Of a stretch of 54,482 nucleotides of DNA, positions 1 through 54,482 are shown in pieces; positions within the stretch are counted from its first letter, which is position 1, and every line of letters begins with the position of its first letter. The position numbers and the translations under genes are program-made. The notes beneath the pieces are model-generated. The model saw only the letters and a list, made by a program, of their open reading frames with translations, did not search any database and was not told where the DNA came from. The DNA is from an uncultured virus (IMG/VR IMGVR_UViG_2061766007_000234) (taxonomy: Duplodnaviria > Heunggongvirae > Uroviricota > Caudoviricetes): IMG/VR virus record IMGVR_UViG_2061766007_000234. One strand, 5' to 3'.

Positions 1-2
1 AC

Positions 3-542
3 ACGGAAGAAGATTTCGTGCGCGACAACATCAGCTTTAACGGTGTGCCGGAAATCTTGCGCATCCTGTTCATGCTTGTTTCGGCTGACACCGGCTACCC
101 GATGACGTACCTTTTCGGCCAGTCTCCGGCGGGCATGGACTCAACCGGCGAGAGCGACATGAACATTTATTACGACATGGTGCGCTCATTGCAGGTCACA
201 AAATTGCAGCCGGTCATTCTTCGCCTTGTGCACATCATTTCAATCTGGAAAGGCATCGAGGAACCGTACATTGAATTCCGGCCGCTCGAAACGATGAACG
301 ACAAGGAACGTGCGGAACTTGAGAAAGCGAAAGCTGACAAGGAAAAGGTGGAGGCTGACACATACAAGGCATATATCGATGCGGGCGTGCTTGAACCTTA
401 CGAGGTGCGCTACTTGAAATACGGCACTACGCTTGAATCGATTCCAGTGCCGGAGGAAATGAAGATGCCGCCTGTTGAAGAAGCGCAGAATGAACCGCCG
501 GACGACGGCGACAGTTCGGACGATGATTCGGAGGACGGCTAG
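3..542 (+). CDS. Portal protein (DUF1073/anti-CBASS Acb1-like portal family), C-terminal part, truncated at window edge
   Basis: Motifs 'GYPMTYLFGQSPAGMDSTGESDMNIYYD' and 'IEFRPL' typical of DUF1073 portals; lies upstream of MuF/DUF2213/DUF2184-type head genes. Confidence 0.85.
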   Translation, partial: TEEDFVRDNISFNGVPEILRILFMLVSADTGYPMTYLFGQSPAGMDSTGESDMNIYYDMVRSLQVTKLQPVILRLVHIISIWKGIEEPYIEFRPLETMNDKERAELEKAKADKEKVEADTYKAYIDAGVLEPYEVRYLKYGTTLESIPVPEEMKMPPVEEAQNEPPDDGDSSDDDSEDG

Positions 543-619
543 GCAGACATAAAGACGGATATGACCCGAGCCAGCCGAGGGAAAAGAACGGCCGGTTCGG
601 GTGCAAGCCGGGCACAGGA

Positions 620-1141
620 TTGGAAATGGCAGGTGAGCAAGGAAAGGCAATCCAGAAACTTTTTCCAAATGAAACATGGACTTCTGAAAAAGCAGGGGAT
701 AATTCGTATGTTTATGTTGCATCGGCAAGAAAAGAAGATGGCGCGAAAGATAAGGAAGTCTATGAATCTGACAATATGATGGCGCATACATTAGCTAAAG
801 AAAGTGGTGCTGATATTTTCATGTTGCCAGAACGGGGAGATGGAAAACATCCAGACTGTTACTTTATTGACTCTACAATTGAAATGAAACATGTTCGTGG
901 TGGTCGTAATAAAGTAGGATCTAATGCAATCGATGCATTAGATCAATCTCAGAATGTCTTCCTTTTCATAGATAAAGATATTTCAATAGATTCTTGTCTT
1001 GCAAAAATAGCAGGCTCTGTAAAAACAAATAGAGATAGCGAAAAGAAAGATAAGAAATTTGTAGAGCCACCGAAAGATGCACGGCTTTATATTTTTACAC
1101 AAGGGAAACTTTATAAAAATGTATGGGGTGATGTGCTTTAA
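620..1141 (+). CDS. PD-(D/E)xK nuclease, CdiA-C/tRNase toxin-like; true 5' end uncertain (frame open from 527)
   Basis: 'KHPDCYFIDSTIEMKH' matches PD...ExK; AT-rich relative to the portal gene. Confidence 0.55.
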   Translation: MEMAGEQGKAIQKLFPNETWTSEKAGDNSYVYVASARKEDGAKDKEVYESDNMMAHTLAKESGADIFMLPERGDGKHPDCYFIDSTIEMKHVRGGRNKVGSNAIDALDQSQNVFLFIDKDISIDSCLAKIAGSVKTNRDSEKKDKKFVEPPKDARLYIFTQGKLYKNVWGDVL

Positions 1142-1255
1142 AAAAAATCCAGGGGTACTTTCGTACCCCTTTCGGTTACCCGGCAAGAGCGTAGCTCTCA
1201 CCTGGCAAGAACAATATTAGCATATTCTGACGAAATGTCAAGGGAGGAAAATAAC

Positions 1256-1516
1256 ATGGGTAAGTGGGATCCAACAAAAGGAACAGAATTTTATGACGGC
1301 GAGTATTACAACTCAAAGGACGACTTTCCGGATTTGGGAAGCTGGGAAGCAACATGCGAGCCGAACGCACGCAAGCGGAGCTATCAGGGCATGAGCACCG
1401 ACATAGCGAAGCTGCCGAAATATGACGACCTGCTTTCAGGTTCGAGCGCGATATGTCTTGATACGGGCGACGTATTGCTTTACCAGGCCGGTACAAAGAC
1501 CTGGCATCAGATTTAA
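1256..1516 (+). CDS. Small hypothetical phage protein
   Basis: GGAGG RBS before ATG 1256; closely followed by the ORF at 1528. Confidence 0.65.
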   Translation: MGKWDPTKGTEFYDGEYYNSKDDFPDLGSWEATCEPNARKRSYQGMSTDIAKLPKYDDLLSGSSAICLDTGDVLLYQAGTKTWHQI

Positions 1517-1527
1517 GGGGGCTTGGA

Positions 1528-4500
1528 ATGGATATTGAAACTTTAGCACTCGCAAAAAAATACACAGACGAATCTTTGCTCGGCGGAGGCGCGGTCGCCG
1601 GAAAGAATTGTATTATCGAAGATATAACCGACATTACTGGCGGTCAGCGAATTACTTTTAAGTATACGCTTGACGACGGCACTGTTAAGACCCGTACTAT
1701 GGACGTAATGAACGGTGTTGACGGCGAAAAGGGCGAAACTGGTGCAACTGGAAAAGGCATCAAGTCGGTCGCTGTAAACGCAAGCAATCACCTTATCGTT
1801 ACATATACGGACGACACAACAGCAGACGCAGGAGAAATTGACGTAACCGACGGCACAAAGGCGGATAAGGTTCAGCAAGCTACGGCAGGACACCTTGCAA
1901 GCCTCGATTCAAGCGGCAACCTTAATGACAGTGGCAAGACAGCTGCTGACTTCTTTGAAAACGCTTATGCAGATAAAATCTATAATTCTGTCTATGCAAG
2001 GCTCGGACGTTCTTTCAACAATCCGGAAGGATATTTGAGAAGCGGAAAGAAGCTTAACAAAATTGTTGTTCTCGGTAACTCGCTTACTGGTATTGAATAC
2101 ACATACACAAGGCAGAACGGAGAAGAATTCTCTGAACAGCGTGAACTAGGTTGCTGTAATTCAGAAAACCAGTGGATTTGTTCTGTTTACCGTTATCTCA
2201 AAGCTAACGTCAATCCAGACGTTAAGATTTATTCTGCACAGTGCGCAGACTGGGAAAGAGATACAGCCGGAAACAGACAGCTTTCAACAGTTTTAGGTAA
2301 GAACTGTTATGTTGCACAAGATACCGTAAAAGTACCTACAGGCGGCACTCTTGCAGATTATCTCACAGATGATACTGATATTGTTATNNNNNNNNNNGGA
2401 CAAGATGTCCGAAGGCAATGATTTATCAGTTCGGCGGCTTCATGCACAACGCTGTAAAAAGCCGTGTAATAAACAGCATTTGCTGTGATGCTAAAGGCTG
2501 GTTCAAATACTCGACAGATGAAGGTGCAGAAAGTGATTATTTCTCAATCTATCCTGTTCCGCAGTTGGTTTTCAGCCCGACATGGATGCGTATTGTTCAG
2601 CAGGTTGAAGATACTTTAAGCGGTCAAGATTACGACAGACTGCTTTGTGTTGCAGGTGATACGGTTTATGACGTTGACGGCAATGCATGGACAGAGATTC
2701 AATCGAACTGGACTTCACATCCGGGTGATTTAGGCTACCAGAATATCGCTGTAATGATGCTTTATGCCTTGTACAACGCTCAATGCAAAAATGATATTGT
2801 GAACTTTGTTGCAAGGTACAATTCAACTCCAGATAATCCGGTTCAATACGACCTTAATTTTTCTGTATCAAGCGACAAGATGAAGGAAACCAGCTTTAAG
2901 CCGGATGGTTATACTTCCATAAGTGATTATAACGATTTGCTTGATTATGCTATGNNNNNNNNNNCGTAGATTTGTATGAAAACATTTCAGTAGAAGATAC
3001 AACTTCCGGCAGGAATGAACTTCGTGACGATTACTTGCGTCTGTATACACAGATTCAGACAAGATGTCCTAAAGCCGCAATTTATCAGTTCGGCGGCTTT
3101 ATGCACAATTCTATAAAAAGTCGTGTGCTAAACAGCATTTGTTGTGATTCAAAAGGTTGGTTCAAATACTCGACAAGTCAAGGTGCGGAAAGTGATTATT
3201 TCTCAATCAATCCTGTTCCGCAGTTGGTTTTTAGTCCGACATGGCAGCGTATAGTTCAGCAGGCTGAAGATACTTTAAGCGGTCAAGATTACGACAGATT
3301 GCTTTGTGTTGCAGGTGATACGGTTTATGACGTTGACGGCAACGCATGGACGACTATTCAGAACAATTGGACTTCACACCCTGGCGATTTGGGCTATCAG
3401 AATATCGCCGTTATGATGCTTTATGCCTTGTACAATGCACAGTGCAAGAATGATATTGTCAACTTCGTTGCAAGGTATAATTCAACGCCTAACGCTCCGG
3501 TTCAGTATGACCTTAACTTTTCCGTATCTGCTAACAAGATGAAAGAAACGAGCTTTAAGCCGAATGGTTATACTTCCATAAGTGATTATAACGATTTGCT
3601 TGATTATGCTATGTTCCCTTGTGGAAAGTGGAGAGCGGCGGCTTTTGAGTTTGACTATAATTCTTCTTCCGCAACAGCAAAACAGGCAAGCTATGTTGTT
3701 TTGAACATACAGGAAATAACTTCCGGTAACAATCTTGAACAGTTTATATTCCTTAACAATGCCGGTGCAGGAATGACTTATTCAAGATGTAGCAAGGGTG
3801 CGCTTTTCAATACAGGCTCATTGAAGAAACTGATTGACGATATAACGTCTGACACCAGAACGACATATTCATCTGCAAAGATTGACGCATTGTTGGCGGG
3901 TGCGGGTATCGACGGAACAATCTTCCATGCAAAAACTTACACAAGAATCAATGATGCAACTGTTGATTTGAATGATTGCCTTGCATTTGACACTGTTTAT
4001 GCTTGGCTTCTGTCTAATCAGCCGCTTAACAGACCACCTAGATTCCCCTCCGGTGATACAGGGTTTGCTTTTAACATTATGAGTTCTCTCGGACCGGATT
4101 CACCGACATGGGTAACACAGTTTGCAATAGACAGCTATACAGGGCAGATTGCAGTCCGCGTAAGGTTNNNNNNNNNNCAACAGGCAAGCTATGTTATTTT
4201 GAATATACAGGAAATAACTTCTGGCAACAATCTTGAACAGTTCATTTTTCTGAACAATTCTTGCGCAGGAATGACTTATTCAAGATGCAGCAAGGGTACG
4301 CTTTTTAATACAGGCTCATTGAAAAAACTGATTGACGATATAACATCTGACACCAGAACGACATATTCATCTGCAAAGATTGACGCAATGTTTGCGGGTG
4401 CGGGTATGGACGGAACAATCTTCCATGCAAAGACTTACACAAGAATCAATGATGCAACTGTTGATTTGAATGATTGCCTTGCGTTTGATACTGTTTATGC

Positions 4501-4819
4501 TTGGCTTTTGTCTAATCAGCCGCTTAACAGACCGCCTAGATTCCCGTCCGCTGATACAGGGTTTGCTTTCAACATCATGAGTTCACTCGGACCGGATTCA
4601 CCGACATGGGTAACGCAGTTTGCAATAGACAGCTATACAGGGCAGATTGCAGTCCGCGTAAGGTTCAACAAAACAAGCGGTCAGACACCAACATTCACAG
4701 ACTGGTCTTATCTTAACGACCCTGCAATACCAGAGCTTCCGACAACGGACGGAACGTATGTCTTGAAGTTTACAAAATCCGGTAGCACAAAAACACTTGA
4801 ATGGGTTGCTGAATCTTAA
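1528..4819 (+). CDS. Large protein with a short collagen-like segment and an SGNH/GDSL hydrolase domain; split by N gaps and duplicated segments (about 738 aa when reconstructed)
   Basis: GxxGxxG 'GEKGETGATG', block I 'VVLGNSLT', block V 'WTSHPGDLGY'. Joining 1528-2387 + 2965-4167 + 4666-4819 gives 2217 nt in frame (junction reads DIVI-VDLYEN). Confidence 0.65.
2398..2954 (+). repeat. Diverged second copy of about 3060-3613, flanked by N gaps
   Basis: Near-identical translation (IYQFGGFMHN...LLDYAM) with many synonymous differences. Confidence 0.9.
4178..4665 (+). repeat. Diverged second copy of about 3680-4167, preceded by an N gap
   Basis: QASYV...QIAVRVR occurs twice. Confidence 0.9.
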
Positions 4820-4855
4820 CCAGGCGTACAAGACTGACGCAACAAGGAGGGGAAT

Positions 4856-5494
4856 GTGAAGCCGAACGAACTTTTCAACTATATCAGATACCTCCCGTGG
4901 GAGGAATACATTACTTCGGGCGACAACGTCCAGTGGGTCATCAAGATTGACGACGCGACGAAAATCATCCGCCTTGTCTTTGCCGAAACGCGCGACAAGG
5001 ACGATTGGAGGAATAACTTTGATTTTCCGGTCAAGCCGTACAAAAGGCAGCAGTCGTGCATGCTTGTCGCTCGCGGCTGGGGCAACGCCTGGAAGAGCTG
5101 CAATGATGAAGTTATGCGGGCTTTGATGATTGCAGCTGAAATCGCGCCGGATTATGAGATTCATATCTGCGGCTGGAGCTACGGCGGCGTGATGTCGCTT
5201 CTTGCTGCCGAGGATTTCTACTTCCGCACCGGCAGAAAGGCAAGCGTCTACACGTTCGGCTCGCCGAAGCCGTTCTGGGGCAGGCAGACGCGGAACTATG
5301 TGCGCTCTTGCGTGGCCGACCTAAGACAGTGGACGCACGTGAACGACATCTTTCCGCTTATGCCGCCGCTTCCGGGGTATACGCGCCTTGTTACTGATTC
5401 TGTGGGCGGAAAGCGCTGTGCTTTCAAGCTGCTTTTCCCGCGCATCTATCACTGCATCTACGGTGAGGTTTCGCTTTATAAGGAGTGCGCATGA
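4856..5494 (+). CDS. Lipase class 3 (alpha/beta hydrolase)
   Basis: Nucleophile elbow 'CGWSYGG', 'YTFGSPK', 'NDIFPLMP', C-terminal His. Confidence 0.8.
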   Translation: MKPNELFNYIRYLPWEEYITSGDNVQWVIKIDDATKIIRLVFAETRDKDDWRNNFDFPVKPYKRQQSCMLVARGWGNAWKSCNDEVMRALMIAAEIAPDYEIHICGWSYGGVMSLLAAEDFYFRTGRKASVYTFGSPKPFWGRQTRNYVRSCVADLRQWTHVNDIFPLMPPLPGYTRLVTDSVGGKRCAFKLLFPRIYHCIYGEVSLYKECA

Positions 5495-7182
5495 CATCAG
5501 ACCCGAAAGCAAGCCGCACGGCGCTTGTTGTGCTTCTGCGTGCAAAGCGCAGCGGCATGAGCGCCTCCGAAAAAGCAAAGCGCAAGAAGCCGGCAAAATG
5601 GCTTTATCCGTGGGCAACCGAGCACCGCTACGCGCAGTCATACCGCGCATGGGTTAAGCCTGTGCGCGAATTCGTGCATCAGTTTCTGGCAAAGCATCAG
5701 GAAGCGATTCTCAACGGCGACAGCAAGGATGCCGTGATAAGAACCGACGCGGTTGCAGGAGAGAGCTTCGCACTCATGGTACAGTCGCTCAACGGCTGGG
5801 TGACCGCGTATATCTCTGACGACGAGGACAAGAAGCTGCAGAGCCCTATCTATATGGGGCTAGGCGACATTGCCGACAGCGCGTTCGACTTCAACGGCAG
5901 GCAGTACGACAAATCGATGAAGTCTGCTATCGGCATCAGCTTTCCGGACGATGAATCGTGGTGGCCGGAAGCGCGGAAAATGTGGCAGGACTCAAACTAC
6001 GAGACAATCCGTAGCGACATCAAGAAATACATCGCAGACATAAACACAGCTACGGAACAGGCTGTGACGAACGGTTGGAGCGTCAAGGCACTGGCCGACA
6101 AGATTATTGCCCTGGATACGAAAATCACCAAGAGCCGCGCGAATTTCATCGCCCGAGACCAGATCGGCAAACTCAACGGCACTATCACGCAGAAACGTAT
6201 GCAGGATGCAGGGCTTTCGATGTACGTGTGGGATACGTCCGGCGACGAGCGTGTGCGCGAAAGCCACGCCGTTATGGAAGGGCTTTTGTGCCGGTGGGAC
6301 GATGCGACAGTATGCAGCTACGACGGCGGGCGGACATGGGTCCCGCGTCCAGCGGGTGCCGTGCTCATGCACCCCGGCATGGACTATCAGTGCCGATGCT
6401 GCGCCGACGCATACTTCAACGAGCTGCTTGACGAAGCGGACGGAGTGTCGATAAACGAAGGTTTTGTAGAAACGGCGGAAAATCCATCAACGATGATTAA
6501 ACCTAAGAAAGAGCCGAAAAAGCCTAAAGAGAAAGATGTTCAGAAGCCTGTTACACAGAATACTTTCACTTTAATGAGTGAAGCTGAATATCAATCAGCT
6601 GTTGAAAAATCTGCAAAATCTATAAGTGCTTATGATGTTGCTCAAATAGATGAACATGAGTTTGGAGGCAGACAAAGAGGCTATGTTAGAACAGCTAACA
6701 GCCGTGTAATAAACACAACACTAAGAGATAAAGGAGTTAAAGGCCTTGATGATGAGGATAGAAAGACTTATGACGCATTAAGAGGGGCTATAAGCAAAAA
6801 TAAACTTGAAAAAGACACCGTGCTTATCCGCAATTTAAAACCAAAATGGATTGAAGGTAACTTTGGAATTAAAGGCGATTATGGTCTTGACCGTTTTTAT
6901 GATATTTCAAGTAATTCAGAAGTAATAAAACAGATTGAAGCATTAAAAGGAAAGAGTTTTACAGAAAATCAATTTCTTTCATGCAGTACTGATGCCGATA
7001 AGAATTACATGAAAGGATATGGTGTTACTCTTGAATTGCGTGTTCCAAAAGACACAAACTGCTTTTTTCCTAACAATCCGAATGAAAGTGAAGTTATTCT
7101 TGACGTAGGGCATAAACTAAATATAATAAATGTAGAAGTAAAGTCCGAAAGGGTTTATATGATATGTGAGTTGGTTAAGTGA
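5491..7182 (+). CDS. MuF-like minor head protein fused to a C-terminal ADP-ribosyltransferase (R-S-E class) toxin domain
   Basis: MuF motifs 'RANFIARDQIGK', 'YVWDTSGDERVRESH', 'HPGMDYQCRC'; ART motifs 'LIRN', 'FLSCST', 'ESEVIL'; composition shift to AT-rich near 6480. Confidence 0.85.
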   Translation: MTSDPKASRTALVVLLRAKRSGMSASEKAKRKKPAKWLYPWATEHRYAQSYRAWVKPVREFVHQFLAKHQEAILNGDSKDAVIRTDAVAGESFALMVQSLNGWVTAYISDDEDKKLQSPIYMGLGDIADSAFDFNGRQYDKSMKSAIGISFPDDESWWPEARKMWQDSNYETIRSDIKKYIADINTATEQAVTNGWSVKALADKIIALDTKITKSRANFIARDQIGKLNGTITQKRMQDAGLSMYVWDTSGDERVRESHAVMEGLLCRWDDATVCSYDGGRTWVPRPAGAVLMHPGMDYQCRCCADAYFNELLDEADGVSINEGFVETAENPSTMIKPKKEPKKPKEKDVQKPVTQNTFTLMSEAEYQSAVEKSAKSISAYDVAQIDEHEFGGRQRGYVRTANSRVINTTLRDKGVKGLDDEDRKTYDALRGAISKNKLEKDTVLIRNLKPKWIEGNFGIKGDYGLDRFYDISSNSEVIKQIEALKGKSFTENQFLSCSTDADKNYMKGYGVTLELRVPKDTNCFFPNNPNESEVILDVGHKLNIINVEVKSERVYMICELVK

Positions 7183-7190
7183 GGATTTAT

Positions 7191-7508
7191 ATGAATATAA
7201 AAGAACTTGCCAAGTTGTTAAAAGAAAAGAATTACAATGAGTTTTGCAATTCTGTCTCAAAACTTTCACCTCGTATCTTTGGATTGAATTACTTTGATAA
7301 ATATGTAGAAAAAGAATACGGTACAGAATTTGCTCAAAATTTTCAGAAAGAACTATATGAAAATGTAAGTTTTGAACAGTTTAAAAAATGGCGACATGCT
7401 TTTTCTCTCGAAGCTGAAAACGATTATATTCAAAAAAATAACCTTGATGCATTAGGTTATTTTTACGAATTGTCGCCGGAAGAAAAGGAACAGGCGTGTT
7501 TGATTTAG
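7191..7508 (+). CDS. Putative immunity protein for the MuF-ART toxin
   Basis: Small AT-rich ORF directly after the toxin domain, GAGG RBS; function inferred from position only. Confidence 0.5.
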   Translation: MNIKELAKLLKEKNYNEFCNSVSKLSPRIFGLNYFDKYVEKEYGTEFAQNFQKELYENVSFEQFKKWRHAFSLEAENDYIQKNNLDALGYFYELSPEEKEQACLI

Positions 7509-7596
7509 TATCACAAAGAGTTCTTCGGCTGGTAAAAGCGGGCTTCATGCCCTGCGTTTTGAAATAAAACCTAGCCGCCGAAAGTGCTTTTTTATC

Positions 7597-7626
7597 GCCC
7601 TGCGGACGAATCTGCGGGGCTTTTTT
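7597..7626 (+). terminator. Intrinsic terminator
   Basis: GCCCTGCGGA-cgaa-TCTGCGGGGC stem followed by T6. Confidence 0.65.
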
Positions 7627-7800
7627 CTACCCTTTTGGGTAGTTTATCATGCCCATAGATTCCAAAAAACAGCGGAAATTTCCCGCTGTTTTCCCTTAAT
7701 TTCCCTTGTCAGAACAGCCGGTTTTTCTTCCGGCTTTATTTTTCATGCAAAAATTCTGCATGAAAAATGGCATAATCCGGGGCTTTTTCTCTGTTTTTCG

Positions 7801-8232
7801 GCATACGGTGTCGAACGCCGTATATATGCCGATATATAGAGACCCGACGGCATATATACGAGACCCGATACCATATATATGACATCGGACGCCATACCTA
7901 TGGTATCGAATACCATATATATACCATATACACGAGACCCGACGCCGTATATATGACGTTATTTTGCTAGAATTATTCTAATGATGTATGAAAAAGTATA
8001 CACTTTTCAGCGAAAAAGGGATAGTTACCCCTATGACATATATATGCCGTATATATGGTATCGAACACCGTCCTATAGGTGTCGGGTCTTATATATATGG
8101 TATCGGACGCCATATATATGTGACCCGATGTCGTATATATACCATATATATGGTGTCGAATAACTATAATACTAAATACTAGACTCTATAGAGATAACTC
8201 TAAATTCTAAATACTAAATACAAAATACTTAA
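7801..8232. repeat. Iteron-like array (about 10.5/21-bp period) followed by AT-rich 7-mer repeats; copy A
   Basis: Repeated CATATATA(T/C)G alternating with GAGACCCGA/TATCGAA/ATCGGA, then AATAACTATAATACTAAATACT and TAAAT(A/T)C repeats. Confidence 0.8.
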
Positions 8233-8267
8233 CGCCGAGCGTGTGTATATTTTTTTATACTTCGCAC

Positions 8268-8295
8268 TTGACACATTTAAATTTTGTGGTATTCT
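8268..8295 (+). promoter_or_regulatory. Sigma70-type promoter for the capsid operon
   Basis: TTGACA-16 bp-TATTCT with extended TG. Confidence 0.6.
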
Positions 8296-8502
8296 TAATC
8301 AAAGATTGTTTTTAAATATTCAATGTCGCTTTTTTTAGAAAAGCGTGAATTGCAACAAACAAACACAGAACCGTACCCATGCGGCACGGGCGACTTGCGG
8401 AACAACCGCACTGAAAAATCTGCCGGGATTTTTCGGACTGGCATCTGATGATGTCTTTCCGGAATGACGAGGCAGATTTTTTTTTGCCCGAAGGACAAAA
8501 AC

Positions 8503-9771
8503 ATGGGGTCACTCAAAACAGTTAAGAGATTCGACACGCTCGACGCAGGCAGCTGGATGACTACACCATTCCAGAGAACCGCAGAAGGTTTCCTCACTGG
8601 CCGCGCAATCGTGACCAGCATCGGCGTGTTCACCTACCAGTATGCGGACGGCACTACGCTCCGCGAGCTCAGACTTCCTGAAGAAGTATTTTCACCTGAC
8701 AGCCTTGAAACAATGAAGCTCAAGCCGGTGACGAACCAGCATCCTGACGGTATGGTCACGCCGGAAAATCAGAAGGAGCTTCAGGTCGGCAGCCTTGGCA
8801 GCGACGTTACGACTACTACCCAGCTTCGTGATTATGACGGCTGGACAGACGGCGAGAAGCTGACCGACGGAATTCATGTCGCAATCGACATGACCATAAA
8901 CCGCGCCGATGCGATTGAAGATGTCCTTAACGGTCGCCGCGCTCTCTCTATGGGCTACACCTGCGAGATTGAGGAATCGGCTGGCGTTTATATGGGCGTC
9001 GAGTATGACTGCATTCAGCGCAAAATCAGATACAACCACTGCGCCATTGTTGACGCAGCCCGCGCGGGTGATGCCGCGATGATACACCTTGACGGCGCGG
9101 ACGCAATCCTTAAGGATCCGCCTGTTCTGCACAAACCCGCTGCACAAAATCCAACAAACAAAGACCATAAGGAAAAGGAGAACATGTCTATGAAACAGAC
9201 TGTGAGAATTGACGGCGTTGATGTCGAAGTGCCAGAGAATGTCGCATCGCACATTGCCGCTCTCAACAAGAAAGCTGACGAGGCTGAAAAGAAACTCTCC
9301 GACCTCACCCAGCAGGTTGCGGACGGAAAGTCGGCTCTCTCTAAGATGGAAGCCGAGCGCGATACAGAGAAAGCACGCGCCGACAAGGCCGAGGCTGATC
9401 TTGAAAAAGCCCGCGCCGATGCTTCTGACGATGCACGCATTGATGCTGCCGTTACAGAACGTCTTGCCGTACTTGATGCCGCTGACAAGGCTGGCGTGAA
9501 GGTCACTCCGGAAATGAAGATGGACGACACCAAGCGTGCCGTTATCGCCGCCGTGTTCCCTTCGGTAAATCTTGACGGCAAGAACGGCGACTATCTCGCC
9601 GCTTGCTTTGACTCTGCCGTTGCAGAGCTTGAAAAGCGCGGTGACGCCGCACAGAGAGCGGTAGGCTCTGACGGCTTCAACGGAGGCAGCACCGACAACT
9701 ATGATGCGGCAGCCGCACGCCAGAGAATGATTGACTATAACCAGCGCCGTTCACGCGGCGAGGAGGCGTAA
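8503..9771 (+). CDS. DUF2213 prohead protease/scaffold
   Basis: 'TAEGFL', 'ELRLPEEVFSPDSL', 'LSMGYTC', 'QRKIRYNHCAIV...RAG'; coiled-coil C-terminal half. Confidence 0.85.
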   Translation: MGSLKTVKRFDTLDAGSWMTTPFQRTAEGFLTGRAIVTSIGVFTYQYADGTTLRELRLPEEVFSPDSLETMKLKPVTNQHPDGMVTPENQKELQVGSLGSDVTTTTQLRDYDGWTDGEKLTDGIHVAIDMTINRADAIEDVLNGRRALSMGYTCEIEESAGVYMGVEYDCIQRKIRYNHCAIVDAARAGDAAMIHLDGADAILKDPPVLHKPAAQNPTNKDHKEKENMSMKQTVRIDGVDVEVPENVASHIAALNKKADEAEKKLSDLTQQVADGKSALSKMEAERDTEKARADKAEADLEKARADASDDARIDAAVTERLAVLDAADKAGVKVTPEMKMDDTKRAVIAAVFPSVNLDGKNGDYLAACFDSAVAELEKRGDAAQRAVGSDGFNGGSTDNYDAAAARQRMIDYNQRRSRGEEA

Positions 9772-9772
9772 G

Positions 9773-10504
9773 ATGAATCTTTACGGAAATCCACCCCGCG
9801 CAATCGCGGGTCAGAAATACGGCTTGCAGGATGTTGTCGAAAGCCATGTAGCTTCTGAAAACATCGAGCCGGGAAAAGCTGTTTTCGGCAAAGTCGGTGA
9901 CGACAGCGTTTTCAATGCGCATAAGAATGTCGTTACCCTCGTAGGCTCTGCCGACTGTGTCGCAAGCAACAGCCTTGCAGTGACAGTCAACGGCGTAGAG
10001 CTTGAAGCTGTGGCATTCGACACCGACATGGACACAACACTTGCGGCTGTCGTTGAAGCAATCAACGGAAACGAAACACTTTCCGCTGCCGGAATCGTAG
10101 CAAGCACAGTGGCCGGTTCAAAGTCTGTAATCGTTACAGGTGATTCGGACGTTACGGCTTCAATCGTCGTTAAAGGCGGCGCTTCACAGCCGACTTTCAC
10201 CGCAACAGCCACAACAGGCATGAAGTTTGCAGGTGTCGCCGTTCATGAAGAGCTCTGCTTCAAAGAGGGCGTAGGCTTCTACCCTGAAGGAATCCCTGTA
10301 AACGTAATGACGCACGGAAAAATCTATGCGCCTGTTGCAGAGAGTGCTTCACCGGCAGACAAGAAAGCTGCCTATGTCGTTCTTTCGGGCGACGATGCGG
10401 GCAAGTTTACAGACGATTCGTCTGGAACTTATGACTGCGGCTGTGTTTTCCGCTCTGACGAACAGGACGGACTCGCACTCGTAGAAGTGAACGGACTGAA
10501 ATAA
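9773..10504 (+). CDS. Head decoration/cement protein with an inserted domain
   Basis: Lies between protease and major capsid; 'FAGVAV', 'VNVMTHGKIY'. Confidence 0.7.
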   Translation: MNLYGNPPRAIAGQKYGLQDVVESHVASENIEPGKAVFGKVGDDSVFNAHKNVVTLVGSADCVASNSLAVTVNGVELEAVAFDTDMDTTLAAVVEAINGNETLSAAGIVASTVAGSKSVIVTGDSDVTASIVVKGGASQPTFTATATTGMKFAGVAVHEELCFKEGVGFYPEGIPVNVMTHGKIYAPVAESASPADKKAAYVVLSGDDAGKFTDDSSGTYDCGCVFRSDEQDGLALVEVNGLK

Positions 10505-10518
10505 CAGGAGAACATAAA

Positions 10519-11438
10519 ATGCCAGGATTAACATCAAGACTGGATTCAAAAGAATCCGCTTTTTTCCAGCGTGAGTGCGAGTATGTAAAGACCCGCACTT
10601 ATGACGCAAAACCGCCGCTTCTTAAAGGCTTGACGCTCATTCCGCAGGCTTCGGGCATTCCTTTGGGAACAAGCGAAATCACCTACCGCCGCTACACAGA
10701 GGCTGGGNNNNNNNNNNNNNNNNNNNNNNNAAGGATTTCCCCCGCGCTGACGTTTACGGCGAAGAGCAGACCGTAAAGGTTTTTGACATCGGTGCAAGCT
10801 ACGGCTACAACATCAAGGAAATCCGCGAAAGCGCTCTTACAGGCAAACGCCTTGACCAGAGACGCGCAACAGCTGCCCGCAATGCCATCGAGCGCAAGCT
10901 TAATGACATGACCCTTGTTTCAAACAAGGAAGCCGGTACTTACGGTATCCTCGATTTTCCGGGGCTTACAGAAAGCACACTCCCTGCTGACGGCGAAGGA
11001 GGCTCTAAGCAGTGGGCAAAGAAAGATGCGGACAAGATTATCCGTGACATCAACATCATTCTCAGTTCAGTAATTGAGCCGACAAAGGGTGTTGAAGTTC
11101 CTAACAGCCTTCTTCTGCCTCTCAATGTGTACACAGCATTGCAGTCGCGCAGACTGGGTACAACAGAATCTTCGCTTCTCAAGTACATCAAGGACAACTT
11201 CCCGATGTTCACGAGAATTGACTGGCTCAATGAGCTCGGTGCAATCGGTGCTGGCGGCACTGGCCGCATCATGGTCGGCTGCTTCGATGAAGAACACTGC
11301 GAAAACCAGATCGTAAATCAGTTTGAGCAGGGCGACGTTGAGCAGGAAGGTATGGAGTACAAGATTCCTTGTATGGCTTCAACTGCCGGAGTAATCGTTT
11401 ATTATCCGGGAGCTTTCGCTTACGCGGACGGAATCTAA
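10519..11438 (+). CDS. Major capsid protein (DUF2184/encapsulin-like HK97 fold), interrupted by the N gap at 10708-10730
   Basis: 'SAFFQRECEYVKTRTYD', 'GASYGYNIKEI', C-terminal 'AGVIVYYPGAFAYADGI'. Confidence 0.85.
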
Positions 11439-11449
11439 GGAGACGGCGG

Positions 11450-12133
11450 ATGTTTGTTAGATACAATCCGAAGCACCCGCACGTCAAAGTAGTGCCTGTT
11501 GTGGACGGCCTTTCCGTTGCTGCGGAAAGCGTCATCCTCAACCCGGGTACGAACGAAGTGAGCGATGAAAAGTGGAACAAAATCAAGGGCAGCCTTGAAG
11601 CTGAAATTTCTGCAGGAATCATCAAGCCGTTTACTGTCGGAACGCAGAAATCCGGCGGGGCGGCAAAAGCCAAGACTTTGAAAGACGTCCCTGTTACTGT
11701 CGCAACCAAGATTATCTCCGGCTGCTCAAACAAAGACACTCTCCGTACCTGGTTCAAGGAAAGTCTTCCAGATGAGCTTGCACTTCATGTCGTTAAGCGC
11801 ATGAGAGAGCTCAATATGGACATTGACGCAATCAGCGGCGAAGTTGAAGGTCTTTCTGATGATGAAATCATCGACGAGAGCAAGCCGGAAGCCGGAAGCG
11901 GCGATGCCGGTGCTGAAAAAGGCGCAAAAGAACCTGAAAAGGATTCCGGCTACGACGGCATGAGCTACGCGGAGCTTCAGAACGCTGCCAAAGAAAAGGG
12001 AATCAACCCGTCGCAGAAGAAAGAAGCCCTTATCAAAGCTCTCAAAGATGCTGACAACGATGCCGGTGCTGAATCAGAAGCCGGTAGCGGCGACAGTATC
12101 CCTGATTTCGACAACCCTGACGTGAAGGTGTAA
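11450..12133 (+). CDS. Post-capsid protein with a Rho-N/HeH-like motif
   Basis: AGGAG RBS; 'MSYAELQNAAKEKGI...KKEALIKAL'. Confidence 0.6.
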   Translation: MFVRYNPKHPHVKVVPVVDGLSVAAESVILNPGTNEVSDEKWNKIKGSLEAEISAGIIKPFTVGTQKSGGAAKAKTLKDVPVTVATKIISGCSNKDTLRTWFKESLPDELALHVVKRMRELNMDIDAISGEVEGLSDDEIIDESKPEAGSGDAGAEKGAKEPEKDSGYDGMSYAELQNAAKEKGINPSQKKEALIKALKDADNDAGAESEAGSGDSIPDFDNPDVKV

Positions 12134-12136
12134 CCA

Positions 12137-12514
12137 ATGACAGCCCGCGAGATTATCGGAGCTATTTGTCCGGCGCTTGCCCAGAATGATTCCCTTTCGG
12201 TCTTCGTCAAAATGGCGGAGGAAAACACCGACAGGAAGTTTTTCGGCAAGCAGTATGCTTATGCGGTTGCATACCGTGCGTGCCATCTGTTCACCATAAC
12301 AGCCGGTTCGGGCGGAAACTCTGCAATGGGCTTGGGGCAAGTCGCGTCGATGACCGAGGGCGGGCTTTCAATCAGCTTTGCAACAGGTAACTCTGCTTCA
12401 GACGCTGACGGCGGTCTGGAAACATCAAAATACGGCAAGATGCTGTTGGGGCTTATAAAGAGCCGTCCGAGAATGGGCGTCAATACAGCAGGTCTTGCGG
12501 GAGGAACTATATGA
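12137..12514 (+). CDS. Head-tail adaptor (DUF4054-like)
   Basis: 'AYRACHL', 'EGGLSISF', 'TSKYGK'; synteny. Confidence 0.75.
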   Translation: MTAREIIGAICPALAQNDSLSVFVKMAEENTDRKFFGKQYAYAVAYRACHLFTITAGSGGNSAMGLGQVASMTEGGLSISFATGNSASDADGGLETSKYGKMLLGLIKSRPRMGVNTAGLAGGTI

Positions 12515-12729
12515 AAAACTATGCGCCATTCCGCGCCTCAATCAGTTTCTGGCTCTGGATCGGAGTAATCTTGCTGAGCTTCATGCTCGCGGTGCTCGCC
12601 ATTGCCACAACGGTTCCAAGACCTATTCTGGTCATTGTGGATCTTGTGATTTTTGTTGCTGCTATTGCTGTGCCGGTAATCAATCCCGGCGTGTTTGCAA
12701 AGCAGCATACAACAGAAACCGGAAACTAG
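12511..12729 (+). CDS. Small two-TM membrane protein
   Basis: Two hydrophobic helices; GGAGG RBS; ATGA overlap. Confidence 0.6.
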   Translation: MKNYAPFRASISFWLWIGVILLSFMLAVLAIATTVPRPILVIVDLVIFVAAIAVPVINPGVFAKQHTTETGN

Positions 12730-12800
12730 ATTTATTTGACGGTGCAGCCGGAATTCCGGCTGCATTTTACATGTAAAGCTGTCAAGAACAGGAGTGTAAC

Positions 12801-12983
12801 ATGAAAACTTTCGTACAATACAGAACAAAGAAAATAGCCACGCAGTTTGTTGCCGGTGTGTTAATCAAAAGCGGCAGCGGAGAAGTTCCAAAGCAGGACT
12901 GGAACAAGATTGAAAAGGACGCCTACGGCAAGTCTCTTTTGGAAGCCGGTTTTCTGATTAAGGTCAAGGAAATCAAAAGATAA
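12801..12983 (+). CDS. Small hypothetical virion-module protein
   Basis: AGGAG RBS; operon context. Confidence 0.6.
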   Translation: MKTFVQYRTKKIATQFVAGVLIKSGSGEVPKQDWNKIEKDAYGKSLLEAGFLIKVKEIKR

Positions 12984-12986
12984 AAT

Positions 12987-13526
12987 ATGGCTAAAAAAGG
13001 CGTTACCGACAGGGACAAGGGCTTCAAAAAAATCGTCAAGTCCATGAAAGACCTTGGCTTGAAAGGCGTGAACGCCGGGATTCCAGAAGGTGCACCTTCT
13101 GACAAAGGTGTTTCCGTAGCTCAATACGGCTACTGGAACGAAACCGGTGTCAAAGCCAAGGGTTCCGGCTGGAAAATTCCGCCGAGACCTTTCATGCGCG
13201 GCTGGGTTGATTCGCACAAAGAAGAAATCAAGTCATTCATGCAGTCCCTGGCACAGAGAATCGCCGACGGAAAAACCGACAGCGACACTGCCCTTAAACT
13301 TTTGGGAAATTATGCTGAATCCGGAATAAGGGAGCACATAAAGAGCGGCAGTTTTACGCCGAACGCACCAATCACAATACAAGGCGGCTGGATGCGGGAC
13401 AAAGACAGCGGTAAGGCTTTCAAAGTAAAAGGCAAGGGAAGCTCACAGCCGCTGATAGATGAAGGCACTTTGAGAGATTCTATCAGATACGAAATTGTGA
13501 AGAAAAAGAAGAACAAGAAGGGTTGA
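12987..13526 (+). CDS. Neck/tail-completion protein
   Basis: 'IPPRPFMR', 'PNAPITI', 'KGSSQPLIDEGTLRDSI'. Confidence 0.7.
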   Translation: MAKKGVTDRDKGFKKIVKSMKDLGLKGVNAGIPEGAPSDKGVSVAQYGYWNETGVKAKGSGWKIPPRPFMRGWVDSHKEEIKSFMQSLAQRIADGKTDSDTALKLLGNYAESGIREHIKSGSFTPNAPITIQGGWMRDKDSGKAFKVKGKGSSQPLIDEGTLRDSIRYEIVKKKKNKKG

Positions 13527-13527
13527 A

Positions 13528-13890
13528 ATGAGTTTGTTCAAAACAGTTCCCATGACGTTGATACATAAGACCAGTGGAGGTTATGTTAAGGGCATCTGGC
13601 AGAATGGCTCTGAAACTGAAATAAGTTTCAGCGGAACATTTCAACCTGCTTCTGGCAAGGAGCTTGAAAATCTGCCGGAAGGAAAAAGAAGCCATTCGAT
13701 TTATAAAATTTTTGCCGGACTGGAAAACGATTTCACAAGCTCGGACGACTTGAAACAGCTCGAAGCTGACTGCATCAGTCTGAACGGAGAAGTTTACCAG
13801 ATAATCAAAGTTGACAAATGGGATAACGGGCTGCTGCCGCATTGGGAATTTTTAGTGGAACGGTTCGCTGCAGAGGAATCAGATGGTTAG
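13528..13890 (+). CDS. Head-closure/head-tail joining protein
   Basis: 'GGYVKGIW', 'QPASGKELENLPEG'; synteny. Confidence 0.65.
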   Translation: MSLFKTVPMTLIHKTSGGYVKGIWQNGSETEISFSGTFQPASGKELENLPEGKRSHSIYKIFAGLENDFTSSDDLKQLEADCISLNGEVYQIIKVDKWDNGLLPHWEFLVERFAAEESDG

Positions 13891-14401
13891 GGAAAAAGAT
13901 TATTTACGGAACAACCTCTATGATCTGTTTTCGCAGCTCATAGGAGACCGTTCTGAAAACGAACCGAAAGGCTACCCTCTTATATATGAGCGGCAGAACG
14001 GAACAAGACCGAAAGGAACGTTCTTTTCGCTTGAATTTAAGGACGTAATTCAGCTCGGTTCGCCTAAGTTTTCATACGCAATCTGGAACAGCAATCTGAA
14101 CGATTACGAACAGACAAGTGTGGTTCAGATTAGAAGAAATATGAGCCTGCGCGGATTTACTGATACAGGCGCACGTATGGTTGAAGATTTTCAGCACAGT
14201 CTGAAACTTGATAAATATGTTGACGCTTTCAAGAAACGCGGCTTTGTAATCAACGTCGGCGACATTCTTGAATCCGTTCAGAATATAGACGCCAACACTG
14301 AAATTTTTTCGGTCTTGGATTTTGATATAACTTACACACGAAGATATACAGAATCGATAGGTTGGATTGAAACAGTGGATATACAGCATCAAATAATATA
14401 A
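13883..14401 (+). CDS. Tail terminator/neck protein
   Basis: Position just before the sheath gene; size. Confidence 0.55.
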   Translation: MVREKDYLRNNLYDLFSQLIGDRSENEPKGYPLIYERQNGTRPKGTFFSLEFKDVIQLGSPKFSYAIWNSNLNDYEQTSVVQIRRNMSLRGFTDTGARMVEDFQHSLKLDKYVDAFKKRGFVINVGDILESVQNIDANTEIFSVLDFDITYTRRYTESIGWIETVDIQHQII

Positions 14402-14413
14402 AGGAGAACGAAG

Positions 14414-15790
14414 ATGGCTGACCAATTGGAAAAAATTGTTGACGTTACTATCACGCGTCAGACGACTGTCCCAAGCATGAAGTCCTTTAACGGGCATCTG
14501 ATTGTGGACTCTTTCAATCCAATGAAAATTACACCGGTTTTCAGCAAGAATCACCGTGTCTATATTTTCGGCGGTATCAGTGAAGTACAGGAAGCCGGAT
14601 TCCCGACAGACGGATATGTTTACAGGGCTGCACAGAAGCAGTTCGCACAGAATCCGCACATCAAGGAAATCTACATCGGCTGGAAGATTCCGTCAGGCCT
14701 TGCCGACGGCAAGGGAACTTTTGCGGGTGATTTTGTTACCGGCAACAAGTTCGTTATGACAGTAGGCGAAACCGTACAGGATGAAATCGCTTTTGACGAT
14801 TACGACACAAAAGAAGCCGTGATTGCTGCACTTGTTGCACAGATTAATGATACTGCAGAAGGTTCTTTTGCACGCGCCAAAGAAGACGGCTTCAGCGTTG
14901 AAGGTATGGATGTCATTATCACAATGACGATAACGGGCGGTACTTCGCAGCCAAGTTTCACATACTCGCACACGGCAATCGAACCAGATGCGGGCTGGGC
15001 AGAAGCCTTGACCGCAATCAAGGCACAGAACAACGACTGGTATGCGCTCAGCGTTTCAACAAGAAACATGATGAACCAGCAGACTGTCGCGCAGTGGGTA
15101 GAAGCAAACGAAAAGCTCTGTATTCTTGCATCCGGCGACGACACGCTCGTGGAAGAAGAAACAGGCGACATCGCTGCATGGGCAAAGCTCAACGCACTTG
15201 ACCGCACCGCTGTTTTCTATCATCCGGGCTCAAAACTGCGCAGCGCGGACGACGACAACCTTCCTGCAGATGACAATATTCCTGAAGCAGGATATTTCGG
15301 CAAGATGCTCACGAAGCACCCGGGATCTGCAACATGGAAGTTCAAGACATTGCAGTCAATTATGGCTTACGAACTGCCGCAGTGGAAGGTTACGAACATC
15401 GAAAAGAAGAACGCGACATGGTACATGCCTGTTGCTGACGTAAACATGACATCTGACGGCAAGGTTGCAAGCGGCGAATACATCGACGTTATTCATGGTT
15501 TGGACTGGATGAAAGCGCTCATTCAGAACTACGTATTCACACCGATGATTCAGCTCGACAAGATTCCGTTCACCGACGAAGGTGTACAGGTTATCGTAGG
15601 CCAGCTCAAGAAAGCGCTTGACCAGGGCGTCAAGTATTCTCTCTTCGCTTCTTACGAAGTCAGCTACCCGGAAGTTGCCGACGTTCCTGCATTGGACAAG
15701 GGCAACAGACATCTGCCGGACGTAAACTTTACAGCCGTTCTTGCCGGTGCCGTTCACAGAACGACAATAAATGGAACTGTAACACTTTAA
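14414..15790 (+). CDS. Tail sheath protein (DUF3383)
   Basis: 'PGSATWKFKTL', 'GEYIDVIHGLDW', 'KIPFTDEG', 'LAGAVH'. Confidence 0.85.
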   Translation: MADQLEKIVDVTITRQTTVPSMKSFNGHLIVDSFNPMKITPVFSKNHRVYIFGGISEVQEAGFPTDGYVYRAAQKQFAQNPHIKEIYIGWKIPSGLADGKGTFAGDFVTGNKFVMTVGETVQDEIAFDDYDTKEAVIAALVAQINDTAEGSFARAKEDGFSVEGMDVIITMTITGGTSQPSFTYSHTAIEPDAGWAEALTAIKAQNNDWYALSVSTRNMMNQQTVAQWVEANEKLCILASGDDTLVEEETGDIAAWAKLNALDRTAVFYHPGSKLRSADDDNLPADDNIPEAGYFGKMLTKHPGSATWKFKTLQSIMAYELPQWKVTNIEKKNATWYMPVADVNMTSDGKVASGEYIDVIHGLDWMKALIQNYVFTPMIQLDKIPFTDEGVQVIVGQLKKALDQGVKYSLFASYEVSYPEVADVPALDKGNRHLPDVNFTAVLAGAVHRTTINGTVTL

Positions 15791-15801
15791 GGAGGTAGAC
15801 G

Positions 15802-16245
15802 ATGGCTGGAAATACACTCGTAGCAACCTATGACCCGAAGAAAGTCATTATAACATACGGCGGAATCCCGATCGGCGGCTATGCCGACGGAACTTTCGTC
15901 GAAATCGCACCGAACGCAGAGACTTGGACAAAGAAAGTCGGCGCAGACGGAGAAGTTGTTAGGTCGGAGAGCAATGACAACACACATACGGTAACGCTCA
16001 CTTTGCAGCAGAGTTCTGAAAGTAACAAATATCTTTCAAACTGCAAGAACATGGACAAGCTGACAGGTCAGGGAATGCAGTCGCTTTCAATTACTGACCT
16101 CAACGGCGAGACACTGTTCTTCTGGCAGCAGGCATGGATTCTGACAGACCCGACGTTCGGCTTTGCCAAAGAAGCCACAGACCGGCAGTGGGTTCTGCAC
16201 ACAGGGCAGATTTCACAGCAGGCTGAATCAGGCTTGAATTTTTAA
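15802..16245 (+). CDS. Tail tube protein (DUF3277-like)
   Basis: 'TYDPKKV', 'VGADGEV', 'TLTLQQSS'; follows the sheath. Confidence 0.8.
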   Translation: MAGNTLVATYDPKKVIITYGGIPIGGYADGTFVEIAPNAETWTKKVGADGEVVRSESNDNTHTVTLTLQQSSESNKYLSNCKNMDKLTGQGMQSLSITDLNGETLFFWQQAWILTDPTFGFAKEATDRQWVLHTGQISQQAESGLNF

Positions 16246-16325
16246 ACCCAGCTGAAGCAGACGGCCGCCGTAAGGCGGCTGGGCTGCTGTTTTTTGAATA
16301 AACAAATAGTTTAGGAGTATAAAGC

Positions 16326-16826
16326 ATGGAAAACAAGAAAACCATTGACGGAATTACTTTTACTGTCGGGGCTATGTTGGCGATGGACGCTTTTAAGCTG
16401 AAAAGCAGGCTTATCAAAATCTTTGCTCCCGCAGTCGGAAAGATTTTTACATCTTTTGATTTGAAGAAGGACTTCAAAGACCTTGATTTGTCAAAGCTGC
16501 CGTTGGCTGAAATTATTCAGGAACTGACAAGCGAGCTTGACGAAAACACTATGGATGAACTGCTTCGCAAGCTGCTTTACAACGTTACCGCAGTAACAGA
16601 AATCGGCGGCAAAAGAATCGCCGTAGCTTTTTCTTCTGATTTTGAGACTAGCTTCAATGCCGTTTTCGGCCAGAAACTTTTTACCGTATATCCGCTTCTT
16701 GCATTCGTTCTTGAGGTGAACTATCCGGATTTTTTTATCAAAATCAAAAGCTTTGGACAGAAAATGAAGCCAACCGTTACATTAGGGCTGGACGACGCGC
16801 CATCGCAGAGCGAAGCAAGCGCATAG
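16326..16826 (+). CDS. Tail assembly chaperone (gpG-like)
   Basis: Between tube and tape measure; contains a slippery T7 run. Confidence 0.75.
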   Translation: MENKKTIDGITFTVGAMLAMDAFKLKSRLIKIFAPAVGKIFTSFDLKKDFKDLDLSKLPLAEIIQELTSELDENTMDELLRKLLYNVTAVTEIGGKRIAVAFSSDFETSFNAVFGQKLFTVYPLLAFVLEVNYPDFFIKIKSFGQKMKPTVTLGLDDAPSQSEASA

Positions 16827-17026
16827 GCGATGTCGGAAAACTTTCAGAAGACATAGAAGCGGAATTCCCTATCTGGCGTCTTTGGAAAGACAAGGGAGTT
16901 TCGCTCGCAGAGCTTAAAACGTGGACTTATGAAGAAGTTCTAAAGGCAAACGCCGTGCTTGACATGCAGCAGAGCCTTGAACTGGCATGTTCAGAAATGG
17001 ACAAAGAAGATGTGAAAACAGACTGA
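16730..17026 (+). CDS. -1 frameshift extension of the tail chaperone (gpGT-like)
   Basis: T TTT TTT at 16730-16736; -1 frame is open to TGA 17024-17026 (…EFPIWRLWKDKGVSLAELKTWTYEEVLKANAVLDM…). Confidence 0.75.
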   Translation, partial: FFYQNQKLWTENEANRYIRAGRRAIAERSKRIGDVGKLSEDIEAEFPIWRLWKDKGVSLAELKTWTYEEVLKANAVLDMQQSLELACSEMDKEDVKTD

Positions 17027-17041
17027 TAACGGGCGGGAATA

Positions 17042-19117
17042 ATGACGATTCGTGAATTATTTGTATATTTAGGCTTCGATGTTGATACATCGGGCGCGGA
17101 AAAGATGGAGAAATCCGTTGAAAACGTAAAGAAGCGCCAAGAGTCTATGGTATCGTCTTTTATCAAAGGTCAGATGATTTACGATGCCGGAAAAAAAGTT
17201 ATCAGCGGCGCTTTTAATTTTGTCAAAGATTCCGTTATCGGCGCAACCGCAGAGGTTGAACGCTATCGTGTTACTCTTGGCACTATGATTGGTGACCAAG
17301 AAAAAGCTAACAAAATAATCCATGACTTAGATTATTCCCCTGTCTCAGATTTTTACGGCACGGCGAATGCAATCGGCGGGCTTCAATCATTAGTAACATA
17401 CGGAATAGGCGCGGAAGAAGCGTCTGACGCTTTGAGCCGCTTGGGTGACATTGCGCAGGGCGATTCAGAAGCCTTTAATTCCATGGCGCAAAACCTCGGC
17501 CAGATTTTTGCAACCGGAAAAGCCTCTGCAATGGACTTGAAGCAGTTTGCGAACAGAGGCTTTGATGTTGTCGGCGAGCTTGCAAGGATTGAGGGTAAAA
17601 GCCGCGAAGAGATAGAAAAAGCCGGCGTAGGCTACAAAGAAGTAAAGAAAGCGCTTGATTCGCTTACATCTGCTGGCGGCAAGTATGAAGGAATGCTTTC
17701 AAAGCAGATGAATACTCTGGGCGGTGTTCTTAAGCAGTTTGAATCTTTTAAGGCGGCCACAGCAGAAGGAATCGGCAATGCTATAAATGAACCGCTGAAA
17801 GATTTGCTCAAAACGATTCTTGACATAGCACGTGCCGGACAGGAAGCCTTTATAGATAAATTTGCGGGTGCTCTTAAAGTGGTTATCCACTGGATTCATC
17901 AGATTGTTATTTCGTTTGAGCTGATAAAGATGAGGCTTGACGAAAGCGGCAGCCAGTTCAACGGCCTTAAAGCAGTTGCAAAATCTGTGTTCAGTACTAT
18001 CGCAAAAGTCATTGACCGCTTGATACCGATTATAACAAATGTTATTTCAATCGTTATAAAGCTCGCTAATGATTTCGGTTCTGTTTTGGCACCAGTTTTG
18101 GGTATTATCGGAAATCATATATTTTATTTAATTTCCAAATTTGAAAATTTAGTATCATTTATAGACAAATTTCTACCACTTATAAGTGCTTTGACAGCAG
18201 GTTTTATTACATTGACGGCAGTTATAAAAGCGCAACAAATTGCTACAACGCTTATGACAACTGCTCAAAAACTTCTCAATGTAACTATGACCGCAAATCC
18301 TGTTGGCTTGATTATTGCCGGTGTTGTAGCATTAATAACACTGCTTGTTTCCTTGTATCACAATTGTGAGCCGTTCCGCAAGTTCGTTGACAACCTCTGG
18401 GAGGGCATCAAGGCTTTCTTTGCATGGTTTATAGATGGTGCAAAGAACACCATTGACAGCATCGTTAGTTTTTTCAAAGGTCTGATTGACACAATCAAGG
18501 CAATCTTTGAGGCAGTAAAAGAGTTTTTCTCCGCTTTCTGGGAAGCCCTAAAGGCTGCTCCAATTGCTTATGTCAATTTCATTGCGGGCATCTTCAACGC
18601 GATAGTAGACACAATCAAGACAATCTTTGAGGCGGTAAAGAACTTCTTTGTGTCTTTCTGGGAAGCATTAAAAGCCGGACCGCAAGCGCTGGCCGATTTC
18701 ATCACCGGAATCTTTACGAACATGTTTGACGGCATCCGTCAGAAACTTTTCGGCTTCATTGATTCAGTAAAGGAAGGCTGGGCAAAGGTAAAGGGCATCG
18801 TCGGCGGCGCATGGGATACAGCCGTCAATTTTGTTACCGGCGGCAAAGATAAAGGCAAAGGCTCTGCAAAAGACAAGGCTCTGACAAAATCAGTTGAAAC
18901 GGCTGTGGGCAACACGTCAACTTATTACGGCGCACAAAGCTCAAGCAATACCATAAACGCGCCAACAACTATGAATATTTCTGTTCCGCAGGGAACAAGC
19001 GCCGAACAGTCCCAGGCAATCGCCGAGCAGGTGAAATACGCATATAACAACCAGCTTGCGTATGCCATCAATTCTTCGCGCTCGAATATACCGAGCCCGG
19101 AAAGAAGGAGATACTGA
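17042..19117 (+). CDS. Tape measure protein
   Basis: 'IRELFVYLGF', tape-measure domain 'GQIFATGKASAMDLKQF', 'ANPVGLII', W/F-periodic repeats. Confidence 0.9.
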   Translation: MTIRELFVYLGFDVDTSGAEKMEKSVENVKKRQESMVSSFIKGQMIYDAGKKVISGAFNFVKDSVIGATAEVERYRVTLGTMIGDQEKANKIIHDLDYSPVSDFYGTANAIGGLQSLVTYGIGAEEASDALSRLGDIAQGDSEAFNSMAQNLGQIFATGKASAMDLKQFANRGFDVVGELARIEGKSREEIEKAGVGYKEVKKALDSLTSAGGKYEGMLSKQMNTLGGVLKQFESFKAATAEGIGNAINEPLKDLLKTILDIARAGQEAFIDKFAGALKVVIHWIHQIVISFELIKMRLDESGSQFNGLKAVAKSVFSTIAKVIDRLIPIITNVISIVIKLANDFGSVLAPVLGIIGNHIFYLISKFENLVSFIDKFLPLISALTAGFITLTAVIKAQQIATTLMTTAQKLLNVTMTANPVGLIIAGVVALITLLVSLYHNCEPFRKFVDNLWEGIKAFFAWFIDGAKNTIDSIVSFFKGLIDTIKAIFEAVKEFFSAFWEALKAAPIAYVNFIAGIFNAIVDTIKTIFEAVKNFFVSFWEALKAGPQALADFITGIFTNMFDGIRQKLFGFIDSVKEGWAKVKGIVGGAWDTAVNFVTGGKDKGKGSAKDKALTKSVETAVGNTSTYYGAQSSSNTINAPTTMNISVPQGTSAEQSQAIAEQVKYAYNNQLAYAINSSRSNIPSPERRRY

Positions 19118-19782
19118 TGGCGGTTATAACCTTTATCTACAACACTCCTCAAAAATCAATCGGCGGCTTCGTCATTGACGCATTCCTTAAAGAAAGCTAC
19201 TCGTTCAAGAACCAGGTCACCGACGTGCCGATTGAAGAAGGTTCTACAATCTCCGATCACGTAATCCCGGAACAGGACAAGATTTCGATTGAAGGATTCA
19301 TCGGACGGACTGAATTCGTTGTCATGAACATGAACGGCATGGACGAGAATCCTGAACTTGAGCCGTCTAACGAGAACAGAATTAAGCAGAACTACAGGGA
19401 GCTCAAAAGGCTTAAAGAATCACGCCAGCCTTTGACGCTTTCGCTCGGCCTTGACGTGTATAAAAACATGATAATCACTGACTTTGACATTGACAGGGAC
19501 GTTGAGAGCGGCAGGGATTTGCCTTTCACTATGTCTTTTACGCAGGTTAAGATTGTCAAGTCAGAGACCACCGCCATAAACGTAGAGACTGTATCGCCAA
19601 AGAATTCTCAGCAGACAAATGACCAGATAACCGAGCAGGTTAATCAGGGTGTCAACGCGCCGGAAAAGCCGAAAGATTCAATCGCAAAGCAGGAATGGAA
19701 AAGAAGAGTCGAGATGGAAGGTAATTCGCCGGAAATCTTGAAAGCGTATGAAAAGAAATGGGGCACGGCATATCCGCAGTAA
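19117..19782 (+). CDS. Baseplate/tube-initiator (Dit-like) protein
   Basis: 'VTDVPIEEGSTISDH'; synteny. Confidence 0.7.
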   Translation: MAVITFIYNTPQKSIGGFVIDAFLKESYSFKNQVTDVPIEEGSTISDHVIPEQDKISIEGFIGRTEFVVMNMNGMDENPELEPSNENRIKQNYRELKRLKESRQPLTLSLGLDVYKNMIITDFDIDRDVESGRDLPFTMSFTQVKIVKSETTAINVETVSPKNSQQTNDQITEQVNQGVNAPEKPKDSIAKQEWKRRVEMEGNSPEILKAYEKKWGTAYPQ

Positions 19783-19792
19783 AGGTTAAGCT

Positions 19793-20137
19793 ATGAACGA
19801 AGATTTTACTTTTATCATCATTCCCGAATACTCAGAAAAGACAGCCCGCTGGCAGATAGCCGTTGATTTGTCCGGCACAAGATACAAGTTGCAGGTTTCA
19901 TATAATTCCAGGGCGGCGGGCTGGTATCTTAATATATGCGACCTCGATGAAAACCTGATTGTCGGCGGAATACGTCTTTCAGTCGGCAGTGACCTGCTGA
20001 AAAAATACCATGTTTCATGCCCAAAGTTGCCTAAAGGCGAACTGTGGCTTCTGGACGTTACAAATGACTATAAGACCGCCGAACTTGAACGTTTCAACTT
20101 TTCTACAAGATTCAAGTTCTGTTATGGAGAGGTGTAA
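19793..20137 (+). CDS. Baseplate plug-like protein
   Basis: 'YNSRAAGWYL'; synteny. Confidence 0.6.
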   Translation: MNEDFTFIIIPEYSEKTARWQIAVDLSGTRYKLQVSYNSRAAGWYLNICDLDENLIVGGIRLSVGSDLLKKYHVSCPKLPKGELWLLDVTNDYKTAELERFNFSTRFKFCYGEV

Positions 20138-20982
20138 TGGCATTTTTACGGCAGATTGAGCTCATTGTAGGTGCAAAAGGCGAAGACGGTTTCAAAATCA
20201 ATAACCTTCGCATCGCGTTTGAGATTGAAAAGACAGAAAAATCAGAGAACAACACCGGCAAGATAAGAATCTATAACTTGTCAAAAGATACTCACAACAA
20301 GATTTCCACGGCGGGGCTTCACTGCATCTTAAAAGCCGGGTATCAGGACGAAAGCATAAGAAGCATTCTTTTTGGCGACATTGTAAGGGGCGAAAGAAAA
20401 AAGAACGGCACAGAATACATAACGGAGCTTGAGGTCAAGGACGGCCGCGAAGCCGTAATGAACGGCTACGTTTCAGTTTCTTATGAAAAAAACACAGAAG
20501 CCCGGCTTATTGCGCAGGATATGCTTGACGTTATGGCTTTGCCCTACAAGGGCATAGAAAACATTCCGGCGTCCGCCGTTTATCCGGGTGCTTTTTCTGA
20601 CATCGGGCTTGCGTCCGACATCTTGAAGAAGGTTCTGAACCGCTTTGATTTGTATTACTGCATTCAGAACGAGATGGTCTACATTATGACCGAAAACAAG
20701 GAAGTTGAATCCACGGGTCTGCTGCTGTCGCCGGAAACAGGACTGCTGACAATTCCATGCGCGGTAAGCGACAAGACATCTGACGATGACAATAAGGCCG
20801 CAGCCGGAAACGAATGGACTTTCCGGACGCTGCTTTTCCCGCAGCTCAATCCGGGAGTAGCCTGCGTGGTGAACAGTCCAGAAATCGGACTGAATGCCAC
20901 GATGAAAATCAAGGAAACAAAGTTTGTCGGTGATAATTACGGACAGGATTTTTACATTGACATAAAGGCGGAGGTGCTTTGA
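20137..20982 (+). CDS. Baseplate hub protein
   Basis: 'IRIYNLS', 'LKAGY', 'LSPETGLL'. Confidence 0.75.
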   Translation: MAFLRQIELIVGAKGEDGFKINNLRIAFEIEKTEKSENNTGKIRIYNLSKDTHNKISTAGLHCILKAGYQDESIRSILFGDIVRGERKKNGTEYITELEVKDGREAVMNGYVSVSYEKNTEARLIAQDMLDVMALPYKGIENIPASAVYPGAFSDIGLASDILKKVLNRFDLYYCIQNEMVYIMTENKEVESTGLLLSPETGLLTIPCAVSDKTSDDDNKAAAGNEWTFRTLLFPQLNPGVACVVNSPEIGLNATMKIKETKFVGDNYGQDFYIDIKAEVL

Positions 20983-21821
20983 TGCAGGAACTTTCGGATT
21001 TTATGAAAGAATTCAATGACTATTATATGACTAGCGTGCACACAAGCATGCCCGCCGTAGTTGTGTCTTATAATGCGGCCACGCGCCGTGCCGTTATCCA
21101 GCCGTCAATCAAGCGCAGAATGGCTGACGGCTCATACATGAAATTTCCGATTCTGATTGACGTTCCGGTGCTTTATTCCGGCACTGTGGAATACACGATT
21201 CATTTTCCGCTGCATAAGGACGATGAAGTTCTGCTGTTCTTTGCCGAGCGCTGCATTGAGGAATGGAAGCTCAAAGGCAATGACAATATCGAAGACACAG
21301 ATCCGCGCCGCTATGACTTATGCGACGCATACTGTATTCCGGGGCTTCAGCCGCAGAAGTTCATTCCGGCCGTCGATGAAGATGCGCTGCAAATTATTCA
21401 TTACATAGACGGCAAGGAAAAGAGCCAGCTTGAGCTTGATGACAACAAGATGGAGCACCGCATAAAGGACGGCAATATCCATCTGTTTACGACTGATTCA
21501 AGCGGCACAAAAGAAACAAGCCTGCTTATGGACATAAACGGAAACATCAAGATGTTTGCCGGAAACGGCAAGGCTACGCTGAATATCTTGAACGAAGACA
21601 AGGTTGAGGTGAACGGCAATGACTACCACATGGTCAAATACGAGCAGCTCTGGAAAGCCGTGCAGCGGCATCTGGATAGTGAGAACGCCCATATACATAC
21701 CTGCACAGGCTGCGGTGCTCCGACCACGCCGCCGACACCGATAACTTTTCCTGTTGAGCCGTCAATGTGCGACACGGTTTTTACAAGGAAAGACCCGAAC
21801 GACACTCCTTATTCGGGCTAG
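20979..21821 (+). CDS. Baseplate central spike (Gp138-like)
   Basis: 'HTSMPAVV', 'DEVLLFFAERCI', 'RRYDLCDA'; C-terminal HxH. Confidence 0.8.
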   Translation: MMQELSDFMKEFNDYYMTSVHTSMPAVVVSYNAATRRAVIQPSIKRRMADGSYMKFPILIDVPVLYSGTVEYTIHFPLHKDDEVLLFFAERCIEEWKLKGNDNIEDTDPRRYDLCDAYCIPGLQPQKFIPAVDEDALQIIHYIDGKEKSQLELDDNKMEHRIKDGNIHLFTTDSSGTKETSLLMDINGNIKMFAGNGKATLNILNEDKVEVNGNDYHMVKYEQLWKAVQRHLDSENAHIHTCTGCGAPTTPPTPITFPVEPSMCDTVFTRKDPNDTPYSG

Positions 21822-21833
21822 AAGGATAAGACA

Positions 21834-22202
21834 ATGAAAGATTTGGTTATCGAAGAAGATACAACAAATTTCGTAAAGACATCCAAGCACAACTGGAAGT
21901 TTTCAGAAGATGAATATAACCATTACCGGCAGAAAGTGCGGCACTGCCTTTCGATTTTCTATCAGGAATGGTTCTACAACCGCGAGCTGGGTATTCCGTA
22001 TATACCGGACGAATACATGGACAATGCAACCCACAAGCGGATGATAGAGACGGCAATCAAAGACAGGGTTCTTGAGCTTGAGAAAGTTGAAAAGATAACG
22101 GAATTCAACGTCCGGCTTGATAAAGCCACAAGAACTTTTTATGTGTCTATTACGGTCAAGCTGGTTGACGGCGCAGAAATAGAGACAAATCTTGAGATAT
22201 AG
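21834..22202 (+). CDS. Baseplate wedge/sheath initiator (gp25/gpW-like)
   Basis: 'EWFYNRELGIPY'; synteny. Confidence 0.65.
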   Translation: MKDLVIEEDTTNFVKTSKHNWKFSEDEYNHYRQKVRHCLSIFYQEWFYNRELGIPYIPDEYMDNATHKRMIETAIKDRVLELEKVEKITEFNVRLDKATRTFYVSITVKLVDGAEIETNLEI

Positions 22203-22211
22203 AGGGGCTGT

Positions 22212-23669
22212 ATGGAATACGGAATAACAGACCAAGGCTTTGTCGTAAAGCCATTTTCAGTAATATTAAGAGAGCAGCAGGAAGAATTCAGGGCTTATTT
22301 CGGCGAAGACTTAGACCTTGACGATACTTCGATTACAGGTGCGTACATCAAGAACCTGAGTCTTAAATTTTCACAGTTCTGGGAACTGCTCGGGCTGCTG
22401 TATTCTACGTGCGACGTTGACGACAGCTTTTCTGTGTATTTGGATCGGCTCGTCAATTTTGTGAACGTCCAGCGGCTTGCGCCGACTAATACGGAAGTTA
22501 CTGTCGCCTGTTTCGGTTCTAAAGGCACGGTAATTCCGAAAGGCCACGTCATAAGAATTGAGGACGGCGCGTTCTTCACTAACAAAAAAGAAATCACGAT
22601 AAGCGAAGCAAGCCTTATCGTTATGAAAATCAGCATCAAGAATATTCTTGAAGGGCACAGTTACAGCTTTACGCTCAACGGCACGGCCGTTTCTTACGAA
22701 GCGCAGAGCGGAGACTCTAAGTCTGATATTCTTACCGGCTTGAAAACTGCTATAGAAACTGCCCTGCCGGATATATTTATCTATACAATCGAAGATGAGA
22801 TTATGCAGATTCTTACAGCAGACGGCTCGACAGCCTTTTCTTACAGCATGATAACGACTGAGAGCAACTTCATCAAAATCGAAGAAATCGGCAGCAAGGC
22901 TGTTTTTCAATGCAAAGATTCTGGCGAGGTTGTCGCGCCTATCGGTTATGTCAATACAATCGTCAACCCGATTTCGGGCTTTGATGCCGTCTACAATTAC
23001 GTGACAGGCATTACTGGCCGGAACGCCGAAAGCGATGCGGAACTGCGTATGCGGCTCGGCACAAGGCAGAGGCAGTCAGTTGCGAACGAAGTCGCCATAG
23101 GAAACTGGCTTCTTACAGTTCCGGGCGTTACATACACCAAGGTCTACAGCAACAGAAGCTCAGTTATAGACGAATACGGACGGCCGCCGAAATCATACGA
23201 ATCTGTTGTCATCGGCGGCGAGGCTGACGAAATTGCCAAGATGATATTTGACAAAGGACCGGCTGGAATTCAGGCTTACGGCAACCTTGAAACCGAGATT
23301 CAGGATTCAAACGGCGACACATGGAACATCGGTTTCAGCCGTCCGGTGAACAAATACATCTGGCTTGACATCAAGTACACATTGAACCCGGAAGAAACGC
23401 CGCCGCTCGACGTTGCAAGCGCAATCAAGGAAAAGATAACCGCATGGGCAAAAGACAACGTAGAAGTCGGCGACGATGTGATTTACCAGAAACTCTTCAA
23501 GCCTATCTACAGCATGGACGGCATAGCGTTTGTTGACATCAAGCTGGCATCTTCTGCCGACCTTACCCCGCCTGATCCGTCTGAATATGCAACGGAGAAC
23601 ATCGCCATCGGTCAGGTTGAAATAGCTGTTTTTGACCCGTCTATGATTGCTGTGCAGGAAGGTGACTAG
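22212..23669 (+). CDS. Baseplate J-like wedge protein
   Basis: 'YGITDQGF', 'GRNAESDAELR', 'PAGIQAYG', 'FSRP'. Confidence 0.85.
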   Translation: MEYGITDQGFVVKPFSVILREQQEEFRAYFGEDLDLDDTSITGAYIKNLSLKFSQFWELLGLLYSTCDVDDSFSVYLDRLVNFVNVQRLAPTNTEVTVACFGSKGTVIPKGHVIRIEDGAFFTNKKEITISEASLIVMKISIKNILEGHSYSFTLNGTAVSYEAQSGDSKSDILTGLKTAIETALPDIFIYTIEDEIMQILTADGSTAFSYSMITTESNFIKIEEIGSKAVFQCKDSGEVVAPIGYVNTIVNPISGFDAVYNYVTGITGRNAESDAELRMRLGTRQRQSVANEVAIGNWLLTVPGVTYTKVYSNRSSVIDEYGRPPKSYESVVIGGEADEIAKMIFDKGPAGIQAYGNLETEIQDSNGDTWNIGFSRPVNKYIWLDIKYTLNPEETPPLDVASAIKEKITAWAKDNVEVGDDVIYQKLFKPIYSMDGIAFVDIKLASSADLTPPDPSEYATENIAIGQVEIAVFDPSMIAVQEGD

Positions 23670-24580
23670 TGAAAGACTTAGAGAAGATTGATTTCCGGCA
23701 GTACAACAAGCCGCCTTACTGGCAGCAGTGGCTATGCCAGGACGACACCCTTAAGCTGGTACAGCTTTCCGATAGAGGCCTTGACGAGCTCAACGAAAAG
23801 GCTTTGAGCATCAAGGACGGCTTTGACCTGCAAAACGCTACAGGCATTTTCCTTGACCGGATCGGCAAAATACTGGACGAGCCGAGAAACGGAAACCCGG
23901 ACGAGGTGTACCGCGCTCTGCTTGAACTGAAAAAGCTGACGAACACTGCTGTTCCTGACGTGAACAGCATTATACGCGCCTTGCAGTTTCTGTATGACAC
24001 GGACGACATACATGTTTATCCGGCTTATCCGGCGGGCTTGAGAATAACCCATAACGGCGAAGGATTGCCGAACATAGATTTTCAGAAAATCCTTGCAAGG
24101 ATTATTCCGGCGGGTGTCGGTTATGAGACTGTAGAGCTGTTTAATTTTGTTGATGAGCTGACCGGCTGGTATGATGAATTCCTTATTTCATACGTTCAGC
24201 CGGAGCTTGTCGACCGGCTTGACGACGGCGGTGTAAGAAGAAATGCGCACGTCCTTTATTCCGGCGTAGATGTGCTGCCTACGGAAGTTGATTATTTATT
24301 CCGCAACGGCAGTGTCAGACGTGACGGCGAGGAGCTTTACAACGGCTTCTACACCAGAGAGAGCGATCAGGAAGTCAGCATACCGATATACCACCGCGGA
24401 AACGGCCTGACTGACTTGTTTGAGTGCCGGACAGCCCCTGATGCAGACACGGAAAGCATCACCGTTAATGAATCTTTGGATTATACGTACATGAAGCACG
24501 AGCTGAGAAGCGGCATCTACAGGCACAACGGTGAGCATATCCGCGATTCGCTGATACCTTTGCCGTGCCCTGACGAGTGA
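23669..24580 (+). CDS. Baseplate wedge (gpI/DUF2612-like)
   Basis: 'ATGIFLDRIGKI', 'PAGVG'. Confidence 0.7.
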   Translation: MKDLEKIDFRQYNKPPYWQQWLCQDDTLKLVQLSDRGLDELNEKALSIKDGFDLQNATGIFLDRIGKILDEPRNGNPDEVYRALLELKKLTNTAVPDVNSIIRALQFLYDTDDIHVYPAYPAGLRITHNGEGLPNIDFQKILARIIPAGVGYETVELFNFVDELTGWYDEFLISYVQPELVDRLDDGGVRRNAHVLYSGVDVLPTEVDYLFRNGSVRRDGEELYNGFYTRESDQEVSIPIYHRGNGLTDLFECRTAPDADTESITVNESLDYTYMKHELRSGIYRHNGEHIRDSLIPLPCPDE

Positions 24581-24608
24581 TACTATTTTTGATAATAAGG
24601 AGTTATAG

Positions 24609-25049
24609 ATGGAATTAAAAGACAGCTTGCAGCTAAAAGGTGTTTTCCACGTTGATGTAATTAAAGCCGGAACGATTATTGAAACTTATGAGGAAAACAA
24701 CATGATTGTCGATCTCTGCCGAAGCAATCTTGCGAGACTGCTGGCAGGAAATCCGCAAGGCTCGCCGGTTGGTAAAATCAGTTTCGGCACATCCGGCGCA
24801 GCTCCAGAGGTTACTGACACAACAATTACCAACGCGTATACGAAGAACATTGACGGCTACACGTTCCCGGAGGAAGGACGGGTGACATTCAACTGGTCTT
24901 TAGCTACGACAGAAGCGAACGGAAAATCAATTCTTGAATTCGGGCTGCTCTCGCAGAACGGCACATTGAATGCGCGGAAAGTAAGGGTAAACCCCATAAA
25001 CAAGGAATCTGATATTTCCTTGCAAGGAACTTGGACAATAATTTTTTAG
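24609..25049 (+). CDS. Tail-fibre attachment/collar protein
   Basis: 'EANGKSILEFGL', 'INKESDISLQGTWTIIF'. Confidence 0.6.
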   Translation: MELKDSLQLKGVFHVDVIKAGTIIETYEENNMIVDLCRSNLARLLAGNPQGSPVGKISFGTSGAAPEVTDTTITNAYTKNIDGYTFPEEGRVTFNWSLATTEANGKSILEFGLLSQNGTLNARKVRVNPINKESDISLQGTWTIIF

Positions 25050-25076
25050 CTAAAACTAAACTAAAAGGAGCGAAAT

Positions 25077-26471
25077 ATGGCTAATCTTAACGAAAAGGAT
25101 AAGTACGAACAGGGTATCTATCAGTTTGAAATAACAGACCCTCTGCAGGGAGGCGAAAACGGAGTTGACAACATCCCGACAAGGCAGTTGGCCAACAGAA
25201 CAAGATTCTTGCGAAATCAGTTCATTAACTACATCAAGGGCTATTCATATACGCCTGAAGCAAGGGTTGCGAGTACTGCGAACGTTAATTTCCTTGAGGG
25301 CGGCTCGATTGAAGTTGACGGCGTTGAAACAGAGATTGATGATGTCGTTCTGTTAAAAGACCAGACGGACGCAACCCAGAACGGCCTTTATGTGGTCAAG
25401 AGCGGCACATGGGAACGGCTGAACCCGTATATTGACGACACAATCAATATTTTTGAAAAGAAGATTGTGCCGGTAAAAGAAGGTGAAACCAATGCCGGAA
25501 AAATCTTTATGGTCAACAGAACAGAGGATTATACGCTCGGCAGAGATACCGTAGAATTCATCGAAACACTGTTCTCTTACACCGGCGGAGCTGGCAAAAT
25601 TGCCATCGGCAATCAGAATGGTGAGTTTCCAGGCTTGAATGCGGACAGCCTTGATGATATTTCGGCGCTCGTTGATGAAAGCAAAGCCCGCAACCTGCTT
25701 GATGTTCTTGGAATCCGTAGCGTTCATTCTGATGAACCGGCGACTGCTTCGGAAGTCGCGGCTGCAATCGCTGCGCTGAAAACACGCTTTGCAGAAAAGG
25801 GTTTTGACGGATTGCGATACTGCGATTACCTTGACCTTTCGTCTCTTACAGTTGACGGCACGACATATACATGGAACGCCGAGTACAAGAATCTGCGCCT
25901 TATGATAATGGGCTTTAATACGTACAAGTCTGCCGGTGATACGGAGAACACAAAGAACCATATCGTTATGCAGTTCAGAAACTGTGTGCTCAGCAGACGG
26001 ATGAACGCGAGCAATACAAATGCAAACGGATGGCAGGGTAGTGAGTTGCATACTTGGCTTAATAACCAGTTCAAGGCAGGTCTCATAGCTGCGCTCGGGA
26101 ACAACCTTGTAACGTTTAGGCGACTGATAAGTAACAAAGGAGCAACAATTTCCGGTGCAACAGGATGGAACTGGTACGATGAGACTGTTTTCCTTCCGTC
26201 AGAAACTGAGGTTTGGGGAACACAGGTTTGGGGCGAGAAATATTATAACGGATTCCAAGCTCAATTTCCGCCGTTTATGTTCAGTGTCTTGTATAAGGTC
26301 AAGAAACTTAATGGCTCAAGAATGTGGTGGTGGGAAGCTCAGCCGCATGACGGGACCACCTCCAGTTGGTGCCATTGCTACAGCCTTGGCAATGCCGGCA
26401 GCTACAGCGGTGCCACTGAGGCTGGCGGCGTTGCGCCCGCTATCTGTGTCGGCGTTGACGCCGACGCATAA
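25077..26471 (+). CDS. Tail fibre/receptor-binding protein with a C-terminal CLec-fold (DUF6273-like) domain; DGR target
   Basis: N-terminal 'QLANRTRFL'; C-terminal 'VFLPSETE', 'WWWE', 'GVAPAICV'; contains the VR. Confidence 0.85.
   Translation: MANLNEKDKYEQGIYQFEITDPLQGGENGVDNIPTRQLANRTRFLRNQFINYIKGYSYTPEARVASTANVNFLEGGSIEVDGVETEIDDVVLLKDQTDATQNGLYVVKSGTWERLNPYIDDTINIFEKKIVPVKEGETNAGKIFMVNRTEDYTLGRDTVEFIETLFSYTGGAGKIAIGNQNGEFPGLNADSLDDISALVDESKARNLLDVLGIRSVHSDEPATASEVAAAIAALKTRFAEKGFDGLRYCDYLDLSSLTVDGTTYTWNAEYKNLRLMIMGFNTYKSAGDTENTKNHIVMQFRNCVLSRRMNASNTNANGWQGSELHTWLNNQFKAGLIAALGNNLVTFRRLISNKGATISGATGWNWYDETVFLPSETEVWGTQVWGEKYYNGFQAQFPPFMFSVLYKVKKLNGSRMWWWEAQPHDGTTSSWCHCYSLGNAGSYSGATEAGGVAPAICVGVDADA
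26358..26439 (+). repeat. DGR variable region (VR)
   Basis: 82-bp ungapped match to 27090-27171 with 14 mismatches, all opposite TR adenines. Confidence 0.95.
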
Positions 26472-26479
26472 TCTTGAAA

Positions 26480-26502
26480 TCACGCCCCCTTGTGGGGCGT
26501 GA
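26480..26502. other. Hairpin/cruciform downstream of VR (DGR homing element candidate)
   Basis: TCACGCCCC-CTTGT-GGGGCGTGA; second hairpin CCCGC-GTA-GCGGG at 26536-26548. Confidence 0.65.
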
Positions 26503-26580
26503 AAAGGGAATATATGCTATAATAAAAAAGCCGTTCCCGCGTAGCGGGTCGAAAAAATTAAGGGAATGGAGCATATCAAA

Positions 26581-27060
26581 ATGAGTGTACTTAAAAACAA
26601 GCGCGGACTGTCAAAAATGGAATTCTATCACAATGCGCGGAAGCTGCGCAAAGAAATGACAGAACTTGTCCGGCGTGATTTCGGAGTACATTCACGGCGA
26701 AACGCTTCAAAACTAGATCCGTCATTGCCGGACGACTGGTATGATGAGGATATGGCTGAAATTGCACGGAACATAAGGCTTCTGCTTAGAAACCTTATGT
26801 GGAACATTACCGCTGCAAATACAATTTATGCGAAGAATGAGCTTGAGCTCGCGAAACGACGCGAGTATCAGACTGCGGCAATAATAAACTGCCAGCAGCT
26901 CATTCAGGAGCTTGAATTCTGCTGCGACACGCTTCCGCTGCGTGTTGATAAGCTGCAGCCGTATCTGGAAGCGATCAGCTTTGAAATAAAGCTGCTCAAA
27001 GGCTGGCGGAAATCGGGCAATAAAATTTCTGTACCGTTTGCAGAAAAGCCCGATTTATGA
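26581..27060 (+). CDS. avd: DGR accessory variability determinant (Avd-like)
   Basis: 'MSVLKNKRGLSKMEF', 'AANTIY', 'RREYQ', 'LLKGWRKS'; lies between target gene and TR. Confidence 0.8.
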   Translation: MSVLKNKRGLSKMEFYHNARKLRKEMTELVRRDFGVHSRRNASKLDPSLPDDWYDEDMAEIARNIRLLLRNLMWNITAANTIYAKNELELAKRREYQTAAIINCQQLIQELEFCCDTLPLRVDKLQPYLEAISFEIKLLKGWRKSGNKISVPFAEKPDL

Positions 27061-27089
27061 TGTATAATAAGACAAGGGTGTTCCCTGTA

Positions 27090-27171
27090 ACCTCCAATTG
27101 GTGCAATTGCAACAACAATGGAAATGCCAACAACAACAACAATGCCACTGAGGCTGGCGGCGTTGCGCCCG
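27090..27171 (+). ncRNA. DGR template region (TR)
   Basis: AAC/AAT-rich copy of VR located between avd and RT. Confidence 0.95.
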
Positions 27172-27461
27172 ATTCCGTGAGGCGGCACACGTCAGGCTTT
27201 TTTAAGCCGAGCCGTCCGACACAGAAGGAGGAAACATCCTGCGGACTGGCTTTAAGCCCCCGCAAAAAGTTGTTCTGACACGCCCGTGCGGACGCGGACG
27301 GGAAACCGTCCATGCATGGCGCTCATGTTTACGGCGGAGCGTTTCATGCACGGTGGCGCAGGCGGCATATTCCGTAAGACGGGCACAGGTTCCGGCGTGG
27401 GAGCCTGACAACTGTCCGTATGCCGTGCAGGACTGGGTTTTATTTTTTTTAGGAGAACGCG

Positions 27462-28601
27462 ATGAGCGACAAAAGACATGAAGCACGTTATCAGCGGCGG
27501 AAAGCCCGCCGTGAGCAGAAACGCGCCGAAAAAATCGGGCGGTTCGACGACTTCAATCTTGTGACGGATGCCGACAACCTGTACGCTGCTTTCAAACGGT
27601 CGAAGCGCGGCGTTACGTGGAAAGAGAGCGTCCAGCGCTATGAAGCAAATCTTCTTGCAAACGTGATAGAAACCAGACGGAAACTTCTTGCCGGAGAAGA
27701 TGTGCGCCGTGGCTTCGTTGAATTCGACGTTAACGAGCGCGGAAAGATGCGGCATATCAGGAGCGTGCATATCTCCGAACGTGTTGTGCAGAAATGCCTG
27801 TGCACAGAAGTCTTGTCTCCGATTCTGGAACGCCCGCTTATTTATGATAACGGCGCGTCTATCCGGGGCAAAGGAACGTATTTTGCTACAAGCCGGCTTG
27901 TAACGCATCTCCGGCGGTTTTACAGGGCAAACGGCAATTCAAATGACGGATATGCCCTTATCATCGATTTCAGAAAGTATTTTGACAGCATAGACCACAA
28001 GGTTCTTGCAGACCAGCTCGGACGGTATATAAAGGACGTGCACATAAGGAAACTTCTCTGGTCTTTTATCCAGGCGTTCGGACCGGAGAAGTCGCTCGGG
28101 CTTGGAAGCGAGATTTCTCAAATCTGCGCCGTGTTCTTTCCGAACAGGCTTGACCACTTCATCAAGGAAAATCTGCGCATAAAATACTACGGCCGGTTCA
28201 ACGACGATATGTATCTCATTCACCACAGCAAGGAATTTCTTAAAGACTGTCTGAATAAAATCAGGCGGGTTTGCGAAGAGCTCGGGATAACGCTGCATGA
28301 CAAAAAGACGCGGATAGTCCGGCTTACGCAGGGAATAAACTTCCTTAAAGGCCGCTACATTCTCACATCAACAGGAAAAATACTTAAGCTACCGAACCGC
28401 GATTCAACTCTGCGTATGCGCCGGAAGCTCAAGAAATTTAAAGGGCTTTGCGACAGTGGCTTTATGAAGCCGTCTGACATATGCACGTCGTACCAATCAT
28501 GGCGCGGATGCTATAAAAAGCGTTTCGACGCTTATTTCAGAATAAAGCGAATGGACAGGCTCTATAACGGGCTGTTCTTATACGGCACTGTGAGTGCTTA
28601 A
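27462..28601 (+). CDS. DGR reverse transcriptase
   Basis: 'ERGKMRHI', 'DFRKYFDSI', DGR-type 'LGSEISQ', catalytic 'RFNDD', 'INFLKG'; AGGAG RBS. Confidence 0.95.
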   Translation: MSDKRHEARYQRRKARREQKRAEKIGRFDDFNLVTDADNLYAAFKRSKRGVTWKESVQRYEANLLANVIETRRKLLAGEDVRRGFVEFDVNERGKMRHIRSVHISERVVQKCLCTEVLSPILERPLIYDNGASIRGKGTYFATSRLVTHLRRFYRANGNSNDGYALIIDFRKYFDSIDHKVLADQLGRYIKDVHIRKLLWSFIQAFGPEKSLGLGSEISQICAVFFPNRLDHFIKENLRIKYYGRFNDDMYLIHHSKEFLKDCLNKIRRVCEELGITLHDKKTRIVRLTQGINFLKGRYILTSTGKILKLPNRDSTLRMRRKLKKFKGLCDSGFMKPSDICTSYQSWRGCYKKRFDAYFRIKRMDRLYNGLFLYGTVSA

Positions 28602-28653
28602 AATCAGAACCATGCGTTTGCTGCCGGAAGCGCATAAAACAGGGGGCAAGCGG

Positions 28654-29013
28654 ATGGTATATCTTGCAAAGAAAGATGGCGGCGTGGTGCATCACACCAG
28701 CCTTGAAGCGATGAAGCAAATGGACGGCATAGAAAAGCCTGACATGGAAATTTCTGATGAGGAATTTGAGGCTGCCGGTTGCCAGGCACGCATTATTAAC
28801 GGAAAAATCTTCATCGGCAAAACCGATGAAGAAAAGCAACGTGCTGATGCGGAGGTGAGAATCCGTCTGCTAAAGGAAAAGCTCGCCGAAACTGACTACA
28901 TTGCAGCCAAAATTGCCGAAGGCAGCGCGACGCCAAAGGAATATGAGGAAAAAATTGCAGAACGCCAGGCATGGCGGGCTGAAATCAACGAGCTTGAAAA
29001 ACTGATTGCATGA
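28654..29013 (+). CDS. Tail-fibre assembly/chaperone-like protein
   Basis: 'LAETDY...KIAEG...RQAWRAEINELE' pattern typical of genes after tail fibres. Confidence 0.6.
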   Translation: MVYLAKKDGGVVHHTSLEAMKQMDGIEKPDMEISDEEFEAAGCQARIINGKIFIGKTDEEKQRADAEVRIRLLKEKLAETDYIAAKIAEGSATPKEYEEKIAERQAWRAEINELEKLIA

Positions 29014-29056
29014 TGCCGTAAGGTGTCAGCCGTTCAGTGTTAAAAAATAATATCTG

Positions 29057-29103
29057 CCGGAATTGACAGAAACTTTGTTTCTGCCAGTGCCGGCTTTTTT
29101 TTT
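29057..29103 (+). terminator. Intrinsic terminator
   Basis: GCCGG…GACAGAAAC-ttt-GTTTCTGCC…CCGGC stem followed by a T run. Confidence 0.55.
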
Positions 29104-29118
29104 GCATAGGAGAAAATA

Positions 29119-29652
29119 ATGTGGGAAGCGATTGAGAGAGTGCTTGTAAGCCCGAACGCATTGCAAACCATTATCAGCATTATTCTGATTTTGTTGATAG
29201 TGGTGATGATGATAAAGACCGGCATGATCCGTATACATACGAAACATGTGCAGGTCGGCCAGACAAGAAGCGAAAGCGATACAGAGAGAGCGATTATCAG
29301 AGAACAGTGCGATTTTACTCATACTTATCTGAAAGGGCTCATCGGAAAGATTCAGAAAGTGACGCCAGACCTGCTTTATGACGGATACTTCACAAGATAC
29401 ATACTCGAAGTGGTCTATGATGAATTCGTCAACTGGATAACGTTCAATCATATCGAGGATTCTGAGGAATACATAAGCACGAAACAGAAAAAAATCAGCT
29501 CGCTCGTTTACAGCATGGGTGTGCGTGATGAATTCAAGACGCCGGAATTCAACAAGCGGATGTGTAACTGGGTAGAAGAAATACTCCGCGAACTGGTCCG
29601 AATCAGGCGCATATACTTAAGAAACAGCAAGGTGGTGCACAATGAAATATAA
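29119..29652 (+). CDS. Holin-like membrane protein (one N-terminal TM)
   Basis: Single TM segment, directly upstream of the endolysin. Confidence 0.5.
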   Translation: MWEAIERVLVSPNALQTIISIILILLIVVMMIKTGMIRIHTKHVQVGQTRSESDTERAIIREQCDFTHTYLKGLIGKIQKVTPDLLYDGYFTRYILEVVYDEFVNWITFNHIEDSEEYISTKQKKISSLVYSMGVRDEFKTPEFNKRMCNWVEEILRELVRIRRIYLRNSKVVHNEI

Positions 29653-30076
29653 AGCATTTATTCAGACGTATACAGGCCGCAAGGTCGATTATGACGGCGT
29701 TTTCGGAGCGCAGTGCGTGGATCTGTTCCGCCAGTTCTGCCATGACGTGCTGCAAATTCCGCATACCGGAAGCTGCTCTACAAGCGGCGGCGCAAAGGAT
29801 TTGTTCCTTGATTACGACAAGATGCCGCTTGAAAAGAAGTATTTCACGCGCATCAAGGAATCAAGGTCTGCAAAATACCGCGCCGGAGATGTACTCGTAT
29901 TCGATGCGACGGACAAGAACGAGTTCGGCCATGTGGCGCTTCTGGTGTCTGTTTTCGATGATGATTCGTTTATCTGTTTTGAACAGAACGGAATCAAGCA
30001 GGACGGCGCAAAGCTGGTTCTTCGTGACAGAACGAACATGCTCGGCGCTTTGAGAAGTGTAAAGGAGGTAGCATGA
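29642..30076 (+). CDS. Endolysin, CHAP domain
   Basis: 'DYDGVFGAQCVDL', 'GHVA', 'EQNG'. Confidence 0.85.
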   Translation: MKYKAFIQTYTGRKVDYDGVFGAQCVDLFRQFCHDVLQIPHTGSCSTSGGAKDLFLDYDKMPLEKKYFTRIKESRSAKYRAGDVLVFDATDKNEFGHVALLVSVFDDDSFICFEQNGIKQDGAKLVLRDRTNMLGALRSVKEVA

Positions 30077-30624
30077 AATGCCCAAAATCTTTTTCATTCT
30101 TGCCGTCATTGCGGCGGCATTTTTCTGCAGCGCTTGCGCTAGTATTAGTTCTGATGCTGTGTGGAATGATGCAGCTATGGTCACAAGACTTCAATCAGAG
30201 CTCGACGCCGCAAACGCAAGAATCGCAGACCTCGAAGGACGGCAGCAATCCGCTCTTGCCGTTGTTGAGCGAACAGATGAGCGGTTTGCAGAGCTTGGAA
30301 GAATTTCTGCAGCAGAGGGAGCAACTCTATCAGGACTCATTGAAAGACAACGCCGGATTGAGGAGCTTGTTGCAGCAATCTGGGGAGACTATATCAGACT
30401 TAAAGACGGGCTGGGAGGAAGCGACGGCGACGGCACGGCAGATGGGGGAACGGCTCAAGCAAGCGGATATGGAAGTGGCGGAACTGACGGCGAAAAATCT
30501 CCGCCTTGAGAAAAAGATAGCGAAGCAGAGCACTGTCATTGCCGTGCTCGCCGGTATCCTTATTGTCATAGCACTTGTTCTGGTTTTCCGAATCATTATG
30601 AAGGTGAAGAAGATCATTCCATGA
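30073..30624 (+). CDS. Spanin-like coiled-coil membrane protein
   Basis: N-terminal hydrophobic segment, coiled coil, C-terminal TM; follows the endolysin. Confidence 0.6.
   Translation: MKCPKSFSFLPSLRRHFSAALALVLVLMLCGMMQLWSQDFNQSSTPQTQESQTSKDGSNPLLPLLSEQMSGLQSLEEFLQQREQLYQDSLKDNAGLRSLLQQSGETISDLKTGWEEATATARQMGERLKQADMEVAELTAKNLRLEKKIAKQSTVIAVLAGILIVIALVLVFRIIMKVKKIIP
30078..30509 (+). CDS. Spanin-like lipoprotein nested in 30073-30624
   Basis: Signal peptide ending FFCSAC (lipobox), coiled coil. Confidence 0.6.
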   Translation: MPKIFFILAVIAAAFFCSACASISSDAVWNDAAMVTRLQSELDAANARIADLEGRQQSALAVVERTDERFAELGRISAAEGATLSGLIERQRRIEELVAAIWGDYIRLKDGLGGSDGDGTADGGTAQASGYGSGGTDGEKSPP

Positions 30625-30692
30625 TTGATTTTTTTAGCTTTACAATTTGCCGAAAAAATACGAAAATCTATAAAAAGATAACGAGGTAACGT

Positions 30693-30872
30693 ATGACATT
30701 AGACGCAGAAAGCCAGCACAAAGAATCCTTGGACGTGTTCATCCGTGCGCTACAGGCTGCTCCCGATTCGCTTATAAAGTCGCTTACCGGCAAAGAATTC
30801 GCCCATCATGTAATAGACGGCGCGAAGGAAATCGAGAATTTTATCTACTCGGACAGCCCCAAAAGCAAGTAG
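30693..30872 (+). CDS. 59-aa hypothetical protein (below the ORF-track cutoff)
   Basis: GAGGT RBS; MTLDAESQHKESLDVFIRALQ…SPKSK*. Confidence 0.55.
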   Translation: MTLDAESQHKESLDVFIRALQAAPDSLIKSLTGKEFAHHVIDGAKEIENFIYSDSPKSK

Positions 30873-31125
30873 ATTTTTGTAGGTAATTTGTAAGCAATAA
30901 GCCAAGAAAAACCGCTATCTAATCTAGTGTTAGAATGGATAGCGGTTTATTTATTTATTACTATGCAAAACTTGCAAATCTTTAATTAACTTTATTCATA
31001 TTTATTTATAATTACTTAACTTTCTTTATTATAAAGAATTAAATATTTTGTTTTAATATTTTTGTTGTGTATTTTTGCGCTTTGTTATACAATAATTGTT
31101 AGATTTTTGTAGGCTATTTGTTGGC
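30870..31125. other. Putative attP region
   Basis: Direct repeats TAGATTTTTGTAGG(T/C)(A/T)ATTTGT(A/T)(A/G)GC at 30870-30895 and 31100-31125 flanking an AT-rich spacer with the inverted repeat AACCGCTATC…GATAGCGGTT; adjacent to the integrase. Confidence 0.55.
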
Positions 31126-31142
31126 TGCTGCCGGAGGTCAAT

Positions 31143-32204
31143 ATGAGCGTAAAAGTACGCGAACAGCGCGGAAAGCTGTATCTCGATATTTATCACAACG
31201 GAACACGAAAATGGGAGTCGCTGCACATAACATTGAGCGACGACAAGAAGCGGAACAAGGAGCTGTACAGGCTCGCCGAGGTCTGCCGCACCAAGCGCGA
31301 GGCGCAGCTTCTTTCTGGTGAATGGGACATAAAGGGCGACGGAGCCGACCGGATTACGCTCGCCGGATATGTCAGGAACTACGCCAAGAACACGAACACA
31401 AAATCAATGACAGTTCTTGCCCGTCATATTGAAAGTTTCGACAACGGGGCTGTGATCCGCATCGGGCAGGTAACTTCCAAATGGATAGAGGATTTTCAGA
31501 CATACCTTCTGCACAGGACAAAGCCGAACGGCAAGCCCATCTCGCAGTCTAGCGTAGGCGCGTACATGAGGCTTCTGCGTGCGGTTTTCCGCAAAGCCGC
31601 CGCCGAAGGCACTATAAGCCGGGACCCCGTGGTTCCGGTTACCCTTACAAAAGTTATAGACCCGGAGATGGTCTTTCTGACTGCAGAAGAATTGAAGCAG
31701 CTTGCATCTGTTGTGCCGGAATCTGATTTCGGCAAGGAAGTGCGGCGGGCGTTCATCTTTGCGTGCTTTACGGGCTTGCGCGTTTCTGACGTTGAATCTC
31801 TCTCTTGGGGAATGATTGAGCGCGACCCGCCGCAGATAATCAAGCGGCAGAAAAAGACCAGGAGCACAGTCTATATTCCGCTGAACAAGACCGCGGAAAG
31901 CCTTATCTTTGACGGAACGGAACACACGCCCGACGAGCGTGTCTTTGCGCTTGACGGCAAGACCGGAATAGACAGAAGCTACAGGACGCTGAAAACTTGG
32001 GCAGAAGAAGCCGGAATACAGAAGAAAATCGGCTGGCATACGGCGCGGCGCACGTTCGCCACGCTTACACTGGGGCACGGAGCTGATGCTGTTACGGTGG
32101 CGCGTCTGCTCGGCCATACAGGGCTTAGCCAGGTGATGAAGTACGCCAAAGCGACAGACGAAATGAAGCGCCGAGCGGTTGATGCACTGCCGGACGTGCT
32201 ATGA
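31143..32204 (+). CDS. int: Tyrosine integrase
   Basis: 'TGLRVSD', 'QKKT', 'HTARRTFAT', 'LLGH', catalytic Y in 'MKYAK'. Confidence 0.95.
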   Translation: MSVKVREQRGKLYLDIYHNGTRKWESLHITLSDDKKRNKELYRLAEVCRTKREAQLLSGEWDIKGDGADRITLAGYVRNYAKNTNTKSMTVLARHIESFDNGAVIRIGQVTSKWIEDFQTYLLHRTKPNGKPISQSSVGAYMRLLRAVFRKAAAEGTISRDPVVPVTLTKVIDPEMVFLTAEELKQLASVVPESDFGKEVRRAFIFACFTGLRVSDVESLSWGMIERDPPQIIKRQKKTRSTVYIPLNKTAESLIFDGTEHTPDERVFALDGKTGIDRSYRTLKTWAEEAGIQKKIGWHTARRTFATLTLGHGADAVTVARLLGHTGLSQVMKYAKATDEMKRRAVDALPDVL

Positions 32205-32390
32205 CATGGGTATGTTATCCGATGCCGATAGGACGGCATATATATGCCATATATACGGCATACCTATGACATCGGACGGCGATATATCGGCATCCGATGT
32301 CGATATATCGGTGTTCAATAACTATAATACTTAATACTAAATTCTAAATTCTTAATACTAAATTCTAAATACTAAATTTAAATACTTAAT
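32205..32390. repeat. Iteron-like array plus AT-rich 7-mer repeats; copy B, related to 7801-8232
   Basis: GGCATATATATGCC, CATACCTATGACATCGGACG, CGATATATCG, then AATAACTATAATACTTAATACT and TAAAT(A/T)C repeats. Confidence 0.8.
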
Positions 32391-32468
32391 GCATTTTTGA
32401 ATGGTCATGCATGACCATCCAAAAGATGCGGAACATGCGTCTTTACTTGAATCAGTAGCGGTCGGCTA

Positions 32469-32843
32469 TCAGATAATATTTTGTGAACTTTCCTTTTCCA
32501 ACTTAAAGCAGAGCGCCTTGTATGCCTCTACGTTGTCTTTGATTATTTTTTGATATTCGGCTGGCAGCCTGCTTATGTCTTGGGCAAGTTCAAGAATTTC
32601 CGGCGGCGGCAGTTTGGTGTCAGCTTGAGAAAACTCTTTTCCAGTGATGAGCCATTCAAGCGAAACGTTTAAATACTTTGATATTTGCAATGCTATATCA
32701 GCAGCTGGAATAGAATCTCTGCGTTTCCAGTCTGTAAAAGCCTGTACTGATTGCCCGATTTCTTCTGCAAGGGCAAGTCTTTTTATATTCTTTTTTTTAA
32801 GAATTATATCAATTCTCTCTACAAACTCTTTCCCATTAGCCAT
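32469..32843 (-). CDS. CI-like XRE-family repressor
   Basis: HTH 'LAEEIGQSVQAFTDWKRRDSIP…VSLEWLITG'; divergent from the early operon. Confidence 0.85.
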   Translation of the reverse strand: MANGKEFVERIDIILKKKNIKRLALAEEIGQSVQAFTDWKRRDSIPAADIALQISKYLNVSLEWLITGKEFSQADTKLPPPEILELAQDISRLPAEYQKIIKDNVEAYKALCFKLEKESSQNII

Positions 32844-32865
32844 TCTTTTTATTTTCGTAAAAAAA

Positions 32866-32944
32866 CAAGCAAATTGCCACAAATTTTGCTTGACAGTTCA
32901 AGCAGATTGCTTTATGTTTAATTTAACAGCAAGCAAAATGCTTG
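32866..32944. promoter_or_regulatory. Operator array overlapping the rightward promoter
   Basis: CAAGCA-N3-TGCTTG consensus at 32866, 32899, 32930 (perfect), half-site at 32887-32892; TTGACA (32890)-17 bp-TATGTT (32913). Confidence 0.75.
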
Positions 32945-32949
32945 ATTTC

Positions 32950-33022
32950 GGAACAGGGTACCCTGTTCGCAGGTCTTGACAAAGCCCTGCGAACAAAACC
33001 GCCTGACGGCGGACGTTGTTCC
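32950..33022. ncRNA. Candidate C4/CI-like three-way-junction RNA (unit 1)
   Basis: Closing stem GGAACAG/TTGTTCC with two hairpins whose loops are complementary to 34045-34113. Confidence 0.5.
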
Positions 33023-33209
33023 AATTGGCTTTCTGTGCCGGCAGAAAGTGATATGAAACAGTTAATTCGAGGCTTGTTAAACAGGCAGGAGTTCCGGCAG
33101 ATTTCCTGCACATCTGTTTTTCATGCCTCTTTTTTTTGAACATTGCAGGTTAAACCCTGCTGACCGGCGGCTGGCTACTGCCGGAATAAAAGAACCGATA
33201 AGACAGAAG

Positions 33210-33288
33210 AACCCATAAACCAAGGGGAAGTTCCGTATTATCGGGCGGAACATTCTGCAAAGCCAGCAGACCCCTTGATTTATGGGTT
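33210..33288 (+). ncRNA. Candidate C4-like antisense RNA (unit 2)
   Basis: 18-bp closing stem with one mismatch; loops TTATCGG and AGCCAGC complementary to upstream CCGATAA (33195) and GCTGGCT (33170). Confidence 0.6.
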
Positions 33289-33325
33289 TTTTATTTCCCG
33301 CCAAAAAGCGGAAGGAGAAAAGGAC

Positions 33326-34033
33326 ATGGTGCAGCGTGAAACAACTACAGAAATCCAAACTGTCCAGACTTGGGAAAACAGCGAGTTTGGAAGCGTGCGT
33401 ACTGTAATGCAGAAAAACGAACCTTGGTTCGTTGCGAAGGATGTCGCTTTGATTCTTGGCTTCAAGCAAGCAAATGATATGACCAAGCGGCTTGATGAAG
33501 ATGAAAAGGGTCGGACTATTAGTCCGACCCTGCGCGGAAGCCAGAAAGTTCAAATCATAAATGAAAGCGGGCTGTATCATGCAATCTTCATGAGCAGAAA
33601 AACGGAGGCTAAAACCTTTCGCCGCTGGGTTACGGAAGAAGTGCTTCCCGCGATACGCCGGACTGGTTCCTTCGGACAAGCCGCACGGCCGGTAACTCTT
33701 GAAGAGTTTGAAAAGTTTGCGGATAGGCTGACTGACCGCATTTCTATGCTTGAGCAGAATGCAGTCAGAGGAAATGCGGCCGCACCTGACGTTCCGGATT
33801 TTTCTGATGCACGTGAATGTGTCGTTGCGCTCGTAAAGAAAGCGGCAAAAGAAAACTGCATGAGCGAACGCGAGATATGGAGCGACCTTTACCGCAGCTA
33901 TGAAAAGATAACCGGAATTCCGCTTATGAAGAGCGCAAGGGCTCTGGGCATGAGCGTGATTTCTTATGTTGACCTTATCGGCCGCATGGAAAACTTGAAG
34001 CGGTTCGCCGAGCAGGTGCTCTGGTTCGTTTAG
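33326..34033 (+). CDS. Bro-N family antirepressor
   Basis: 'FGSVRTV', 'EPWFVAKDVA', 'INESGLY', 'FRRWVTEEVLPAIRRTG'. Confidence 0.9.
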   Translation: MVQRETTTEIQTVQTWENSEFGSVRTVMQKNEPWFVAKDVALILGFKQANDMTKRLDEDEKGRTISPTLRGSQKVQIINESGLYHAIFMSRKTEAKTFRRWVTEEVLPAIRRTGSFGQAARPVTLEEFEKFADRLTDRISMLEQNAVRGNAAAPDVPDFSDARECVVALVKKAAKENCMSEREIWSDLYRSYEKITGIPLMKSARALGMSVISYVDLIGRMENLKRFAEQVLWFV

Positions 34034-34137
34034 GGCAAAAAAAACGCCCTGTCAGGGCGGAACAAATAAACCTTTTGGGAGGAATCCCCGCACTACTTAT
34101 CCGTCAAGACCTGTCGTGCGGGGCAAGTGAAACACTT

Positions 34138-34305
34138 ATGGACAGTGTAGCAGAAAAAGCCGCCGTTAGTAAAGACGGCGCACAGGTGGTGAACGCAAGG
34201 CTTATGGAGCTTATAAGCGCGCTCAGCAAGTCGGGTTTCCGCGTGCTAAAAATCGACACGAACGGAACTGAATACAATCTTATGATCCGCGACACGGCGG
34301 ATTAA
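34138..34305 (+). CDS. Small hypothetical protein
   Basis: ORF MDSVAEKAAV… between ant and the next gene; weak RBS. Confidence 0.4.
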   Translation: MDSVAEKAAVSKDGAQVVNARLMELISALSKSGFRVLKIDTNGTEYNLMIRDTAD

Positions 34306-34328
34306 CTGCAGGTTCTGGGAGGGGCTGT

Positions 34329-34671
34329 ATGTTGAACGTAACGGGTGTAGCGGATTGTTTTCCGCGCGGGCTTTTTTGAGGCTTATGCGCAGAAGAAAAT
34401 TACAAAGTCGCAGTTTCTGTTTTCTTTTTCCGTATGGCAGAAGAAGCACGGGACCAACTACGACACAAAGGGCTTTGTATCTGCCGGTGCCCTGTATCTG
34501 ATGTACCGGGGAATCGGCGGCGAAGTCTATAACGGCAGAATCTTTTTTAACCTAGGCAACAAAACTTATTTAGTCGGAAATATTTTCGAATTCCGGCGAA
34601 GAGTTGATTTTGCCATGCTTGAAAAAAAGCTGTGGGAAGGAGGCAGCGGATGCACGGAGGTGACTCTGTAA
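34329..34671 (+). pseudogene. Frameshifted hypothetical gene (about 113 codons)
   Basis: GGAGG RBS + ATG 34329 stops right after a T6 run; the +1 frame continues open to TAA 34671. Confidence 0.5.
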
Positions 34672-34919
34672 GGCTTAACGAAAGACCTATAAGGATTTCG
34701 CAGGTGGCTGACTTAACAGGCTATTCGACCAGCCATTTGTATAAGTTGGTGCGCGAAGGGAAAATTCCGTTTCACAAGAACGGCCGTGCCGGAGGCAAGG
34801 GTGCAGTCCGGTTTTACGCAAGCGAGATTAACGACTGGATTAAGAACTGCTGGATTTTCTCGCCCGCGCAGACCGACCTTGACGCACAGGCAGATAAGAT
34901 TCTGGAGGGCATGAAATGA
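34650..34919 (+). CDS. Excisionase/AlpA-like HTH protein
   Basis: 'ISQVADLTGYSTSHLYKLVREGKIP…VRF…EINDW'. Confidence 0.8.
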   Translation: MHGGDSVRLNERPIRISQVADLTGYSTSHLYKLVREGKIPFHKNGRAGGKGAVRFYASEINDWIKNCWIFSPAQTDLDAQADKILEGMK

Positions 34920-35308
34920 TGAACATAAGGCGGAACGTAAGCCGCGAGAAGCACGATGAGCTTGTACGGCATGTAAAAGAAAACGAGATACTGCGCCAGG
35001 TTGAGGAATGGCTCACCGCGCGGCATATCTGGCACATGAGGCTCAATAATGCGGCGGGCAAGGCACAAAGCGGTCAGTTCATGCGCTCGTTTACCTGCAA
35101 CGGACATGCGGTTTGCGGTGTGAGCGACATTTATGCCGTCAAAGACGGTGTTTCGCTCTGGATTGAGGTCAAGAGACCAGTAGGCGGCAAAGTTTCTGAC
35201 GCGCAGCGCAATTTTCTTGATGCAATGAACAGAAACGGCGCGGTGGGAATCGTGGTGAACTCGATTGAGAATCTTGAAGAACAGCTTAAAGAAGCGGGGG
35301 TTATATGA
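34916..35308 (+). CDS. VRR-NUC nuclease (resolvase-like)
   Basis: 'GVSDI…WIEVKRPVGGKVSDAQRNF'. Confidence 0.85.
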   Translation: MMNIRRNVSREKHDELVRHVKENEILRQVEEWLTARHIWHMRLNNAAGKAQSGQFMRSFTCNGHAVCGVSDIYAVKDGVSLWIEVKRPVGGKVSDAQRNFLDAMNRNGAVGIVVNSIENLEEQLKEAGVI

Positions 35309-35517
35309 GCGGTTTGGAAGCATGCAGGCGTTTCGTAAAGGAACGTGGGCTTGAGGGTAAAGAAGCTGAAATTGCAGAAGAAGCATTTCATGATGGTTGG
35401 ATGTTCTGTTATGAACAGGCAAAGAACGCAGAGTTTAGCTTTATGGGAGAAAGAAGAAGATGGCGGCTGAGATTGTTTGGAAGGTTATTCCCCAGACGTG
35501 CGGGCTGTACGAAGTGA
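35305..35517 (+). CDS. Hypothetical protein
   Basis: ATGA coupling to the upstream gene. Confidence 0.5.
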   Translation: MSGLEACRRFVKERGLEGKEAEIAEEAFHDGWMFCYEQAKNAEFSFMGERRRWRLRLFGRLFPRRAGCTK

Positions 35518-36008
35518 GTAACTTCGGCGACGTCCGCGAAAGCGAAACAGAAAAGGCGCTTACGGTGAGCGTAAACAGCAAGGGCTACGCGATTGTGTCT
35601 TTGCCCAAGGTCAAGAAGATGCTGACAGTTCACCGCGTTGTGGCCGAGCTGTTCGTGCCCAAGCCCACCGGCAACGGCAACAGGCTTGACTGTCTGCAGG
35701 TGGACCACATAGACGGCGCACGGCTTAACAACGATGCGCGGAACCTTCGGTGGGTTACGGCGAGCGAGAACCGGAAAAACGCCCACCGCCGTGGTAAATA
35801 CCACATGCACACAGGTAAGGCAATAAAGCGCATCTGCATCAAGACCGGCGAGGTCATGGTGTTCGACACGCTGATTGAGGCGGCGGCAAGCGTGGGTATG
35901 GGCTGGTCAAGCGTTTCCGAAAGGTTGCAGACAGGCAGACCGACTAAGAGCGGCTACCTTTTCAAATACACCAAGAAAGCGGGGAAAGCTGAAAATGTTG
36001 AAAAATGA
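35460..36008 (+). CDS. NUMOD4-HNH homing endonuclease-like protein
   Basis: 'YEVSNFGDVR', 'VHRVVAELF', 'VDHIDG…NN…NLRW'. Confidence 0.85.
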   Translation: MAAEIVWKVIPQTCGLYEVSNFGDVRESETEKALTVSVNSKGYAIVSLPKVKKMLTVHRVVAELFVPKPTGNGNRLDCLQVDHIDGARLNNDARNLRWVTASENRKNAHRRGKYHMHTGKAIKRICIKTGEVMVFDTLIEAAASVGMGWSSVSERLQTGRPTKSGYLFKYTKKAGKAENVEK

Positions 36009-36228
36009 AGAGCTGAAAGTATTTGTTGAGCGCGTAATGCAGATGCGCAGCGTGCAGAAGGAATTTTTCCGCACAAGGAATTATTCGTTGATGCAGCAGT
36101 CAAAGGCTCTTGAAAAAGAGGTTGACGACAGGGCTTTAAAGCTGATGGCTCAGTTTAAAGAAGAGGAACAGGCGGAACTGAACAAGAAGCAGCCTATGTT
36201 GTTCGGAGACCATATTGCAAATGGCTGA
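35995..36228 (+). CDS. Hypothetical phage protein
   Basis: 'MRSVQKEFFRTR…SKALEKEVD'; overlaps both neighbours in operon fashion. Confidence 0.6.
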   Translation: MLKNEELKVFVERVMQMRSVQKEFFRTRNYSLMQQSKALEKEVDDRALKLMAQFKEEEQAELNKKQPMLFGDHIANG

Positions 36229-37768
36229 ATTCAAGCTGCGCTATCATCAGCAGGCCGTTGTGGACGCTTGCCGCGATATTCTCAACGGCGGGGAGATTGC
36301 GGAAATCGTCCTTTCGGTAACGCCCGGCGGCGGTAAATCGTTTGTGCCGGTAATTCTTGCGGAAAACCTTATTCCGAGGATTGCCGACCGGATCTGCTGG
36401 GTTGTTCCGAGGAACGCGCTCAAATACCAGGGCGAGGCTGAATTTACTGACCCGCGCTGGAACACAGACAAGCGCGTAAGAGCCGCAGACAACGGCGACG
36501 ACTTGTCGAGAGGGCTTCAAGGGTATGTCACTACCTATCAGGCGGTCGGAATGAATCCCGCCTGCCATGAGGCGGAGTTCAGCAAGCACAGGTACATTCT
36601 GTTTCTTGACGAATGTCACCATGTGGCGGACGGCTCTGAATGGCATAAGGCGCTTGAGCCTATGGTTAGAAAAGCGGTGCTTGTCGTAAAGGCAAGCGGA
36701 ACGCTTTCGCGCGGTGACGGTCAGAAAATAGCGTTCATGGCTTACAAGGACGGTAAGCCGGAACTGTCAGGCAATGAAAAGCGGCGCGTCATTATCTACG
36801 GCCGGAACAGGGCGATTGCTGACAAGGCAATACTTCCCGTTGAGTTCCGCACGGTAGACGGCGAAGCCGAATGGGAGGAGCTGGACGGCGCACACGGCGT
36901 GTCCAGGCTCTCTGGGGAAGAAAGCGCAAAGGCATTGTTCACTGCCCTGCGCACGGAGTTTGCGGACTATCTGCTTGATTCCGCGCTCGCCGAGTTCCGC
37001 CTTATGCGGGCGGAATATGCGGATGCGAAGATGCTTGTCGTAGCACCGAACATCGAGATTGCAAAAGCGTACTGGTCGCATCTTGCAGACTGCGGTTATG
37101 AGACGCGGATAGCAACGAGCGAAGACACGCCGCTTGCAAGGCGCAATCTTGACGACTTCAAGCGCGGTGTTTACCGCGTGCTCGTTACGGTTGCTATGGC
37201 TTACGAAGGTCTGAATGTGCCGGAGGTGGCTTGCATCTGCTGCCTTTCGCACATCCGCTCCGTGCCGTGGCTTGAGCAGTGCTTTGCAAGGGCAAACAGG
37301 CTTGCGCCCGGAAAGACACGGGCTGTCTGCTTTGCACCTGCTGACTGGGCTTTTAAAAAAGCGGTCGGAATGATACGGCGCGAGGAACTTGTGCCTCTTT
37401 CCGACGGCCAGCAGGAGCTTGCGCTTGGCGGCGGGCGGAACGAATCGAACGGCAGCGGAAACGCGCGGCCGTGGATTATTCCGCTTTCTTCAAGCGCTGA
37501 AGGTGCGGACGGCTTTGCGGCAGAGAAAAAGCCGGAGCTTCCGCCGTGTCCGCCGAGCGAGATGGAAAAGATTCTGCGCAAGAACATCAGCGGAATCATA
37601 AGCGCCTATCTTGACGGTGTGAACAACGGAAGCAAGCAAGTTTACAGCAAGATGCTGTACCGCAGAATGCGGCTTGTAGTTCCCAAGCCTGTTTCTGAAA
37701 TGAACGGCAGGGAACTTGAGAAAGTGTGGATCTGGCTTCGCCGTGAATACGGCGTTGACAAGAAATAA
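36221..37768 (+). CDS. SF2 DExH helicase
   Basis: 'TPGGGKS', 'DECHH', 'SGT', 'EGLNVP', 'ARANR'. Confidence 0.9.
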   Translation: MAEFKLRYHQQAVVDACRDILNGGEIAEIVLSVTPGGGKSFVPVILAENLIPRIADRICWVVPRNALKYQGEAEFTDPRWNTDKRVRAADNGDDLSRGLQGYVTTYQAVGMNPACHEAEFSKHRYILFLDECHHVADGSEWHKALEPMVRKAVLVVKASGTLSRGDGQKIAFMAYKDGKPELSGNEKRRVIIYGRNRAIADKAILPVEFRTVDGEAEWEELDGAHGVSRLSGEESAKALFTALRTEFADYLLDSALAEFRLMRAEYADAKMLVVAPNIEIAKAYWSHLADCGYETRIATSEDTPLARRNLDDFKRGVYRVLVTVAMAYEGLNVPEVACICCLSHIRSVPWLEQCFARANRLAPGKTRAVCFAPADWAFKKAVGMIRREELVPLSDGQQELALGGGRNESNGSGNARPWIIPLSSSAEGADGFAAEKKPELPPCPPSEMEKILRKNISGIISAYLDGVNNGSKQVYSKMLYRRMRLVVPKPVSEMNGRELEKVWIWLRREYGVDKK

Positions 37769-37869
37769 GACGTTGTTTCTTCAAGATTCTTGGGCTTAAG
37801 CCCTTGAAGAATAACGTAACAACCTTAAGCTACGACAAAACGGCGGAACTGCCGCCAAGGAGAAGTTAG

Positions 37870-38058
37870 ATGGACGAAGTAAATACTTCAACAAAGCGCG
37901 TGAGAATTAACCTCTCGCAGACAGCAAAAGGGCTTGTTCAGTTCGACATTACGGCTGAATCAGAAAGCGTGGAAGAATCTAAGAAAATGCTTGCAGAAGC
38001 AGTTGACGCCGCAAGAGCGGTAATCAAGGAAAAAGGACTTACGGAGGTTTCGGCATGA
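37870..38058 (+). CDS. Small hypothetical protein
   Basis: AGGAG RBS; coupled to 38055. Confidence 0.6.
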   Translation: MDEVNTSTKRVRINLSQTAKGLVQFDITAESESVEESKKMLAEAVDAARAVIKEKGLTEVSA

Positions 38059-39191
38059 ACGATGCAAAGACTACAGCGGTAGCACTCATTGACAAGTACA
38101 AGGCAGCCGGAGCGCTTGCCTATGTAACGCGCGAAGACTGCATGAGCGTTACTCCGCTCTATAAGCCGGAAGTTACGGTAATTCAGCTGCGGCTTCCGCA
38201 GAAGCAGTGGGACAATGATGCTGATGTCTATGAAATCAGCGGCAAATATATGCCGAAGCGCGAAATCGTGGACCGCATCGGCGAAGCGACAGGGCTCGTA
38301 TTCTTGCGCGACGGCTGCCGTACTTGGTCGGAACTCCGCGAGGATGACATCGCGGGAAAGCGCACAGTGTATATCAGCGAACAGCAGGCAAAGAAGCGCA
38401 TGAGCGACGGTTCTTTCCGCACTTCAAGTGTTCAGGCTTACGAGTTTGACCCTGTGCTCCGCGCAATGGTCGATTACAACGTAATCGAGCTTAATGCGCA
38501 GACAAAGATGCAGAAAAACAAGAGCGGCAAGACGCTTGCGCAGACAATTCTTGAATACACCAAGGTTGCCCGCCAGAGAGCAGAGACAGGCGCACGTCTG
38601 CGCGTTATCAGAGAACTGACGAACATGCCGACAGCGTTCAGCAAGGCAGATGCGGCTCATCCGCTTGTTTTCGGACGCATAGCGCAGAATACCGACTACA
38701 TCTTGCAGACACCCGAAGGACGCGCAATGGCATCGGCTCAGGCACTCGGTATTGACGTTGCTTCGCTTTTTGGCGGACGCAAGCTTCCTGCACAAGAAGC
38801 GGAAGCTCCTGCTCCTGCAATTCCTTCTAGCATGCCTGCCGCAGCATTGCCGGAAAGCACGGCTGTTTATGAAGAAGTTCCGCCGGACACAGCGGACGCA
38901 GAATTCAGCGGCCAGCCTGAACCGCAGGATGTAGCTTCTCTTGCAGAACAGGCAGCCGGAGCGGGAACGCCGTCAGGCGAAAACGAATTTGACGTGCTTA
39001 CGCAGTCTCTTGAACAGTGGGCAGAAGCCTACAAAGAAGTTCTGGACGTTGTATGCAGCAACGGAGCAAATCCGTACAAGCTCGCAAAAGAAGAGCTTGA
39101 TGCTAACAACTTCAACGCGTCTGTTGAATCGCGCAAGGCGATGATTCAGCGTATTAAAGATTTTCTCAGAGCAAAGGGCGTTAATTTATGA
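38055..39191 (+). CDS. Hypothetical protein in the recombination module
   Basis: 378-aa ORF, GGAGG RBS, coupled to the SbcDC gene; acidic flexible C-terminal part. Confidence 0.7.
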   Translation: MNDAKTTAVALIDKYKAAGALAYVTREDCMSVTPLYKPEVTVIQLRLPQKQWDNDADVYEISGKYMPKREIVDRIGEATGLVFLRDGCRTWSELREDDIAGKRTVYISEQQAKKRMSDGSFRTSSVQAYEFDPVLRAMVDYNVIELNAQTKMQKNKSGKTLAQTILEYTKVARQRAETGARLRVIRELTNMPTAFSKADAAHPLVFGRIAQNTDYILQTPEGRAMASAQALGIDVASLFGGRKLPAQEAEAPAPAIPSSMPAAALPESTAVYEEVPPDTADAEFSGQPEPQDVASLAEQAAGAGTPSGENEFDVLTQSLEQWAEAYKEVLDVVCSNGANPYKLAKEELDANNFNASVESRKAMIQRIKDFLRAKGVNL

Positions 39192-42100
39192 GAATTGCAC
39201 ATATTGCAGACTTGCACTGCTGCAGGGAACATCAGGAAGCGGCTTTGAAGTCGCTCCAGTTTCTTGCTGATACTATAAAAAAAGCCCCCGTTGACCTGGT
39301 AGCCATAGCGGGGGACACATGGGACGCTTCGATGTTGAACACCGAAGCGAGCGGCTTCAACGGCTTCATTGACGCAATCCGAAACATTGCGGACGAAGCC
39401 CCTGTCGCCATGATTTACGGCACGCCAAGCCATGATACCGACGGCTCGCTGGAGGTGTTCCGCAAAATCAATTGCAAGCATTCTATCACGGTTCTTGAAC
39501 CGGCGCAATCATACCTTTTAATTGGTGACAATCAAGATGCAATGATTGTTCCTGATGTCGGCGGCGTTCATCCTTGTGCAAAGGCTGTCATTATCGGTGT
39601 GCCGGAACCGCGCAAGAAGTATCTGCTTGCAAACGCAACAGCCGGAAAAGATGAAACCGAAGCGTTGCTGCGCGATTCAATGCAGAAGCTCTGCTTCATG
39701 CTTGCGGCAAAGCGCCGTGAGCGTGCATATCTGCCGTGCGTGATGCTCTACCACGGCGACGTGGCGGGCTGCTCTCTGCAGAATGACCGCACCATAGAGC
39801 GCGGCACCGGCTTGAGCATAACAATCGACGACCTTGCAAGCATAAGCGCAGATTATTACGCGCTCGGTCATATCCATAAGCCGCAGCAGGTCGGAAACCT
39901 TCCGGCTTATTATGCAGGTTCAATCTACCCGAAAGACTTCGGCGAAACTCATAAGGCCGGCTTCAATCTTGTTGAGATTGACGGCGCGAATACATCTGTC
40001 CGCGTTGAGCGCGTTGAATTTCCGCATCCGCAGAACATGAAGATTGAAAGCGGCGCTGACTGCAAGATCAGCGGCGAAGAAATCAGCGGAAAGCGTGTCT
40101 GGCTTGAAATTACATGCACAAAAGAAGAGCGCGTAACGCTTGACGAAGAAGCCTTGCTTGCAGGGCTTATCGAGCACGGCGCGGTCGAAGGTTCCCGCGT
40201 AACAATAACCGACATTCCGGTTGAAACAGTCCGCGCGGCTGAAATAACGGAAGCCGCCGGAGTTTCTGAAAAATACAAAGTCTGGGCAGAGAATTCGGGA
40301 ATCGAGCTTAAAGATTCAGTTCTTAAAAAGATTTCAGAACTTGATGCGGAAATCTCTAAAGACAGCGCAAAGGCGCACGGCGCATGGGAGCTTGTGAGCC
40401 TTAAATTGCGCGGCTCGACAGGCATCAAAAAAGGAATCGGCAAGGACGAAATCAGCATTGACTTTGATTCTTACGATTCCGGCCTTATCGCACTTACAGG
40501 CGAGAACGGCAAGGGAAAGACCACGCTCATAGAGAACTGTCACCCTTATCCGCAGCTTCTTACACGCAAGGGCAAGCTGCAAGACCATTTCTGCCTGCGC
40601 GACAGTTTTCGCGAGGTAATCTACCGTGACCGCGATTCAAACCGCATGGTCAAGTGCCTTATTCAGATTGACGGCGAGAACAAAAGCGGCTCATGCGCTT
40701 ATTTTGCGTACACATCAGCAGACGGCGGCGCAAGCTGGGAAGCCGTTCCGGGCGTTGATAAGAACGCCGTACCTTACGAGGAATTTGTTCTTTCGACATT
40801 CGGACCGATGGAGCTGTTCCTTCGTACTGCTTTCATTACTCAGCGACCTACGAAGAATCTGCCGGACTTGACTGATGCAACTGCGGGTGAGAAGAAAACG
40901 CTCTTTGTTGAGCTTGCCGGAATCGACTATCTGCAGAAGTTTGCTGATGCGGCAAACGAACGCGCCAAAGCTGCAAGCCAGACGGCGCACGACGCGGAAA
41001 TCCGCGCACAGACACTGGAACTCACAGTATGCCGCAGGGCTGATGTTGAAGCCGCCATAAAAGAAGCTGAAAACCAGCTTGCTGAAAAGAACGCGGAACT
41101 TGACCAGGTTACGGCAGACGGAAAACAGGCGCGTGAGGATTTGAACGCGGCAATGAAACGAGCGGAAAAGGAGAAGGCACGTGCCAAAAAAGAAAGCGAC
41201 GTCCGCATTTCAATTTCTAATTTGAAAGCTGAAATAAAGGCGCTTGAAAACGATAGGACACAGAACGAGAACGCCGCCAACGGCAAAGACGCGAACGAAG
41301 CTCTTGTGCAGAAATACGAAGCATTGCAGAAAACCGTAAGCGAGGAACAGCAGAAGCAGACTGCCGTCAGCGAGGAAAACTCAAAGCGCATGGCAGAGTA
41401 TCTTTCGCAGAAAGCCATCTATGACGGCAAGGTGCGCGAAATTGAAAAACAGCGGGATATTTTCGCTGACAAGCGCACGGCTGTTGAGCGAGACATTGCG
41501 AACGCGCGGAATGACATCAAGCTGCATGAACGCGATGCTGCTGAATTCAATGACACCTGCCCGACATGCGGACAGAAGCTTCCGGCTGATAAAATCGCCG
41601 AACTGACAGCAAAGCGCGAAAACGCAGAGCAGACAATAAAACTGATAGAAAACAGCATTGAGGAAAAAGAACAGGCTCTTGCCGGACTAAATCAGCAGCT
41701 GGCAGCCCTTGCGCAGCAAATCTCGGAAGTTGCCTTTGAAGAGCCGGTAAAACCGCAGCCAAAAGTTTTTGATACTTCGGTTCTGAATAATGCCGTACAG
41801 GAAATGGCAAAAATAGACATCAACAGCGTGCGCTCGGAACTTGAGACTGCAAAGACTGCGCTCGTGCGGATTGAGGGATTGAACGCCCAGATTGCGGATA
41901 AGCAGAAATATCTTGCTCAGGCAGAAAGCGATGCCGCCGAACTTGCAAAATCGAAGGACTATGAAGCGGAAACCGCATTTATCGATGCACAGAACAAGCA
42001 CGAAGGACTTTCTGCGCAATACACGCGGGTAAAGGCAGAAATTGCATCTCTTGAAACAACGATTGAAGCCGGCAAGAAAAACATTGCTGAAATTGATGGG

Positions 42101-42661
42101 CAGAAAGCACAGCTTGATGAAGCTGAAAAACAAGCCGCCGAAGCAAAGGCTGAAAGCACTGAATGGGAGCTTATCGCCAAGGCATTCGGAAAGGACGGCA
42201 TACAGGCTCTTGAGCTTGATGCGCTTGCTCCTGGAATATCCGAAACAGCGAACACACTTCTGCACAGCGCATACGGCGACCGCTTCACGATCAGCATTGA
42301 AACAACACGTATCGGCGGTCAGGGCAAGAGTCGCAAGCAGATTGAGGACTTCAAGATTATGGTCACAGACGACGGCGAAACCACTACGCTTGAGAATAAA
42401 TCAGGCGGCGAGGCTGTCTGGATAAAGCGTGCAATTTATGACGCTTTCGCCGTGATACGCCGCCGGAATACAGGCTTTGCGTTCCTTACTTGCTTTCAAG
42501 ACGAAACGGACGGTGCGCTCGACGCTTCGGCAAAGACCGCATACTGCCGGATGCTTGAGGCAAGCCACGAAGCGGCCAAGCTGCGCCACACAATCATCAT
42601 CACCCACTCCAACGAGGTTAAGGCAATGGTTGAGCAGAAAATCGCAATGGAATGCTTATGA
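39188..42661 (+). CDS. Fused SbcD (Mre11-like nuclease)-SbcC (Rad50-like ATPase)
   Basis: 'IADLH', 'AGD', 'GHIH'; Walker A 'GENGKGKT', zinc hook 'CPTCGQ', signature 'SGGE', 'QDETDGALD', 'ITH'. Confidence 0.9.
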   Translation: MRIAHIADLHCCREHQEAALKSLQFLADTIKKAPVDLVAIAGDTWDASMLNTEASGFNGFIDAIRNIADEAPVAMIYGTPSHDTDGSLEVFRKINCKHSITVLEPAQSYLLIGDNQDAMIVPDVGGVHPCAKAVIIGVPEPRKKYLLANATAGKDETEALLRDSMQKLCFMLAAKRRERAYLPCVMLYHGDVAGCSLQNDRTIERGTGLSITIDDLASISADYYALGHIHKPQQVGNLPAYYAGSIYPKDFGETHKAGFNLVEIDGANTSVRVERVEFPHPQNMKIESGADCKISGEEISGKRVWLEITCTKEERVTLDEEALLAGLIEHGAVEGSRVTITDIPVETVRAAEITEAAGVSEKYKVWAENSGIELKDSVLKKISELDAEISKDSAKAHGAWELVSLKLRGSTGIKKGIGKDEISIDFDSYDSGLIALTGENGKGKTTLIENCHPYPQLLTRKGKLQDHFCLRDSFREVIYRDRDSNRMVKCLIQIDGENKSGSCAYFAYTSADGGASWEAVPGVDKNAVPYEEFVLSTFGPMELFLRTAFITQRPTKNLPDLTDATAGEKKTLFVELAGIDYLQKFADAANERAKAASQTAHDAEIRAQTLELTVCRRADVEAAIKEAENQLAEKNAELDQVTADGKQAREDLNAAMKRAEKEKARAKKESDVRISISNLKAEIKALENDRTQNENAANGKDANEALVQKYEALQKTVSEEQQKQTAVSEENSKRMAEYLSQKAIYDGKVREIEKQRDIFADKRTAVERDIANARNDIKLHERDAAEFNDTCPTCGQKLPADKIAELTAKRENAEQTIKLIENSIEEKEQALAGLNQQLAALAQQISEVAFEEPVKPQPKVFDTSVLNNAVQEMAKIDINSVRSELETAKTALVRIEGLNAQIADKQKYLAQAESDAAELAKSKDYEAETAFIDAQNKHEGLSAQYTRVKAEIASLETTIEAGKKNIAEIDGQKAQLDEAEKQAAEAKAESTEWELIAKAFGKDGIQALELDALAPGISETANTLLHSAYGDRFTISIETTRIGGQGKSRKQIEDFKIMVTDDGETTTLENKSGGEAVWIKRAIYDAFAVIRRRNTGFAFLTCFQDETDGALDASAKTAYCRMLEASHEAAKLRHTIIITHSNEVKAMVEQKIAMECL

Positions 42662-42933
42662 CGCAGACCAGGGCGGATATGGCAGCTTACATCAAGGAGC
42701 GCAAGGACTGCACGCTGAAAGATGCTGAGCAGTCAGCATTCCTTGCTGTGGAGTGGTTGCTTAACGCCGTTGCTTCCGGCGAGCGCGTGGAGCTTCGGGG
42801 TTTCGGCACGTTCAGCACAGTGGAACAGCCGGAACACAGAAGTAACCTCGGCATGGTTATCCCGGAACGGCGTGTAGTGCGGTTCCGTCCGGCAGAAGCC
42901 CTTAGGCGGCTTTGCGGGCAGAAAAGAAAATGA
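42658..42933 (+). CDS. HU/IHF-like DNA-binding protein
   Basis: 'GERVELRGFGTF…VVRFRP'. Confidence 0.85.
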   Translation: MTQTRADMAAYIKERKDCTLKDAEQSAFLAVEWLLNAVASGERVELRGFGTFSTVEQPEHRSNLGMVIPERRVVRFRPAEALRRLCGQKRK

Positions 42934-43033
42934 TTTTAAGTGCTTATTCTGCAAGAAATTAGAAGAAAAGGCTTGAAGAATAAAGTTATTACCTTAATCT
43001 GTCAGCATAAACTGACAAGGAGCGGTACAAGGA

Positions 43034-43261
43034 ATGAAAACGGCGCGGGAGAACGGAATCATTGAACGTCTCCTGCCGCATATTGCGGCGGCGTTCAATG
43101 AAACGGAAAAACTGGACTGCACGATGTCATACGACAGCGTGAACGAGATTGTTTTGATTGATTGCAGCAACGGCAAGCATTTAGAGGTGATAGTCGCCGG
43201 AGACAGCCCTTTGGCTGTGATTTTTGATGTGACCAAGCAGCTCTACTGCCAAATGATATAG
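43034..43261 (+). CDS. Hypothetical protein
   Basis: ORF in the early operon. Confidence 0.55.
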   Translation: MKTARENGIIERLLPHIAAAFNETEKLDCTMSYDSVNEIVLIDCSNGKHLEVIVAGDSPLAVIFDVTKQLYCQMI

Positions 43262-43291
43262 CAGAAACGAATCTTTTCTTGGAGGTAAAAG

Positions 43292-44890
43292 ATGCGAACT
43301 GAAAAAATACTGATCAGCGAAATTGAGCTGAACGAAGACCGTACCGAGGGCGGAAAAGGCGATGTTGAATCGCTTGCCCGCAACATGGACAAGTACGGCC
43401 AGATTAACGCGGTTATGGTAGTAGATGTGGTTGAGGATGAATCAACCACTTACAGCTACCGCATTGTTGCCGGACGGCGCAGAATTGCCGCCGCCGAGCT
43501 GCTCGGCTGGACCGAAATCCGCGCTGATATCTATGACGCTGACGAAATCAGCGAAGACAGCGAGGAGATGATTGCGCTTTCGGAGAATGCAGCCCGCGAG
43601 GAAATGAATGCAATCGACGAAGGAATTCTTTATGCGAATGAGCTGAAAAAGGGAACGCCTGTTGAGGAGCTTGCCGCGTTGTTCTGCCGAAACAAGAGCA
43701 CCGTGTACCAGAGGGCAAAGCTCGCACGTCTTGTTCCAGAAATGCGCGAATTGTACAAGGCCGGGCGTATACCGCTCCATGTGGCGGCGATGGCATCTGA
43801 TTTGCCGGAAGAAGCTCAGAAGAAAGTTGCGGACATATCGGAAAAAAGAGGCTATTGCGCTGACTGGGAAATCAAAGCTGAAATCAGAAATATAAGCAAT
43901 GATTTGCTCCGTACTCTCGGCGACTGCGCTGAATGTGCCGCATGTACAAGGCGGACCCGCTATTCAGATAAGACCTTGTTCCCGGAACTCGCCGAATCAG
44001 AAGACCGCTGTCTTGACCATGAATGTTTCTGCAAGACTTTGCAGCAGAGAATCGAAACATCGTTTACGGAATTCAGCGAGAAAATGAAAGGCGACCCGCA
44101 TGTCGAAGCCTGGGACGGAAGCCGTATTGTAGCTACAGTGACGCTCCCGGACGGCATCGAAGTGCTCGGCATCAAAATCTCTGACATTGCGGATGATGAA
44201 GACGACATTACGGAACCGCAAGACGATGAAGACGCAAGAATCAAGGAACAGCTTGAAGCGGCGGCCAAGGTTGAATGGGTGCCGTGCTGGAACGGAACTG
44301 AATTCGTTTTCATTGAGCTTGCGAAACGCGCCGATGTTGATGCTCTGTACTACGGCGATGGCAAAGAGAAAAGCACGGACAACGAATCAGAATGGCAGAA
44401 ACAGCGCAGGGAAAAACTTTCTGACATTTTCTCATCGTTCAGCGAAGAAAAGCGTTCTGAAATCATTTCTGACACAAGCAATTATGGCCTTGAATCTGAG
44501 GTGAGGAATCTTTTTCTGCAGAAAGCAGCTGATGCGTTTCAGCCCGAGAACTGCAACACGGCAGAACTTCTTATCCTTGCCGCTCAGCTTACGCTCTCAA
44601 ATACGGAAATGCGCAAATTCCTCTCAGACGATGGAATAACAAACGAGGATGTCAGCCAGTCTTTTGCTGTGTTTGAAAAACTCCAGAGAGTAGGATCAAA
44701 AAGCATCTGCATTGCCCTCATAAAATCAAAATTAGCCGGTTACGGTCCGAAGCCGGAGATATACGGCATTGAAGGCTCAGACTGGGAAAAGATTTTCTCT
44801 CACTTCGACATTGACCTCAAAGCGGTGCGTGATGAAGCCGCTAAAGAAGCCATAGAAGAGCAGTCAGAAAAAAAAGAAAACGGAGTCTGA
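43292..44890 (+). CDS. ParB/Spo0J-like protein with a Cys cluster
   Basis: 'IVAGRRR', 'ENAARE', HTH, 'CAECAAC…C…C'. Confidence 0.85.
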   Translation: MRTEKILISEIELNEDRTEGGKGDVESLARNMDKYGQINAVMVVDVVEDESTTYSYRIVAGRRRIAAAELLGWTEIRADIYDADEISEDSEEMIALSENAAREEMNAIDEGILYANELKKGTPVEELAALFCRNKSTVYQRAKLARLVPEMRELYKAGRIPLHVAAMASDLPEEAQKKVADISEKRGYCADWEIKAEIRNISNDLLRTLGDCAECAACTRRTRYSDKTLFPELAESEDRCLDHECFCKTLQQRIETSFTEFSEKMKGDPHVEAWDGSRIVATVTLPDGIEVLGIKISDIADDEDDITEPQDDEDARIKEQLEAAAKVEWVPCWNGTEFVFIELAKRADVDALYYGDGKEKSTDNESEWQKQRREKLSDIFSSFSEEKRSEIISDTSNYGLESEVRNLFLQKAADAFQPENCNTAELLILAAQLTLSNTEMRKFLSDDGITNEDVSQSFAVFEKLQRVGSKSICIALIKSKLAGYGPKPEIYGIEGSDWEKIFSHFDIDLKAVRDEAAKEAIEEQSEKKENGV

Positions 44891-44892
44891 AG

Positions 44893-45048
44893 ATGCTGCC
44901 TAGAGAAGAAATCGATTTTCACAGAAAGGTTATCAACGAGCTCCGCGGAATCCGCAGGGCTCTTGAAAAGATAGCGGGTGACAGCGCAAAAGATGCGCCT
45001 GCCACAGATAAAGGTAAAGACGAAAAAGACGGACACAGGGAGGTATGA
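44893..45048 (+). CDS. 51-aa hypothetical protein
   Basis: MLPREEIDFHRKVINELRGIRRALEKI…; fills the gap exactly. Confidence 0.5.
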   Translation: MLPREEIDFHRKVINELRGIRRALEKIAGDSAKDAPATDKGKDEKDGHREV

Positions 45049-45049
45049 A

Positions 45050-45745
45050 ATGGGTGTTGTTTTTTTGGATGATGAAGATGTAATCGAAGATGAAGCTGTA
45101 GTTGAGGAAGAAGAAACAACTCTTCCGGCGGTTGTTGAACCGGATGAAGAACAGTCGGCAACAGGCGCAGGGAACATGGAGATTCAGGATATTTTCCGGA
45201 ATCTTATTCTGCAGTCAAATTTTGCGGCACACGAGGCGGAGGCAAAGCTTCAGGTTGAAGAAAAAGGCAACAGCGTTGCTGAATTACAGGGATTCTGTGC
45301 CGGAATCAAGAATTTCAAGAGCATCGCAAATAAAGCCGGCTTCGATATTCCGCCTACGCTTTTTGACACTGCCAACCGCATGACACCGTGGGTACAGCAG
45401 CTTGACGGCGCGGACGGTGACGGAGACGGCGATACAGACTGCAATCTCTCTCTTGAAGAATTAAGGCAGTTTTCAGTTTTGCTTGACGGCCTTGTGGAAA
45501 GCGAAAACTATGCGGCGGTCAGAGAATCAATGCAGAGCGAAATCAAGGCGAAGAAAGATTTTCTCTATGCTCAGGCAAAATCAAGCAGAGAGCTGTTCTG
45601 GGTTCGCGGCTGGGATAAGGGCTTTAACTGGGTCGAAGGTCAGGTTAAGGAACTTCATTACTGGAAAGGCGTAAAGGAACAGCAGGCTGAACGCCGCAGA
45701 AAGGAAAAGGCTTCCGAGCTTCCATTCGGAGACGATGAGGACTGA
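45050..45745 (+). CDS. Acidic hypothetical protein
   Basis: GGAGG RBS before ATG 45050. Confidence 0.65.
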   Translation: MGVVFLDDEDVIEDEAVVEEEETTLPAVVEPDEEQSATGAGNMEIQDIFRNLILQSNFAAHEAEAKLQVEEKGNSVAELQGFCAGIKNFKSIANKAGFDIPPTLFDTANRMTPWVQQLDGADGDGDGDTDCNLSLEELRQFSVLLDGLVESENYAAVRESMQSEIKAKKDFLYAQAKSSRELFWVRGWDKGFNWVEGQVKELHYWKGVKEQQAERRRKEKASELPFGDDED

Positions 45746-45786
45746 AATATACAGCCGCTTATGCGGCTGTGCAAGGGTGGTTACAA

Positions 45787-46572
45787 ATGAAAAGATATGT
45801 ATCTACAAGTTTCTGGGATGATGAATGGGTTCAGAGCCTTTCTCCGACGGAGAGGTATGTATATCTTTACCTGCTCACAAACTCGCTCACGAACATTGCG
45901 GGCGTATACAAGATTCCGCAGAGAAGAATCGTGTTCGATACAGGGCTTGATGAAAACGAAATAAAGACAATCACTGAAAAATTCAAGGATGCCGGAAAAG
46001 CGTACCGTCACGGCGAGTACATAGTGCTTCCTTCATGGCCGCGCCATCAGAAATGCCAGAATCCGAACATCATGCGCGGAATTCACAGGCTCTTAAAAAC
46101 GTTTGACGTTGAACTGCTTGCGTTCTTGAAAGAAGTCGGCTACTGCTACCCGCTTGACGAGTTTCTGTCTCCAAAATCGGCGGAAGCCGGACAGCTTCCC
46201 GCGCCGTCGGCAGATGCTTATTCCGAAATCGACCTGACGGAAGAAATGAAGCTTTTCTTGAACCTCTGGCAGACAACGAAAGACAAGAACGGTCAGTGCA
46301 TTTTCCAGATAACTGCGACAATTGAACGTCCGCGTGACTGGACGCGTTTCTGGCAGAAGTCTAAGCCGACTACAGAACAGATTGAAACGGCTTTCAGAAA
46401 CTTTGCGGAAGGAATAGACAGCGGCGCGATTCCGCGTCAGTTCATTCCGGCCACGCCTGACAGGTTCGTACTCAAAGGCGGCATATCACGCTATCAGGCG
46501 CCGGTCGTAAAGGAACACGGCAGAACTGAAAATGATGGCGGCGACATGCTTGCGGATAAGATTGCGCTTTAA
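45787..46572 (+). CDS. Replication initiator (replisome-organiser-like)
   Basis: 'TSFWDD…YLYLLTN…IAGVY…FDTG'; followed by a DnaC-like loader. Confidence 0.8.
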   Translation: MKRYVSTSFWDDEWVQSLSPTERYVYLYLLTNSLTNIAGVYKIPQRRIVFDTGLDENEIKTITEKFKDAGKAYRHGEYIVLPSWPRHQKCQNPNIMRGIHRLLKTFDVELLAFLKEVGYCYPLDEFLSPKSAEAGQLPAPSADAYSEIDLTEEMKLFLNLWQTTKDKNGQCIFQITATIERPRDWTRFWQKSKPTTEQIETAFRNFAEGIDSGAIPRQFIPATPDRFVLKGGISRYQAPVVKEHGRTENDGGDMLADKIAL

Positions 46573-46583
46573 GGAGCTGACTG

Positions 46584-47435
46584 ATGCAGAGGCTTGAGAC
46601 TGTAACGGACAACAACGGACGTGCAATAGCAGACCGCAACGGCAATGTTCAGAAAGAATTCAAAAAGATTGAATTCTTTTCTATGCAGAAAGTGCTGTAT
46701 GTCTGCCCGAAGCATGGAGAAATTCCCTGTGATGTAGCTGTATTGAACGGTTCGCCGACACAGTCTTTCTGCCCGATATGCGAGCGAGAAGAAGAAAAAC
46801 GGCGCGAAGCGGAAGCGGAACAAAAAGCAAAAGAACAGGCTCTTGAAGCATTGCAGGCACAATACAGGGAGATGAACATCGAGAAGGAATACTGGAACAA
46901 AACGCTCGATGATTACATTCCTACAGTTCCGTCGCAGGAAAAGGCAAAGGCTGCCGTTGCGCGGCTTATTGAACAGAAGCACGGCAAGGTTATTCTGCTC
47001 GGCACGAACGGCTGCGGAAAGACGCATCTTGGCTCTGTTGCTGTAAAGGCTCTGGGCGGCAGGATTTTAACGATGTATGAGATTTCCTGCACAATACGTC
47101 AGGCGTATTCGTCTCTTGCGAAGCGGACGGAGCTTGAGATTGTAGAGGAGCTTGCAACAATCCCGATGCTGTTCATCGACGAGATGGGGCGCACCAAGGG
47201 CAGCTCGGCGGAACTTAACTGGCTTTCGTACATTCTTGACAAGCGGCATCAGCGCGGGCTTCCGTTCATGCTCGGCACGAACAGCCACCTTATGAAAGAC
47301 TGTCCGCACGGCAAGAATCACTGCGAGCAGTGCTTTGAGAACTTTTTAGGGAATGACATCCTTTCCAGACTTGGGCAGGATTCGGAGATTGTAACGATGT
47401 ATGACGCGCCTGATTACAGGCGGGTACGGCGTTAA
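46584..47435 (+). CDS. DnaC/IstB-like helicase loader ATPase
   Basis: 'CPKHG…CPIC', 'GTNGCGKTHL', 'LFIDEMGR'. Confidence 0.9.
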   Translation: MQRLETVTDNNGRAIADRNGNVQKEFKKIEFFSMQKVLYVCPKHGEIPCDVAVLNGSPTQSFCPICEREEEKRREAEAEQKAKEQALEALQAQYREMNIEKEYWNKTLDDYIPTVPSQEKAKAAVARLIEQKHGKVILLGTNGCGKTHLGSVAVKALGGRILTMYEISCTIRQAYSSLAKRTELEIVEELATIPMLFIDEMGRTKGSSAELNWLSYILDKRHQRGLPFMLGTNSHLMKDCPHGKNHCEQCFENFLGNDILSRLGQDSEIVTMYDAPDYRRVRR

Positions 47436-47449
47436 AAAGGAGAAATTAA

Positions 47450-47914
47450 ATGAACGACATTAACCAGACAATACTTATCGGACGTCTTACAAAAGATTTG
47501 GACGACCAGAGCTTTGCGTATACAACCGGCGGCATTGCGCGTGCAAACATAAGCATAGCGGTCAACCGCGCAAAAAAACAGGGCGACCAGTGGGTCGATG
47601 AAGTAAGCTACTTCGACATCACTCTATGGGGCAAGACGGCTGAAAACTTGAAGCCGTATCTTGTGAAAGGCAAGCAGATCGGCGTTACGGCTCATCTGCG
47701 CCAGGACAGATGGGAAAAGGACGGGCAGAAATTCAGCCGCATAACCGTTGTAGCTGATGACGTTCAGCTGCTCGGCGGTACGGGCGGAAATAACGGCGGC
47801 TATGCACAGCAGGGCGGCTCATACGGACCGCCGCAACAGCCTTATACGCAGAAGCCGCAGAACTATGTTCCGGCTGGAAACGCTGACGATTTTCCGGAAG
47901 ATATTCCGTTCTAA
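47450..47914 (+). CDS. ssb: Single-stranded DNA-binding protein
   Basis: 'IGRLTKD', 'WGKTAE', C-terminal 'EDIPF'. Confidence 0.95.
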   Translation: MNDINQTILIGRLTKDLDDQSFAYTTGGIARANISIAVNRAKKQGDQWVDEVSYFDITLWGKTAENLKPYLVKGKQIGVTAHLRQDRWEKDGQKFSRITVVADDVQLLGGTGGNNGGYAQQGGSYGPPQQPYTQKPQNYVPAGNADDFPEDIPF

Positions 47915-47932
47915 AGGCTCGGAGGAAGGACT

Positions 47933-48229
47933 ATGCAGAACAATCTTGCAGACCTTAACAACCATCTTTTTGAGCAGCTTGAAATGCTTGCAGGTGACGA
48001 ACTGGACAGCCAGAAACTTGAAAAGGAACTTAAAAAGGCAAAGGCCATGTGCGACATTTCAAAGCAGATTCTTAAGGTTGCTGACGTTCAGATTAAGGCA
48101 ATCAAGACAGCCGAAAGCTGCGGACTGCTGAATAAGGATATGCCGGAACTTATAGCGATAAAAGACAGTCATGCTGAAAAAGAAGAACGGAAAAAGAACC
48201 GTCAGAAATTATTAGAGGCCGTAAAATGA
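47933..48229 (+). CDS. Conserved phage protein preceding the HNH gene
   Basis: 'NNLADLNNHLFEQLE'. Confidence 0.7.
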   Translation: MQNNLADLNNHLFEQLEMLAGDELDSQKLEKELKKAKAMCDISKQILKVADVQIKAIKTAESCGLLNKDMPELIAIKDSHAEKEERKKNRQKLLEAVK

Positions 48230-48996
48230 AGATTTACACGGAAGAGCACAGAAAATTCTTTCTGGATTTTGTTCCGGGGCACACTGATGTGGAAGTTGCC
48301 GAAGAGTTCAACCGCCGTTTTGACGTAAAAATCACACCGGCAAAGGTTCGTGCTTATAAGGTGAACTACAAACTCAAAAGCGGAACGAAAAGGCCTAAAG
48401 GCTTTGGTTCGATTTTTCCGCCGGAAGTGCGCGAATTCCTGTGCGCGAACAATGCGGGAAAAACTTGTGTGGAAATCACGGAGCTTGTGAACAGCACGTT
48501 CGGCACTGAATACACGGTAGGCCAGATTAAGGCAATCCGTAGCCGTATGCACATAAAGAGCGGGCTTACAGGGTATTTCGAGAAAGGCCATGTTCCAGCG
48601 AATAAAGGCAGGAAAGGCTTTTACAGCAAGGGTTCTGAAAAAGGCTGGTTCAAGAAAGGGCATGTGCCGTATAACAAGGCTCATGTAGGCGATGAAGCAT
48701 GGACGACAGACGGTTATCTGAAAGTAAAGATTGCCGAGCCGAACGTGTGGCGGTTCAAGCATATCATGGAATGGGAAAAGCACAACGGCAAAGTTTCTGA
48801 CGGCTGCTGCATCATCTTTAAGGACGGCGACCATAACAACTGCAATATTGAAAACCTTATGTGCATTACAAGGGCTGAACACTGGGTTCTGAATGCACAG
48901 AGCCTGCGGTCATGTTCGCCGGAGATTACGGAAACAGGCTTGGCGATGACAAGGCTGAAAATGAAGATCCGTGAAATCGAGAGGAAAAAGGAATGA
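48226..48996 (+). CDS. HNH endonuclease family protein
   Basis: 'FEKGHVP' repeats, 'DGYLKVK', 'IFKDGDHNNCNIENL'. Confidence 0.8.
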   Translation: MKIYTEEHRKFFLDFVPGHTDVEVAEEFNRRFDVKITPAKVRAYKVNYKLKSGTKRPKGFGSIFPPEVREFLCANNAGKTCVEITELVNSTFGTEYTVGQIKAIRSRMHIKSGLTGYFEKGHVPANKGRKGFYSKGSEKGWFKKGHVPYNKAHVGDEAWTTDGYLKVKIAEPNVWRFKHIMEWEKHNGKVSDGCCIIFKDGDHNNCNIENLMCITRAEHWVLNAQSLRSCSPEITETGLAMTRLKMKIREIERKKE

Positions 48997-50720
48997 GCGT
49001 AAATAAGATTGTTGAAACACTTAAAGCGGCTGGCGAGGATTTTGAGTGGTATCCGACCACGCAGGAAATCGTTGACCGGCTTGCGGAACATATCTTCAAG
49101 AAAAGGTCTTACGGCAAGGGCGAGTATGAGTGCGACTATTCATCCGTACTCGACATCGGATGCGGCAACGGCTCTTTCTTTGCGAAGATAGACCGGACGG
49201 AGATGCAGAAAACGAATGCGAAAGACGAATACGCTCCGAAGCTGCTGCGCGAACGCTACGGCATCGAGAAGTCTTTCGAGCTTTGCGGAATGCTTCCTGA
49301 TGATGTGGTTATCATCGGCAGCGACTTCAACGAGCAGACGCTTATCGATAAGAAGGTTGACCTGATTTTCTGCAACCCGCCGTATTCGGAGTTTGAAGCG
49401 TGGACGGAACAGATAATCATGCAGGGAAACTGCAAGGCAATCGCGCTTGTTATTCCGTGCCGATGGCGCATGAACCCTCGCATTTCATACGCGCTCAAAA
49501 AGCGCGGAATGAAAGCGGAATCGCTCGGAACGTTCGATTTTATGAACGCCGAACGCAGCGCAAGGGCAAAGGTTGACCTGCTTTTTGTTACGGCTGACGA
49601 TGTGGAGTTTGACGGCCGCCGTTACCGGAAGGAACCGAACGACCCGTTTGACGTGTGGTTTGACGAAACTTTCAAAATCTCTGCCGAAAGGGAAAGCGTT
49701 CACGAATGGGAACGCAAGGAACAGAAGCGGCAGGAGCTTGTTCAGCTTGGCGACACGGCTGAAATGCTTGTCAGATTCTACGGCTCTGATATGGAAAAGC
49801 TCTATTCGAACTACCGTCAGCTTGAGAAGCTGGACGCTGATATTTTTAAGGAGCTGAAAGTTGATGTGAAGAATCTCAAGACCGGCTTGAAAGAACGCAT
49901 AAGCGGCTTGAAGCATCTCTACTGGGATGAGCTTTTCAAGAAGTATGACCGCATCACGCAGAGGCTTACGAGCAAGGGGCGGCGGCGTGTCATAGAGCGG
50001 CTTCACGACAACACTGCGATAGACTTTACTCTCAACAATATCTTTCAGCTTACTTTATGGCTTATCCGTAACAGCAACAAGATGTTCGATGAGCAGATTA
50101 CTGACTACTTCTACAGCCTTTGCAACGCTGAGACAATACACCGCTACAAGAGCAACCTGCGCTGGGGCGAAGATGACTGGCGTTATATCAAGAACGGCTT
50201 TGACGGAACGCATTCCAGAAGCTACATGGACGAACACCGAAAGAAGCTGAAAAACATCATGCTTGACTACCGCATTGTCGTGCAGGCGTGGAGCAACTTT
50301 AAAAGCTCGGATTTTTCAAGTCGGGAAGAAATGAGCGACGACTGCTATGACTTTCTTGGAGATACCTACACAATAGCAGAAAATCTCGGTTTCCCAGTAA
50401 CAAGAATTCTTCCGGAAGATAAACACGATATTTGCATTGAATCATGGCGCAATTTTGATGTGACCCTTGCGGACGGTTCTTTGTTCGCGAACATCAAGCT
50501 GTATAAGAACGGCAACCGGCACGTGAAATTCTGCGAGGAATTCATGCAGAAGCTGAACGTTGAGATGGCTCGCATAAACGGCTGGATTCAGGATAAGGGA
50601 GACGCCGCCTCTGAAATGGGCATGAGCGCGGCTGAAATAGAGCGGTTCTGGGGCAGCAACCAGAAAATAGAAATTGCTGCCGGGAAGCAGCTTCTGGGGC
50701 TTCCGGCACAAAAGGCATAG
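48993..50720 (+). CDS. DNA amino-methyltransferase (DUF4942-associated)
   Basis: 'FEWYPT', 'LDIGCGNG', 'NPPY', 'YKNGNRHVKF'. Confidence 0.8.
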   Translation: MSVNKIVETLKAAGEDFEWYPTTQEIVDRLAEHIFKKRSYGKGEYECDYSSVLDIGCGNGSFFAKIDRTEMQKTNAKDEYAPKLLRERYGIEKSFELCGMLPDDVVIIGSDFNEQTLIDKKVDLIFCNPPYSEFEAWTEQIIMQGNCKAIALVIPCRWRMNPRISYALKKRGMKAESLGTFDFMNAERSARAKVDLLFVTADDVEFDGRRYRKEPNDPFDVWFDETFKISAERESVHEWERKEQKRQELVQLGDTAEMLVRFYGSDMEKLYSNYRQLEKLDADIFKELKVDVKNLKTGLKERISGLKHLYWDELFKKYDRITQRLTSKGRRRVIERLHDNTAIDFTLNNIFQLTLWLIRNSNKMFDEQITDYFYSLCNAETIHRYKSNLRWGEDDWRYIKNGFDGTHSRSYMDEHRKKLKNIMLDYRIVVQAWSNFKSSDFSSREEMSDDCYDFLGDTYTIAENLGFPVTRILPEDKHDICIESWRNFDVTLADGSLFANIKLYKNGNRHVKFCEEFMQKLNVEMARINGWIQDKGDAASEMGMSAAEIERFWGSNQKIEIAAGKQLLGLPAQKA

Positions 50721-50734
50721 TATCGGGAGGAATT

Positions 50735-51328
50735 ATGTCAAAGAGAATAAGGATTCTGGCGGCGGTTTTGTCCGGCTGCTTCGTTCTTTCGCTGTGCTTC
50801 TGCATAGCGTACAAAATGGGTGCTGGCAGCGCGAAGCGCATAGCCGTCAATTTTGAAACTTCGGACAGGCATGCGGAAGAACCGCATAAATACCAGTTTT
50901 TGGATAAACCTGTTTCGGATTACATCTGCTCTTTAAGTGCGGAGCTTGGTATTGATTCAAATTTGGTAGTGGCCATCTTGATGGTGGAAAACCCTGAATT
51001 CAATGCAGACGCAGTACACCGCAATGAAAACGGAACAATAGACTGCGGCCTGTTCCAGCTTAATGACCGCTATATCTGGACGGCGTTTAAGGATTCGTAT
51101 TGGTTCGAGAACCTGGATCTCGATCCGTTTAACTGGAAGCACAGCGCTTACCTTGCAATGCACCATATAGCTTATCTGCAGACAAAGCTGAAAGTCACAG
51201 ACGAGGTTGTAATGGCGTACAATTGCGGAACAGCGGCCGTTATGTCTGACAGAATACCTGACACCACAAGGGCGTATCTGCGCAAGGTGAACACGAACCT
51301 GTTCCTGCTTAACGAAAGGACGCAATGA
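50735..51328 (+). CDS. Lytic transglycosylase (SLT) with an N-terminal membrane anchor
   Basis: 'VEN', 'DCGLFQLN', 'AYNCG'. Confidence 0.8.
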   Translation: MSKRIRILAAVLSGCFVLSLCFCIAYKMGAGSAKRIAVNFETSDRHAEEPHKYQFLDKPVSDYICSLSAELGIDSNLVVAILMVENPEFNADAVHRNENGTIDCGLFQLNDRYIWTAFKDSYWFENLDLDPFNWKHSAYLAMHHIAYLQTKLKVTDEVVMAYNCGTAAVMSDRIPDTTRAYLRKVNTNLFLLNERTQ

Positions 51329-51624
51329 TGAACGGAAATACTTTGATTGCCTGCGTCTGCAAGCCTTACACGATTCAGCTTGACGGCAAGCCCTTTAAGG
51401 TTGATGGAGAGCGGCTTGTCGGGTTCTTTCTTGAGCCTGTCGGCAAGGTCAATCCTTTTGAGATGAAAAAAGGCGGGTTTGATTTTGATAAGCCTTTTTT
51501 CAAGGCTGCCGTCTTTACGGAACAGAAGAACGGTTTTGAGCTTGACGGCACTGTGATTCTAAGCATGAAAGAGTTTCTTGAACGTGTAAAGGACTGGTCG
51601 CCGGTTTTGGTTCCGGCTTTTTAG
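51325..51624 (+). CDS. Hypothetical protein
   Basis: ATGA coupling. Confidence 0.6.
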   Translation: MMNGNTLIACVCKPYTIQLDGKPFKVDGERLVGFFLEPVGKVNPFEMKKGGFDFDKPFFKAAVFTEQKNGFELDGTVILSMKEFLERVKDWSPVLVPAF

Positions 51625-51729
51625 GAGCAGAAAATGAACGCTGATTTGATAATGATTATTATTGTGTGCGCAGTTGCCACGGTATGGTTCTTTTATGACA
51701 CCATAAACAAAAATAAAAGGGGCTAAGAG

Positions 51730-52101
51730 ATGCTTGATTTGAACGAAATTGCAAAGAAATCTTATAAGATAGCGGAGAGACGGTACAGGAACGGCGCTTT
51801 CGGCGCGAAGCAGAATTCAACCCAGAATCTGCTGAAACATTGTGCCGGAGAGGTTGTGGAAGCAATGTCAGCTTTTTCGGACTGGCAGGAAGATGTGAAA
51901 TTCGGCGCTGTTTCAATGGGCGTTACAGACCCTGACTGGAACAGATGCACGCCGAAAGAAGCGTATATATCCGAGCTTGCGGATATTATCTGCTGCGTCT
52001 TGATTATTGCCGGAAAACAAGACATCGACATAGAGAAAGCATTGCTTGACTGCTACGCAAAGAATCTTGCGCGGGCAAACGGAACAGGAGACAAGAAATA
52101 A
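51730..52101 (+). CDS. MazG-like nucleotide pyrophosphohydrolase
   Basis: 'GEVVEA…ELADII…IDIEKAL…KN'. Confidence 0.75.
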   Translation: MLDLNEIAKKSYKIAERRYRNGAFGAKQNSTQNLLKHCAGEVVEAMSAFSDWQEDVKFGAVSMGVTDPDWNRCTPKEAYISELADIICCVLIIAGKQDIDIEKALLDCYAKNLARANGTGDKK

Positions 52102-53553
52102 ATGCCGTATACATACGAAGAATATTTGCACAAGCTCAAAGGTTCAAAAATGACTGAAAATGATTTAAAGGAACTTTTTGATCGGGAAAAATTGAGAGAC
52201 GAGAAATTTCATAATCTGATTGAAGAGAATGAATTACTCATGGGAAAACTGAAAACTGCTAATAAATACAAATATGAAAAGTGCATTGATTGTATCCATG
52301 CGCACATGGATAAAGACGGCAACCACGACTGCGGTTTTATGGACTGTGTTTCTGAACAAGATAAAGAATATCCAGACGAAACAACTTTTGAATCATATTT
52401 GTCTTGTTACGATTGCTTTCAGAAAATTGTCAAACTCAACAAAGCAAAGGAAATAATAAGCAAAATTATAATTGCAGTTACAGAAGGAATATCTGCTGTT
52501 ATTCCACCAATAATAGCAGAAGCAGAGCAATTTTTGAAGGAGAAATGAAAATGCACGAACCAATAAAAGTGAAAGACTTAATCAGAATGTTAGAAAGAGA
52601 AAATCAAGAAAGTTATGTACATATTGCTGTATCAAGTATAGCAGATGTAAATGATGAAGATATTAAGTACAAAAAGTTTGCTTCGGATATAAGTATTGCT
52701 ATCAGAGATAATGGCATTTATTTACTTGCAACACATATTTAAGGAGAGTGAATAGAAATGACTAAAGAAGAAAAAAATCTTGAGATGGATTTGATAGAGA
52801 GAAAAAACTTTGAAAAAGTTCTTGCTGAAAACAAAACTGACTTTATTGTTTTTCAGAAAGGAAAAGGACACTACAAAGTTGTCGGGTATCACATTCTGAA
52901 TGTAGATGGAGATACTACACTAGTGCTTGAACTTGGAAAAAGGATTGAAGGATAAAGTGGAAGAAAATGAATCACTATATATTGCGGACGGTAAAAGAAA
53001 TAAGCACCGGAAGAATAGGAATTGTTATTGATGTATCGACAAATGAAGTATTAGTAGAATTTACTTCTAATTCTAAATGGCTAAAATTATATGAAATAAT
53101 TGAACTTGATTAGGGAGATAAAAGAATGAGATGGTTATTATGTAAATTAGGTTTTCATCAATTTTATGCTAATACCATGAAGTGTAAATATACAGACGGT
53201 GTATATTATTACTCAAATAAATGTATTTGGTGCAGAAAAGAATATACTTGTGAAATTGAAGAAAAGTTTTTTTTTAAACAGAAAAGCTCTGAGGATTGAA
53301 AATGTATTACTATAAATTAAACAATGGAAAAGACAATATTTATGTAGAATATAACCCTTTTGGAAATATTCTGTATCACTGGAATTGTGATACAAAAATA
53401 GTGAAACTAGACAAAGTTTCAGAATATGTTGCTCAAAAATTAATAGCAAACGTATTAAAACCTGTATGCGATGCAGAAATGGAAAGAATATATCATCATA
53501 CTAATGGATTTAAACAGCCAGAGCGCGGTCTTGTTTTCATGAATATAATATAA
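52102..53553 (+). other. Cluster of short AT-rich hypothetical ORFs (52102-52548, about 52551-52742, 52758-52955, about 53296-53553 and smaller)
   Basis: Tandem small ORFs with AGGAG-type RBS; visibly lower GC. Confidence 0.55.
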
Positions 53554-53588
53554 GCTACCCGCGCCGCATTTTGTGACGCGGATAAGTG

Positions 53589-53774
53589 CTATTTATTGAG
53601 GGCAAGCTCCACAAGAAAGCGGCTAACGGTTTTGCCGGCTTTTGATGCTGCTGCTTTTATGTCTTCAATCTCTTCCGGCAGGGCGGAAATTGAGATTGTT
53701 TTGTATTCTACGGTTCGTCCTTTTGAAGTCCCCGCAGGGCGGCCTGCACCCTCTCTTTTTCCGCCTCTAGGCAT
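53589..53774 (-). CDS. Ribbon-helix-helix/AT-hook DNA-binding protein
   Basis: 'MPRGGKREGAGRP…TISI…AGKTVSRF'. Confidence 0.7.
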   Translation of the reverse strand: MPRGGKREGAGRPAGTSKGRTVEYKTISISALPEEIEDIKAAASKAGKTVSRFLVELALNK

Positions 53775-53776
53775 AG

Positions 53777-53869
53777 TTACCCCCAGATTTTCCAAGCAAT
53801 GAAAATCACCACAGCTATGATGATTCCCCTGATTATGTTTTTAAGAAGCAGTTTAGAAGTATTTGACAT
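53777..53869 (-). CDS. 30-aa membrane peptide
   Basis: MSNTSKLLLKNIIRGIIIAVVIFIAWKIWG*; AAGGGGG RBS. Confidence 0.55.
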   Translation of the reverse strand: MSNTSKLLLKNIIRGIIIAVVIFIAWKIWG

Positions 53870-53939
53870 AAAGCCCCCTTTAGGAGTAAACTTTGAGTAA
53901 AGGTGCGGCAAGCCCGAAAGAACTCACCGCACCTCCCCG

Positions 53940-54065
53940 TTAGCCGAAAATCAGCCGGATTATCGCTTCTGCGATTACCGCACTGACAACGGTTACAAGG
54001 ATTTCAATAAGAGCCCGACGAAGTGCTTCCTTCACTTTGCGGGCTTTTTTCTTATTGTTACCCAT
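53940..54065 (-). CDS. 41-aa membrane peptide
   Basis: MGNNKKKARKVKEALRRALIEILVTVVSAVIAEAIIRLIFG*; AAGGAG RBS. Confidence 0.6.
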   Translation of the reverse strand: MGNNKKKARKVKEALRRALIEILVTVVSAVIAEAIIRLIFG

Positions 54066-54243
54066 CGTTTACTCCTTTTAACAAAGATTTCTCACAGTGG
54101 CAACGCCCCTGACAGTTTCAATACTATCATTAATTAGATTAAATATCAATAACTTTTAATCAAAAAACACAAAAAAGCCCTTGAACAATAACCGGAATAC
54201 CTTATGCTGTCAGCTAATACGACGTTATCACGGAGGACTAATT

Positions 54244-54447
54244 ATGAATGATGAAATGAACGACGGCTGGGGCGATGATGTACAGGAAAGCCTTGAAGAT
54301 GTATTCGGCAAGCTCGAAAAGCTCATGTACGAGGTGAGGAACTGCGTGCGGGGCGGATATACACGGTGCAATACACAGCCGGAGCTTGCGGACTATATCC
54401 GCTCGCTTGCATCCGACCTTGAAGCTGCGGCAGATACAATCGGCTAA
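54244..54447 (+). CDS. Hypothetical protein
   Basis: GGAGG RBS before ATG 54244. Confidence 0.6.
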   Translation: MNDEMNDGWGDDVQESLEDVFGKLEKLMYEVRNCVRGGYTRCNTQPELADYIRSLASDLEAAADTIG

Positions 54448-54482
54448 TCGTATGCAGCCAAAGAACCGCCGTTCGGAACGGC

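Follow-up and report, generated by a model that had tools for sequence, protein, structure and literature searches.

A predicted folded promoter with permuted -10 and -35 boxes in the immunity region of a Treponema prophage

The analyzed window, 54,482 nucleotides of DNA from an uncultured tailed virus (IMG/VR IMGVR_UViG_2061766007_000234), carries on its plus strand, at positions 32950..33022, an element composed of three overlapping inverted repeats and predicted to form a cloverleaf on either strand. Within it the -10 and -35 boxes stand in reversed linear order, each at the tip of a hairpin, and folding places them 17 nt apart. The element is real, conserved and widespread. We consider it somewhat better than even (a probability of roughly 55%) that it acts as a structure-dependent sigma-70 promoter formed by folded DNA, which would provide a repressor-independent transcription start near position 33011.

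The immunity region of the phage

The window represents a tailed temperate phage, with genes for sheath, baseplate, integrase and a diversity-generating retroelement (DGR). The latter occupies positions 26566-28601 and consists of an Avd-like gene, an RT-2 RNA recognized by Rfam (27192-27456) and a reverse transcriptase (RT). The closest relatives are records assigned to Treponema or Treponemataceae; three of the eight bear other names and are probably misbinned. The region that includes 32950-33022 serves a Treponema prophage as its immunity switch and lacks Cro.

On the minus strand this region encodes a cI-like repressor of 124 aa (32469..32843) with an HTH domain only and no peptidase domain match. 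Three operator-like palindromes (32866..32944, starting at 32866, 32899 and 32930), probably serving as operators, surround an ordinary plus-strand promoter, P_R (TTGACA-17-TATGTT, 32890..32918), which is not followed by a cro gene. P_R is succeeded by a structured leader of 400 nt, and then by the gene of a Bro-N antirepressor (33326..34033, plus strand) and a 55-aa open reading frame (34138..34305, plus strand) that is conserved in the relatives and belongs to no known family. The loci L098 and L099 have another gene in place of Bro-N, and both elements are retained there. In a close relative, the palindromes and the repressor HTH are replaced together as a block; this exchange between close phages (32621-32946) stops just before the element.

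Several other features of the region were recorded. The segment between the integrase and repressor genes (32202-32400) contains imperfect inverted repeats and an AT-rich short tandem repeat. A hairpin lies within the Bro-N gene (33507-33531), and five relatives each have a hairpin of differing sequence at about the same place. The reading frame at 34339-34671 is shifted by one extra T in a run at 34372; it is intact (113 aa) in L088, and the extra T is absent from contigs of runs X3 and X8, so a slippage switch is possible. In L099 the -10 box of P_R is missing upstream of the element, apparently deleted between operator repeats, either in reality or by assembly collapse. A Treponema CRISPR array with 19 spacers in L133 (G044:C147) includes one that overlaps the operator and palindrome of the window, and a second that matches L098 and L099 with two mismatches. 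The supposed lack of LexA in Treponema was dropped as an argument, LexA being present in three of five genomes.

Geometry, covariation and distribution of the element

The first-pass annotation had described 32950-33022 as a three-way junction resembling an antisense immunity RNA. All the strings and coordinates that it listed were confirmed, including this junction (-38.2 kcal/mol), the hairpins at 34045-59 and 34086-34123 and an 18-bp palindrome. The junction is the cloverleaf seen in the short class of elements described below. Its first arm is the perfect palindrome (32951..32968), which carries a -10 box on both strands; on the plus strand the hexamer TAnnnT (32959..32964) lies 5′ of the -35 box. 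The second arm (32964..32995, plus strand) exposes the -35 hexamer TTGACA (32976..32981, plus strand) in its loop. The folded spacer of 17 nt is the sum of 9 nt following the -35 box (32982-90) and 8 nt preceding the -10 box (32951-58). The third hairpin (32999..33012, plus strand), with a stem of only 5 bp in the window, has a loop that corresponds to positions -7 to -4 when counted from the -35 box; by the same count, the predicted +1 would be G33011.

The spacing was evaluated with a two-axis test, which superseded a noisy circular-fold detector. The axes of two abutting inverted repeats give the unit length, and this in turn gives the folded distance from the -35 box to any hexamer; the -10 box is excluded from the input, and the thresholds were chosen after examples were known. 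The sample comprised 625 TTGACA sites, with six duplicates, one CRISPR locus and 16 unrelated pattern matches excluded. Two abutting hairpins of at least 7 bp were found at 32 of these sites (30 loci), and in all 32 a TAnnnT hexamer was located at the folded distance of 17, in spite of six different geometries (unit lengths of 40, 44, 50, 51, 52 and 53). Seven control hexamers yielded a single positive among 21 sites, namely a true element read on its reverse strand; the positives obtained with TTGAAA (4 of 7) turned out to be element variants. The test missed the element of L027.

Two gap-free alignments, of 13 and 9 elements, were used to analyze conservation. The invariant columns are -12T, -11A, -7T, the partner of -7T and the -35 loop, with one further -10 base in one of the classes; judged from the alignments, they are essentially the consensus bases of sigma-70 promoters. 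The best-conserved part of the element is the palindrome, which the first-pass annotation had correctly located but treated as an aside, an alternative fold, overlooking its -10 consensus. Stem changes are double in 90 cases (43 + 47) and one-sided in a single case. The stems covary almost without G-U pairs; elsewhere in the leader, G-U accounts for 126 of 1132 predicted pairs. The few mismatches (3 G-T versus 6 A-C, P = 0.51) single out no strand. That wobble is so rare on both is compatible with the two strands being extruded, or else with homogenisation. In more distant repressor loci only the palindromic hairpin followed by a hairpin with a TTGACA loop is retained.

Covariance models, the matches of which contain both boxes by construction, detected the short class in at least 52 of 151 genomes of the genus and at least 18 of 151 of the family, often in several copies; strong matches to a 44-nt class occur in at least 2 of 151 genomes. 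The short class was compiled as 60 rows selected for a top-strand -10 box, one of them probably false. TAnnnT is found on the opposite strand as well in 59 of the 60, and the third hairpins are centred at -6 to -3 in 39 of 46 cases, typically looping out positions between -10 and +1. A longer class (20 rows) has TAnnnT on the opposite strand in 7 rows and a one-sided -10 box in 13, and lacks the third hairpin.

Most copies lie outside phages, where they precede promoterless accessory genes of Treponema. Among 43 non-phage copies, the -35 box in the loop matches 5-6 of 6 consensus positions in 42, the best linear -35 box upstream scores 3/6 or less in 42, and a full linear -10 box downstream of the loop was found in none. 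The predicted +1 is located 32-60 nt 5′ of the start codon in 36 of the 38 copies followed by a gene, and 21 of these genes are lipoprotein-like by a simple pattern. Chromosomal sites adjoin ruvC, uvrB and tRNA ligase genes, according to a scan of 29 of 126 neighbouring open reading frames. Next to ruvC the element and its lipoprotein gene are present in only 1 of 30 genomes, and thus constitute accessory DNA. Over 55 rows the loop reads TTGAAA (20), TTGACA (15) or TTGACT (6), and an upstream promoter is present in 12, largely at phage or repressor loci.

In 150 Clostridia genomes, examined as a sample outside Treponemataceae, the models found the same phage contig and four weak matches unconfirmed by the detector, while a draw from the phylum gave three strong matches, all within the family sample (38-39 candidates scored per genome in each case). 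Exact-pattern scans of viral contigs yielded 16 matches, none of them homologous, and two more patterns yielded none; annotated phages matched only the coding part of Bro-N. At four loci (L174, L182, L186 and L189) a repressor gene, a P_R-like promoter and the element precede membrane-protein genes instead of phage genes. Three elements (loci L286 and L287) are placed at 666-706 kb of G180:C1, a region of small co-oriented open reading frames, IS and a methylase gene with the appearance of a cassette array.

The leader, the downstream hairpin and a predicted small RNA

The remainder of the leader behaves, in sequence comparisons, like RNA, with its G-U pairs and two loop-loop complementarities showing compensatory changes. 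In the first of these (33030..33137, plus strand), loop 33036-41 is complementary to 33094-99, the apex of the terminator-like hairpin T1 (33069-33137, with U8), in 11 of 11 relatives, with one compensatory pair of changes. In the second (33163..33292, plus strand), loop 33171-76 is complementary to 33261-66 inside the terminator-like T2 (33210-33292), over 4-7 nt in 11 of 11 relatives and with compensation in L132. Positions 33030-33292 had no match in Rfam. This part of the leader is probably an attenuation switch in its own right. The earlier suggestion that the leader gates the antirepressor operon was supported. The only RNA contig found covers 32970-33209 (depth 5.2), and its 5′ end lies upstream of the predicted +1.

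Beyond the Bro-N gene, the loop (34103-13) of a hairpin at 34086..34123 matches the -35 loop of the element. The first-pass annotation had proposed that two loops of the three-way junction pair with two downstream targets, through complements of 11, 6 and 7 nt. The 11-nt complement (32970-80/34103-13), each half of which occurs once in the window, arose in 23 of 2000 shuffles and is improbable as a coincidence, unlike the 6-nt and 7-nt ones (565 and 249 of 2000, respectively). Eleven close loci have enough sequence for comparison; several are near-identical, which lowers the number of independent cases. A downstream hairpin with a match of 10-14 nt to the leader loop is present in ten of them and absent from L092; selection on one loop match was supported. 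The second pairing is lost: the second hairpin does not keep its loop sequence, the partner assigned to this loop lacks complementarity in the relatives, and the 7-nt match survives, as 6 nt, in the closest relative only.

The loop of the downstream hairpin is complementary on the plus strand in seven of the ten loci and inverted in three. An inverted loop is identical to the leader loop on the plus strand and no longer complementary to it; the alleles of L088 and L089 are exact reverse complements of each other. The stem shows compensatory changes around an unchanged loop core, and the flanks diverge. As no partner hairpin was detected in 22 distant loci, it is, by sequence comparison, an accessory of the close family. 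Two further ideas were rejected: no -10 box accompanies this hairpin at 16-18 nt, whichever way it is oriented, and it is therefore not a second complete element; and loop inversion was discarded as the activating event, the -35 loop never being found inverted beside the repressor.

The minus-strand signals of the earlier annotation are present as described, i.e. a terminator with U8 and a TG-extended TACACT. The corresponding promoter (34144..34173, minus strand; -35 box 34168-73, -10 box 34144-49) is kept with 17-18-nt spacing in 10 of 10 relatives despite sequence changes, and a U-tail of at least 6 follows the terminator in 9 of 10 (both by eye). Because of this conservation, a minus-strand small RNA of about 100 nt (34037..34137), ending at terminator 34045-59 plus U8, is likely to be produced. 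It would overlap the downstream hairpin and be antisense to the start region of orf 34138. At 34078-34140, an SD-like GGAGG and the ATG of this orf have two conserved hairpins between them, which could be a split ribosome-binding site or the anti-SD of the small RNA. Further complementarities, between 34469-87 and the leader and between the small RNA and T2, are good in the window, but the words are lost in diverged relatives (by eye), and they were discarded.

Proposed function, alternative explanations and known systems

From the geometry, the covariation, the distribution and the position in front of genes, we infer how polymerase binding, the start site, the trigger and the small RNA could be related. 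In linear duplex DNA the -10 box precedes the -35 box, and the promoter would be silent. The cloverleaf would form once the template strand is exposed as a single strand or negative supercoiling extrudes both strands. The -35 arm of the template strand would then serve as the upstream duplex, with the -35 box at its tip, the palindrome would let the same strand provide the -10 box in the non-template sense 17 nt away, and the third arm would keep the start region open. RNA polymerase could initiate rightward at this pre-opened promoter near 33011. Since the element is situated downstream of the operators, the repressor could not block this start of the antirepressor operon, which might thus function as a Cro-less trigger or as a positive-feedback latch for induction; the transcript would still have to pass the two terminator-like leader hairpins. 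The loop of the small RNA, matching the -35 loop, may block or complete it, and either orientation would be tolerated because the target loop is proposed to be exposed on both strands.

The Frpo promoters discussed below count as a precedent for a folded promoter. Against it, region 4 of sigma normally needs a duplex -35 box, and a looped one is not duplex; no single-stranded stage is obvious for a tailed phage with a dsDNA genome; the RNA contig starts before the predicted +1; and the longer class, with its one-sided -10 box in 13 of 20 rows and missing third hairpin, does not fit a single-strand model.

The longer class would be explained if the element were a latent promoter, in which hairpin-guided template switching duplicates the 40-53-bp unit and creates an ordinary -35/17/-10 junction beyond the operators, as reversible phase variation. 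Exact tandem duplications that yield a linear promoter do exist in L027, L029 and L127 (52×2.0, 53×1.9 and 52×2.0), one of them within a prophage that looks intact and lies on a single contig of 2.9 Mb, and at the L029 junction four bases agree with the inner strand and with neither flank, as fold-back fill-in predicts (by eye). All three, however, are in the longer class, for which duplication may be the switch, and none of 59 short-class elements, the class of the window, is duplicated. Contigs of runs X1, X3, X8 and X20, which drop rare variants, contain no duplication or inversion joint, and the third hairpin and two-sided palindrome are left unexplained. Dependence on RT was not supported either: RT is on the same contig in 4 of 22 cases and absent from 10 of 22 genomes or records, including that of L029. 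We regard duplication as an unlikely explanation of the element. Still less likely, in our opinion, is that the nascent P_R transcript, once folded, imitates a promoter and retains sigma or polymerase, as a 6S-like decoy or as a put-like antiterminator (RNA hairpins of the put type act on the polymerase that made them), permitting read-through of the leader terminators. Phage elements do lie at a near-fixed distance behind P_R (64-74 nt from its -35 box to the folded -10 box, where found), always on the transcribed strand and 5′ of terminator-like hairpins, in a region with no cro or N gene, and the single RNA contig spans the leader only; yet the non-phage copies mostly have no upstream promoter, and G-U pairs are nearly absent.

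In identifying the element as an immunity RNA of the C4/CI antisense type that pairs with the downstream hairpin, the first-pass annotation overlooked that the invariant loop is the sigma-70 -35 consensus. This identification is probably not correct, and we consider it very unlikely. It would account for a 73-nt three-way junction with a closing stem that covaries in close relatives and for a loop match that outlasts its diverging flanks. The loop does not vary with immunity type: its core is invariant in 11 of 11 aligned leaders from phages that differ in repressor HTH and operators, contrary to the different specificity formerly ascribed to it. The lost second pairing, the target inverted in three of ten loci and missing from the distant ones, and the unexplained 17-nt rule are likewise at odds with such an RNA. 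The Rfam check suggested earlier gave no C4-type match even at E≤10; the RT-2 RNA was the only match in the window, and none was obtained at the element or in 20 other loci. We give equally little credence to a REP-like repeat, cassette end or protein-binding structure with an incidental likeness to promoter boxes. The copies are indeed multiple, scattered and on accessory DNA, some in cassette-like arrays, and perfect stems could stem from template-switch homogenisation, but the loop variants are typical -35 variants, the spacing is kept over six geometries, and orientation and distance to start codons are fixed.

If the folded promoter is real, single-stranded promoters would no longer be confined to the leading regions of plasmids but would reach prophage switches as well as genes of the chromosome, an induction route would be suggested for Cro-less phages with uncleavable repressors, and a 70-base reporter of single-stranded or supercoiled DNA would become available. 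Promoter finders and textbooks presume a -35 box ahead of the -10 box, and a literature search retrieved no description of a permuted folded element. We suggest more tentatively, as something short of probable, an undescribed class of bacterial promoters: DNA cloverleaves of about 70 bp with permuted boxes, which would offer a pre-opened sigma-70 promoter once extruded from the chromosome or kept single-stranded. Treponema would employ them on accessory surface-protein genes. In its prophages they would replace Cro and RecA-cleavable repressors, sensing the state of the DNA for induction, and a small RNA would adjust their response by pairing with the DNA loop that is exposed.

Among known systems, the Frpo/ssi promoters of conjugative plasmids (classes 1-3) form only by folding of one DNA strand, are silent as duplex and lie 5′ of genes on accessory DNA (PMC9849209, PMC11541004, PMC12672017). 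The predicted fold of the element likewise brings a consensus -35 and -10 box to promoter spacing. The Frpo/ssi promoters are described there as large single stem-loops of plasmid leading regions with boxes paired to complementary regions, whereas the element has about 70 bp, three arms, boxes reversed at hairpin tips and a -35 box without complement, and is found in prophage immunity regions and chromosomes. This distinction follows the published text of the Frpo reports, and their supplementary structure figures could narrow it.

The DRT2 concatemer promoter has its -10 and -35 boxes out of order within one unit and 17 bp apart over the repeat junction (PMC12039810). The element shares the permuted boxes and the 17 across a junction. 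The DRT2 system depends on a reverse transcriptase of its own and on a unit of 120 nt that encodes a repeat ORF, whereas the element shows no consistent RT link, and its unit lengths of 40-53 bp are for the most part not divisible by three and do not give the frame open across repeats that DRT2 has. The RT of the window is part of the DGR, 4 kb away, and not a dedicated adjacent enzyme of the DRT2 type.

C4-type antisense RNA is described as a fold of about 77 nt with three stems (PMC5320573). The element is similar to P1/P7 C4 and P4 CI in having a three-stem fold of about 75 nt that heads an antirepressor operon and a loop matching a downstream site, but it has one conserved match instead of two, a free target orientation and no variation of specificity. 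The resemblance to C4, an RNA that RNase P processes into a stable form, is one of size and fold only.

At the minus-strand origin of filamentous phages and at ssoA, RNA polymerase reads promoter-like boxes on folded single-stranded DNA, and the third loop of the element may resemble the CS-6 motif of ssoA; those origins prime replication, whereas the element points into protein genes. In IS circle-junction promoters and in lambda c17 a rearrangement joins a -35 with a -10 box, while in the element this join would be pre-built by intrastrand pairing.
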